This document shows positions 1-52,526 of a DNA stretch of 52,526 nt, one piece after another (positions within the stretch are counted from its first letter, which is position 1; every line of letters starts with the position of its first letter). Origin of the DNA: Candidatus Omnitrophota bacterium (lineage in GTDB: Bacteria > Omnitrophota > Gorgyraeia > Zapsychrales > Fredricksoniimonadaceae); assembly GCA_015233165.1 (NCBI GenBank), contig JADFYF010000006.1, positions 1-52,526 of the forward strand. The letters run 5' to 3'. Below the pieces are notes generated by a model. That model did no database searches. It worked only from the letters and a program-made list of their open reading frames with translations, and was not told the DNA's origin. Made by a program: the position numbers and the translations under genes.

Positions 1-1
1 A

Positions 2-2977
2 GTCAAGAGTATAGATTTAATGCGGTTTAAAGCAGGGCCGGCCCAAGATGGTAAACGAGTAGTCGCGGTGTCTTTTGATGCGGCGATGACGGCTAGATGG
101 GTGTTTCTTAGTTTTGGTGGTTTTGGTTTGGCTGCCGGGCTCTTATTGTTCCATGGAGGAGTATTAAAGGTTGAAGATAAGAATCCACCTCCGATTGCGG
201 ATGTAGTAGATTTGCCTCCTATAAATAGCAGAACTTCTATTGATGAGTCTAAATTCAAAGTAGATTCTCATGAGAAGGTGGGGAGTATTGCTTCCTTGCT
301 TTATCATATTTACTATGCAGATCGAGATCGTGGGCCTAATAGAAAATTTGCTTTTGGAAATCTTGATGCAGACATGAGGCGTGATGGAGGAAGTATTCAA
401 GTTGAGTTAGATAATAAGGAATTGATATATTACGATAATCAGTTTGGGAGACAGGAGGATCATGACACGGTCGAGAAGAATTTGTTTTATATTAATTCAA
501 ATACATTTGTGATCAGGACAAAAAATGGAGATTTTATTGTTCAAGGAACCTTCAATGATAAAAGTGATAAGGTCACAACAAGTTTCAATGTTCAAAAGGT
601 TAAAGAAGGTTTAGCGGGCATTGTTTTTTCCGTTAATAATTCAACAAAGATTATGAAAGCTTTTGATATTGATGACCAAATTGTGGCTGCCCCCGAGAAA
701 GAAAAGCGTCCTGAAATTGGCTTTGCTAATCGTGTGACAGGAGATGGGGTGTTAGATTTTGCCATTGGTAAGAAGCTGTTTAAGGTGACAAACGTGGTTG
801 GATTTACAATTAACGGCGAAGGCCAAGAAGCTGTGCTATATGTTTCATACTTAGCAGATAATAAAGCCTCTATGTTTGTAGGTAAGGTTGGAAAAGATGG
901 ACAGCTTATCCATTTAAGTAGAGAAGAGGTTAAGGCTCTTCCTGAGAAAGTTCAAAAGAGTTTGGCTGTGGATCAGGCGATGACGATTCAAGAGAGGGAT
1001 AGGTATTTAGGGTTGGCTAAGATGATAAAGAAGACCTTATTAGAAAGCATAAGACTAAAGGGTAACTTAGAAGTGTCTGCGTTGTCATTTTTATATAATC
1101 AAATCCAATATGCAGAGGGAGAAGAAGGGTCTCCAATTAAAGAAATGGGAAAAGCTTTAAAGGAGGCTAGAAATTCTGTCGCTAAATATATTGATCAAGA
1201 CACGGTCAGACGTTCTCTAGAAAAAAGTCTTAATAGTATAAATTTGGATGAACCATCGATGACGGTTGGTAACTCAAGGATTCAATTTGTACCTTTGGGA
1301 AGAACTTCACAAGTATCGTGGGAAACCCCAAGAGTAACTTGGAAGGCTGGGCTTCCTGTAGTTTTAAGTACAGTTATAACGAGAGGGTTAGTTATTGTGG
1401 GAAAAGGTTTGGAATTAAAAATAACAAATTTAGAAGATGAAATAGGTTATCTCGGAAATGAAGAATTATTTCTCGGAAAGTTTCAGAAGGAGCGTAATGA
1501 TCTGAAAAAGGCCTTTGAGAAAGCGAAGGAGGATTTACAAAAGAAAGGTTTGCAAGATCAAGATAGAATTAAGAATGAATTTAAAAGGACATTAGAAAGT
1601 ATAAGAGACTCTGCAATGACGATCGATACTGCACTTAGAGAGGTTCTGATGATTGAGAGGGATCGATTGATTAGTGAGACTAGTGGGTTGACCTTTACGG
1701 GGCAGGAAAAAGAGAAGTTAGAGGCTATTATTGCAGAACTTAGAAAATATATAAACAATAGCAAGAACGTTCTTTTAACGGATGGCTTGAGTCAGCTGAT
1801 TGTTCAACTTAAGAATGATGAAAATGCTCAACCGGCAACTAGGTTGATGGCGGCTCAGATTTTAGATGTCGCCAGTAACGCTGCGGGTGTGTATGGAAAT
1901 GATGGCGGAATATTAAAGGGGTGGGCTCAACAATTAAATATGTTTGGAACAAATGCTGTTTTAACGGTAGCTAAGGATGAATCTACAGCGGCGGGAAGTT
2001 TTGTTGTTGAGAAGATTATGAGAACCTATATCAAACAAGAAGAGCTTAAGCGGGATGCTGATTTTAAAGAAAGCGTCGTGACCGCCTTAGCTTTCTTTGG
2101 AATTATTGTGGATCGAGAAACACTGCAATATCAAATAGAAAAAGATGTGAAAGGTTTAACTTCTGATCAACAAAAGAAGATTTCTGGATGGGTAAATAGT
2201 GTCGTCTCCTTGGCCAGCCAAGCTTTGGCAGATTTGCAAGAAGCAAGGCGTGGTGGTAAGGGGGATGAGGCGATGATGGGGGATGGAGATGCTACTTTAA
2301 CTCGAAGAAATTTTATAGGCAAGATAGCTGGGGCTGCAGGGACTTTAGTCACTAGCCGTATTTTGGCGGATGATCCTGAAGACAATGAGAATCCTATAGT
2401 TTATTCTGAGGGGCAGAGCTCAGCTGTTAAGAGTTTTACTTTCAGTCAAGTCATGCTTTTTCCTGTTATGGCTGGGGAAGATCCTAATACGGTTCTTAAT
2501 TCAGGGGTATTCCAAGGTCTTTTAACAAGTTCAACTTTTAAGGCTTTAAAGAATTATATCGCAAAGCATCGAGATATCCGTGATACTAACCCACGAAAAT
2601 GGGTATGGCATATCTTGGCCAAGAAGTATTATAAAAAGGGGTTACATAAAGAAGAAATTGATGAACTCAGAAAGACGTACATCAATGCAGATATTTCTTG
2701 GGAAAATACTGAGTTTGAAAATGGGCTCAAAGATAAAGCTCTGATATCTAATGAAGAGCATCTTGGTGGTATCGATTTTAATGCCGCTAACTTGAATCTG
2801 CAAATTAAGCGGGATGGCAAGGGAGTTCCGCTTCCGATTTCTCAGCAGAATTTGGAGAATATCAAATTAGATGGGTTGATTCCTGTCATTCTGGACATCA
2901 AATCTGCCATGGATGTTCCTCTGTTAGCAGAATTGCGAAATGCCGCCAAGCAGCCGGAGCAGTTGGCGAAGGTTTAA
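2..2977 (+). CDS. 3' part of a large modular protein with D-x-A-M-delimited modules and a C-terminal GGIDFN tail; 5'-truncated by the window edge
   Basis: Frame has no stop from nt 2 (VKSIDLM...) to TAA at 2975-2977. Motifs DAAM 77, DQAM 971, DSAM 1607, DEAM 2264, DKAL 2732; GGIDFNAANLNLQIKRDG at 2765. Confidence 0.85.
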   Translation, partial: VKSIDLMRFKAGPAQDGKRVVAVSFDAAMTARWVFLSFGGFGLAAGLLLFHGGVLKVEDKNPPPIADVVDLPPINSRTSIDESKFKVDSHEKVGSIASLLYHIYYADRDRGPNRKFAFGNLDADMRRDGGSIQVELDNKELIYYDNQFGRQEDHDTVEKNLFYINSNTFVIRTKNGDFIVQGTFNDKSDKVTTSFNVQKVKEGLAGIVFSVNNSTKIMKAFDIDDQIVAAPEKEKRPEIGFANRVTGDGVLDFAIGKKLFKVTNVVGFTINGEGQEAVLYVSYLADNKASMFVGKVGKDGQLIHLSREEVKALPEKVQKSLAVDQAMTIQERDRYLGLAKMIKKTLLESIRLKGNLEVSALSFLYNQIQYAEGEEGSPIKEMGKALKEARNSVAKYIDQDTVRRSLEKSLNSINLDEPSMTVGNSRIQFVPLGRTSQVSWETPRVTWKAGLPVVLSTVITRGLVIVGKGLELKITNLEDEIGYLGNEELFLGKFQKERNDLKKAFEKAKEDLQKKGLQDQDRIKNEFKRTLESIRDSAMTIDTALREVLMIERDRLISETSGLTFTGQEKEKLEAIIAELRKYINNSKNVLLTDGLSQLIVQLKNDENAQPATRLMAAQILDVASNAAGVYGNDGGILKGWAQQLNMFGTNAVLTVAKDESTAAGSFVVEKIMRTYIKQEELKRDADFKESVVTALAFFGIIVDRETLQYQIEKDVKGLTSDQQKKISGWVNSVVSLASQALADLQEARRGGKGDEAMMGDGDATLTRRNFIGKIAGAAGTLVTSRILADDPEDNENPIVYSEGQSSAVKSFTFSQVMLFPVMAGEDPNTVLNSGVFQGLLTSSTFKALKNYIAKHRDIRDTNPRKWVWHILAKKYYKKGLHKEEIDELRKTYINADISWENTEFENGLKDKALISNEEHLGGIDFNAANLNLQIKRDGKGVPLPISQQNLENIKLDGLIPVILDIKSAMDVPLLAELRNAAKQPEQLAKV

Positions 2978-3001
2978 TTGTAGGAACAGATCAAGCATTT
3001 C

Positions 3002-3031
3002 AAAGGCCGTTGGAATTTCCAGCGGCCTTTT
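3002..3031 (+). terminator. Intrinsic terminator, possibly bidirectional, after the large ORF
   Basis: AAAGGCCGTTGGA-ATT-TCCAGCGGCCTTTT hairpin. Confidence 0.8.
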
Positions 3032-3047
3032 CAGTCAAGCAAAGAAG

Positions 3048-3075
3048 TTGATACAAAGTAATTGTATGGTATTAT
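3048..3075 (+). promoter_or_regulatory. Sigma70-like promoter with overlapping inverted-repeat operator
   Basis: TTGATA (3048) to TG-G-TATTAT (3070); ATACAA-N5-TTGTAT inverted repeat at 3051-3067. Confidence 0.55.
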
Positions 3076-3102
3076 TTTAGTACTGAAAGTGAGGGAGATT
3101 TA

Positions 3103-3363
3103 ATGCCAACAATTTTAGAAATAATGGGATGGAGATTGTTCTTTTATACCAATGAGTCTCAGGAACCTCCTCATATCCATGCTAAAAAAGCAGGAATGGA
3201 ATGTAAGTTCTGGATTAAAGTTAAGTACTATGATATTGAAGAAGCATATGCGTTTGGTTTAAAAGTCAGAGATAAAAGAGAGATACGAAAGATTATATTT
3301 GATCATTTTGATTATATTGTCGAGCGTTGGGATGCAATTCATAGGGAGGGGAAACATGAATAA
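3103..3363 (+). CDS. DUF4160 family protein (putative toxin)
   Basis: MPTI..GWRLFFY.NE..EPPHIH...ECKFW signature; RBS GAGGGAG. Confidence 0.85.
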   Translation: MPTILEIMGWRLFFYTNESQEPPHIHAKKAGMECKFWIKVKYYDIEEAYAFGLKVRDKREIRKIIFDHFDYIVERWDAIHREGKHE

Positions 3364-3613
3364 ACTTCATAAAGTCAGTGACATTCTATTTAGTGACAAT
3401 CAAATGACTATTAAAATAGACGGAAAGAAATATACTTTTAATTTAAAGAACTTATCTCTTCGTTTGTGGCGAGCATCTGCTGCTCAGCGTAAAGCATTTG
3501 AGATATCTCCCTCAGGCTACGGCATCCATTGGTCTTTAATTGATGAAGACCTTTCTATACCAGGTTTATTATCCAGTGCGTCCCCCGCAGCATTTGAAAC
3601 GCTCCATCATTGA
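3356..3613 (+). CDS. DUF2442 family protein (putative antitoxin)
   Basis: RL..AS..QR..FEISPSGYGIHW..IDEDLSI.GLL; ATG at 3356 after GGGAGGGG, overlapping the DUF4160 stop. Confidence 0.85.
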   Translation: MNKLHKVSDILFSDNQMTIKIDGKKYTFNLKNLSLRLWRASAAQRKAFEISPSGYGIHWSLIDEDLSIPGLLSSASPAAFETLHH

Positions 3614-3627
3614 TCCAAGGTGAATTT

Positions 3628-3657
3628 ATGAAGAAACGTATTCATTACACGGATGAA
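3628..3657 (+). pseudogene. Remnant N-terminus of a CopG/BrnA-like antitoxin gene
   Basis: AAGGTG RBS then MKKRIHYTDE, after which the frame runs into the antisense strand of the next gene. Confidence 0.4.
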
Positions 3658-3661
3658 TGTC

Positions 3662-4306
3662 TTACCCCATTCTCTCTCCTAGAAACTCATGCAAACTGTT
3701 GGCTTGTAAATAAGGGTTGGTGCGTTTTTGATTTCCCATGGTATCGGTAGGGACAGGGCCGTAGTTGTGGCCGGAGTGGATGATGGTGGCATCAGGGAGT
3801 GTCATGAGCTTCCTGAGGCTTTGATACATCACGCTGGCGTCTCCGCCGGGCAGGTCGCAGCGGCCGCATCCGTCGATAAATAAGGTGTCTCCAGAGAATA
3901 GATGTCCCTGGGACAGGAAGCATTGTCCCCCTGGGGTATGGCCGGGGGTGTGGATGACATCGAAGGTGATATTCCCAATCTTGAGTTGTTCCTTATCGTT
4001 CACATCAACTAAGTTTTTTAGATTCTTTCGCAAAAATAGAGGCTCATGTTTCGAAATATAAACAGGGACATTATGACGCCCCAGAAGTTCATCAAGTCCG
4101 TTGACGTGATCAGGGTGAGTATGGGTTAGAAAGACCTTGGTGATGGTAAATCCAAGTTTCTTGGCTTCCTCGCAGAGAAAGGGCACATCCCAGGCGGGAT
4201 CAACAATGGCCATTTCCTTGGTGTCTTCATCGCCGAGAAGATAGAGAAAGTTATTCAGTGGACCGATTTCATATTGCTGGATTCTTAAAGGACTGTTGCT
4301 TGACAT
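3662..4306 (-). CDS. MBL-fold metallo-hydrolase (glyoxalase II-like)
   Basis: THTHPDH, HTPGHTPG, SGDTLF..GCGRCD; start moved to MSSNSPLR. Confidence 0.9.
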   Translation of the reverse strand: MSSNSPLRIQQYEIGPLNNFLYLLGDEDTKEMAIVDPAWDVPFLCEEAKKLGFTITKVFLTHTHPDHVNGLDELLGRHNVPVYISKHEPLFLRKNLKNLVDVNDKEQLKIGNITFDVIHTPGHTPGGQCFLSQGHLFSGDTLFIDGCGRCDLPGGDASVMYQSLRKLMTLPDATIIHSGHNYGPVPTDTMGNQKRTNPYLQANSLHEFLGERMG

Positions 4307-4327
4307 AGGGGACCGTGCCTTTATAAT
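4300..4327 (+). promoter_or_regulatory. Consensus sigma70 promoter for the redoxin gene, overlapping the MBL start codon on the opposite strand
   Basis: TTGACA-N16-TATAAT. Confidence 0.65.
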
Positions 4328-4382
4328 GCGTTGCGTTGTTGTTGATGAAAAAACATTGTACACAATTGTCGGAGGTAATCCA

Positions 4383-4934
4383 ATGGCTTTATTAGAGTCG
4401 ATCAAGATCCCCATCGGGACAACCATGCCGGAGTTCGAGCTGAAGGATGCGTTTGGTAAATCCTATCAATCTAAGGAGTTAGCCGGAGATAGAGGGCTGC
4501 TCGTCGTCTTTACCTGTAATCATTGTCCTTATGCCATTGCCGTCTGGCCTCGCGTGCTACAGTTGGCGAAATATGCCCTGGGGATGAGGGTCAATACGGT
4601 GGCTATCAACCCTAACATTAATCCTGATTTCCCCGACGATGCCCCTGATAAGATGGTTCTGAAGGTGAAGGAATTAGGGATCGGGTTTCCTTATCTGGTC
4701 GATGAAACTCAAAAGACCGCGGATGCTTTTCGCGCTCAATGCACACCGGATATCTATTTGTTTAATAAAGAATTGAAGTTGGTTTATCATGGTCGTATTG
4801 ACGATAATTGGAAGGACGAAGAGAAGGTAAGTCGTGAGGAGTTGAAGGAAGCTTTGAACAATATGGCGGCCGGTCGTCCTATCGACGTCAAGCAAATGCC
4901 GTCCATGGGTTGTTCTATTAAATGGAAGTCTTAA
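4383..4934 (+). CDS. Thioredoxin-family / AhpC-TSA redoxin
   Basis: FTCNHCPY, YHGRIDDN, PSMGCSIKW; RBS GGAGGT before ATG 4383. Confidence 0.9.
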   Translation: MALLESIKIPIGTTMPEFELKDAFGKSYQSKELAGDRGLLVVFTCNHCPYAIAVWPRVLQLAKYALGMRVNTVAINPNINPDFPDDAPDKMVLKVKELGIGFPYLVDETQKTADAFRAQCTPDIYLFNKELKLVYHGRIDDNWKDEEKVSREELKEALNNMAAGRPIDVKQMPSMGCSIKWKS

Positions 4935-4938
4935 AGAC

Positions 4939-5806
4939 GTGGGATCATTGAAGAATACTAACGCTGAGAAATATCTGGATCTGATGTTTGCGATGGCCTC
5001 TTCGGCCGGCAAGATTGCGATTAAATATCTAGATCAAAGTGCTCCGTCTTTAAAAGGATGCCAGCGTCATTACCTTGGCCGACAAGAAAATATCCAAGCT
5101 TTGTCATGAGGCGCTGGCTAAGACACTCAAAGACCCTGCGCATCTGTTAATTGACGAGGAGGATCCTCTCATCGAAGAGTATCTGGATCAGAAGCGTCTG
5201 GATCAGACATCCTATTTGTGGGCGATCGATCCTATCGACGGCACCCGCCTGTATGCCAATCGGATGCCGATGTTCGGGATTTCTTTCGGATTGCTTAAGG
5301 ATTTGAAACCCTTGTTGGGAGTGGTTTATTTTCCTGTTCTTAGAGAGTTGTTTTATTGTGATGGGAAGAACGCCTATTACGTCCAAAATGCTTTTACCCC
5401 CAAGCATACTCGAATCAAGATTGTTCCCGTCGAAGAAACGCTGTCGCCGAAATCCATCTTCTTTTGCAATGACACCTTCTTTAACAAGTATGGATGGAAG
5501 GATAAGGATTTTCACATCATGATCAACGCTTGTGCCGTGGTGAACCTGTGTTGGCCTTCCATTGGTCGTGGGGTAGGGTGCTTCATGAAGAGCAGCCTGT
5601 GGGATTTTGCCGGCAGCTGGCCCATTGCCCAGAAGGCCGGTCTGGATTTCCGTTCGGTTAAAACAGGTCAGGTGATGAGCTCCGTTCATGCCAATCTGTT
5701 TCAGCGATCGCCTAAACCCTGGGAATTAAACGAATATTATCTGATTTCCAGCCAGAAGAATTATTCGGCTATTCAATCGAAAATAGTTGATTTGTCGACG
5801 AGATAA
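4939..5806 (+). pseudogene. Inositol monophosphatase / CysQ-family protein, frameshifted near 5052-5056
   Basis: N-terminus (MGSLKNTNAEKYLDLMFAMASSAGKIAIKY...SLK) lies in a different frame from KDASVITLADKK...WAIDPIDGT...WDFAG. Confidence 0.75.
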
Positions 5807-5821
5807 ATTTTATCTCTAAAT

Positions 5822-5850
5822 TTGCATTTCACTCCATGGGATGCTATATT
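5822..5850 (+). promoter_or_regulatory. Sigma70 promoter driving the candidate small RNA
   Basis: TTGCAT-N17-TATATT with TG extended -10. Confidence 0.65.
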
Positions 5851-5856
5851 CATTAT

Positions 5857-5957
5857 AGAAAGCCGAAGGCCAGTCATCACTAGTCAAGGGCCCACAGATT
5901 CGTCGGGGGCACATTAGACACACACAAAATAAGATGACTCTTACGGCTTCTTTTTTT
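5857..5957 (+). ncRNA. Candidate ~100-nt rod-shaped small RNA
   Basis: Own promoter; AAGCCG/CGGCTT and AGTCATC/GATGACT long-range stems; inner hairpin; ends in T7; no ORF. Confidence 0.55.
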
Positions 5958-6012
5958 GTCATATTTCAAGAAAACCTCGTGAATTTCTCTTCTTTTGGTT
6001 ATAATGCCACCC

Positions 6013-6318
6013 ATGTCTAGCGAACGATATATCCGCATTTATAAGAAGTTCTACTTTGATGAGATGAAGGCGCATACGCTGTTGTATGCGGCTTTGTCGG
6101 GTAGCTGCAGTCATTGTAAGGAAATTGATATTAAATTAGACGCGCTTGAGTGTCCGTCCTGCAAAAATAAGTTCAAATATATTGGTTTTATGCATTTGAA
6201 AGATCACCTGCCTAAGATGCAGAAGATTTCGCATGAACGACCTGAGATCACCTTTATTGATTATGATGATTTTAAGAAGATTGAAGGCGAGTTAAGAGCC
6301 AGAGATATATTGGGGTAG
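6013..6318 (+). CDS. Small hypothetical protein with zinc ribbon (CxxC...CPxC)
   Basis: CSHC...CPSC; ATG 6013 lies 7 nt after TATAAT. Confidence 0.75.
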   Translation: MSSERYIRIYKKFYFDEMKAHTLLYAALSGSCSHCKEIDIKLDALECPSCKNKFKYIGFMHLKDHLPKMQKISHERPEITFIDYDDFKKIEGELRARDILG

Positions 6319-6342
6319 GGGCACGGCATGCCGTGCCCGTAC
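6315..6342. repeat. GTAG-type REP-like palindrome
   Basis: GTAGGGGCACGGCATGCCGTGCCCGTAC. Confidence 0.75.
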
Positions 6343-6354
6343 AGGGAGATAGAT

Positions 6355-7566
6355 ATGGTCCAAAAAGACAGACTTATTAAATTAACACAAAAATTACTGC
6401 AGTTTAATTCCGTCAATCCTCCGGGCAATGAGTTGGAAGTGGCTCAGTTTATCGAGCGGGATATGCGTTCCTTAGGGTTGGATGTCAAGATGATTAGTTA
6501 TGCCAAGAATCGTCCGAATGTCATTGCCACTCTCAAAGGAACCTGGCCTCGTAAGAAGGCGGCTGCAGAAGCCATATTAATTACACCGCACATTGATACG
6601 GTTCCTTTTGGAACAGGTTGGAAGTTTAATCCCACCGGCGGAGAGATCTCTAAGGGGCGTATCTACGGTCGTGGCGCCAGTGATGATAAGGGCAATGCGG
6701 CGGTCGGGATGGAGGCGTTGCGCTCGATGGTGGAAGATGGGGTGAAGCTCAAGCGAGATGTGATCTTTGCAGCCACGGTCGACGAAGAAACAGGTAGTCA
6801 TCAGGGCATTCGTCCTTTGTTGGAGCGAGGAGCTCTTCGTCCTAAGGTCGCCATGATTACGGATTCCGAGGAGTTTGATTGCGTCATTGCTCAAAAAGGT
6901 TTGTTTCACTGCCGGGTTCAGATTTTTGGAAAGAAGGCCCACGGCGCTTACAATTGGCGGGGGATTAATGCGATTGAGATTGCCGCTCGGGTGATCAATC
7001 GACTAATCAGTCATCAGTTTAAATTTAAGAAGCATTCCTTACTTGTTCCACCGACGAAGAATATCGGAACGATTCATGGCGGGGACAAGGTGAATATGGT
7101 GGCTGATTTTTGTGAGTTTGCTTTGGATATTCGCTTTCTGCCCGGCATGACCGCCCAAGGTGTTCTTAAGGAAGTCGAAGGGATCATTGCCAAGGAAACT
7201 AAGAACTTTAAGGTGGTGATTGATGATACCCAAAAGCCGTATCAGCTGGATCCCAAACATCCCTTTGTAAAGACCTACGTCGATGTTTGCAAGAAGATGG
7301 GCGTTGAAGCGAAGTTGGTGGGTAGCCAGGGGGCAACAGTAATTACCTTTTTTCAAGATTATGGGATTCCTGCCTTTTCCACCGGTTGGGGCGCCCACGG
7401 TGTTATTCATGCCAACGACGAGTATGCTGTCATCAAGACACTCTACGATGGGGCTAAGGTTTTAGAAGTTTATTTGAAGGAATACGACGCTAATGTTAAA
7501 GAAGTTCTTAATTTGTATGCTTTGCGTGGTTGGAGCAAGTTCTACTGTTCTTGCTCAAGCCTTTAA
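6355..7566 (+). CDS. M20 family metallopeptidase (ArgE/DapE-like deacylase)
   Basis: HIDTVP, YGRGASDDKG, DEETG, GKKAHG, GGDKVN; RBS AGGGAG before ATG 6355. Confidence 0.9.
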   Translation: MVQKDRLIKLTQKLLQFNSVNPPGNELEVAQFIERDMRSLGLDVKMISYAKNRPNVIATLKGTWPRKKAAAEAILITPHIDTVPFGTGWKFNPTGGEISKGRIYGRGASDDKGNAAVGMEALRSMVEDGVKLKRDVIFAATVDEETGSHQGIRPLLERGALRPKVAMITDSEEFDCVIAQKGLFHCRVQIFGKKAHGAYNWRGINAIEIAARVINRLISHQFKFKKHSLLVPPTKNIGTIHGGDKVNMVADFCEFALDIRFLPGMTAQGVLKEVEGIIAKETKNFKVVIDDTQKPYQLDPKHPFVKTYVDVCKKMGVEAKLVGSQGATVITFFQDYGIPAFSTGWGAHGVIHANDEYAVIKTLYDGAKVLEVYLKEYDANVKEVLNLYALRGWSKFYCSCSSL

Positions 7567-8173
7567 ACCCGGCGAGAAGATTACCTATAATGTTCTTCAG
7601 ATGGGGGTGAAGGTGGGGGAAGCTACCTTGACCTTTGTCGGCGAAAAGGCGTATGAGAATCAGAAAGCTCTCCTCATCGTCTTTCAATCCAAAGGATTAA
7701 CGTTTTTCGACGAAGAAAAGATTTATTTAAATCCTCTGACCTTTAAGCCATTAGCGGTGGAGAGAGATTTGGATATTTTTGGCAATAAGGAAAAGATTAA
7801 CGAGCGCTATTCTCAAGGCAGCGTCAAGATTTTCAAGGACGCCGCTGGTAAGAGGATTGAACAAACCATTGACAAAGCAGGGGGAATGGATAATATTTAC
7901 GCATTCATCTACCGCTATCGTCAATCGGGGGCCTTTAAGATGAACGAACGTTTTGATGTACATCTGCCGACGAAGGATATTACGATTCAGTTAAAGCGGC
8001 AGGTTGATTTAAATAATATTGCAGGTCAGAACTACAGGGCGTTTTATATGGAAAGCGATCCGGCTAAGTATAAGCTTTGGTTCGATGCTTCCGACAAGAA
8101 ATTACCACTTCGCATCAGTAGCGCCATAGGAATGGCCAATACAGTGATGGTCATGACAGGATATGAAAATTAA
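7493..8173 (+). CDS. Exported DUF3108-like protein
   Basis: Signal peptide ending VLA; GEKITYNV...G.KVGEATL; LWFD....KLPLRI. Confidence 0.65.
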
Positions 8174-9356
8174 AAAACAACAACTCCCAGACAAGTCAGG
8201 TCATTACGGTGAATTCGGAGGCTGTTACGCTCCAGAAACCCTGATGGGGCTCCTGATTGATTTAGAAAAAGAATTCCAGAAGATTAAGAAGGATAAGACT
8301 TTTCAGAAGGAATTTGATTACTACCTCAAAGAGTATGCTGGTCGTCCGACGAATCTTTATCATGCCAAACGTTTGAGCGCTCATTTAAAGACTCTTAATG
8401 TTTATTTGAAACGCGAAGATTTGTTACATACAGGCGCTCATAAGATTAACAATACCTTGGGACAGATCATTGTCGCTCGTCGGATGGGAAAGACAAGAAT
8501 CATCGCCGAGACAGGAGCTGGTCAGCACGGCGTTGCTACGGCGACAGCGGCAGCTTTGTTTGGTCTTAAGTGTGTCATTTACATGGGAGCCGAAGACGTC
8601 AAGCGTCAGTCGTTGAACGTAGTGCGTATGAAGTTGATGGGCGCTGAAGTTCGGCCTGTGGAAAGTGGATCAAAGACTTTGAAGGATGCGATGAACGAAG
8701 CGGTGCGTGATTGGGTGACCAATGTGCATGATACCTTTTATATTATCGGATCCGTCGCTGGTTTTCATCCCTATCCGGTGATGGTGCGTACCTTTCAATC
8801 GATTATCGGTAAGGAAGCTCGTAGCCAGTTCCTCGCTAAAGAAAAGAAATTGCCGGATTATTTACTCGCCTGCGTCGGTGGCGGCAGCAATGCCATGGGG
8901 TTGTTTCATGCTTTTTATAACGATTCTTCCGTCAAGATGATCGGGGTGGAGGCTGCGGGTCATGGGGTTAACACGCATGCTCATTCGGCGACCCTGACTA
9001 AGGGAGAAGTGGGTGTCCTGCATGGCAGCAAGAGCATGTTGTTACAGGATAAGGATGGACAGGTGCAGATTGCTCATTCGGTGGCGGCAGGTTTGGATTA
9101 TCCGGGTGTCGGACCTGAGCATTCTTATTATCAACAAAGCGGTCGCGCCGAGTACGTTTCTATCGACGATCAAGAAGCTGTTGCTGCGTTAAAATTGTTA
9201 TCCCGCATGGAAGGTATTATTCCAGCTCTGGAAACTTCTCATGCCATCGCCTATTTAGAAAAATTAGCTCGTCGCGTCAAAGGCAAGGCTTCTGTAATTG
9301 TCTGTCTCTCTGGTCGTGGCGATAAAGATATGAATCAGATTTCGAAATTTGTTTAG
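8163..9356 (+). CDS. trpB: Tryptophan synthase beta chain
   Basis: [43 protein letters not shown]. Confidence 0.98.
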
Positions 9357-9363
9357 CTTGCAG

Positions 9364-9441
9364 CGGGTGGCCGAGGGAGGGGCATCCACAGTCGCCCGCA
9401 ACGAAGTGAGGACGAATGGGGATACCCGAGGACAGGACCCG
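9364..9441 (-). repeat. Imperfect long hairpin, MITE/REP-like element between trpB and trpA
   Basis: CGGGT/ACCCG, GGGCATCC/GGATACCC and TCGCCC/GGACGA arms around GCAACGAAGTGA. Confidence 0.5.
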
Positions 9442-9452
9442 TGGTACATATT

Positions 9453-10244
9453 ATGAATAGAATAGACCTAACATTTAAGAGTTTACGTGAGCAAAAGAAG
9501 AAGGCTTTTATTGCCTTTATCACCGCCGGTGATCCTGATTTAAAGACGACGCACGATCTGGTGTTGGCTTTTGAAAAGGCAGGCGTGGATATCATTGAAT
9601 TGGGTGTGCCATTTTCTGATCCTATGGCCGATGGCCCAACCATTCAGGCCTCCTCGATGCGAGCCTTGCAGAAGGGGACATCCTTAACCAAGGTTTTGGA
9701 TTTGGTTAAAAGTCTTCGTACCCAAACGCAGATTCCTATCGCCCTGATGACGTATACCAATATTATTTTTCATTACGGTGATGAGAAATTTGTCAAGGAT
9801 GCTAAGGCCTGTGGCGTGGACGGGATCATCATTCCTGATCTGCCGGTGACGGAAGCGCACGTTTTAACTACCGCAGCCAAGAAGGCGGATTTATCGACGG
9901 TATTTTTCATTGCGCCAACCACCAGCGATGAGCGGGCCAAACAGATTGCGGATGCGTCTTCCGGGTTTATTTATTATGTTTCAATCACGGGTGTCACCGG
10001 AGCCCGTCAGGCGACCCCTGTCACGACCTTTAAGCATTTAAAGAAGATTAAGACATTTATTACCAAGCCTGTCTGTGTGGGGTTTGGAATTTCGACGGCA
10101 GAACAGGTCAAGTCAGTTTCCAAGGTGGCAGATGGTGTGATCGTCGGCAGTGCGATCGTCAAAGAAATCCTGAAATATTCGAACGACAAAAATCTAGTAT
10201 CTAAAGTGGCCAAGTTCGTTCAGTCCTTAGCTGCAGCAAGGTAG
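9453..10244 (+). CDS. trpA: Tryptophan synthase alpha chain
   Basis: IELGVPFSDPMADGPTIQ, GVTG, VGFGIS; start MNRID. Confidence 0.98.
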   Translation: MNRIDLTFKSLREQKKKAFIAFITAGDPDLKTTHDLVLAFEKAGVDIIELGVPFSDPMADGPTIQASSMRALQKGTSLTKVLDLVKSLRTQTQIPIALMTYTNIIFHYGDEKFVKDAKACGVDGIIIPDLPVTEAHVLTTAAKKADLSTVFFIAPTTSDERAKQIADASSGFIYYVSITGVTGARQATPVTTFKHLKKIKTFITKPVCVGFGISTAEQVKSVSKVADGVIVGSAIVKEILKYSNDKNLVSKVAKFVQSLAAAR

Positions 10245-10245
10245 T

Positions 10246-11520
10246 ATGCGAAAACTCACCACGCTCGACAATAAGTTAAGAATCATTACCCAACGCATGA
10301 AGGTCCGTGACAGTGTTTCTGTCGGGGTTTGGTTTGGCGTCGGTGGTCGTTATGAAAATTCCCAGAACAAGGGCATTGCCCATTTCATGGAGCACCTGGC
10401 TTTTAAGGGTAGCCGCAACTATTCCTGTGAACAGATTAAGCAGCAGGTCGAAGGGGTGGGGGGTAGTCTCAATGCCTTTACCAGCGAGGAAGAAACCTGT
10501 TTCTATGCCAAGGTTCCCCGTAAACATTTGAATAAAACATTTGATATTCTCTCTGACATTAGTTTTTTCCCACAGATCACCAAGAGCGATTTGGAAAAAG
10601 AACGCACGGTGATTTTAGAAGAGATCAAGATGTACCATGATCTACCGCAGTATTACGTCATGGAACTCTTAGAGCAGCTCTTGTGGCCTAATCATCCTCT
10701 CGGGGAAGGTTTGGCAGGGACAAGTCAGACGGTGTCGAATTTAAAGCAGGCGGATCTTAAAGCTTTTCAGCAGCACTACTACGTCCCCGATAATGTGGTC
10801 GTCTCCTTGTGCGGGGATATTAAGCACGATGAGGTGGTGGATGTGATCGCGAAGAAGTTGGCTCATTTGAAGGGTCATAAACCAGACCGCTATATTCCTG
10901 CCCGCAAGACTCAGGATACTCCGACGGGAAGGTTTTATACCAAGGATACAGAGCAGATGCACCTAGCCTTAGGTTTTTTGGGCTACGAGACCAACCATAA
11001 AGATTATTACGTGCTGGCTCTTTTAAGTATTATGTTGGGCGGTAATATGTCGAGTCGCCTGTTCAATGAGGTGCGTGAAAAAAGGGGTTTGGCGTATTCG
11101 ATTGGCAGTTCCTTTAAGAGTTTAGACGATACCGGTGTCTTTATGGTCCGTGCCGGAGTGGATAATAGCAAGATTGAATCTGCTTTAGATGTCATTCTGA
11201 AGGTTCTACGCAAGGTCGCCCGTCAGGGAGTGACCGCTGATGAATTGAAACGAGGTAAGGATTACTTCTCAGGTCAGTTTCTCCTGGGTCTTGAAGACAC
11301 CATGGATCACATGATTTGGCTGGGTGCAGGACTGATGAGTCGCGATAAGATCAATACGCCTGAGATAGTTGTTCAGAAAATCCAAGCAGTAACCCTGGCG
11401 GATATCAAAAGAGTCGCCGATGAAATTCTTAATCCTCAACGATTAAACGTCAGCCTGATCGGGCCGTTGGATGAAAAATTAGAAAGCCAACTAAGGGTTG
11501 TGGCGGGACTTTCTCGTTAA
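10246..11520 (+). CDS. M16 (pitrilysin-family) zinc peptidase
   Basis: GIAHFMEHLAFKG, NAFTS.E.T, SRLF.EVREKRGLAY. Confidence 0.95.
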   Translation: MRKLTTLDNKLRIITQRMKVRDSVSVGVWFGVGGRYENSQNKGIAHFMEHLAFKGSRNYSCEQIKQQVEGVGGSLNAFTSEEETCFYAKVPRKHLNKTFDILSDISFFPQITKSDLEKERTVILEEIKMYHDLPQYYVMELLEQLLWPNHPLGEGLAGTSQTVSNLKQADLKAFQQHYYVPDNVVVSLCGDIKHDEVVDVIAKKLAHLKGHKPDRYIPARKTQDTPTGRFYTKDTEQMHLALGFLGYETNHKDYYVLALLSIMLGGNMSSRLFNEVREKRGLAYSIGSSFKSLDDTGVFMVRAGVDNSKIESALDVILKVLRKVARQGVTADELKRGKDYFSGQFLLGLEDTMDHMIWLGAGLMSRDKINTPEIVVQKIQAVTLADIKRVADEILNPQRLNVSLIGPLDEKLESQLRVVAGLSR

Positions 11521-11530
11521 AGAGTGGTCA

Positions 11531-11559
11531 TTGCTTAAAAACTTGGCTTATGTTATGAT
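11531..11559 (+). promoter_or_regulatory. Sigma70 promoter, probably giving a leaderless iscA transcript
   Basis: TTGCTT-N17-TATGAT with TG extension, 8 nt before ATG, no SD. Confidence 0.6.
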
Positions 11560-11567
11560 TTCCCCCT

Positions 11568-11906
11568 ATGAATACACAAACACCTCTGATCACACTAACA
11601 GATTCTGCCGTCGAAAAGATTAGGTCTATGATGGCCAAGGAAGGTAAGGAAGGGTATGCCTTGCGTTTTGGTCTGACGACCGGAGGGTGTGCCGGGCTTT
11701 CCTATGAAATGAAATTTCAAAAGACCCCTTATGAGAATGATATTGTCTTTGATCAGAAGGGTTTAACAGTCATTGTGAATCAGGAAAGCGTTGAGTTTAT
11801 TAAGGGTGTGGAGGTGGATTACATCGACACCTTACGTGAAAGCGGATTTAAATATAAGAATCCTAATGCCAAGTCCAGCTGCGGTTGCGGCACCTCGTTT
11901 AGTTGA
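11568..11906 (+). CDS. iscA: A-type Fe-S carrier (IscA/ErpA/HesB)
   Basis: GGCAGLSY, NPNAKSSCGCGTSF. Confidence 0.9.
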   Translation: MNTQTPLITLTDSAVEKIRSMMAKEGKEGYALRFGLTTGGCAGLSYEMKFQKTPYENDIVFDQKGLTVIVNQESVEFIKGVEVDYIDTLRESGFKYKNPNAKSSCGCGTSFS

Positions 11907-11930
11907 CGATAAACGGAATGTTTATCGTCA
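11904..11930. terminator. 11-bp-stem hairpin after iscA
   Basis: TGACGATAAAC-GGAAT-GTTTATCGTCA; no U-tract. Confidence 0.45.
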
Positions 11931-11989
11931 TCCTGGGTCTTACAGACGAAGGATCTTAAAGCAAGATTCTTCGCTCCGCTCAGAATGAC
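11927..11989. repeat. GTCATCCTG...CAGAATGAC miniature inverted-repeat element
   Basis: GTCATCCTG..CGAAGGATCT / AGATTCTTCG..CAGAATGAC inverted arms. Confidence 0.7.
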
Positions 11990-11996
11990 AAATTAA

Positions 11997-13817
<1,821 letters not shown>

Positions 13818-13830
13818 GCATTTCGGCATA

Positions 13831-13891
13831 AACAGTCTCATAACAGTCTCATTTTATTTCTTATTGTCACAGATAAGTATTATGGTATACT
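13831..13891 (+). promoter_or_regulatory. 11-bp tandem repeat plus promoter upstream of the PilZ gene
   Basis: AACAGTCTCAT x2 (13831-13852); TTGTCA-N16-TATACT with TG extension. Confidence 0.5.
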
Positions 13892-13936
13892 AGCCGCGCG
13901 TTTTAAGCTTTGTTACCTGAAAGAGGAATGCTATTC

Positions 13937-14281
13937 ATGGAAAATAAAAGAAAACATCCGCGTTCTTCATTTAGTGAGCCCGTAGGGTATCAAAGAAGGG
14001 AAGATCTTCCTTTAGAAGGTTCTGTGGCTGGGGATATCAGTCAAACGGGATTAAAACTGAGCGTGAATGAGTTTATTCCGCTCAATACGATTCTTGAATT
14101 ACAGATTCAGCTACCTGGTCAGGTTCAACTTGTTCCTGCTCATGCTAAGGTTGTTTGGGTCAGAGAAGCTTCTCACCGAGAAGATGCCTGGGAGATTGGA
14201 TTACAGTTGGTGTCCAGCGAGAATTTCTCCTTGGCAATTCGGGAGTATGTTAATCGTAACCGTTTTGAATCTTTATCTTAG
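13937..14281 (+). CDS. PilZ-domain protein
   Basis: RKHPR (RxxxR) and DISQTG (DxSxxG); RBS GAGGA. Confidence 0.88.
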   Translation: MENKRKHPRSSFSEPVGYQRREDLPLEGSVAGDISQTGLKLSVNEFIPLNTILELQIQLPGQVQLVPAHAKVVWVREASHREDAWEIGLQLVSSENFSLAIREYVNRNRFESLS

Positions 14282-14349
14282 TGGAGTATCTAACATTTCT
14301 GAAGGACATAGTTAGTAAAGTATAATTAAATCTTGAAAGGATTGGTTTT

Positions 14350-14559
14350 ATGGCCGAAAAAGCAGTCGTTGAAGAAGTAAAGAATTGTCCCGCATGTAAA
14401 AAGCCTATGAAAAAGTCTCGCCGTTTTTATCGTAATGGCGCGTATTTCTGCAACAGCAATTGTTTTAAAAAAGTCGATGCGACGGCTAAGGTTGCTAAGG
14501 CTGAAGCTGCCGCTAAGGCTGCTGCCGAAGCTGCACCAGCCCAAGAAAACAAAGGGTAA
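14350..14559 (+). CDS. Small Cys4 zinc-finger protein with Ala/Lys-rich tail
   Basis: CPAC...YFCNSNC; RBS AAAGGA. Confidence 0.7.
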   Translation: MAEKAVVEEVKNCPACKKPMKKSRRFYRNGAYFCNSNCFKKVDATAKVAKAEAAAKAAAEAAPAQENKG

Positions 14560-14564
14560 ATAAC

Positions 14565-14957
14565 GTGAGCGTAAGAGTTCTACAGGGGGCTGAACGTCGT
14601 CGGCATGTTCGTTTAGAGCAGCTGATTCCGTTTAAAATCTCCAGTGGCGACTTGGACTTCGTCACGGAAACTAAGAATTTCAGCTCTTCTGGAGCCCTGT
14701 GTTTAGTTAATAAGCATATTACGCCGATGACTAAATTGAAGCTGCACTTTTTGCTTCCTTTGAAACGTAATAATAAGGTGGTCAACAAGCGTATTAGCTG
14801 TGAAGGTGTGGTGGTGCGCAGTGAATCCGCTGTTGACCAAGATTCTTTTCAAACCGCTATTTTCTTTAGTGATATCTCACCTCGCGATAGTCAGATTATT
14901 CATGAATTTGTGGAATCTGCCATGCCTCCACATGAGTCAATCTCCAAATCCCTATAA
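14565..14957 (+). CDS. PilZ-domain protein
   Basis: ERRRHVR and NFSSSG; GVVVR...AIFF. Confidence 0.85.
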   Translation: MSVRVLQGAERRRHVRLEQLIPFKISSGDLDFVTETKNFSSSGALCLVNKHITPMTKLKLHFLLPLKRNNKVVNKRISCEGVVVRSESAVDQDSFQTAIFFSDISPRDSQIIHEFVESAMPPHESISKSL

Positions 14958-15621
14958 CACACCCAAGACGACAATTGATAGTCTTTACGAAGATAAGGAC
15001 TGTGCGGTTTTTTATAAGCCAGCTGGTTTATTGACGATTCCTACGGATAAGAACGAAGAGTTCACCTTGGTGTCCATTGTCAATCAACAGAGAACTGATG
15101 CGGTTGCTTTGCATCCGGCCCACCGCTTGGATCGAGATACATCCGGCGTGATTCTGTTTGCCAAGGGTAAGGAGAATCAGCAGATTCTTATGAACGCCTT
15201 TAAAGAAAAGCAGGTTAAGAAAACCTATATTGCTTTTGTGCATGGCCACGTGGAATCTTCAGAAGGTAAGATCAGGATTCCTATTAAGGATTTTTATCAA
15301 AGGAAGTTTCAAAAAAATCTACCACCTCAGTCGGCGTTGACCTTATATAAAGTTCTGGAATATCGTAAGGATTTTACCATTGTCGAAGTGAATCCTATCA
15401 CCGGCCGCACAAATCAGATTCGTATCCATTTTACAAAGATTGGCCATCCTCTGGTGGGGGAAGATAAGTATGTCTTTCGCAAGGACTTTGCCTTACGTTT
15501 CCGTCGGACAGCCTTACATGCCGCCCAATTAATTTTTCCTCATCCGGTGAATCAGAAAATGATTACCGTTAAGGCTCCTTTAGCTCAAGATATGACTAAT
15601 TTTCTAGAAAAAACAATATAG
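14932..15621 (+). CDS. RluA-family pseudouridine synthase
   Basis: KPAGL, HRLDRDTSG, TGRTNQIRIH, GHPLVGE..Y. Confidence 0.92.
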   Translation: MSQSPNPYNTPKTTIDSLYEDKDCAVFYKPAGLLTIPTDKNEEFTLVSIVNQQRTDAVALHPAHRLDRDTSGVILFAKGKENQQILMNAFKEKQVKKTYIAFVHGHVESSEGKIRIPIKDFYQRKFQKNLPPQSALTLYKVLEYRKDFTIVEVNPITGRTNQIRIHFTKIGHPLVGEDKYVFRKDFALRFRRTALHAAQLIFPHPVNQKMITVKAPLAQDMTNFLEKTI

Positions 15622-15640
15622 TTGAAGTACAATTGCCCAT

Positions 15641-16414
15641 ATGCACATTGCCCATCCCGTGGAATTTATCAAACCTTTTGTTGAAATTGCCATCCTTTGG
15701 TTTGTTTTTTATCGCATCTTATTATTCTTTCAGGGCACACGTGCTTTTCAGGTTCTTAAAGGAATCGCTTATTTAATTATTGCGTTGTTAATATCTCAAC
15801 TGCTGGGATTTACAGTTTTAAATTGGTTGTTAAAAAATTTCTTTTCAATTTGGATTGTGGCGATCGTCGTCATTTTTCAGCATGAACTTCGTTCAGGGTT
15901 GGCTCGTCTAGGGCAGCAGCATTTGTTTAGTATTTCGTTAGGAGAGTCTGAGATTCGGGCTGTTATTGAAGAGGTTGCGGAAGCGGTCTATAAGCTGGCT
16001 AAGAGAAAGACAGGGTGTTTGATTGCGATTGAACGGCAGATGAAGTTGACGATGTATATTGAAAGTGGGGTCCTCTTAGATTCAAAGATTACGTCTCCTC
16101 TTTTAGAAAGTATTTTTATAGTTCAATCGCCTTTGCATGATGGGGGAGTTGTTGTCTGTGGGGAGAGAATCGCGGCTACGTCGTGTTTATTTCCTCTATC
16201 AGAAAACCCTTCGGTCAGTAAGACGGTGGGGACTCGTCATCGAGCAGCTCTGGGCTTAAGTGAACATACAGATGCTGTCATTGTGATGGCTTCTGAAGAA
16301 ACAGGGGATGTCAGTGTTGTGGTCGACGGCCGTTTTATTAAGATCGACAATCAGCAGCATTTAGAGAGTTTAATCAAAGAGCTTTTTAACCCTTCTCAAA
16401 AGGTCAAGGCATGA
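15641..16414 (+). CDS. cdaA: Diadenylate cyclase CdaA
   Basis: Three N-terminal TM helices, FQ.ELR..L, PLHDGG, GTRHRAA.GLSE.TDA. Confidence 0.93.
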   Translation: MHIAHPVEFIKPFVEIAILWFVFYRILLFFQGTRAFQVLKGIAYLIIALLISQLLGFTVLNWLLKNFFSIWIVAIVVIFQHELRSGLARLGQQHLFSISLGESEIRAVIEEVAEAVYKLAKRKTGCLIAIERQMKLTMYIESGVLLDSKITSPLLESIFIVQSPLHDGGVVVCGERIAATSCLFPLSENPSVSKTVGTRHRAALGLSEHTDAVIVMASEETGDVSVVVDGRFIKIDNQQHLESLIKELFNPSQKVKA

Positions 16415-16500
16415 AGCATTGGTTTGAATCTAATTTATTCTTGAAGGTTGTCTCGTTGAGTCTCGCCATTATTACATGGCTTTATGTAAAGAACGGATAA
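16411..16500 (+). CDS. 29-aa CdaR-like single-TM microprotein (not in the ORF track)
   Basis: MKHWFESNLFLKVVSLSLAIITWLYVKNG*; ATGA overlap with the cdaA stop; fits the CdaR N-terminal pattern N..LK..SL.LA...W.YV. Confidence 0.75.
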   Translation: MKHWFESNLFLKVVSLSLAIITWLYVKNG

Positions 16501-16506
16501 GTGTCT

Positions 16507-17223
16507 ATGGCCAAATTAGGAGTGAACATAGACCATGTTGCAACCCTTCGTCAAGCCCGCCGGGAAACAGATCCTGATCCTATTCTAGCTGCGCGTATTT
16601 GTGAAGAGGCTGGAGCCCACAGTATCGTTGCTCACTTAAGAGAAGACCGTCGACATATTCAAGATATAGACATCGTTCTTTTACGAAAGAGTATTAAGAT
16701 CCGATTTAATTTAGAAATGTCGATTTCAAAAGATATTGTTAAAGTTGCTTTGCAGATTAAACCTGATCAGGCTACCCTCGTCCCTGAGAGACGTCAGGAA
16801 GTGACTACCGAAGGTGGACTGGACGTGGTCGGCAATCGTAAACGTTTAGTGTCGGTGTGTGATCATCTGCAGCAAAAAGGGATCATGGTTAGTCTGTTCA
16901 TCGATCCTGATAAAAAACAAATTGAAGCCACGAAGGCCCTGAATGTTCCGATGATTGAGTTGCACACGGGGGCGTACGCCAGGGCTTATGCGGGACGATC
17001 AGAGACAAAGGAATTGGCTAAATTAAAAGCGATGACCCTATATGCTCAGAAATTAGGATTGATTGTGAATGCGGGGCATGGGTTGAATTATCACAACACA
17101 GCGGCGGTTGCCCGCATTGCTGGGATGGAAGAATTGAATATCGGACACTCTATTATTTCACGAGCTGTCTTTGTGGGGTTAAAACAAGCGGTTAAGGAAA
17201 TGTTGCAAATTATTAAATTTTAA
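16507..17223 (+). CDS. pdxJ: Pyridoxine 5'-phosphate synthase
   Basis: [45 protein letters not shown]. Confidence 0.97.
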
Positions 17224-17226
17224 TTA

Positions 17227-17331
17227 TCATCCCCGAATGTTTTCCCCTCGTGACGGGGATTTCCAGTTGGTCGTTGTCGGGGATCCAGACATTAGTGAAC
17301 TAGATTCCCGACTAAAGCATTCGGGAATGAC
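17227..17331. repeat. TCATCCCCGAATG...CATTCGGGAATGAC inverted-repeat element with a 31-nt nested insert
   Basis: Left arm matches the reverse complement of the right arm (a few mismatches) apart from extra bases at 17244-17274. Confidence 0.7.
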
Positions 17332-17338
17332 AAAATTT

Positions 17339-17686
17339 ATGATTCTAGGTATCGGAACCGACATCATCGAAGTCAGTCGTATCAAGAAATCTCTGGATCG
17401 CTTCGGGGAGGATTTCCTCAAACATATCCTTACCGACGAGGAGATTGCCTACGCTAAGAAATATAAATACCCTCATCAGCATTACGCCGGACGTTTTGCA
17501 GCTAAGGAAGCTATTTTTAAAGCCGTCGGTGATCCCAAGTTATCCTGGCATGATGTGAGCATTATCAATGATAAAGAAGGTAAGCCGATTTGTAAGCACC
17601 GTAAAGCCAGTTTTAAGAAAAATATTTTAATCTCCATCTCACATTCTAAAAATTATGCCACGGCCATCTGTATTGTCACGCCGTAA
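17339..17686 (+). CDS. acpS: Holo-ACP synthase
   Basis: MILGIGTDIIEVSRI, AGRFAAKEA..KA, ISISH. Confidence 0.95.
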   Translation: MILGIGTDIIEVSRIKKSLDRFGEDFLKHILTDEEIAYAKKYKYPHQHYAGRFAAKEAIFKAVGDPKLSWHDVSIINDKEGKPICKHRKASFKKNILISISHSKNYATAICIVTP

Positions 17687-18506
17687 TCCTCATCTCAGTA
17701 AGAAGGATTTTGGTCACGTCCTCGTGGTAGCAGGTTCCCCGATGATGTTAGGCGCATCTGCCCTGTGTTCATTAGCTGCGATGCGTTCAGGGGCTGGCCT
17801 TGTGACAGCAGCTGTTCCTAAGAATCTTAATTTAACTCTTCAGAGGAAGATTTCGAATGTCGTTATGACCTTGCCATTACCTCAGACGGCTCAAGGAACA
17901 TTTTCCCTCAAAGCTTTTGATGTGATTAAGAAGTCTTTTCCTAGATTTAATGCGGTGGCTATTGGACCAGGTCTAGGAACAAGTTCCAGCACGGCTGGGT
18001 TCATTTATCAAATGGTCGAGCATTATCCCGGCCCCATGGTTGTGGATGCGGATGCTTTAAATGCTGTAGCGAAGAATCTGAAGGTCTTATTAAAAGCCAA
18101 GGGACCTCGAATACTGACCCCTCATGTGGGAGAAATGGCTCGTCTGACAGGGATAAGTATTCCAGAGATCGAAGCCCATCGAAAGAGGATCGCGTTGGAT
18201 TTTGCTCGTCAGTATCATTGTGTTCTTGTTTTAAAAGGGCATCGTACAGTTATTGTTTCACCTGAAGGTAAAATAACGGTTAATACCACAGGTAATGTGG
18301 GGATGGCTACTGCTGGAAGCGGAGATGTTCTGACAGGGATGATGGTGGCTTTCTTAGCCCAAGGGATTGAGCCTTTTGAAACTGCAAGATTTGGAGTTTA
18401 TTTACACGGGTTAGCTGGCGACTATGCAGCAAAGTTGAAATTTAAAATAGGAATGATTGCGTTAGATATTATTGAACATATTCCTTATGCTTTAAAACAT
18501 AAATAA
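17655..18506 (+). CDS. nnrD: NAD(P)H-hydrate dehydratase (stand-alone, no epimerase domain)
   Basis: K.DFG.V.VVAGS, GPGLG, VDADAL, TPH.GEM.RL, ATAGSGDVL.G. Confidence 0.93.
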   Translation: MPRPSVLSRRNPHLSKKDFGHVLVVAGSPMMLGASALCSLAAMRSGAGLVTAAVPKNLNLTLQRKISNVVMTLPLPQTAQGTFSLKAFDVIKKSFPRFNAVAIGPGLGTSSSTAGFIYQMVEHYPGPMVVDADALNAVAKNLKVLLKAKGPRILTPHVGEMARLTGISIPEIEAHRKRIALDFARQYHCVLVLKGHRTVIVSPEGKITVNTTGNVGMATAGSGDVLTGMMVAFLAQGIEPFETARFGVYLHGLAGDYAAKLKFKIGMIALDIIEHIPYALKHK

Positions 18507-18514
18507 AGATCCTC

Positions 18515-19378
18515 TCAGGAAATTTTTTGTGCAAAGACAAACATTTCTCCGACGTTGAAAGGGATAACACCTGTCGGGGCCAATCTCAAGAGCCAGCGAA
18601 TGGGTTTATAAAAGAAGGTCTGGGGATGATGTTCACAATGTGTTTTTAGCATTTCTATACTTAGATATTTTATTGCCCAACCATGTTTTTTAGGTAGAAA
18701 ATGAGTTGTTGTTAATAACTGATTAATACTTTTGGTCGAATATAATAGAAGATGTTCCTGAACAAAATGTGGCCATTTTTCTTTTAATATCTTGAAGCTT
18801 AAAGAGTCGATCGTCGGTGTTACAAATAGAATACTTCCCCCTGGCGCTAGCTTCTTATGTAAGAGTGTGAGAAACTCAACTGGGTGGGGAATGTGCTCTA
18901 ATACATCAAATAACGTAATCAGAGAAAAGTACTCATCGGGAAACATATCATTGTTGAAATTGCCTACACGGATGACATCGGATCCTAGAAGTTTTCTGGC
19001 TACAGTGGCAGCCTGCTCGTTGACTTCCACACCAAAGACGTTCCAACCGTGGTTTTTAGCTACTTTTAAAGCTATTCCTGTCGCGCAACCAATTTCGAGT
19101 AAGTTTCCTTTGGGTACAAATTTTTCAACCCAAGTGTAATAATGCTCCGCTGTTTTTTCTCTGGGACGGGAGATATTGAGATTACCCGGGTCCTGGCTTC
19201 GTTTTAGAATATAATCTGCGTTATAGATTTCGCTTTCTTTAAATGAAACTCCGGGGTCTTGAAAGATTAATGAGCAGTCAGAACACTGAAAATAAGGAAT
19301 TTCTCCAGCAGCTGTTTGTATTGCAAGAGAGGAGATGCATTGCTTTCCTGAACAAACAAAGCATGAAGGTATTAACAC
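18515..19378 (-). CDS. Class I SAM-dependent methyltransferase with N-terminal Cys4 motif
   Basis: CFVC..CSDC; LLEIGCATG; FDVLEH. Confidence 0.88.
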   Translation of the reverse strand: MLIPSCFVCSGKQCISSLAIQTAAGEIPYFQCSDCSLIFQDPGVSFKESEIYNADYILKRSQDPGNLNISRPREKTAEHYYTWVEKFVPKGNLLEIGCATGIALKVAKNHGWNVFGVEVNEQAATVARKLLGSDVIRVGNFNNDMFPDEYFSLITLFDVLEHIPHPVEFLTLLHKKLAPGGSILFVTPTIDSLSFKILKEKWPHFVQEHLLLYSTKSINQLLTTTHFLPKKHGWAIKYLSIEMLKTHCEHHPQTFFYKPIRWLLRLAPTGVIPFNVGEMFVFAQKIS

Positions 19379-19539
19379 GTCTATTCTCCTAAATTTGAAT
19401 CCATCAATAGTCCAATTTTGATATTTATAATATTACTCGAGGGAATTTAAGCAAATATATTTAAGTTTTATATGTGAATTATCTTGGAGATGGTATCATT
19501 AATAAAAATATTATCCTTAAGAAATATTGAAAAGATTAT

Positions 19540-20760
19540 ATGCGTATTGAAAAGATTGCAATATTGAAATTTGTTGATCACTGGGTAGGAGGACCAATTT
19601 GTATAATTTTGGTACTACTCTATCGTCTGACACACCCTTTTTATCGAACACATCTCCATGTCCCCTCAAAAGATCTCCCTCCCAAAAAAATAATGATTAT
19701 GAAATTTATCGGAATCGGTAGCATTACATTGGCATCATCCATGATTATTAATATTAGAAATAAATATAAAGATACAAAGATTTATTTTCTCACTTTTAGG
19801 GATAATAAAGAAATTCTGGATATTTTATCTTTGGCAGACAAAGTTCTAATTATTGACTATAGAAATCCTTTTTTGTTATTAAAGACAATTATTGGAAGTC
19901 TTTTATTTTGTTATAAGGAGCGGATTGATATTGTATTGGACATTGAATTTTATTCCAAATTCAGCACGATTATGTCTTTTTTATCGGGAGCACGATGGAG
20001 GGTGGGGTTTTATTTAGCACGATATTGGAGAAATTCATTAATCAATATTCCTATCTATTTTAATAATAGCAGGCATATCCTTGAAATATATTCAATGTTT
20101 TCTAAAGCTTTATTGGTGGATAATCAGAATTTGTATCCAAAAGAAATAAAGATTTCAGATCAAGAAAAAACTGAACTACTAACCATTTTAAAGGAGTATA
20201 ACATTCTTGATTTGAATAAATTTATAGCCTTTAATATACATGCTAGTGATCTTGCTTTATGCAGACGCTGGCCATTAAAACATTTTGTATCTCTAATAGA
20301 GTTGTTTTTTTCAGAAAATAAGGATATCAATATTATTCTAACAGGAGCGAAGAGGGAGGTTTCTTATTCTCAGGAGTTTTTAGAAATTCTGCCTCAACAG
20401 TATCGTCAGCGCGTTATTAATTTGACTGGGAAACTTGCTTTAAAACAATTCTTAACTTTATTAGCGCATATCCCTCTTTTTGTCACCAACGATACCGGAC
20501 CTTTTCATTTAGCTAAAGCTGTAGGTGCCCGAACCATTTCTTTATGGGGGCCTGGTTCCATTGATTTGTATGGTCCATTTGGTAAAGAGAAAGAAGTTCA
20601 GGATGTTATTTATAAAAGATACTCGTGCAGTCCTTGTCTTTATGTTTACAGAACTAATGCGGGATATTTTTGTGAAGGGAAGGCTCCTTGTATGGAAGAA
20701 ATACAACCTGAAGAAGTTTTGGATTTGATGAGACAGAGATTAAATCAAAGGATTTCTTAG
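19540..20760 (+). CDS. GT9 (heptosyltransferase-like) glycosyltransferase
   Basis: GIGS, RRWP, TNDTGPFHLA.A.G..TISLWGP, CSPC. Confidence 0.88.
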   Translation: MRIEKIAILKFVDHWVGGPICIILVLLYRLTHPFYRTHLHVPSKDLPPKKIMIMKFIGIGSITLASSMIINIRNKYKDTKIYFLTFRDNKEILDILSLADKVLIIDYRNPFLLLKTIIGSLLFCYKERIDIVLDIEFYSKFSTIMSFLSGARWRVGFYLARYWRNSLINIPIYFNNSRHILEIYSMFSKALLVDNQNLYPKEIKISDQEKTELLTILKEYNILDLNKFIAFNIHASDLALCRRWPLKHFVSLIELFFSENKDINIILTGAKREVSYSQEFLEILPQQYRQRVINLTGKLALKQFLTLLAHIPLFVTNDTGPFHLAKAVGARTISLWGPGSIDLYGPFGKEKEVQDVIYKRYSCSPCLYVYRTNAGYFCEGKAPCMEEIQPEEVLDLMRQRLNQRIS

Positions 20761-20774
20761 AGTTTTAAGATCAT

Positions 20775-22292
20775 ATGCGTTTTATATTCAAATATTTCCT
20801 TTTGGTTGTCATCTGCTTAAGTATTTTTCTTATTTTTTATAAGTTTTCATACTTAAAACTCAATACCGCCGATAGCAGTATCTACTTAAGTAATGCAGAA
20901 AACATTGTTAATCATAAAGGATTTGTCGTTAGTTACAATCTTTGCCAGTCTTTTAATACGTTATATCATCCTATTTGGGCCTACTATCAACCTCTTTATT
21001 CGCTCTTTGCCTCTTTTTTTATTAGTCATGGCGGAATTGTCAAAGTCATTCAAGCCAATATTTTACTCTTCGCTTTAAACGTAACATTAATTTTTTATAT
21101 TGTTCAAAGTGTCATCCCTTCTCGTTTTAATATTCTTTTTATTTTCTTTTTAGCGTTTTCTTTTAATTTTTATATTTCAGCTTTCTATGCATGGACAGAA
21201 CAACTTCATTTTCTTTGTTTTATAGTAAGCTTTATTCTTTTTTTGAAACATTCAAAATCTTCTATTCATCTTATGATTTTAGGATTCTTGAATGGCATTT
21301 TTATGTTGATTAGAGTTGCACACTTTTATAATTTTCTAGCCTATTTGCCTGTTATTTTTATCGGCAAGGATCCTATTCGGAAGAAGTTAAATCAAGCGTT
21401 TTCTTTTATTGGGGGATTTATCTTTTCATTCGGGCTTTATCAATTGTTTTGCTGGTTTTCATACCATAGCTTCTATCCTGAATATGCAAGACCCGGAGCA
21501 AGTTATGGTTTGGCTCGCTTTGCAACGGCAACTGTGTATAGTTTAGATAAGGTTGGAATACAGATTTTCCCTACCCACTTTTTCTCCTTTAAACATTTTT
21601 TGTATATTCAAGAGCATCTGAGGGATTTCTTTTATCAGATGCCGTTTTTTTTATGGCCTTCTTTATTTTATTTCTTTCTTCCAAAGCATAAAAGAATGGA
21701 TGGAGGTCTGATTGCCCTTTGCTTTTCTCAGAGTATTTTTACCGTATTGGGATATTCATTGACATATTATTGGTTAACATTTTCTTTTGATTCTTTAAGG
21801 TATTCATTAATTCCTTTTGTTTTGATGAGTATTGCGGGTTGGTATTGCATGTATCAAGGGTTATCATTATCAGAATCATGGGGTAAGAGATTGGCAGGTT
21901 CTGTGATATTGCTAAGTCTTTTATGTCCGCAAATCGCCAGATTTATATCATTTAAAGATTATTTTTTGAAACATCCTTTATTGGAGCAGCCGTATTACAA
22001 GGATTTGTTTGCAAGTTTTGAATGGATTGATAAGAATTTACCAAAAGAGGTTTTGGTGGCTTCTGATGAAGATCAGCAAGGATATTTTATGCATCGTCCC
22101 TTTATTTCAACACCGGTAGGACAATCTTTTAATTGTCAGAATTTCCTTTTATACAATAAGATTTACTCTCCGGATTATTATTTACTTTCTTCTAATATCT
22201 CTGATGAATGTCTGAATTTTGCAAAGGTGAAACAAACGAAGCTGTTTTCAAATCATACTTTTAGGGTTCTACGTGTTATGAAAGGCAGATGA
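20775..22292 (+). CDS. Multi-TM membrane protein, GT-C/ArnT-like
   Basis: DS..Y...A.NI loop, Y.PLY, WTE, many TM helices, WI..NLP C-terminal domain. Confidence 0.65.
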   Translation: MRFIFKYFLLVVICLSIFLIFYKFSYLKLNTADSSIYLSNAENIVNHKGFVVSYNLCQSFNTLYHPIWAYYQPLYSLFASFFISHGGIVKVIQANILLFALNVTLIFYIVQSVIPSRFNILFIFFLAFSFNFYISAFYAWTEQLHFLCFIVSFILFLKHSKSSIHLMILGFLNGIFMLIRVAHFYNFLAYLPVIFIGKDPIRKKLNQAFSFIGGFIFSFGLYQLFCWFSYHSFYPEYARPGASYGLARFATATVYSLDKVGIQIFPTHFFSFKHFLYIQEHLRDFFYQMPFFLWPSLFYFFLPKHKRMDGGLIALCFSQSIFTVLGYSLTYYWLTFSFDSLRYSLIPFVLMSIAGWYCMYQGLSLSESWGKRLAGSVILLSLLCPQIARFISFKDYFLKHPLLEQPYYKDLFASFEWIDKNLPKEVLVASDEDQQGYFMHRPFISTPVGQSFNCQNFLLYNKIYSPDYYLLSSNISDECLNFAKVKQTKLFSNHTFRVLRVMKGR

Positions 22293-22294
22293 GT

Positions 22295-23161
22295 ATGAAG
22301 GGGATTATTCTTGCTGGTGGTAAAGCAACGAGACTTTATCCTGTGACTAAGGGGGTCTGTAAGCAGCTGCTTCCGGTTTACGATAAACCTTTAATTTATT
22401 ATCCTTTGTCGGTTTTGATGCTAGCTGGTATTAAAGATATCTTGATCATATCGACGCCTGAGGACAGGGAGCATTTTCAGGGGTTTTTTAATGACGGGCA
22501 TCATTTAGGAGTAAACATATCTTATGCTATTCAGCCTCAGGCCCAGGGCATCGCTCAAGCATTCTTGATTGGAGAAAAGTTTATTGGTAAGGAACGGGTG
22601 GCATTAATTTTAGGGGACAATATCTTCTTTGGGGATAAACTGGGTCATGTTCTTAGGGAAGCCATCTCACATAAGCATGGAGCCACAGTATTTGGTTATA
22701 AGGTGAGTGATCCTTGTCGATACGGAGTGATTAGTTTTGATAAGAATGCGAGGCCAAAGACTATTATCGAGAAACCTAAGAAATCATTGTCTGACTGGGC
22801 CGTCACAGGTCTTTATTTTTATGATCACCATGTGGTCGATGTGGCTAAGACATTAAAACCATCGGCGAGAGGAGAATTGGAGATTACAGACATTAATCAA
22901 TATTACCTTAAGAAGAATCAATTGCATGTTTTGTGTCTCAGCCGAGGGTTTGCCTGGTTAGATACAGGAACTCCGGACTCTTTGTTGGATGCTTCGATAT
23001 TTATAAGAATTGTCGAGGAGAGGCAGGGATTGAAAATTGGGTGTATTGAAGAAGTGGCCTTTCGTATGGGTTTTATTACTAAGAAACAGTTGAAGGTTTT
23101 GGCAAGAACGATGAATACGTCCTATGGGAATTATCTTCAAAGGATAGCTCTCAATGAATAA
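22295..23161 (+). CDS. rfbA: Glucose-1-phosphate thymidylyltransferase
   Basis: MKGIILAGG.ATRLYP, KQLLPVYDKP, LGDNIF, RGELEITD, WLDTGT. Confidence 0.97.
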   Translation: MKGIILAGGKATRLYPVTKGVCKQLLPVYDKPLIYYPLSVLMLAGIKDILIISTPEDREHFQGFFNDGHHLGVNISYAIQPQAQGIAQAFLIGEKFIGKERVALILGDNIFFGDKLGHVLREAISHKHGATVFGYKVSDPCRYGVISFDKNARPKTIIEKPKKSLSDWAVTGLYFYDHHVVDVAKTLKPSARGELEITDINQYYLKKNQLHVLCLSRGFAWLDTGTPDSLLDASIFIRIVEERQGLKIGCIEEVAFRMGFITKKQLKVLARTMNTSYGNYLQRIALNE

Positions 23162-23975
23162 TAGAGTGTTAATTCTAGGTAATGGCTATATTGCATCAAG
23201 ACTGCAAAAGCAATGGGGTTGTCCTGTCTATGATAAGAAGATTCTCAGCTATCAGGATGCGGTTGATGCGATCAAGAAATATAAGCCAACTGTTTTAGTT
23301 AATTGTATTGGGTATGTCGGAGAGCGTAATGTGGATGATTGTGAGCTAGATGTGGATCGATGTTTGCTGGCGAATACCATGGTTCCCATCTGGTTAGGGG
23401 AGGTAGCTTTTAGGAAAGCTATCAAATTAGTGCATATCAGCAGTGGGTGCGTTTATCATTATGATTACAAGAAACAAAAACCTATGACAGAAGAGCAGTT
23501 GCCGGATTATTTTAAGTTATTTTATAGTCGGACGAAGATTTATGCGGAGGGTGTATTAAATACTTTAGTCAAGAACAGTAATGTGTTGATTGTTAGAATA
23601 AGGATCCCTTTAGATAGAACTCCTCATCCACGCAATCTTCTTACAAAACTCATTAAGTATAAGAAGGTTATTAATATCCCTAATTCAATAACCTATATTC
23701 CAGATTTTATTAAAGCTTTGGAACATTTACTTAAGATGGATGCCAGAGGAATCTTTAATATTGTTAATAAAGGGGGTTTGAAGTATTCCGCATTAATGGA
23801 TATCTATAAGAAAAGTGTTCCGGATTTTAAATATAAAATAATTTCCCCTGAAGATCTTCATCTCGATCGGACAAATTTATTATTGTCTGTTCGCAAACTA
23901 GAAAAGACTGGTTTTAAAGTCCAAAAGATTAACGATGTTTTACTGGAATGCGTCGAGCATTACGTTAAACATTAA
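23154..23975 (+). CDS. NDP-4-keto-6-deoxyglucose 3,5-epimerase/4-reductase (NRS/ER-like SDR)
   Basis: NVD.CE, SSGCVY, YSRTK, RIRIP.....PRNLLTKL..Y..V..IPNS.T. Confidence 0.75.
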   Translation: MNNRVLILGNGYIASRLQKQWGCPVYDKKILSYQDAVDAIKKYKPTVLVNCIGYVGERNVDDCELDVDRCLLANTMVPIWLGEVAFRKAIKLVHISSGCVYHYDYKKQKPMTEEQLPDYFKLFYSRTKIYAEGVLNTLVKNSNVLIVRIRIPLDRTPHPRNLLTKLIKYKKVINIPNSITYIPDFIKALEHLLKMDARGIFNIVNKGGLKYSALMDIYKKSVPDFKYKIISPEDLHLDRTNLLLSVRKLEKTGFKVQKINDVLLECVEHYVKH

Positions 23976-23981
23976 CTCACT

Positions 23982-25187
23982 TTATAAGTGTCTAAATGTC
24001 TCACCGGTTAGTTTCTCTGCTTCAGCTGTGATTGTTCCTGTATGTCTTCCAAAGCAAATCCCTAAAGCTTCATAAATAGCCACTTGACGAAGATCAACAT
24101 GACGCTGCGTGATGGCTTCCTTGGTATCCATGTAACGAACCTTGCCATTGTTGATTCCGGCAACGGTCACGCCGATGATGCCTTGATTCAAGAGAAGAAA
24201 GGCGCCTGCACCCACTTCTTGACCAAAGTTGACGTCATAGGCGCTGGAGTGTCCGCAGCGGACCAGATGGCCTGGTGTCACAGCGCGTACTTCGGGATTT
24301 TCATTGATGCCTTTAACAAACATTCCTGTTTTTTTCATTAAATCATGGATGCTAGGATCCGCTTTAAGACGTTTGCTTAATTGCTGGCAGACATAATTAG
24401 CAGCGCCAGCTAATCGTTTATGACCAAACGCGTCTACAGGGGCTGATTCATCGACGATATCTGCACCGCTTGCGTCTTTAATTCCTTCCGCGACAACAAT
24501 CATGTAGGTTCCTGCGCGGACATCACTATTCATGATGCGTTTAAAATAGCGTTGTTTCATGTGTTGGTAGAGAATATCAAAATCGCAGGGGATCTCAGGG
24601 ATAATGATGGCATCCGCGTTAGCAGCAACCCCACCGCGAAAAGCTGTGTGTCCAGCGTAACGGCCGAAGACTTCCATAGCTAAAATACGATTATGGGTCA
24701 TGGCTGTTGTTTTTAAATCTTGCAGAAAGTTGGCAATACGGTTAATCGTAGAATCAGCACCGACGGAATAGGTCTGAAGATCCAGATCCATCGTTTTAGG
24801 GGCATGCACGCATTTAATACCATGCTCGGTCAAATCAACCATAACGCTTCCGGAATCGTCGCCGCCGGAAATGATAAGGCCGTCCAACTTAAATTTTTCT
24901 AAACCTTTTTTGATGCGCAGATATTTATCAGCATCTTCAATTTTCTTAATCTTGACGCGGGAATGACCAGCTTCGGAACCAGCTAGGTTGGCGTCAATTT
25001 CGTCAATACGTTCGTACGTCAGTTCTGTGAGCTTGTCAAAATCCACCAGATTATATAAACCAGCATAACCATTGGGGATGACGAAGCAGGTGGCTCCGTG
25101 GGAGAGAGCCATGGAAGCCGCCCCTTTGATAACACCATTAAGACCTCCGCAGTCTCCACCTGAAGTGATAATTCCGATACGTTTCAT
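23982..25187 (-). CDS. 6-phosphofructokinase, probably PPi-dependent
   Basis: TSGGDCGGLN, GGDDS, PKTMDLD, EVFGRYAG; start MKRIG. Confidence 0.9.
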   Translation of the reverse strand: MKRIGIITSGGDCGGLNGVIKGAASMALSHGATCFVIPNGYAGLYNLVDFDKLTELTYERIDEIDANLAGSEAGHSRVKIKKIEDADKYLRIKKGLEKFKLDGLIISGGDDSGSVMVDLTEHGIKCVHAPKTMDLDLQTYSVGADSTINRIANFLQDLKTTAMTHNRILAMEVFGRYAGHTAFRGGVAANADAIIIPEIPCDFDILYQHMKQRYFKRIMNSDVRAGTYMIVVAEGIKDASGADIVDESAPVDAFGHKRLAGAANYVCQQLSKRLKADPSIHDLMKKTGMFVKGINENPEVRAVTPGHLVRCGHSSAYDVNFGQEVGAGAFLLLNQGIIGVTVAGINNGKVRYMDTKEAITQRHVDLRQVAIYEALGICFGRHTGTITAEAEKLTGETFRHL

Positions 25188-25288
25188 ATATAAGCTCCTT
25201 GAGTAGAAATTAAGGGTTAAATAATAAATGGAAGGCAATAAAGTAGCATAAACATTAAGAGAAATCAAATTGAAAAGAGAGAAGGGGA

Positions 25289-26953
25289 TTAAGGCTTCTG
25301 GGCGGTGGTCAGCATATCTTCGGCGTGTTGCAGGGATATCTTGGTGGCATTTTGTCCGCTCATCATTTGGGCAATCTCTTCCACACGAGCTTTATTGTCT
25401 AGAAGTTTCACCTCTGTCGTTGCGCGGCTGGCTTTAACAGATTTTACGACTTTAAAATGTCGGTTGGCAAAGGAGGCGATTTGAGGCAGATGGGTAATGA
25501 GAATGACCTGACGGTGCTTGGCCAGATCCGTAAGCTTCTTCCCTGTGATTGTTCCTAAACGTCCGCCGATTTGAGCGTCGATTTCATCAAAGATAAGAAC
25601 AGGAATAGGATCAACCTTGATCAGGGCTTTTTTAAGGGCCAGCATGACACGGGCAGCTTCGCCTGAAGACACAATCTGGGCTAAGGGTTTAAGCTCCTCG
25701 CCGGCATTGGGGCTGATGTAAAAGACAATATGATCAGAGCCTTCGGGACCAAAGGAAGTCTTCTCGAAGCGGACTTCAAACTGAACATGATTGATGCCTA
25801 GTTCCTTGAGTTCTTTTTCAATAGTCGTATTGAGATCTTCTGCGGCGGCCTGACGAGCTTTAGAGATTTTATTGGCAATCTTGGTTAATTCTTTTTCTTT
25901 GTCAGAAATATTCTGGCGAAGTTGGGAGTCATTGTTTTCAAAGTCTTTGATCAGATCCAGTTTTGCTTTTGTTTCTTGATAGAAGTGAGCGGCCTCTGTC
26001 AGGGAAGGGCCGTATTTGCGGCGGATATCCTGATACGTGTCGTAGATTCTGTTAATTTCTTCAGCTTGAGATGGATCGAAACTTAAGCTTTCGGCGTAAT
26101 GAGTCAATTGGCTAATCAGATCAGTTGTTTGTTCCTGAATGAGAGTGAGTTCATCTAAAAGAGGGGTTGTTTTTTCATCGATCTGATTTAGATTCTTCAG
26201 AGGCGTAAATGCTTTGCGTAATTGCTGATGAACGCCGACGTCCTCATCTTCCAGAATTCCTAAAAGATTCTGAATATGTTCGTAAAGCTTCTGAGCGTTG
26301 TTAATTTTGACAATCTCCTGAGAGATTTCTTCATATTTGTCTTCGCTCAAAGGTACAGCTTCCAGTTCCTTGACCTGATGGGCCAGAAGGTCCACATCCC
26401 GTTGACGTGTTTGAGATAATTCTGTCAGCGAAGCCAGTTTCTTTTGCAAGTCGGTATATTCGCGATATAAGTCTGTGTAATCTGTCTTGAGATTTTTAAA
26501 CTCAACTAATTTATCTAACATTTTTAGATGTTCATTTTCAGAAAGAAGCATTTGATGGTCGTGAGCCCCATGAAAATCAATCAGATGATTGCCGATACTT
26601 TTCAGTTGACCAACTGTGACATTTAAACCGTTGATTTTGATTTTATTTTTGCCATCCGCCGCTAAAGATCGCTGGATAATGAGTTGAGTGTCTGTGTCCG
26701 TTAAGAAATCCTGAAAAACTTCATTGGAGAGTAAGTTCTGATTAAGATCAAGAACGGCTTCAATGACGCAGGGATTCTTGGGGTCTCGGATTGAAGAGGC
26801 ATCAATGCGTTCTCCCAGGACGGAACGCAGGGCATCAATAAGAATGGATTTTCCGGCACCGGTTTCACCGGTTAAGATGTTCAATTTCTCATCAAATTCG
26901 ATGGCAATTTTGTCGATTAGTCCGAAATTTTGGATAGTCAGTTGGCTAAGCAT
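25289..26953 (-). CDS. recN: DNA repair protein RecN
   Basis: TGETGAGKS, coiled coil, SSGE..R.MLALK, FDEID, ITHLPQIA. Confidence 0.96.
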   Translation of the reverse strand: MLSQLTIQNFGLIDKIAIEFDEKLNILTGETGAGKSILIDALRSVLGERIDASSIRDPKNPCVIEAVLDLNQNLLSNEVFQDFLTDTDTQLIIQRSLAADGKNKIKINGLNVTVGQLKSIGNHLIDFHGAHDHQMLLSENEHLKMLDKLVEFKNLKTDYTDLYREYTDLQKKLASLTELSQTRQRDVDLLAHQVKELEAVPLSEDKYEEISQEIVKINNAQKLYEHIQNLLGILEDEDVGVHQQLRKAFTPLKNLNQIDEKTTPLLDELTLIQEQTTDLISQLTHYAESLSFDPSQAEEINRIYDTYQDIRRKYGPSLTEAAHFYQETKAKLDLIKDFENNDSQLRQNISDKEKELTKIANKISKARQAAAEDLNTTIEKELKELGINHVQFEVRFEKTSFGPEGSDHIVFYISPNAGEELKPLAQIVSSGEAARVMLALKKALIKVDPIPVLIFDEIDAQIGGRLGTITGKKLTDLAKHRQVILITHLPQIASFANRHFKVVKSVKASRATTEVKLLDNKARVEEIAQMMSGQNATKISLQHAEDMLTTAQKP

Positions 26954-27090
26954 GGGTTCAATGTTATCAAAGAAGACAGTGTTTGAGAAGGTTAAAAATC
27001 AGCCATTCATTTTGATTGAAGTCAGAAGCGCAAGGCAGTATACTTCTTCAATAAAAATTATTTTCTGAATCAGAATCAAACGATATCAAT

Positions 27091-27972
27091 ATGTCTATAA
27101 AAACCTTCATTGATGTTCTACGTCTTCGGCAGTGGGTCAAGAATCTATTTATTATTTCTCCGCTTATTTTTTCAGGGCGTTTTAATGAAATACATCTGTG
27201 GCTGCATTGTTTATTGACGATGGCGGCGTTTTGTTTGGTCAGCAGCGGGATGTATATCATTAATGACCTTGTCGATTTAAACGAAGACCGGAGGCATCCT
27301 AAGAAGGCCCAGAGGCCTTTAGCAGCAGGAAGGGTGAAGACATCCACTGCTAAGATGGTGGCGATGTTTCTTTTAGGATCGGGGGGCCTACTGTGTTTGA
27401 GTCAGGGCCGTGATGTTTTTATATTGGCGTTATGTTATGTCCTGTTGCATGTTCTCTATAATCTACGCACCAAGCATCTTGTCATTCTGGATGTTCTGAC
27501 CGTTGCCTTAGGATTTCAGATTCGAATTTGGGCAGGATCTGCGGCAGTTCATATCATACCTTCCGCATGGCTTCAGATTTGTATGTTTGTCTTAGCTCTA
27601 TTCTTAGGTTTTACAAAACGTCGTTGTGAGATTGTTTATTTAGAAAATTCAGCCTCTTCTCACCGGGCAGTTTTATCCCATTACACAGAGTATTTCTTAG
27701 ATCAGATGATTGTGATCTGCTCCACGTTATCGATTGTTCTGTATGGTCTTTATACCGTTTCTGCAGAGGTCACGGATCGTATTCATGGATATGCGATGTT
27801 TTATTCCATCGGTTTTGTAGTGTATGGTATTTTTCGTTATTTATATCTTCTTCATGTTAAGAAGTTGGGAGATGATCCTAGTGAAGCTTTACTGTCGGAT
27901 CGACCGATGATGATTAATATTGTGTTGTGGCTGCTGTTTATAGTAACTGTGATTCAATTAGCTCATACCTAA
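27091..27972 (+). CDS. UbiA-family polyprenyl-phosphate phosphoribosyltransferase
   Basis: R..QWVKN, YIIND..D...DR.HP.K..RPLAAG, KRR.E, FRYL. Confidence 0.88.
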   Translation: MSIKTFIDVLRLRQWVKNLFIISPLIFSGRFNEIHLWLHCLLTMAAFCLVSSGMYIINDLVDLNEDRRHPKKAQRPLAAGRVKTSTAKMVAMFLLGSGGLLCLSQGRDVFILALCYVLLHVLYNLRTKHLVILDVLTVALGFQIRIWAGSAAVHIIPSAWLQICMFVLALFLGFTKRRCEIVYLENSASSHRAVLSHYTEYFLDQMIVICSTLSIVLYGLYTVSAEVTDRIHGYAMFYSIGFVVYGIFRYLYLLHVKKLGDDPSEALLSDRPMMINIVLWLLFIVTVIQLAHT

Positions 27973-27974
27973 AC

Positions 27975-29078
27975 ATGCCTAAGATCAGTCTTACGGATAT
28001 ATTCTTCTCTCATGGCAGTTGGTCCTTAAAGTTTATAAAGTTTCTCGATTTTATTTTTGGAACGGCGATTTCCTTGATAGTGTTCAAGTCAATAAGAACA
28101 CCAATTCCAAATCATGTTCGTAGAATTCTCATTATTCGTCCAGGAGGAATTGGGGATGCTGTATTTCTGTTGCCTATTCTAAGAATTCTTAAAGACAATC
28201 ATATTCAGATAGAAATTCTTTGTGAGCCTCGAAATCAGGAGGTATTTACTTCTCAAGGGTATGTGACTTATTCTTACTTACGATTGGATACATGGTGGAG
28301 AGTTCTGACTCATTCCTATGACGTTGTTGTTGACACAGAACAGTGGCATTATTTGACGGCAATTTTGAGTTATTGTGTTAAAACATCCTATAGAATTGGA
28401 TTTGCCACAAGGGCTCTTCGTGCGAAATTATTTAATAAGCAGGTGATGTATGGAACGAACGATTACGAGTTAGATAACTTCTTGAGATTATTTGAAGGTT
28501 TACTACCCTTTGATTATAAGAGGATCCATGTTAATCATTCATTTGATATTTCTGGAAAATTAAAGACGTGGGCTTCTCAACAAGTGCCTACAAAGAGTAT
28601 CGCGGTGTTTCTGGGAGCAAGTATTGCTATCAGGCGTTTTTCTAAGAAGCAAATATTAGATATTGTCCATATCATATTGACCAAAGGATATTCTCCTGTT
28701 CTTCTAGGGGGTAGAGATGTTGTTTGGTGTGCTAATGAAGTATTAAGAGAGAATGGGGCGCAGAGGATTTATAATTTTGTTGGAAAAGTATCTTTAACAG
28801 AAAGTGCGGCGCTCATTCAAAGGTGTCAGAGTTTTATTGGTATGGATTCAGGGGGGGCTCATCTGGCATCTGCCGTTGGAACTCCTGTCTTGTCCGTTTT
28901 TGGTCCTGGCAATGTTCATAAATGGCAAATGAGGGGAGAGCACCATGAGGTTCTAACGAACAACTCTTCTTGTTCGCCATGCACTAAATTTGGTTATACT
29001 GTACCGAGTTGTCAAGGTTCGTATCATTGTTTAAAAGAATTAGATCTTCAAAAAAGGGTATCGTTATTTATTAATTAA
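27975..29078 (+). CDS. GT9 glycosyltransferase
   Basis: IRPGGIGD, DSG..HLA.AVGTP....FGP, CSPC. Confidence 0.88.
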   Translation: MPKISLTDIFFSHGSWSLKFIKFLDFIFGTAISLIVFKSIRTPIPNHVRRILIIRPGGIGDAVFLLPILRILKDNHIQIEILCEPRNQEVFTSQGYVTYSYLRLDTWWRVLTHSYDVVVDTEQWHYLTAILSYCVKTSYRIGFATRALRAKLFNKQVMYGTNDYELDNFLRLFEGLLPFDYKRIHVNHSFDISGKLKTWASQQVPTKSIAVFLGASIAIRRFSKKQILDIVHIILTKGYSPVLLGGRDVVWCANEVLRENGAQRIYNFVGKVSLTESAALIQRCQSFIGMDSGGAHLASAVGTPVLSVFGPGNVHKWQMRGEHHEVLTNNSSCSPCTKFGYTVPSCQGSYHCLKELDLQKRVSLFIN

Positions 29079-29092
29079 CTCTAGAGGGAATT

Positions 29093-30934
29093 GTGATTAA
29101 GTTTATTCAACGAGTAACGCGCAGTCAGACTATTTTGCATGTTAAGAAAATCTTCTTTTTCTTAAGAATAAGTAAAGTGAATATGTGGTTTATCCCACTG
29201 TCTGTATTGCTTTCTGTTTGTTACACCCAAATAGCTTTATATGTTGTTTATTTGCTGTTTCCGTTAACCAAGGGGATTATTGCTAATGATTTTACTCATG
29301 TGCGTGATTTAAAGGGAATTGGTCTCATTGTTAAATATAACCCGTCTTTTTTTAACACATCAACAAAGCTTTTTATTCTTTTAGTCGTATGGGTTTATCT
29401 GGCAACTATTGTAAAAAATATCTTTTATTATTTTGCGATGCTTTGTGTTCAGGTTCAGGCGAGAATGGCCACCGTCCGGTTAAGGCAGATGCTGGTAGAG
29501 AAATGTCTAAGTTTTGGAAAGAGTTTTTACGACAAGAATACAGTTTCTTATTTACAGACGGTCTTGACAAAATCCACGGAACTTATTGAATCCAGATTTA
29601 AACTTCTTCAGCAGTTTACTACAGAGGTTTTGTTGATTGCTTCCTATCTTTTCTTGATGTTTCAGATCTCTTGGAAACTTACCTTGATCACAGGTCTTTT
29701 CTTTCCTGTGGTTTCTGTAATAACGCAACAAATTGTTCAGCGTATTCGTAATGCTTCTTTGGAACAGCAGCAGTTGAGTAGAAATCTTAATGAGAAGATT
29801 TTTAATATGCTTTATTGCATGCCGGTTATTAAAAGTTTTTCAAAAGAACAGGAAGAAGTACGGGCTTTTTCTAAAGCTAGTGAGACAGAAATTGAGAGGT
29901 CTTTTAGGGTTCAGAGGTTGACAGGATTAGCATCTCCTGTGGAAGATGTAGGGGCTATGACCGGAAACTTATTTATTGCTCTTGCTATGGCAGCTGTGAT
30001 GCGTATGGATCATGGTTTTAATCCGGCGAGCGCTTTTGTCTTTTTTTATTTAGCGACCAAGACGATTCCCGGACTTAATGCGTTTAATCGTTTTAAGTTG
30101 GGTATGGCGAATTCGGCTTCTTCTTTGGATGATGTTGAGCAAATTCTGACTCATGGAGATAGTTTTATTGTGGCAAGCGGGAAGATGGAATGGGGTGAAT
30201 TTAAAGAGAGTATTGAATTTAAGAATCTTTCTTTTAGCTATACAGATAAATCCGCTGTTGTTTTAGATAGGGTTAGTTTTTCTATTAAGAAAAGATCCAT
30301 CGTCGCTATTGTGGGATCATCTGGTTCGGGTAAAAGTACTCTTATGAATTTGCTGTTAAGATTCTATGACTGTCCTTCAGGGCAAATATTGATTGATGGT
30401 CAGGATATCAGAGATTATAACATTTCTTCCCTTCGCAAGAAAATGGCACTCATCAGTCAGGATGTTCTTTTGTTTAATGATACCATTCGTAATAATATCA
30501 TTTATGGCTCGACCTTAGATGTATCGGATGATTCTTTAAGGAGTCTAACCCGGAGCATACGTGTGCATGATTTTATTGACCAAATGTCTGGTAAGTATGA
30601 AACCCTTGTGGGAGAAAGAGGAACCCGTCTTTCAGGAGGGGAGCGTCAAAGATTAGCGATAGCTCGGGGAATGATTAAGGATTCTGAAATTTTGATTATG
30701 GATGAGGCGACCAGCGCTCTTGACTCAGCCACTGAAGAGGCTATCACAGAGGGTATTTTGTCTTTAGCTAAAGAGAAAACAATGATTATTATTGCCCATC
30801 GATTATCAACGATAAAGAAAGCGGATAAGATTGTTTATCTTGAGAAGGGGCATGTTGTTGAAACAGGAACCTTACAGGAATTGATTGATAAAAAAGGTTT
30901 CTTTTATAAGCAATGGCAGGCACAAAAGATTTAA
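29093..30934 (+). CDS. ABC transporter permease/ATPase (MsbA/PglK-like flippase)
   Basis: TM domain plus GSSGSGKST, LSGGERQR, DEATSALD, IAHRLST. Confidence 0.92.
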   Translation: MIKFIQRVTRSQTILHVKKIFFFLRISKVNMWFIPLSVLLSVCYTQIALYVVYLLFPLTKGIIANDFTHVRDLKGIGLIVKYNPSFFNTSTKLFILLVVWVYLATIVKNIFYYFAMLCVQVQARMATVRLRQMLVEKCLSFGKSFYDKNTVSYLQTVLTKSTELIESRFKLLQQFTTEVLLIASYLFLMFQISWKLTLITGLFFPVVSVITQQIVQRIRNASLEQQQLSRNLNEKIFNMLYCMPVIKSFSKEQEEVRAFSKASETEIERSFRVQRLTGLASPVEDVGAMTGNLFIALAMAAVMRMDHGFNPASAFVFFYLATKTIPGLNAFNRFKLGMANSASSLDDVEQILTHGDSFIVASGKMEWGEFKESIEFKNLSFSYTDKSAVVLDRVSFSIKKRSIVAIVGSSGSGKSTLMNLLLRFYDCPSGQILIDGQDIRDYNISSLRKKMALISQDVLLFNDTIRNNIIYGSTLDVSDDSLRSLTRSIRVHDFIDQMSGKYETLVGERGTRLSGGERQRLAIARGMIKDSEILIMDEATSALDSATEEAITEGILSLAKEKTMIIIAHRLSTIKKADKIVYLEKGHVVETGTLQELIDKKGFFYKQWQAQKI

Positions 30935-30975
30935 AAATCCGTTTAATTAAGATAATTTCAAAACAGGGAAGATCA

Positions 30976-31809
30976 ATGTTTAATTTCTTTAAAAAGAAGC
31001 CGTCTTATTATCTTTCCCTGTGTGTTATTTCCAAGAATCAAGGACCGTATCTTATAGAATGGATTGAGTATCATCGTATGTTAGGGGTAGATCATTTTTA
31101 TTTCTACGATAACAACAGTACAGATAATACCCGATATTTATTAAGTTATTATATGAACAAGAGGATTCTGGATTATGTGTTTTTTTCTCCACATCCTGGC
31201 CAGTTACTAGCCTACATGGATTGTATTAAGAAACATAAAGAAAGTAATCAGTGGATTGGCTTTATTGATATGGATGAGTTTATCGTTCCCATCGCTTCTA
31301 AGAATATTCGGGATTTTCTAAGAAATTATGAAGGTTCTAATGGGCTTGGAATTAATTGGATTAATTATGGCAGTTCAGGATATAAAGAGAAACCTCAGGG
31401 GTTACAATTAGAGACATTTGTCTGCCATAGTAAGCAAGATTTTGGAGTTAATAAGCATATTAAATCTATTGTTGACCCGAACAGGGTTCTAAATGTTTCT
31501 AGCAATCCTCATTATTTTATCTTTAAAGATGACGGATTTGTAAGGGATGAGGACGGTGAGCTGATTGTGTCAGGAGCTTTTTCTAAGGTTAATAAGAGTC
31601 AGAAAATAAGAATTAATCATTACGCTTTAAGGTCAGAGTCGGAATTTAGAGATAAAATGGCTCGTGGTAGAGCAACGATTAAGGCCTCTCATCCCTGGCA
31701 ATTATTTCTTGCGCATGATCGCAATGATATTAAAGATGACATTATGTGCCAATATATTCCTGAATTAAAAAAGAGAATTGGTCTTGTTGAAAAAGAGATA
31801 GAACTTTAA
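30976..31809 (+). CDS. GT92/GT2-like glycosyltransferase
   Basis: KN...YL.EWIEYH...GVDHFY.YDNNS.D, FIDMDEF, INHY. Confidence 0.85.
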   Translation: MFNFFKKKPSYYLSLCVISKNQGPYLIEWIEYHRMLGVDHFYFYDNNSTDNTRYLLSYYMNKRILDYVFFSPHPGQLLAYMDCIKKHKESNQWIGFIDMDEFIVPIASKNIRDFLRNYEGSNGLGINWINYGSSGYKEKPQGLQLETFVCHSKQDFGVNKHIKSIVDPNRVLNVSSNPHYFIFKDDGFVRDEDGELIVSGAFSKVNKSQKIRINHYALRSESEFRDKMARGRATIKASHPWQLFLAHDRNDIKDDIMCQYIPELKKRIGLVEKEIEL

Positions 31810-31819
31810 GAGAAGCTAT

Positions 31820-34093
31820 ATGTTGAGCAAGCTAGTAAAAGAGCTTTTATTTTCTTGGTCAAATTCTTCATGTTCTATTGACTCTATTAATTCTTTTGTC
31901 GTTGTCCAATTGAAGGCAACTCCTATTATATTTAATAATGAAGGAACCCTTGTCCTCAAAGGTTGGGTCTTTGATCGTCAACGGAAGGATACTTTCGATT
32001 CCGTTTATGTATGTGTAGATGGTCAGTCTTTTCAGGCTGTTTATGGCCTCCCTAGACCAGATGTGGCTAAGCGTTTTAATCAAACAGCTTATGAATATTC
32101 AGGGTTTAGATGTGAAATACCTCTGGCAAAATTATCCATGGGGCGTCATACAGTTAAGATCGAAGCCTTATCTAAGAATTCAAAGAGACGATATCGGTTT
32201 AATCAAAAGGTGTCTTTTGATTTGCAAGTCGTCAAATTTAAGATTCGTTATTTATTAACTTTTGATACTTTTCGTTATTTTATATTAATAGCCCTTTATC
32301 CTCGCAGGTTAAAGAGGATATATTTTCTAATCAATGACATAGGGTTTAAACAGTTTTTAATACAATCTCGACGACATTCGTGGAATGTTTATACCTGTGA
32401 TTTGATGTATCAGAATGGGGTTAGGAAGAATCATCAAACGATAGAAGCAAGAAAGCAAAGACAGGAAGTGTTTAGTTGCCGGCCTAAGATTAGTATCGTT
32501 GTTCCTACCTTTAATACTCCTAAGAGAATGCTTATGGATATGATGTCTTCAGTGATGAGTCAGACCTATTCTCATTGGGAATTATGTATCGCTGATGGGT
32601 CTGATAAAGATCATACCTATGTTAGGGATGTTTTACAGCAATTCGCCAATAAAGATAAAAGAATTAAGCTTACGTTCTTGGAATCAAACAAAGGTATTGC
32701 CAAGAATTCTAATGAGGCGATTTCGTTAGCTTCAGGAGGTTTTGTAGCTTTTCTGGATCATGATGACGTTCTTTCGCCTGAGGCATTGTTTCATATCGTA
32801 GATGTGATTAATAAGGAGTCGGATGTTGATTTTATCTATTCCGATGAAGACCATATTTCAGAAGATGGAAAGATGAGATTGCTTCCATTTTTTAAGCCTG
32901 ATTTTTCTCCCGATTTGTTACGTAGTCATAATTATATTACCCATTTTCTTGTTTTAAAAATAAGTCTTGGGCAGAGTTGTGGTTGGTTTAGAGATGGGTT
33001 TGATGGGGCCCAGGATTATGATTTGGTTTTAAGAGCCTCCGAGAAAGCCGCTAAGATTGTTCATATACCTAAGATTCTTTACCATTGGAGAGATCACTCT
33101 AATTCCACTTCAAAGAATTTAAAATCCAAGCCCTATGCTCATCAGGCGGGTGAGAAAGCTTTACAGGAACATTTAGAACGCGTGGGTTTAAAGGCAAAGG
33201 TGGAGAATTCTGGTTATCCATTTCGTTATAGAACAAGATATTCTTTATCTAAGGAACCCTTGGTTTCTATTATTATTCCTAACAAAGATGAAGGGGCAAC
33301 CTTAAAGAAGTGTATTCATTCTATTGTCGAGACATCGACATATAAAAACATTGAAATCCTGATTGTCGAGAATGGGAGTTCTCAGAAGAGTACATTTGAA
33401 CTCTATAGCTCTTTGCAGATGAACAAGAAGATACGGGTTATCGAGTGGAATTATCCTTTTAATTTCTCAGGATTAAATAATTTTGCTGTGAATAAAGCTA
33501 GGGGAGAAGTTATTCTTCTTTTGAATAATGATACCGAAGCTATTAATCCTGATTGGATTGAGAATATGCTGGAGTATGCGCTTAGACCCGATGTTGGAGC
33601 AGTGGGGGCTAAATTATATTATCCTGATGGTACCATTCAACATGGGGGGGTGATCATTGGTTTGGGCGGATTAGCAGGACATTCCCATAAGAACTTTTCT
33701 AAAGATGAAGGTGGTTATTATGGAAGATTAGAAATTGTGCAAAATCTGAGCGCAGTCACAGCGGCGTGTTTGATGATGAGAAAGAGTATTTTTATAGAAG
33801 TTGGTGGTTTTGATGAAACTCTTGCCGTAGCCTTTAATGATGTTGACCTTTGTTTGAATATGCGCAATAAAGGTTATCTGATTGTTTGGACTCCTTATGC
33901 CAAGTTGTATCATTTTGAGTCCAAAACCAGAGGGTATGAGGACACTTTAGAGAAAATGGAAAGGTTTGAAAAAGAAAAGCACATTATTATGAATAGATGG
34001 AGTGAGATTTTACTCAAAGGGGATCCGTATTACAATCCTAATTTGACGCTGGATAGAGAAGATTTTAGTTTTAAAAATTGGGGAGTGTATTAA
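31820..34093 (+). CDS. Dual-domain GT2 glycosyltransferase with N-terminal beta-rich domain
   Basis: Two GT2 domains (ADGS/LDHDD/GAQDYD; LLNNDT/AVTAAC/NDVDLC); N-terminal GWVFD...RPDV...SGF. Confidence 0.9.
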   Translation: MLSKLVKELLFSWSNSSCSIDSINSFVVVQLKATPIIFNNEGTLVLKGWVFDRQRKDTFDSVYVCVDGQSFQAVYGLPRPDVAKRFNQTAYEYSGFRCEIPLAKLSMGRHTVKIEALSKNSKRRYRFNQKVSFDLQVVKFKIRYLLTFDTFRYFILIALYPRRLKRIYFLINDIGFKQFLIQSRRHSWNVYTCDLMYQNGVRKNHQTIEARKQRQEVFSCRPKISIVVPTFNTPKRMLMDMMSSVMSQTYSHWELCIADGSDKDHTYVRDVLQQFANKDKRIKLTFLESNKGIAKNSNEAISLASGGFVAFLDHDDVLSPEALFHIVDVINKESDVDFIYSDEDHISEDGKMRLLPFFKPDFSPDLLRSHNYITHFLVLKISLGQSCGWFRDGFDGAQDYDLVLRASEKAAKIVHIPKILYHWRDHSNSTSKNLKSKPYAHQAGEKALQEHLERVGLKAKVENSGYPFRYRTRYSLSKEPLVSIIIPNKDEGATLKKCIHSIVETSTYKNIEILIVENGSSQKSTFELYSSLQMNKKIRVIEWNYPFNFSGLNNFAVNKARGEVILLLNNDTEAINPDWIENMLEYALRPDVGAVGAKLYYPDGTIQHGGVIIGLGGLAGHSHKNFSKDEGGYYGRLEIVQNLSAVTAACLMMRKSIFIEVGGFDETLAVAFNDVDLCLNMRNKGYLIVWTPYAKLYHFESKTRGYEDTLEKMERFEKEKHIIMNRWSEILLKGDPYYNPNLTLDREDFSFKNWGVY

Positions 34094-34098
34094 TCATC

Positions 34099-34965
34099 AT
34101 GACTACAATGGATTCTAAATGGTTGATAAATAATAATTCGATAGAAGATGAAATCCGATTATTTTGGTTTTCCTCTCGTATGAATTTCGGAGATCTTTTA
34201 TCTCCTTTAATTGTCAGCGTTTTAAGTGGCAAGAAGGTTCATGAGGTTATTCCAATGAGTGATTCGCGGCCATGTCTTTTGGCTCTAGGAAGCATATTTC
34301 AGTTTGCACGAAATGGGGATATGATTTGGGGAACTGGATTTAGAGATGATTATCCTGTTATGGCTAGACAGTTAGATATAAAGGCGATTCGAGGCCCCTT
34401 AACAAGAAAGAGTCTTATAAAATTGGGAATAGAATGTCCTGAGATTTATGGTGATCCTGCGATATTACTGCCCTATTTATTTAGGCCTTTAGTTGTCAAA
34501 GAAAGGTTTCGAGTCGGTATCGTAAAGCATTATTCAGATAAGACTAGTTTTGAGAAATTTAAGAATCAGGATCTTATAGAGATTAATGTTCAACAGGATG
34601 CTCTAAAGGTTGTTCAGGAGATTTGTAGTTGTGAAGTTATTTTATCCAGTAGCCTGCATGGTCTTATTATCGCAGAGAGTTATCATATTCCTGCTTGTTG
34701 GTTAGGGCCGAAGAATGATTTGTGGAGTAAGCCGGAGCCTGGTATGAAATATCATGATTATTATTTATCTACATTAAGAGATCCTGAGGTTTATAATTAC
34801 TCTCAGGATAGTTTGGATATAGACATGGCGATCAAGGTGGCCCTCGATAGTAAGAAACCTGCTTTTGACTGCAATCCATTATTGATGAGTTTTCCTTTTC
34901 TTCGTTCTGAAATAACCTCTATAAAGGATCTTCATACGTTTGCTATCGGTGAGAATGCCATTTAA
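34099..34965 (+). CDS. Polysaccharide pyruvyltransferase family protein
   Basis: NFGD, GSI, WGTG, RGPLTR, GDPA.L, SSSLHGLI.AE.Y. Confidence 0.88.
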   Translation: MTTMDSKWLINNNSIEDEIRLFWFSSRMNFGDLLSPLIVSVLSGKKVHEVIPMSDSRPCLLALGSIFQFARNGDMIWGTGFRDDYPVMARQLDIKAIRGPLTRKSLIKLGIECPEIYGDPAILLPYLFRPLVVKERFRVGIVKHYSDKTSFEKFKNQDLIEINVQQDALKVVQEICSCEVILSSSLHGLIIAESYHIPACWLGPKNDLWSKPEPGMKYHDYYLSTLRDPEVYNYSQDSLDIDMAIKVALDSKKPAFDCNPLLMSFPFLRSEITSIKDLHTFAIGENAI

Positions 34966-35107
34966 TATTTTCATACTTTCATAAGTTCTTTATTGATTTT
35001 TAAATTTCTAAAGTATAATAAAAGACATTATTCATTCCAGAACATAAATAAAATCAAATAGTTAGAGATTTTAAATAATTAACCTTTCTTTCTGTGATAA
35101 GGATCTC

Positions 35108-36445
35108 ATGAAAAATCGAGCAAATTTAGAATCAGTCATGGTTGAAGATTGTCCTTCCGAAACTGAAGAATTATTGTCTCAAATTGAGGCCACTCAGATT
35201 AATGAGATTCTTAACTTGGAAAAGATAAATGATGTAAAACCCATCCTTCCTAAAATTGAACAACAGAACAAGCCTAACCCTATGCGCATCGCTATTCTTT
35301 CTTGGGAATCTCTTCATTCGATAAGTATTGGAGGAATTGCCGTCCATGTGACCGAACTTGCTTCTGCGCTTGAGCGTAAAGGTCAAGAGGTTCATGTCTT
35401 TACTCGTATGGGGCGCCATGATCATGCTCAATATGAACTTATTCATGGGGTACACTATCATCGAGTGCCTTATCCTGGACATTCAGACTTCATTGAAGAT
35501 GTCAACAGTATGTGTCGGTCATTTGTAACAACGGTGTTTCAGGTGGAAGATTATATGGGGGCTCATTTTGATATTGTTCATGCGCATGACTGGTTGACAT
35601 CTAATGCGATGGTTTGGGTTAAGCAGGGACGGGGCAGGAAAGGTATATTAACAATACATGCTACAGAATATGGTCGATGCGGTAATAATTTTTATGGTGG
35701 CCCTTCAGCTCGGATACGGGATCATGAGCGCCACGCCACGTATTGTGCAGATAGAGTTATTTCTGTATCTAACACTCTTAAGGGTGAGATTATGTGGATG
35801 TATAATGTCCCTGATTGGAAGGTTCACAGTATTTATAACGGGGTTAATTGCAGGCATTTTGATGGGTTTATTGACCCGGGTGAGGTTAAGAGAAGATATG
35901 GTATAGGGCCGCTTGACCCGATGGTTTTATTCGCAGGCAGGATGACTCAGCAGAAGGGGCCTGATTTGTTAATTGAAGCTGTTCCGTCAATTCTCCATCA
36001 TTATCATAATGCTAAATTTGTTTTTGCTGGAGATGGAAATTTGCGAGGCGCTGTTGAAAATCGGGCACGACAACTTGGAGTCAGTCATGCGACGCGGTTT
36101 TTAGGGCATCAGAATGCCTGGAGCCTGATTGATCTTTTTAAGTCCTGTCAATGTGTTTGTGTTCCTAGCCGAAATGAGCCTTTTGGTATTGTTATTCTTG
36201 AAGCCTGGAGTGCTGGTAAACCTGTTGTCGCCAGTGAAATTGGTGGCCCTTCTGAGTTTGTCTGGCATGATGTGACAGGATATAAAGTCCGTCCAGAAGT
36301 CAATTCTATTGCCTGGGGACTTGGAACGTTGTTTGCTAATCTTGAGCATGCCAACTGGATGGGAAAAAATGGGAGATTTAGTGTAGAAAAAGATTTCTCA
36401 TGGGACGTCATTGCAGACCAAACATTAGGCGTATATAGAAGCTGA
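35108..36445 (+). CDS. GT4 glycosyltransferase with acidic N-terminal extension (alternative start 35282)
   Basis: MRIA.LSWE...GG, HAHDW, GR...QKG.D, PSRNEPFGIV.LEAW. Confidence 0.9.
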   Translation: MKNRANLESVMVEDCPSETEELLSQIEATQINEILNLEKINDVKPILPKIEQQNKPNPMRIAILSWESLHSISIGGIAVHVTELASALERKGQEVHVFTRMGRHDHAQYELIHGVHYHRVPYPGHSDFIEDVNSMCRSFVTTVFQVEDYMGAHFDIVHAHDWLTSNAMVWVKQGRGRKGILTIHATEYGRCGNNFYGGPSARIRDHERHATYCADRVISVSNTLKGEIMWMYNVPDWKVHSIYNGVNCRHFDGFIDPGEVKRRYGIGPLDPMVLFAGRMTQQKGPDLLIEAVPSILHHYHNAKFVFAGDGNLRGAVENRARQLGVSHATRFLGHQNAWSLIDLFKSCQCVCVPSRNEPFGIVILEAWSAGKPVVASEIGGPSEFVWHDVTGYKVRPEVNSIAWGLGTLFANLEHANWMGKNGRFSVEKDFSWDVIADQTLGVYRS

Positions 36446-36530
36446 TGTGTCATTTTGTTATATAGTATAATCCCACCTAAAGTAGATTATCCTTTCTTAG
36501 ATAGTTTTAAATATAGTTATCATTCGAGGA

Positions 36531-37496
36531 TTGTTCTTGAAAAAAATTGATATATTGCTTTCCACATATAACGGGGCTCAGTATATCAGAGAGCTTTTAG
36601 ATTCCGTTTTTTGTCAAACCAATGAGGATTGGTCTTTGATTATTCGGGATGATGGTTCTTTCGATACAACGGTTGATATTATTAGGGAATATATTCAGAA
36701 ATATCCTGGTAAAGTTGTCTTAATAACAGACGATCTTGGTCGTCTTGGGCCAAAACTCAGTTTTGGTCAATTGCTGAAATTGTCACAAGCTCCCTATCTC
36801 ATGTTTTGTGATCAGGATGATATCTGGAGGGCAGATAAGATTGAGATTTCGTTGCATAAGATCCTCGCTCTTGAGGATAAGTTCTCTGCACAGATGCCCT
36901 TGCTTATTTTTATGAATAGTATGCTCGTGGATGATCGGGGGAGGATTCTTGTTGAAGATGCCTGGAAATATATGGGCATTACTCCTGAGATTGGGCAGCG
37001 GTTTCGAAATATTATTTTGCGAAATATTTTCATCGGACATACTATGATGATGAATCGATCCCTGGTTGCTCTTGCGTTGCCTATTCCTGAAGAATCTATT
37101 ATGCATGATTGGTGGGTCGGTCTAACAGCGTCGGCGTTTGGCAGAACAGATTATATTTCAGAGCCGCGGGTGTTATACCGTCAGCATCAAAATAATTTTC
37201 TTGGTTTTAATAAAATGAGCTTAATTGATTTTATTCTTAAACATCAATCGCCTTTTCGGGAGTATGTTGAATTTCAGCAGAGAATGTTGAATCAAAGCAG
37301 ATATTTCTGTTTAAGGTTTAAGGATTTATTGACAAACCATAAGGGGAATCTGAACTTTTCTGATGATATTGAAGATGTCTGCAAGTTTGTATCGTTGAAA
37401 GAAATGCCGTATATGCAACGAAAGTTGTTTCTATTGAATTTCTATAAAGATTTCCCTTATCGAGATAAGGCTCTGATCGATATCCTCTGGTATTAA
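36531..37496 (+). CDS. GT2 glycosyltransferase (RgpB-like rhamnosyltransferase)
   Basis: ILLSTYNG, RDDGS.D, FCDQDDIW, MHDWW, YRQH.NN. Confidence 0.88.
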   Translation: MFLKKIDILLSTYNGAQYIRELLDSVFCQTNEDWSLIIRDDGSFDTTVDIIREYIQKYPGKVVLITDDLGRLGPKLSFGQLLKLSQAPYLMFCDQDDIWRADKIEISLHKILALEDKFSAQMPLLIFMNSMLVDDRGRILVEDAWKYMGITPEIGQRFRNIILRNIFIGHTMMMNRSLVALALPIPEESIMHDWWVGLTASAFGRTDYISEPRVLYRQHQNNFLGFNKMSLIDFILKHQSPFREYVEFQQRMLNQSRYFCLRFKDLLTNHKGNLNFSDDIEDVCKFVSLKEMPYMQRKLFLLNFYKDFPYRDKALIDILWY

Positions 37497-37502
37497 CAAT
37501 TC

Positions 37503-39467
37503 ATGATCTATTCTTTTGACATTTTTGATACAACATTAACCCGTATTGTATCGAGTCCCCGCGACATTTTTCTTTTAATTCAGCAAGAACTCAATGGGGC
37601 CACTGATTTCTTTTCATGTTCACTTAAGAGGGATTTCTTTAAGATGAGATTAAGGGCAGAGTGGATGGCCAGAATTTATAAGAAGACAGAAGATGTGACG
37701 CTCGATGAGATTTATTTGGCCTTTGCAAAACTGTATTCTACAGAGGCTGCTACAATTGAGTTCTTAAAAGAGACGGAGCTTAGGGTGGAAAAGCTGTCCT
37801 GCCGTCCTATAGCAGAAACAATAGAACAGATTAATGCTGTCCGTTTAAAGGGTGCAAGGATAATTTTCTCCAGTGATATGTATTTGCCCAAGGATTGTAT
37901 TTGCCAGATGCTTAAACAGGTGGGGGCTTACCAATCTGGCGACGGGATTTATTTGTCAGGGGAGACAGGATACACGAAACGTTCCGGAAATCTTTTTCGT
38001 CATATTTTCAAAAATGAGTCGTGTCTTCCTCAGGAAATATCTCATCTGGGGGATAATGTGTATTCGGATATTTTTATTCCATCGATGTTGGGTGTTTCAG
38101 TTTTGAGATGTCATTTTCCATTAAGTCGACATGAGAAGAATCTTAGACAATTTACCAGAAAGGCAAAGTTGTTACCCTCTTTGATAGCAGGTATTTCCAG
38201 AACGACTCGTTTATCGTCACTTCATCAAGATTCTCATAAACAGACCATTGGGGATGTGTCTTGCAGCGTTATAGGGCCGACTCTTTTATTTTATGTCTGG
38301 TGGATTCTTGAAACGGCTAAGATAAAAGGTCTTCATCGTCTTTATTTTCTGTCCCGTGACGGAGAGGTGTTGTTTAAGATTGCATCGATTATTAATTCTC
38401 AGAGGGGTTATAATCTTGATTTACGTTATCTTCATGCATCGCGTGAAGCCTGGTGTTGGCCTGCGGTCAATGACATAGGAAATTTTGAGTTGTCATGGAT
38501 GCTGGATTTGGATGATAATCTGGGATGGACGGTGGAGTCTATATCCAAACGTTTAGATGTGAGTCCTCATCTTTTACTGGAGTTGCTCAATAGAGGGAGT
38601 CTCAATATTAATTCTGTTTATACTTCTTTAAACTTTTCTGAGATTGAGCATATCAGAAAGCTTTTTTGTACAAAAGAATTCCAGCAGTTAATACAGCCGC
38701 GTATTGATGCTTCTTATCGGGATACGGTCGCCTATTTGCGTCAGGAGGGTGTTTTTGATGGTGTCAGTTTCGCTTTGGTTGATATAGGCTGGCATGGAAG
38801 TCTTCAATATGCCTTAAGTAAGATAATGGATAAAGAGGGTGGACGTCCTGATGGCGGGCTTCTTGGTTTTTATTTTGGTTTGGATCAGAAGAGGACTCAT
38901 CAATATAAGAATGATCAATCTCTGTCTTTCTTTATCAATTCAAATAGAGAGTATTTAAAAGAAGATATTCTTTTTGAAGTTTTTGTGGCAGCGGTGTCTT
39001 ATCGGACAAAAGGGTATGTATTGACTAATGGAAAATACTATCATCAATTAGATGAGAAAGAATTAATTTCTGATTCCTGGGATGTTCAGCTTCAGCAGGA
39101 TTGCATTGTAGATTTTGTCAGTTCGTTTTTATCAGCGTATCCTACGAATTGTTGGGATATTGAAGAAGTTTATTCTGTCCTTGAGAGAATATTGAGATCT
39201 TTTATTTTTTCGCCTTCTCTTAAAGAAGCACAAATTTATGGAGATTTTTGTTTGAATGTAAGATTCTCTGAAGGGGCTTTATCAAAAGTTGCTCCTGCTT
39301 TGGATCTGTCCTCTTTAAAGTTACCAAGAACTTATTGGGTGCCCGGAACCTTGGTTCGTTCCAGAATGGCATTTCTGCTGCTTCTATGGCAAGGAGTGGT
39401 TTGTAATTCTAGACTAAGAAAGTTGTGCCGAGAGCTTTATCTGCGTCTGCAAAATAGCAAGAGTTAA
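37503..39467 (+). CDS. HAD phosphatase fused to a PRT-like domain; putative PRPP-dependent ribofuranosyltransferase
   Basis: SFDIFDT, SDMYL, K..G.LF, HLGDN..SD; then FLSRDG and [10 protein letters not shown]. Confidence 0.65.
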
Positions 39468-41704
39468 TCCGACCAATCCGCTGTTTCTGTAGCAGGTTCT
39501 TCCATCATCACAGTAGATTTCGAGGTGGCAGATCTTTTTTTGAGAGGATTATTGATTTGAAAGAGAATATCGTGAGCTAAGGACTTCCCTATCGTCTTGA
39601 TCGACGCCAGAGAGCTTTCACTCATGGATTTAAGATCGCCTAATTTGTGATAACCATGAGCAAATAATTGACGGGCGCGGATACGGCCAACGCCTTTAAG
39701 GCTGGCTAACTCCAGCAGTTCAGCGCGGATGCCATATCGGATTCTGTTGCGCAGGTCTTCTAGGTTGAAGCTGAGCTTCTTGTAGTGATAGAGTTCGGCA
39801 ATCGTACTTGCTCCATAGAGGAGCCATTCGGCGCTTTCGACATGTCGGTAAATATCTCCCGGTCCGACATTGAAATCATCGCAGAGTGCTTCTTCTTTTT
39901 CCTCGTCAATCCATCGACTTAACAGCCACATGGTTTTAAGAGTAGAGTAATAGGTGTAGGCATCCTGCAGCATCGGTAGATCGGCAGGGGTCAGGATCAG
40001 TTCGTCTTCAATTTTATTGGCGAGGCTTTCGAGTTCTTCGTAATCAGCCTTGCCGACAGAGAGCATTTCACTGTCCGGACAGCAGGCGATGAGGTGCATC
40101 AGTCCTAGATCAGAGAAGTTCTTTCCGGTGTGAATTTTGCTTAAGCCATCGCGCAGCGTTAGACTTGTAATGGGGTCAATATATAGACGGCTGGTGGTGT
40201 TACCAAAGGGTGTTGTAAAGAATCTGAATCCGCTTTTATCAATAAATCCATTTTGATGAAGAAAATCAAAGATTTGTCCGATGAGATCTAAAAGGTTCAA
40301 GCCTTGATGCTGATGAGCGAGGAAGGTTTGATTGATAAAGTCAAACATGCCATTGATATCATGCACATAGCCTGCCGCAATGGAGGAGAGGACATGAATG
40401 CGAAGAGCCGCTTCTGTTCCTAACTTTGAAGTGACTGGTTCCGGGGTAGCTAAGATAAACTTCTCAAATAGGGTGTTCTGTTCCGATAGAGACTTAGCCA
40501 TCAGAACAGCTTCACCATAATCATCATACTGTGGGCGTCCTGCACGGCCGGCGCATTGCTTGTATTCAGAAATGGAAATATAAACAGAACCTAGGCCACT
40601 GGCATAGCGTTTGCAATCACGGATGATCGCTCGACGTGCCGGAAGGTTTACCCCTGCCGCCAAGGTGGGAGTGGAGGCAATAGTTTTAATCAGATTTTTT
40701 TTGAAATGCTCTTCAACCAGTTGTCGCTGTTTAGGTTTAAGACCAGCATGGTGAAAGGCGCTACCGAGTTTGATGCAGTCGGCTAGTTTCTTACAGACCT
40801 TGGTGGCGCTGGGTTCATCGCCGATGTCTTTAGCTAGAATCGCTAATAGTGTTCGTTCTTCAGGGTTCAGTAAGCTGGATATCGAGGAGGATAGTTCTCG
40901 GGCAACAGCCTGTGCTGAGCGACGAGAGTTCACAAAAACAAGAACTTGTCCGCCATCACGAAGAGTATCCATCGTCAGTTTGTCTAAATCATCGGGATGT
41001 TCTTCCTTGATTGTACGCATGGAATCATTGTTAAACATAATACGTTCGTTGTAGTAAACGCCTTCTTTTAAAGGAATTGGTCGCCACTGGCTAAAGGTTA
41101 ACTCTGCGTTAAGCCATTCGGCGATTTCTTTAGCATTACTGATTGTAGCGCTTAAGGCGAGAATTTGAATATCAGGTTTCATTTGCTTGATACGAGTAAT
41201 GAGAATCTCCAGCGTCGGCCCGCGGTTTTCATCGTTGAGCATATGGACTTCATCTAAAATCAGAAGAGTCAGGCTGTTCACTAGCCAGCCGGCCTTGGAG
41301 CGTAGAAGTGAGTCAATCTTTTCAGGGGTAGACACAAGAACTTGGTAGCGGTTTAAATGTTGGCTTGGAGAATCTAGGTCTCCGGTGGCAATGCCGATGG
41401 AGATTCCTAGTTTTTCATATTTTTTTTTGAAATCATGATACTTTTCACTGGCTAAAGCTTTCAGGGGGCAGATATAGAGCGCGCGTCCGCCTTCTTGCAT
41501 AATCGTTTTAAGAAGAGCCAACTCTGCAATCAGCGTCTTTCCTGAAGCCGTGGGGACAGCCATGACAAGATTCTTTTTATCTAAAATGCCCTTTTTAATA
41601 GCATCTACTTGGGGAGGATGAAGGGTTTCAATACCACTGGATAATAGAATTTCGCTGACTTGCACAGGGAAGGAGTAATGCTCAAGGACTTCTTTAATTT
41701 TCAT
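39464..41704 (-). CDS. Ski2-like SF2 DNA helicase, Hel308/Hjm type
   Basis: [42 protein letters not shown]-terminal Hh[11 protein letters not shown]. Confidence 0.92.
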
Positions 41705-41710
41705 GGTTGC

Positions 41711-41739
41711 TTTTTAACATAGAAAGAGTGGATTGTCAA
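41711..41739 (-). promoter_or_regulatory. Sigma70 promoter, probably giving a leaderless helicase transcript
   Basis: On the minus strand TTGACA-N17-TAAAAA with TG extension, 6 nt before ATG. Confidence 0.6.
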
Positions 41740-41897
41740 TTTTACCGTCGGATTTATTGGAGAAATTTTATTGAATCATATTTATATTCTTTCGAATTAG
41801 AAATAATATAATTTGCTTTTTATAGAAGAAAGTTTGATAATTTATCTCATTCAATTTTATAAAACCGTAGTTATTCATTTAAAGACAGTTACTAGAG

Positions 41898-42824
41898 ATG
41901 CCAGAATCTTTCAAGATTTCCATAGTTCTTCCAGCCTTTAACGAAGAAACCAATATTAGGGTTATGGTCGATCAGCTGACAAATCAATTAGCTGGTTTTG
42001 ACTATGAAATTATTTTTGTTGATGATGGCAGTCAAGACGGTACTCTTCAGATATTAAAGCAACTTTGTACAGAGAATTCAAAGGTGCATTTTTTATCATT
42101 TTCTCGTAATTTTGGCCATCAAAACGCATTAAAAGCAGGGTTAGATCATGCTTGTGGGGATTGCGTCATCTTTATGGATTGTGATTTACAGCATCCTCCA
42201 GAACTTCTTTTGAAAATGGTTCATTTGTGGCAATCCGGGAATGAAGTTGTCTATACAATTAGACAAGATGGAAGAAATACGCCACTTTTAAAGCGTACAA
42301 CAGCTGCGTTATTTTATCGATTTTTAAATCTTTTATCAGATGTTCCCATTACTCATGGTCGAGCAGATTTTTTCTTGATTGATAGAATCGTGGCAGATGT
42401 ATTAAAGAATTATGATGAATCTCCCCTGTTTTATCGAGGGATGCTGTCATGGGTAGGGTTTAAGCAAGTCGCTGTTAAGTACGAGGCTCATCAAAGATTT
42501 TCAGGTAAGACTAAATATTCATTTAAAAAGATGTTTGAGTTTGCTGTTGATGGGATCACCTCGTTTAGTATTAAACCTTTACGTGTTTCTATTTTTTGTG
42601 GAAGTTTCTTATCCGCGGGTGCTTTTATTTATTTAATGTTTATTATTTATCAGAAAGTCTTTACCAATCACACTATTTCTGGATGGTCCTCAATCTTAGC
42701 CAGCGTCTTATTGTTGGGTGGCATACAATTGATTGTCTTGGGGATTATGGGGGAGTACCTAGGTAAGTTGTTTATGAATGCAAAAAGACGTCCTAATTAT
42801 ATTATTCGTGATAAAAGTCTTTGA
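41898..42824 (+). CDS. GT2 polyprenyl-phosphate glycosyltransferase (GtrB/ArnC-like)
   Basis: VDDGS.D, SRNFGHQ.A..AG, MD.DLQHPP, two C-terminal TMs, GEYLG. Confidence 0.92.
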   Translation: MPESFKISIVLPAFNEETNIRVMVDQLTNQLAGFDYEIIFVDDGSQDGTLQILKQLCTENSKVHFLSFSRNFGHQNALKAGLDHACGDCVIFMDCDLQHPPELLLKMVHLWQSGNEVVYTIRQDGRNTPLLKRTTAALFYRFLNLLSDVPITHGRADFFLIDRIVADVLKNYDESPLFYRGMLSWVGFKQVAVKYEAHQRFSGKTKYSFKKMFEFAVDGITSFSIKPLRVSIFCGSFLSAGAFIYLMFIIYQKVFTNHTISGWSSILASVLLLGGIQLIVLGIMGEYLGKLFMNAKRRPNYIIRDKSL

Positions 42825-42841
42825 TAGGTGAAGTCATCCAT

Positions 42842-43663
42842 ATGATATGTGTATGTTGTGGTTCTAAGGATTTTAAAGTTCACCTTTCTGATCTTCTGAG
42901 CTGTTCTTCATGTGGTCATATCACGGCTAATTTGGATTTAAGTTTATTGAATTCGAAAGACATTTATTCGATTAATTATTTTCAAGAAGGGGAATACCTG
43001 GATTATTTTCGAGATAGATCTTGTTTTGAGAAAAACTTTCAGAAAAGACTCAATTCTCTTCTTAAATATCAAGCTACAGGAAACTTATTGGAAATTGGTT
43101 CTGCCAGCGGTTTCTTTTTAAATATGGCTAGCAGACATTTTAATACGGTGGGATATGAGATTTGTGAAGATATGGCCGCTTATGCAAGGATGAATTTTCG
43201 TTTAGATGTCAAATCGATAGATTTTCTCAATAGTGATATTCTTGAGAACACGTATGATGCCGTGGTGATGTGGGACGTTATTGAACATTTGGCACGTCCA
43301 GATGATTTTCTAAAGAAAACTTATTCTGTATTAAAACAAAAGGGTGTCCTTGCTTTAACGACAGGGGATATCAGCAGTTTTATGGCCAAGGTACAGGGAC
43401 GCCAATGGAGACTCATTCACCCCCCGACACATGTTCACTATTTCACAAGATCTTCCATGATTACTTTCTTAAAGCAGCATGGTTTCGAAGTGTTAAGTAT
43501 CCAATATCCTGGGTATTTCAGAAGTGTCAGGCAAATGCTGCAAGGTTCTGTGATTAATCAAAATCAAAAAATATGGAACTTTGTAGATAAAAGTCGTTGG
43601 GCAGGCACTCCCATTTACCTCAATCTTTTTGACATCATGCAAGTGATAGCCCGAAGAGTTTAA
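42842..43663 (+). CDS. Class I SAM-dependent methyltransferase with N-terminal Cys4 motif
   Basis: CVCC..CSSC; LLEIGSASG; WDVIEH. Confidence 0.88.
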   Translation: MICVCCGSKDFKVHLSDLLSCSSCGHITANLDLSLLNSKDIYSINYFQEGEYLDYFRDRSCFEKNFQKRLNSLLKYQATGNLLEIGSASGFFLNMASRHFNTVGYEICEDMAAYARMNFRLDVKSIDFLNSDILENTYDAVVMWDVIEHLARPDDFLKKTYSVLKQKGVLALTTGDISSFMAKVQGRQWRLIHPPTHVHYFTRSSMITFLKQHGFEVLSIQYPGYFRSVRQMLQGSVINQNQKIWNFVDKSRWAGTPIYLNLFDIMQVIARRV

Positions 43664-43671
43664 TAAATTTA

Positions 43672-45906
43672 ATGATTCATTATCTAGATATTGTTTGTAG
43701 TCTTTTTTTGCAGGCCTGGTATGTTCCTTCCTTAGTCTTCTTAACAGCTATTATTTATTACTTTTCTAGAGGCAAGAGTACCGTTTCTTTAGAAACACGT
43801 GATCATTATTGGTGGTTAATAGCCGTCGGGTTTATTGTTTTCTTGTTATTATCACCAGCTTATTGGTTATTTGGGGAAAATGCTGCGCATAGTTTTTCGG
43901 ATGATGTAACGCATACCTTACAGACGTATCTATCTTCTTCTCATCGAGGAGATTCTTTTAATTGGACGAATAGTTTGACGGGAGGTATGGACCGTTGGCT
44001 TTTACCGAATTGTTACCCGTGGTCTTTAGGACGGATTTATGCGCTTTTTCTTTCGCATCCTTATCAACTGTATCTGTTAGTCATTGCGATTAACGTTGTA
44101 TTAGTTTTTGTTTTTTCTTGGAAGATTCAAAGAGAGATTCTTGGGATGCAGCGATGGGCGTGCTATCTGGGATCCTTGGTCACAGTTATCATTGAGGGAT
44201 ATTGGACAGGTTTATATCCGGACGCGCACGTTTCTAATGGACATGGCTTTGCAGTTATCATTGTCGGAGTTTATTGGTTAACACGTTTTTGTCGGCATCG
44301 TTATTTTTGGCTTGTGGCAGTCATGGTCGGGATCGCTATGGCGGTTGGCTCCTGGACACCTTTTCATAATTTGCTGCCACTTTTGATGACTATGGGTATA
44401 TGGGGTTTGGTGTTTTGGGGGCAAGGATCCTGGATTAAAGTGTTTAAGGCGAATATCTTAATCTTGATTACTGTCATTGTTGTTCTTTTTCCTTATTTTT
44501 TAGCTATTAAATTATTATTTGCGGCTTCAGGGCGCTCTGAGGTTTTCAGACCTACTGTTAATCTATCCGGGTTATATTTAATGCCGCAGATGCGGGTATT
44601 ATTGGGTATGGCAGTAGTTGGAGGACTCTTAAGGATCTATCGTCAGAAAATTGTGCAACAGGTTTTAGTGATGTTTTTGGGATTTTCTGTATTACCTTTA
44701 ATAGCTCATTGGATGGAGGCAAGCAGGGTTATGCCGTCATTTCGTTGGCAATTATTTTATGCGGGAAACGATGCTTGGACCTGGATGGCCGCTGTGTTCT
44801 TTTTAGAAAGGATTCAGCGAGAAATTCATGAGCGATGGGCTGTCGCGGGAATTGCCTGCAAATGGATGATGATTACTGCTTGTTCGACGATGATCATCTT
44901 TGCCTGGATGGACTCACTATGGATGGATTTAGTTTCTTCATACCCTGCGGGTAATTGGAAGACCCTGACGGATACGTCTGTCAGCTCACGAATGAAGGTT
45001 ATGGAACCAAGATTGGGAAGGGTTGTTGGTATTGATGATACGAATGATATGCATTTTTGGGGACAATTTCAAGGTTTTGAATCTGCCTTGGGGTATACTC
45101 CATTTATTGATCGACGTAAGACATATTTTTGGTGGTATACGGCTATGGGACAAAGCTTACACGGGGCATATACAGCTGCTTTTTTATCAATTCCTATACC
45201 AGTCCTCAAACATGATAAACATTTAGATTTTCCAATACCATTAAATGCCCTGGTTAGTCTTGATGCACTTAAGTTAGGTAATGTCCGATGGATTGTTTCA
45301 CACCATCCTTTATATCCGATGGAGGGGTTGCAGTTGGTGGATGGGGATGTTGGTCGGGACCCCGCATGTACAGATGAGCCTTTGCCGTTATCACGAGTTG
45401 ATTTTAATAATTGGAATCGTTATTGGAGGGACGTCGGCTGTATTATTAAAGATTATTCCTATCCACGATCTTTATATTTTTATCATTTAGAAGGAGCCTT
45501 GCCTCGTGTTTATTTGGCTACTCAAGTATTGCCATGGCCACAAGGACAGATTCAGGTTTTAAGCCAGCAACAATTATCTTTTGCTGTTCAAGAAGCAGCG
45601 TTTGTTGATTTAAAGGAATGGAAGCCGTATCAGGGGGTTAATGACTCTTTAGTAGATATTAAGGATTATCACAATGATTTCATACGGCTACATATCAAGG
45701 CCCAGCAGGAGGTCTTGGTTGTTCTTTCTACTACTTTAAATTCTTATTGGCAGATTTATATTCAGGGGAAACAGGTTCCTTTTTTTGATGTGAATGGTTT
45801 TCAAACGGGTATTTGGGTAACTCCGGGCAATAAAGAGGCGGAACTCATCTATTGTCCTCCTTTTCGTCCTGGTAAGCATCCTTTGTGTTCTCGAGGATCA
45901 AAATAG
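43672..45906 (+). CDS. YfhO-like multi-TM membrane protein (GT-C-like)
   Basis: Many TM helices; ALPRVY; C-terminal W..YI.G....V.G.Q.G..V..G domain. Confidence 0.6.
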   Translation: MIHYLDIVCSLFLQAWYVPSLVFLTAIIYYFSRGKSTVSLETRDHYWWLIAVGFIVFLLLSPAYWLFGENAAHSFSDDVTHTLQTYLSSSHRGDSFNWTNSLTGGMDRWLLPNCYPWSLGRIYALFLSHPYQLYLLVIAINVVLVFVFSWKIQREILGMQRWACYLGSLVTVIIEGYWTGLYPDAHVSNGHGFAVIIVGVYWLTRFCRHRYFWLVAVMVGIAMAVGSWTPFHNLLPLLMTMGIWGLVFWGQGSWIKVFKANILILITVIVVLFPYFLAIKLLFAASGRSEVFRPTVNLSGLYLMPQMRVLLGMAVVGGLLRIYRQKIVQQVLVMFLGFSVLPLIAHWMEASRVMPSFRWQLFYAGNDAWTWMAAVFFLERIQREIHERWAVAGIACKWMMITACSTMIIFAWMDSLWMDLVSSYPAGNWKTLTDTSVSSRMKVMEPRLGRVVGIDDTNDMHFWGQFQGFESALGYTPFIDRRKTYFWWYTAMGQSLHGAYTAAFLSIPIPVLKHDKHLDFPIPLNALVSLDALKLGNVRWIVSHHPLYPMEGLQLVDGDVGRDPACTDEPLPLSRVDFNNWNRYWRDVGCIIKDYSYPRSLYFYHLEGALPRVYLATQVLPWPQGQIQVLSQQQLSFAVQEAAFVDLKEWKPYQGVNDSLVDIKDYHNDFIRLHIKAQQEVLVVLSTTLNSYWQIYIQGKQVPFFDVNGFQTGIWVTPGNKEAELIYCPPFRPGKHPLCSRGSK

Positions 45907-45919
45907 GAAATATTCATTT

Positions 45920-47494
45920 ATGAAAAAACAAATTTTATATTGGATTTTATGGGGCATTCTTCTATTGGAATATGCCTATATATTCTTAGTTTTGCTTAAT
46001 TATGATATGGCTTGGATGAATCCGGAGAAGGTGTTTACACATGCCTGGATTCTAGAAAACGGTTCTAACTTGAGATGGGAAGATATTATTAAATCTTTAA
46101 ATATTGATATTATTGAAGTTAATGCGGAGAGGCTTTCTAGACCTATATCGAATCTTGTTGAAGTTCTCGATACAAAATTTCGCGCTAATTGTTGGAATTT
46201 CTTCGTGCCACATCCGTCGTTTTCTTCTTTATGGCCTGTGTTATTTTTAGCCCTTCCAGTTTTTTTATACAGATTCTTTATTAATATGGGATGTCAACGC
46301 GTGATTGCATTATCAGGGGTTTGTTTATATTTAAGTTCAATAGGGTTCTTGGGACCGATTGTGATGATGTTTCATCCTTCTAAAAGTTTGGTTAATTTTT
46401 TTGGTGTTTTTAGTTTATGGGGGATTTCGGTGTTGTATAAGAAGACGGTGCCCTTAGGGGAGAACGTCTCAATTAAGAATATCTCAAATTTCTGGATATT
46501 TTTTATAGGATTCTTAGTCAGTATGTATATGGGGTTCTTTTCCGATGAAACAGGTTTGTTTATTTATGTGGTTAATCTAGTTCTTTTGTTTCCAGTTCTA
46601 AATAGAGTTAAGGAAAGAAAGATTTTATGGGCAATTGTCTTATTGATACCAGTTCTTTATTTAATAACATTGCAAGTGTTTTTGCCTTATTTACACTTTG
46701 TAGTCAGAGGACGTGTTATCAATTTTACTCATTATGAAGCCTGTCCTCATTTATCTAGTTTGTTTTTTCCTAATTGGGGTTATCTTTGGACTAATTGTTG
46801 TTGGTTGTTTTCTGACTATCCTCACCTGATGTCAAATTTTAGAAATTCATTGACGTGTTGGCTATTTTTCTTGTTGCAGGTTATTTATAGTGGTCTATTT
46901 GTGTTCATTGTTGTGATATTTGTTAGAAGAAATTTGTTTGTTGCGTTGAACTTTTGGGCTAAGAAGGCTCTTGTATTCTTAGGACTTTTAGTTGCTTATG
47001 TTTTTTTTCAGACTTTTCAACTTTCGGCCAATGCCCATGTGTGGGGCGTATGGTGGTACGGAAGTCTTTTCTCATTGATTTATTTTATCACCTTTACTTT
47101 TATTCTTCAGGAAGTCTGGGGTAATGAGAAGAACCATTTGTTTCAGAAATGCTTTGTATTTATTGTGGCAATTCTTGTTATGGAAAGTTTAATATTTACT
47201 ACGTATAGAATTAATATTTTTAAACATCAAAATTTAGATCGTAATAATTATCAATTTATGGATATATTTAATGGAAAAATAAACCCTTATAGGGAATACG
47301 ATTTTTTGAGCAGTGCCCAAAGGAGTAGGTGTAAGTACCTGTATGCTCGAAACCTATGGGAAAAGGCTAAACAAAAGGACATTAGTTCTATTAATTCTTC
47401 TCAAATGGAATACTGTCGTACCATTTTAAACAAAGAAGGTTACTTTCCAGTTGAAATATTGTATGAATCTTTTGAATTGCGGAGGAAGAAATAA
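45920..47494 (+). CDS. Multi-TM membrane protein, putative glycosyltransferase/polymerase
   Basis: About 10 hydrophobic segments; RP.S and SDETG motifs. Confidence 0.55.
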   Translation: MKKQILYWILWGILLLEYAYIFLVLLNYDMAWMNPEKVFTHAWILENGSNLRWEDIIKSLNIDIIEVNAERLSRPISNLVEVLDTKFRANCWNFFVPHPSFSSLWPVLFLALPVFLYRFFINMGCQRVIALSGVCLYLSSIGFLGPIVMMFHPSKSLVNFFGVFSLWGISVLYKKTVPLGENVSIKNISNFWIFFIGFLVSMYMGFFSDETGLFIYVVNLVLLFPVLNRVKERKILWAIVLLIPVLYLITLQVFLPYLHFVVRGRVINFTHYEACPHLSSLFFPNWGYLWTNCCWLFSDYPHLMSNFRNSLTCWLFFLLQVIYSGLFVFIVVIFVRRNLFVALNFWAKKALVFLGLLVAYVFFQTFQLSANAHVWGVWWYGSLFSLIYFITFTFILQEVWGNEKNHLFQKCFVFIVAILVMESLIFTTYRINIFKHQNLDRNNYQFMDIFNGKINPYREYDFLSSAQRSRCKYLYARNLWEKAKQKDISSINSSQMEYCRTILNKEGYFPVEILYESFELRRKK

Positions 47495-49069
47495 ATGATG
47501 AATTTTTTAACTACTTTTTCTAAAGTCCTTCGTGTTTTGCTTGCCATTCTTCTTCTATATTTTGCTTTTTATCTGTTAGTCTATCATTATAAATTAATTG
47601 TTTTTCCTTATTCGAATACGTTTAGAGAGGCGGCTTTAGAATCAACAACATCATTGTTGACTCATGGTTTAAATCCGTATGCATTTGAGTCTCAACCACA
47701 ATATGCCAATCTCTATGGTATCGTTTATCCTCTCATTGTTTGGCCTTTGGCTAGTCATTGGGGAGTCACACTTCTCGTACATAGGGTTGTTACAGCTTTC
47801 TTTATTTTTGCCTGTTGTTTCTTTATGTTTTGGGTTCTTTTAAAGAAGAAGGTTCCTTTCCTGTTAAACGTCTTAGCTATACTCATGTTATATGCCTCCT
47901 TAATTTACCCAGCCACGAGTACGCCCTGTGTAGATCCCGCCGCTACAGGTTTATTTTTTATGTTGTTAACAATTTTTATTCCTTATTTTGGGAAGTATTC
48001 TTATCGATCATTAGTTTTTAGTTTGGTTCTTGGGATATTGGCTTTTTATACGAAACCTTATTTTGTCTTAGGGGTGCCTATTATGGTTTCGTATGTGTTT
48101 CTTTTTATTTCTAAAAAGAGGGCTATATTTTATGGTGGATTAGGCTGTTTAATGTTTGTTGTCAGTATTTTTGTGATGAATAAGATTTTTCCAAGCTATT
48201 TTGATAATTGTTTTTTTGTGCATAGCAATTCTGCTTCTGAGTGGGAAAGTATGGAACGACTTGTCAGTCAGCTGAAGTCCTATTCCTATTTGCATATGGG
48301 GGTTTTGATTTTTATAATTGGATTTTTGATAAACCGCTTATATCGGTTTATAAGATTAGGACAGTGGCAGACTCTTCAAGACAATATTTTAGGCTTTCCA
48401 AAACGTATTCAATGGTTTGTTGCAGAATCCCCCTTGATAAAAGGTTTTTTATCCTTAGAAATATGGGCGGGTATATGCACTTTCTTGGTTCTTGTTCTTT
48501 CGTTAGGAAAACACGGGGGGGCAACATTGTGGTATTTTTTCCAATTACTCTCTCCATTTTTATTAATGGCCGTTGCTCAATTAGCTGCTTCGATGAGTTT
48601 ATGGATATGGATAGCGGCTCCCTTATTCATTCTTAGCCTCCATTTATTAACAGTTGACGATAGTTTTGATAAGCAAATGGATGGGTGGGCAGAGGTTCAG
48701 GCTATTGTAAATACTAACCGTCATATTTTTTGTTCTTCTCTCATTGCACCTTTATTATTGGAAAGAAATAAAGAAATTTTTGATAGCGGCCAATCTGAAT
48801 ACTTCTTGTATGGAGCTGAACGTAGAGGATTTTGGGGCTTATTATTTCAGGAGGACAAAAGGGTTTATGGGGCAATGTCTAATTACCTGAATAGAATTGA
48901 TCAAATGATTCAGCATAAAGAGTTTGAATTGCTTATTGTTTGTGGCTATCCGTCTTTTCTTAAGAAAGATGTGGAAAGGTTTTATAGAAAAGCCGGGGCA
49001 TTTCCTTTGTATGTGCCTCAGGAACGAAGGTCGTATTTTCTAGAAATTTGGGTACCTGCGGATAAATAA
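47495..49069 (+). CDS. Multi-TM membrane protein, GT-C-like
   Basis: E......L..G.NPY, YG..YP, AF.TK; many TM helices. Confidence 0.6.
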   Translation: MMNFLTTFSKVLRVLLAILLLYFAFYLLVYHYKLIVFPYSNTFREAALESTTSLLTHGLNPYAFESQPQYANLYGIVYPLIVWPLASHWGVTLLVHRVVTAFFIFACCFFMFWVLLKKKVPFLLNVLAILMLYASLIYPATSTPCVDPAATGLFFMLLTIFIPYFGKYSYRSLVFSLVLGILAFYTKPYFVLGVPIMVSYVFLFISKKRAIFYGGLGCLMFVVSIFVMNKIFPSYFDNCFFVHSNSASEWESMERLVSQLKSYSYLHMGVLIFIIGFLINRLYRFIRLGQWQTLQDNILGFPKRIQWFVAESPLIKGFLSLEIWAGICTFLVLVLSLGKHGGATLWYFFQLLSPFLLMAVAQLAASMSLWIWIAAPLFILSLHLLTVDDSFDKQMDGWAEVQAIVNTNRHIFCSSLIAPLLLERNKEIFDSGQSEYFLYGAERRGFWGLLFQEDKRVYGAMSNYLNRIDQMIQHKEFELLIVCGYPSFLKKDVERFYRKAGAFPLYVPQERRSYFLEIWVPADK

Positions 49070-49073
49070 GTCC

Positions 49074-49523
49074 ATGCGTATTGTCATTCAAAGAGTCAAA
49101 GAAGCTGGCGTTACTGTTGATGCCAAAATTGTAGGACAGATCGGGCAGGGTATTCTTGTTTTTCTAGGAATTGCTCAAACAGATACATTAATGCAGGCAG
49201 ATTGGTTAATAAAAAAGTTAATTGAATTGAGGATTTTTGAGGATAAAGAAGGTAGGATGAATCTATCTGCTTTGGAGGTGGGGGCGCAATTCTTGGTCGT
49301 ATCTCAGTTTACGTTGTATGGCCATTGTGATAAGGGACGAAGGCCTTCTTTTGATGAGGCGGCTGATCCTAAGAAAGCGGAAGAGTTTTATAATTATTTT
49401 ATAGAGGGTTTAAGGAAAAATAATGTTGTTGTGGCTACGGGACGTTTTCGGGCAATGATGGATGTGGCCTTGGTTAACGATGGTCCGGTGACATTCATTT
49501 TAGAAGCTAATGCCAATCATTGA
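49074..49523 (+). CDS. dtd: D-aminoacyl-tRNA deacylase
   Basis: MRIVIQRV, LRIFED, VSQFTL, GRRPSF, NDGPVT. Confidence 0.97.
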   Translation: MRIVIQRVKEAGVTVDAKIVGQIGQGILVFLGIAQTDTLMQADWLIKKLIELRIFEDKEGRMNLSALEVGAQFLVVSQFTLYGHCDKGRRPSFDEAADPKKAEEFYNYFIEGLRKNNVVVATGRFRAMMDVALVNDGPVTFILEANANH

Positions 49524-50277
49524 TACCCATGCGCATATTGATCAGATTGAAAACTGGCCCGAGGCGCTTGAACGTGCCAAGCAGGCAGGGGTCAGCGATA
49601 TCGTGGCTGTTAGTCTTGATCTGGATTCAATGCGTAAGATTTTGGAGTTGTCTCAAGATGTTAGGGGGGTACGTATTCATCCGGCCTTTGGCGTCCATCC
49701 CGAGATGATCAAAAATGGGTTACCATCTAAAGAAGTATTTGATTTTATTCGTTCTCACATTAAAGAGGCTGTTGCTATTGGAGAAACAGGTTTAGATTTC
49801 TGGTATAAGTCTGTTAAGGATAATCAGGAAGAAAAAGATAAGCAGAGAAGTTCTTTTACAAAACATTTGGAATTGGCTAAGGAGTTTGATCTTCCCATTA
49901 TTATTCACAGTCGGGGAGCTTGGGGGGACTGCTTGGATATGACTAAGCAAATGGGAGTTACAAAGGCTTTATTCCATTGGTATAGCGGGCCTTTAGATGT
50001 TTTACAGGGGATTTTAGAAGCGGGCTATTATGTTTCGACAAGTCCTAGTGTCGCCTATAGTCCCCAATCTCAGCAGGCGATGTTAGCTGCCGATGTGTAT
50101 CATATTGTGCTTGAAACAGATTCTCCGGTGACCTATCGGGATGAGCATGGAAGCTTTAAGAGTGAACCTAAGGATGTTGTTCGGACGCTTAAAGCCTTAA
50201 GTTGTTTAAAGAATATCGACGAAGAACAGCTTTTGAACATAGTTAACAAGAATGCAAAAGATTTATTTAGGATTTAG
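49510..50277 (+). CDS. tatD: TatD-family nuclease/hydrolase
   Basis: IDTHAH, GVHP, IGETGLD, HSRGA, ETDSP. Confidence 0.92.
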   Translation: MPIIDTHAHIDQIENWPEALERAKQAGVSDIVAVSLDLDSMRKILELSQDVRGVRIHPAFGVHPEMIKNGLPSKEVFDFIRSHIKEAVAIGETGLDFWYKSVKDNQEEKDKQRSSFTKHLELAKEFDLPIIIHSRGAWGDCLDMTKQMGVTKALFHWYSGPLDVLQGILEAGYYVSTSPSVAYSPQSQQAMLAADVYHIVLETDSPVTYRDEHGSFKSEPKDVVRTLKALSCLKNIDEEQLLNIVNKNAKDLFRI

Positions 50278-50284
50278 GGTGTTT

Positions 50285-52285
50285 ATGAAGAAAAGAATGA
50301 TTATTGGGCTGGTGTTGTTAATCGTGATGGCCATTGGTATGGGTATCTTTTTATTTACCAGACCATCCACGTTGAAAATGGATCAGGTTTTTCCTTCAAA
50401 AGCTTTAATGTATGGACGCCTTTCTCATGTAGCGACTGATTTGAATCAATTGGCCCAAAGTGAATTCTGGAAAAATATTTCCACGGTGGATGTTCCTAAG
50501 GTCTTAGCTCGTAATAAGGTCTCCTCTAAAGATGTTGTGCGCTTGCAGAAAACTCAGAAGGAAATCGAAGTTATTCTGAATAGTCCTTTGACGAAGAAAT
50601 TTTTAGGAACAGAGATGGCGTTGGGTGTTTATGACAAGGAGGCTTTTGATATTAAAGGCGTCCAGAATTCTTATGATGTTCTTTTTGCAACACGTTTAGG
50701 GTTTTCTTTGCAAATGGCGGAATTGTTTGTTTCTATGGCTCATCAGTGGTCTGATGATGTGACCACAAGTAGTGAGAGCTACAATGGATTTAATATTGTT
50801 CATGTCCATTTTAGTAAACGCAGATTAGACCTTCAGTACATGCGTATTCATGATATTTTATTAGTCTCTTTTTATCCTTCCAATATTCTGCATAGAGTTA
50901 TTGATGCGTACTTAAAGAAACAACCATCCTTGGTTCTAGATGAGGATTTCTCTAAAATCTCCCCCTATGCCTATCCCAAGGGACATGGGGTGCTATTTAT
51001 TAATGTTCAGAGATTCTTGGGTATTTTGAAGACACATATACCTCCCCTTCAGCAAGTTAAGTTTCAGAAACTTTCCGATGCTGCTGCTGGTTTTAAATCC
51101 TATTCATTGTCCTTCTCGCCGGACGAAGTGTCTAAGATGAAAATGATTATGTATTTTGAACCGAAGCAGTTGAATCATTATTGGCAGGCATTGTCTTCCT
51201 GTGCAGAATCCAAGAACCTTTCTTTAAGATTTGTACCGCATAGTGCCATCGCCTATAACTGGGGACAATGTTACGACTTTAAGGAGCTTTGGAATGAAAC
51301 GAAGGAGAGGATTGACTCTTCGGGGCATTCAAAAGAAGGGCTGGGCAAGTGGAAGCACCGTCTGGAGAAAAGATTTAAGATTGATGTGGATAATGATGTC
51401 TTACCGGTTTTAGGTTCGCAGGTCGGTTGGTATTTAAATGATGTGGATACTCAAGGGCTGTTTCCTTATCCTCGAGGGGTAGCTTTTATAAAAATTGAAA
51501 ATCGTGAAGCAGCTGAGAATTTAATGCAGAAGGTAACAAAGAATCCTCTTGTCGAAATTAAAGAGGAAGACTATCAGCAATCGGCTATTCATTATATGAC
51601 ACTTCCATTAGGGGCGAATATGGATCCGGGTTATGCTTTCTTAGGGGATTATTTATTACTAGGAACGTCTAAGGAGTCTTTAAAAACCTCTATTGATGCT
51701 TTTAGCAATTCTAATCAGTCTTTAGAATCGAGCGAGACGTTAAGACAATTTCAAATCAAATCAACTGATATCAACAAGGGAGTGACATTCTTTAAGATTG
51801 ATGATATTTCAGGCAGACTCCAACAGCTGTTAGATTGGTATAACAAGACGATTTCTTCTCAAATTACAGGAGCCTTGGCGTATCAGCAAGAGGCTCAGGA
51901 TCGTAAGAAGGATTTAGAAGAGTCTTTTGGCTCTAAGAAGGAGGAGTTGGTTTTGGCTCAGAAGAAGCTTAAGGTTCTTCAGTCAAAGATATTGCCTGCA
52001 GAGAGTTCAGAAGAGGAAAAGGTTTATCAGCAGGAAAATATCGATCATATGAGTTTGGACATAAAACAATTGCAGGAAGATGTGGATTCTTACGATCAAC
52101 AAAAGAAAGAATTACAAAAAGCTTTTGTTGCCTATCAGGGGCAGGCGGAAGCCGCTAAATTGTGGTTATTTAATTCAGAGGAGGTTTTGATGCCTTTTCT
52201 CAAAGGGTTTGAAAGCCTGCATGCACTAGGAATTAAATGGCATCTCAATGGTCAGGTTAGTGAGACGGAGATATTTGTTAAATGA
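50285..52285 (+). CDS. Membrane-anchored DUF3352-like protein with coiled-coil insertion
   Basis: N-terminal TM; twice-repeated P......Y / LG.E(Q)...G-Y / YL architecture; heptad-rich stretch near the C-terminus. Confidence 0.6.
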   Translation: MKKRMIIGLVLLIVMAIGMGIFLFTRPSTLKMDQVFPSKALMYGRLSHVATDLNQLAQSEFWKNISTVDVPKVLARNKVSSKDVVRLQKTQKEIEVILNSPLTKKFLGTEMALGVYDKEAFDIKGVQNSYDVLFATRLGFSLQMAELFVSMAHQWSDDVTTSSESYNGFNIVHVHFSKRRLDLQYMRIHDILLVSFYPSNILHRVIDAYLKKQPSLVLDEDFSKISPYAYPKGHGVLFINVQRFLGILKTHIPPLQQVKFQKLSDAAAGFKSYSLSFSPDEVSKMKMIMYFEPKQLNHYWQALSSCAESKNLSLRFVPHSAIAYNWGQCYDFKELWNETKERIDSSGHSKEGLGKWKHRLEKRFKIDVDNDVLPVLGSQVGWYLNDVDTQGLFPYPRGVAFIKIENREAAENLMQKVTKNPLVEIKEEDYQQSAIHYMTLPLGANMDPGYAFLGDYLLLGTSKESLKTSIDAFSNSNQSLESSETLRQFQIKSTDINKGVTFFKIDDISGRLQQLLDWYNKTISSQITGALAYQQEAQDRKKDLEESFGSKKEELVLAQKKLKVLQSKILPAESSEEEKVYQQENIDHMSLDIKQLQEDVDSYDQQKKELQKAFVAYQGQAEAAKLWLFNSEEVLMPFLKGFESLHALGIKWHLNGQVSETEIFVK

Positions 52286-52329
52286 CAGTGTCCAGAAAAC
52301 TCTTAATACTCGTTTGTTTATTGATGTTG

Positions 52330-52455
52330 TGTACAACCCAAAGTGGTTGCGCATTGCTGCAATTACCCTTCCAGGCCCTTGGGACTGCTGTGGGTTTGGC
52401 AGGACAAGCGGCACAGGTAGGTATAGCCGCAGCTCCCTATGCTGCTCCTTTTTTT
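52330..52455 (+). ncRNA. Candidate structured RNA or attenuator
   Basis: GC-rich island in AT-rich intergenic DNA with nested stems, ending in a hairpin plus T7. Confidence 0.4.
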
Positions 52456-52457
52456 CT

Positions 52458-52489
52458 TTAACGAGTCCTTTCCCATTCTTACTCGTTAA
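52458..52489. promoter_or_regulatory. Inverted repeat just upstream of a TTGACA -35 box (52500-52505)
   Basis: TTAACGAGT-N14-ACTCGTTAA. Confidence 0.45.
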
Positions 52490-52526
52490 GAAATTTTAAT
52501 TGACAGTCTTAACGATTAATATTTAG

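Follow-up and report, generated by a model that had tools for sequence, protein, structure and literature searches.

Conserved trafficking ends combined with variable cargo are known from polymorphic effector and toxin families and from MARTX-type multi-effector proteins, and LapA-type adhesins are cut at a short linker motif. Signal peptides of the twin-arginine (Tat) class follow the consensus S/T-R-R-x-F-L-K. The original prediction for the locus examined here presupposed that such signals act at N-termini, which is too strict, since internal ones work in the actinobacterial Rieske protein Sco2149, in Sco3746, in the MLMS-1 polyferredoxin and in YkuE-like proteins (PMC5449189); these are dual Sec/Tat-inserted membrane proteins (Keller 2012, Tooke 2017). 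An internal twin-arginine signal has also been reported for FecR in the accessible part of PMC11533796. Internal signals are furthermore described, in the passages available, for the polyproteins of flaviviruses and pestiviruses and for IGSF1, and an internal preprolactin signal has been engineered (PMC2113988).

In the Omnitrophota, West-Roberts 2023 and a 2026 complete-genome preprint deal with giant proteins of 10-150 kaa, whose domain sets differ from those of the family described below. Passages of two preprints leave open whether such very large proteins act whole or cut, and one of the two states that no cleavage points are known; cleavage has been proposed, without known sites, in the accessible text of bioRxiv 10.1101/2023.11.21.568195. 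Internal signal-peptide calls were suppressed as chunking artefacts in the 2026 preprint, according to the same limited text.

The Tat-class segment and its reading frame

The window, by which we mean the whole 52,526-nucleotide stretch of Omnitrophota DNA that was analyzed, opens with a stop-free reading frame of 991 aa (Table 1). The frame is open at its 5' end, because the window begins at the start of contig C154. The contig edge lies 25 codons upstream of the first DxAM motif, and translation from the first in-frame ATG (nt 20) would yield 985 aa. No overlapping contig that would extend the 5' end was found in the genome assembly, and an exact 43-nt search of metagenome contigs for the missing part gave no match. 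Since the contig starts at the frame, the N-terminal domain of the family described below is probably absent from it. The hydrophobic segment at aa 33-50 may be a membrane anchor or a signal-like segment, and a borderline hydrophobic segment with an internal Arg was identified at aa 449-467.

Table 1. Features of the window reading frame discussed in the text
Feature	Position (nt)	Strand	Basis
5'-open reading frame, member of the Omnitrophota modular family	2..2977	+	C-terminal domain matches; four DxAM sites
DxAM linker 1 (DAAM, aa 26-29)	77..88	+	motif scan
Clear hydrophobic segment at aa 33-50, WVFLSFGGFGLAAGLLLF, immediately behind DAAM	98..151	+	18 uncharged residues, Kyte-Doolittle 1.93
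DxAM linker (DQAM)	971..982	+	motif scan
DxAM linker (DSAM)	1607..1618	+	motif scan
Purine-rich SD-like run TAAGGGGGATGAGG before ATG 2273/2276	2257..2270	+	-9.1 kcal/mol against CACCUCCU
DxAM linker (DEAM, aa 755-758), head of last variable module	2264..2275	+	translation
Tat-class signal-peptide-like segment (residues 758-789)	2273..2368	+	TIGR01409, Kyte-Doolittle, translation
n-region, MMGDGDATLT			
Twin-arginine pair, R768-R769	2303..2308		
h-region	2324..2356		
c-region, SRILA			
Predicted cut	after 2368		
Orphan helical module (aa 790-921), no Cys, no known domain	2369..2764	+	Pfam/NCBIfam, AF2
Conserved family C-terminal domain (GGIDF...PVILDIK...; aa 922-991)	2765..2974	+	genome and database matches

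The peptide MMGDGDATLTRRNFIGKIAGAAGTLVTSRILA was predicted to be a Tat signal more than 750 aa inside the reading frame. Its letters, its coordinates and its depth, counting the contents of the window only, proved to be right, because D-E-A-M (755-758), R768-R769, A789 and D790-D791 were all located in the translation; A789 closes the segment and the 2 Asp residues come next. With its arginine pair at residues 768-769, the signal is not N-terminal in the frame. The stretch T-R-R-N-F-I-G-K (aa 767-774) matches the twin-arginine consensus, and the profile TIGR01409 supported the assignment to the Tat class with 18.4 bits (cut-off 16.7) when the 60 aa from Met758 were searched alone. A six-frame scan of the whole 2.29-Mb genome gave 18.1 bits (E 0.012) at 2297-2356, which was the best match and the sole one above the cut-off; the second and third matches were the N-terminal signal anchors of 2 Rieske-type proteins. 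On the whole 991-aa protein the score was 14.0 bits (E 0.049), below the cut-off.

As had also been predicted, the segment contains a Gly/Ala h-region and a plausible cleavage site. The h-region, IAGAAGTLVTS, has a mean Kyte-Doolittle value of 1.35, and in the c-region, which includes R786, the residues I-L-A789 precede D-D and form an AxA-type site as judged by eye. Genes for TatC (222 bits) and TatA (64.1 bits) were found in the same genome, adjacent on contig C103. The observation of an internal Tat-like signal behind DxAM is confirmed, and the profile scores indicate that the segment exceeds a chance resemblance, while the interpretation given to it in the original prediction is partly supported.

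The module behind the predicted cut was modeled by AF2 as helices with pLDDT values of 60-80, and the model of the tail was poor (pLDDT 60.4, pTM 0.31). AF2 rendered the signal segment as a single isolated helix of low confidence, and DEAM falls in a low-confidence linker. A phmmer search against 1.84 billion representatives identified no true homolog of the module; the lone match, to a repeat-junk protein aligned at the RRNFIG stretch only, was spurious. Homologs were found in 0 of the 60 genomes of relatives, and a scan of metagenome proteins also gave none, the lone locus having been rejected as an unrelated protein that matches the acidic DDPEDNEN run only. Neither Pfam nor NCBIfam recognized a domain in aa 790-991, a region that also lacks Cys, and no cofactor domain was found. 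The C-terminal domain shows 85% DNA identity to C33 and is present at 6 further places in the genome, 7 in all, and 110 database proteins match this "GGIDL" domain at E <= 0.001 (alignment A2).

The modular family and its linker motif

The family to which the reading frame belongs, as delimited here, is large, Omnitrophota-specific and without a Pfam or NCBIfam match. Its members consist of a cleavable Sec signal, a conserved N-terminal domain of about 350 aa ending in PRKYFSGG, hypervariable modules and the C-terminal "GGIDL" domain, and together they occupy about 9% of the small genome. Family membership and the term "signal-like" were defined by our own patterns and Kyte-Doolittle thresholds. 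Most of the modules are orphans, and the unlabeled ones include cytoplasm-type domains (REC, PP2C, kinase, DnaJ, and GNAT) behind the Sec-exported N-domain.

In searches of Pfam and NCBIfam with the window frame and 2 full paralogs, the N-domain, the C-domain, and the module could not be assigned to any family. The structural model of the N-domain (pLDDT 72.8) had no Foldseek match in the PDB at E <= 0.001, a PDB sequence profile search gave no match, and the best candidates in the VIA wide search (latherin, BSP30b, and SPLUNC1; Z 3.5) were rejected as noise. The Atlas search returned Omnitrophota hypotheticals only. The neighbors of the family genes examined are housekeeping genes, and no protease or secretion genes were apparent in the window or around 5 genes on contigs C99 and C110. 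No description of the family or of the [DN]xAM motif was found in literature searches on the motif, on Omnitrophota with giant proteins and signal peptides, and on V. archaeovorus proteomes, or in PMC10066038.

The DxAM motif occurs 116 times in the 56,563 aa of 47 family frames, as compared to 90 times in the 595,802 aa of 1,400 other frames, and 4 copies are located in the window frame. In a set of 278,813 family residues, D.AM was the most enriched gapped tetrapeptide (560 seen versus 28.7 expected), and N.AM (125 versus 16.6) and D.AQ (170 versus 46) were also in excess, position 4 of the linker accepting Q as well as M. The motif adjoins the conserved end-domains at 110 of the 183 N-domain ends and at 96 of the 204 C-domains. 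A meaning at the DNA or RNA level was rejected. The use of GCG at the Ala codon (67/143) follows a preference for the codon pair GCG-ATG that holds throughout the genome (41% versus 22.6%), and there was neither an excess of Shine-Dalgarno (SD) pairing nor a start-like context; G at position -1 is the norm at DxAM and rare at real starts (9%), and only 1 of the 838 real starts had an in-frame D.A upstream. Judging from its enrichment and placement, [DN]xAM is a genuine protein-level motif that joins modules, and the arginine pair of the window segment is situated 10 residues beyond it, in agreement with the claim that the signal comes right after a junction.

Hydrophobic signal-like segments were identified after 24 of the 293 DxAM methionines, versus 47 of the 2,900 other methionines and 2,399 of the 147,408 positions (odds ratio 5.4, p = 2e-10), and at 36 of 516 [DN]xAM sites versus 21 of 1,186 sites with [DN]xA followed by a residue other than M, Q, or L (p = 2e-7); the paralogs are related, and the site counts are therefore not independent events. 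D.AQ sites preceding signals (3/70) were too few for comparison. The charge polarity was signal-like, with the N-flank above the C-flank in 23 segments and below it in 12. The linker methionine often precedes a Sec-, lipoprotein- or Tat-type signal at native spacing.

A survey of RRxF motifs relative to DxAM, which the original prediction had proposed as a check, bore out the association. Among 258 family proteins, 7 of the 15 internal Tat-like motifs were located <= 25 aa past a [DN]xAM methionine, versus 5.9% expected (p = 1e-5), and 6 of 14 after removal of the case in the window (p = 8e-5). The same arrangement of RR behind [DN]xAM was observed in other genomes, in the proteins L083, L084, P0040, P0122, and P0127 (twice). 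The TIGR01409 scores of the post-linker signals ranged from strong (L084, 24.5 bits) to decayed, with no match for C6 and L096. A profile-based control was underpowered: 150 of the 163 site fragments yielded 2 distinct signals above the cut-off, whereas 150 of the 1,654 control fragments yielded the L084 signal again and nothing else (Fisher p = 0.5).

The 317-aa module behind DHAM in L084 is a GH26 domain, with a length like that of free-standing GH26 pre-proteins. It has 142 free-standing homologs at E <= 0.001, the top ones of 310-334 aa, and its internal Tat-like signal aligns to their N-terminal Sec signals, which lends direct support to the cassette idea put forward originally. In addition, REC domains start 7-12 aa past the linker methionine, and the linker methionine of L123 aligns, weakly (E 0.05-0.12), to positions 1-3 of response-regulator profiles. 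Because signals often follow the linker methionine at native spacing, the modules look like embedded pre-proteins. We consider it highly probable that a Tat-class sequence heads the last variable module of the window protein (aa 758 to ~921) and that [DN]xAM joins modules that behave as embedded pre-proteins.

Possible separation at the linker and alternative readings

We tentatively favor the reading that the internal Tat signal is used after cleavage at DxAM, which we regard as possible rather than probable. The [DN]xAM motif would be the separation, or processing, site of the chain, and a cut between DEA and M would leave a tail of 230 aa in the cytoplasm that starts with Met758. This tail would be exported by TatA and TatC, and signal peptidase I would cut after I-L-A789. 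Since export of the chain is already provided for by the N-terminal Sec signal, cytoplasmic cutting before export must be assumed. In favor of processing we counted the Tat identity of the segment along with TatA and TatC, the nature of the linker as a protein motif, the signals that trail the linker methionine, the intact Tat consensus in a module without detectable relatives, which would be odd absent selection, and the published proposal that large Omnitrophota proteins are cleaved. Counted against it were the housekeeping neighbors, with no protease standing out, the decayed post-linker signals in C6 and L096, which are as relics would be, the low power of the profile-based control, the kinship of the paralogs, the reliance on our own definitions of family membership and of "signal-like", and the missing 5' end of the window gene.

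It is very unlikely, although conceivable, that the exported N-domain and the C-domain carry the chain into a bacterial prey or host, where it would be cut at [DN]xAM and the modules would follow their own labels. Modules with Sec, lipoprotein, or Tat signals would then reach the membrane or periplasm of the victim via its export machinery, and the unlabeled modules would act in its cytoplasm. Such delivery would, if true, explain the cytoplasm-type domains behind a Sec-exported N-domain, the intact internal signals, and the share of the genome taken up by the family.

Separation at the linker has its closest competitor in gene capture, a somewhat doubtful reading in which the start codons of whole genes were joined in frame to the end of a D-x-A linker and the Tat signal is unused. 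Modules that enter the family in this manner would bring their signal peptides along, and with the entire chain exported by the N-terminal Sec signal, an internal signal would have no use and would decay. The GH26 module of L084, with the Sec signals of its homologs at the place of its Tat-like signal, the starts of the REC domains, the weak alignment in L123, and the spectrum from strong to decayed signals are all in line with relics, as are L083, L084, and L111, where the signal comes directly after the N-domain and RR would lie on the wrong side for Tat. However, neither a donor gene nor a homolog of the window module was found among the representatives, the relatives, or the metagenome proteins, so that the proposed relic of a captured gene is not borne out for this module, and its Tat motif is nonetheless the best in the genome. 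Most modules are orphans, and recent capture from ordinary genes is therefore not the rule. The D-x-A before a captured start codon, so rare upstream of real starts, is left unexplained, and the acceptance of Q at position 4 of the linker also speaks against capture.

It is unlikely that the segment acts in cis in an uncleaved chain, as an internal twin-arginine start-transfer signal. Upstream hydrophobic segments would place the 700-aa middle of the protein in the cytoplasm, and Tat (or Sec) would export the last 200 aa, whether or not a cut follows at ILA789. There is precedent for internal Tat signals in the proteins cited above (PMC5449189; FecR in PMC11533796), TatA and TatC are present, and in the window protein RR lies directly before the last hydrophobic segment, which is of low hydrophobicity (1.24 over 19 aa), with one clear hydrophobic segment upstream (aa 33-50). 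The paralog on C6 has 3 hydrophobic segments before RR, a number of the correct parity provided that the N-domain lies outside. On the other hand, the uncharged stretch of 11 aa is too short for a membrane span and is followed by one Arg and then by acidic DDPEDNEN rather than by positive charges, and the tail lacks both a cofactor domain and Cys. The topology in the window is ambiguous, given the missing 5' end and the second, borderline segment at aa 449-467. In complete paralogs there are 0, 1 or 2 internal hydrophobic segments, and the shared C-domain would therefore not be on one side; a uniform topology was rejected because of this mixed parity. Action in cis also fails for those members in which the signal is directly behind the exported N-domain.

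Internal initiation at ATG 2273/2276, which would produce a separate pre-protein of 234 aa, encoded in frame within the long one and bearing an ordinary Tat signal at its N-terminus, appears quite improbable. The SD-like run, located 5 nt before the second ATG, is the strongest of those at 14 signal-bearing DxAM sites, and values <= -9 were obtained for 1.6% of 3,192 internal methionines and for 7.7% of 1,085 first ATGs; the spacing of 9-10 aa from Met to RR is also native-like. Across the family, however, SD pairing was no stronger at DxAM methionines (means of -2.8 for 14 sites and -2.6 for 130 sites) than at 1,380 other internal methionines (-2.7), the base at -1 is the one seldom seen at real starts, Q replaces the linker M, and no promoter-like site was found upstream of 2273, where the regional count equaled the shuffled mean. 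Moreover, the purine run also codes for G-K-G-D-E and may be incidental for this reason. Without an SD excess or a start context, and with Q in place of M, this second suggested route to a free N-terminus is not favored in general.

An ordinary amphipathic or hydrophobic helix that by chance lies beside 2 arginines, with no targeting meaning, would fit the whole-protein score below the cut-off, the genome-wide E-value of merely 0.012, and the lone low-confidence helix, but is extremely unlikely for the top Tat-profile match in six frames of 2.29 Mb, which has all signal-peptide regions in order and an arrangement that recurs behind [DN]xAM in L083, L084, P0040, P0122, and P0127 (twice).

Comparison with known systems

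Our results suggest that the Omnitrophota modular proteins are chains of separately addressed parts. The [DN]-x-A-M motif is a concrete candidate for a separation motif that is carried by a family of hundreds of genes, and signal peptides of 3 classes, placed as if the linker methionine were the N-terminus, provide independent evidence. Should the motif prove to be where the chain is cut, the family would amount to a polyprotein system of bacteria in which each module has its own address, and Tat signals would appear in a new setting. Should the signals prove to be relics, the family would document that whole genes were often captured in frame, an unusual finding in its own right. Calls of internal signal peptides in long proteins of Omnitrophota deserve a look before they are discarded as artefacts.

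The family shares with polymorphic toxins, MARTX and LapA the conserved ends, the variable cargo, the short sites between modules, and the many paralogs per genome. It differs in that there is no relation in sequence or fold, both ends are conserved, no protease domain that could serve in processing was identified, and delivery into another cell is a proposal. The Omnitrophota giants belong to the same phylum, and in the available passages signal peptides and membrane segments are described as common, with cleavage into multiple products and a predatory or host-dependent lifestyle being proposed; those passages contain no cleavage site, DxAM motif, or N-domain/GGIDL family. As in the polyproteins of the endoplasmic reticulum (ER), a single frame encodes several modules, and the internal signals of the ER polyproteins start translocation and are cut by signal peptidase according to the text available. 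The latter are eukaryotic and depend on Sec61, whereas the present family, known from sequence, has a bacterial host, signals of the Tat and lipoprotein types, and [DN]xAM before the signals.

The dual Sec/Tat proteins and FecR resemble the window protein in having RR far from the N-terminus and directly before the last, weakly hydrophobic segment, as well as in an upstream Sec-dependent part and in the Tat machinery of the genome. Unlike them, the window protein has no cofactor domain, its hydrophobic stretch of 11 uncharged residues is of signal-peptide length and has an AxA-type end with acidic residues next, and >750 aa are located upstream of it; in several relatives within the family, the signal is placed directly behind the exported domain.

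A Tat-like segment in an orphan module

The original prediction had placed a twin-arginine (Tat) signal peptide deep inside the open frame, immediately after a DxAM junction, and the peptide quoted there matched our translation exactly. The window starts at base 1 of its contig, in an assembly (2.29 Mb, 187 contigs, 78% complete) referred to here as G000, and the frame is therefore open at the contig edge; translation from the first ATG (nt 20) would yield 985 amino acids.

Coordinates of the open frame, linker and Tat-like segment in the window
Feature	Position (nt)	Strand	Basis
Open frame, 991 codons	2..2977	+	direct translation
DxAM linker, D755-E-A-M758	2264-2275	+	translation
Tat-like segment, MMGDGDATLT-RR-NFIGKIAGAAGTLVTSRILA, then DD	2273-2368	+	translation

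The NCBIfam Tat-signal profile TIGR01409 (cut-off 16.7 bits) gave 14.0 bits for the whole protein of 991 amino acids, below the cut-off, and 18.4 bits for the 60 amino acids from Met758, above it. When all six frames of the entire assembly were scanned, the segment scored 18.1 bits (genome-wide E 0.012), the top of 3 matches and the only one above the cut-off. Genes for TatC and TatA adjoin on contig C103. The segment is of the Tat class, in a genome that has Tat genes. The 11 residues of its h-region form a short stretch of weak hydrophobicity (Kyte-Doolittle value 1.35), and its c-region contains an Arg and ends in I-L-A. The remaining 2 matches (G000:C108:3359-3907 and G000:C99:51785-52270) were the heads of small proteins with C-x-H...C-x-x-H, which we take to be a Rieske-type motif; one of them has K-R (KKRNFIKG) in place of R-R.

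The module behind the segment (amino acids 790-921) lacks Cys, is helical in a low-confidence structure model and contains no recognised known domain. Searches for homologues gave a single spurious match among 1.84 billion representatives, none in 60 relatives (7 of them from the same genus), and no genuine match in metagenome contigs. An intact signal within such a fast-evolving orphan module suggests, from sequence, that the signal is in use. Database matches to the C-terminal part of the protein carry the source names Candidatus Omnitrophota or Omnitrophica. Upstream of the signal, in a protein with its N-terminus missing, there is one clear hydrophobic segment (amino acids 33-50) and a borderline one that contains Arg (449-467). 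Elsewhere in the window, an ORF of 744 amino acids (43672-45906) precedes 2 abutting ORFs of exactly 524 amino acids each (45920-47494 and 47495-49069); none had a Pfam match at E <= 1e-5, and they may be tandem paralogues.

Architecture of the protein family

The last 70 amino acids of the window protein (GGIDF...PVILDIK...) are repeated elsewhere in G000, where a pattern search identified 47 ORFs with this C-terminal domain. Together with ORFs that carry the family N-terminal domain there are at least 58, comprising 71,158 amino acids or about 9% of the assembly. Family ORFs are frequently located at contig edges, and many contigs start or stop inside them, so the repeats probably interrupt the assembly. 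Sites include C99:75580-99548, C110:330-17905, C66, and C143, and linker-bearing fragments with neither end-domain were seen on C82 (776 amino acids, 6 motifs) and C168 (2,379 amino acids, 5 motifs).

A classical Sec signal (for example MKRTPFVHIGILTAFLLNSFGALPLASA/AE) opens the complete members, and behind it comes a conserved domain of 310-380 amino acids that ends in PRKYFSGG. Some proteins with the C-terminal domain have neither. Among the matches listed, the N-terminal domain was encoded in at least 607 of 610 candidate stretches from species-representative genomes, and the family is, on sequence similarity, widespread. Neither end-domain matched Pfam, NCBIfam, PDB sequences, or PDB folds. 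For the N-terminal domain at G000:C103:23113-24051, the AF2 model (pLDDT 72.8, pTM 0.70) had no convincing PDB match; 4 of the top 21 weak VIA matches (Z 3.1-3.5) were latherin, BSP30b, and SPLUNC1, only a hint of a predicted likeness to lipid-binding BPI/PLUNC-type folds. The C-terminal domain (window 2765-2974 with paralogues, alignment A2) was modelled without regular secondary structure, with pLDDT climbing to 70-82, and may fold only upon a partner.

The middle parts are hypervariable, and their nameable domains mix cytoplasm-type (REC, cNMP-binding, DnaJ, PP2C, LMW phosphatase, HATPase, kinase, GNAT) with exported-type ones (GH26, LysM). On the minus strand of C176, a gene of 646 amino acids with only the N-terminal domain lies 150 nt ahead of a separate gene with a REC start, a C-terminal-domain end and its own SD-like GGAGG; the pair resembles a split or unfused version of the architecture. 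A gene for a prepilin (type IV leader) peptidase (L144:7841-8830, on C99) is located some 2.7 kb upstream of one family gene; RhuM-like and thioredoxin-like genes come after it, and the other family genes examined had no neighbour of this kind.

The DxAM linker and the segments behind it

DxAM is family-specific, with 116 occurrences in the 56,563 amino acids of the 47 C-terminal-domain ORFs versus 90 in the 595,802 amino acids of 1,400 other ORFs of at least 200 amino acids. Among gapped tetrapeptides with 40 or more occurrences in 278,813 residues of the family, drawn from three sources, D.AM was the most enriched (560 observed, 28.7 expected), and N.AM (125 versus 16.6) and D.AQ (170 versus 46) were enriched too. 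The linker, frequently in tandem, lies within 45 amino acids after the N-terminal domain in 110 of 183 proteins, at a median gap of 13, and within 30 before the C-terminal domain in 96 of 204. Beside both carrier domains, it resembles a processing site, for which it is a candidate. It is a protein-level motif because its bias towards the Ala codon GCG reflects a genome-wide GCG-ATG pair bias (411 of 1,000 Ala codons before Met, versus 22.6% of Ala codons overall), it shows no excess of SD sequences, and its context differs from real starts: position -1 is usually G at DxAM, whereas real starts avoid G (9%) and prefer T (48%), and an in-frame D.A precedes only 1 of 838.

A hydrophobic 13-mer (Kyte-Doolittle value at least 1.9, within 22 amino acids) followed 24 of 293 DxAM sites in 181 family proteins (odds ratio 5.4, p = 2e-10), whereas the counts were 47 for 2,900 other Met and 2,399 for 147,408 positions; here and below, the tallies refer to sites within related proteins rather than to independent events. 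In 258 proteins, such a segment followed 36 of 516 [DN]xAM sites versus 21 of 1,186 for the motif ending other than in M, Q or L (p = 2e-7). Many of these segments read like textbook pre-protein heads, as in M-RVLPK-LALAGAVGVAALGV-NSNVAEA/A, M-TGKTVRN-LGVAALGAALGAATLLAQA/Q, and a further segment that contains the lipobox-like L-N-S-C. The charge on either side of the segments is distributed as in signals, higher on the N-flank than on the C-flank in 23 and lower in 12 (one-sided p = 0.045), with a split of 58 versus 46 elsewhere. A profile-based control gave no significance for post-linker signals, the events being too few.

The original prediction had proposed surveying RR motifs relative to the junctions. 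In that survey, by a fixed definition, 7 of 15 internal Tat-like motifs in the 258 proteins lie within 25 amino acids after a [DN]xAM Met (5.9% expected, p = 1e-5), or 6 of 14 without the window's own case (p = 8e-5). The link between signal and linker is thus non-random. Independent cases include L083 (DRAM-SSDMG-RRQFLSKLG..., 17.0 bits with TIGR01409), L084 (24.5 bits), P0040, P0122, and P0127, which has two (residues 1050 and 1661). Against the link, the other 8 of 15 lie away from the linker, two of them in P0129 (714 amino acids; residues 379 and 441). Also against it, RR motifs behind DxAM in a C6 paralogue and at locus L096 were not recognised by TIGR01409.

At least one module is equivalent to an entire pre-protein: the 317 amino acids of L084 that begin at the Met of DHAM contain a GH26 domain and matched 142 free-standing proteins at E <= 0.001 among 8,000 scored candidates, the best of module size (310-334 amino acids). 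In 9 aligned homologues, the N-terminal Sec signals coincide with RRKFIRTAALAAGALGLLPVTRA of L084, about ten residues before a common F-x-P-P-D mature-enzyme start, so that the module is, judged by this alignment, visibly a complete pre-protein. REC domains start 7-12 amino acids past the linker Met.

Possible roles of the internal signal and known systems

For the role of the internal Tat-like signal, we tentatively favour a reading, possible but short of probable, in which the chain would be parted at the linker, releasing modules, and the freed tail of 230 amino acids would then be exported via Tat. That the signal is a relic is somewhat unlikely; L084 and decayed examples support it, but it leaves unexplained both the D-x-A ahead of the Met and the orphan status of the window's module. 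Action of the signal in cis has real precedents in the accessible text of PMC5449189 and PMC11533796 (FecR), but is unlikely here, since the length of the segment, the charges after it and the cofactor content fit poorly, and it is impossible for members with a signal right behind an exported N-terminal domain. We doubt strongly that translation initiates internally, a local SD-like run being the sole observation in its favour. Chance resemblance is the most improbable, given the genome scan, the Tat genes and the linker-associated signals across the family.

The literature, as far as its text was accessible, yielded no bacterial family with pre-protein-like modules strung behind a fixed tetrapeptide and with Sec, lipoprotein, and Tat signals within one ORF. 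In the available part of a 2026 preprint on complete Omnitrophota genomes, internal signal-peptide calls are suppressed as chunking artefacts, and for giant Omnitrophota proteins cleavage is proposed, at points stated to be unknown, in the sections available of bioRxiv 10.1101/2023.11.21.568195. Internal targeting signals and polyproteins are, as such, already known kinds.
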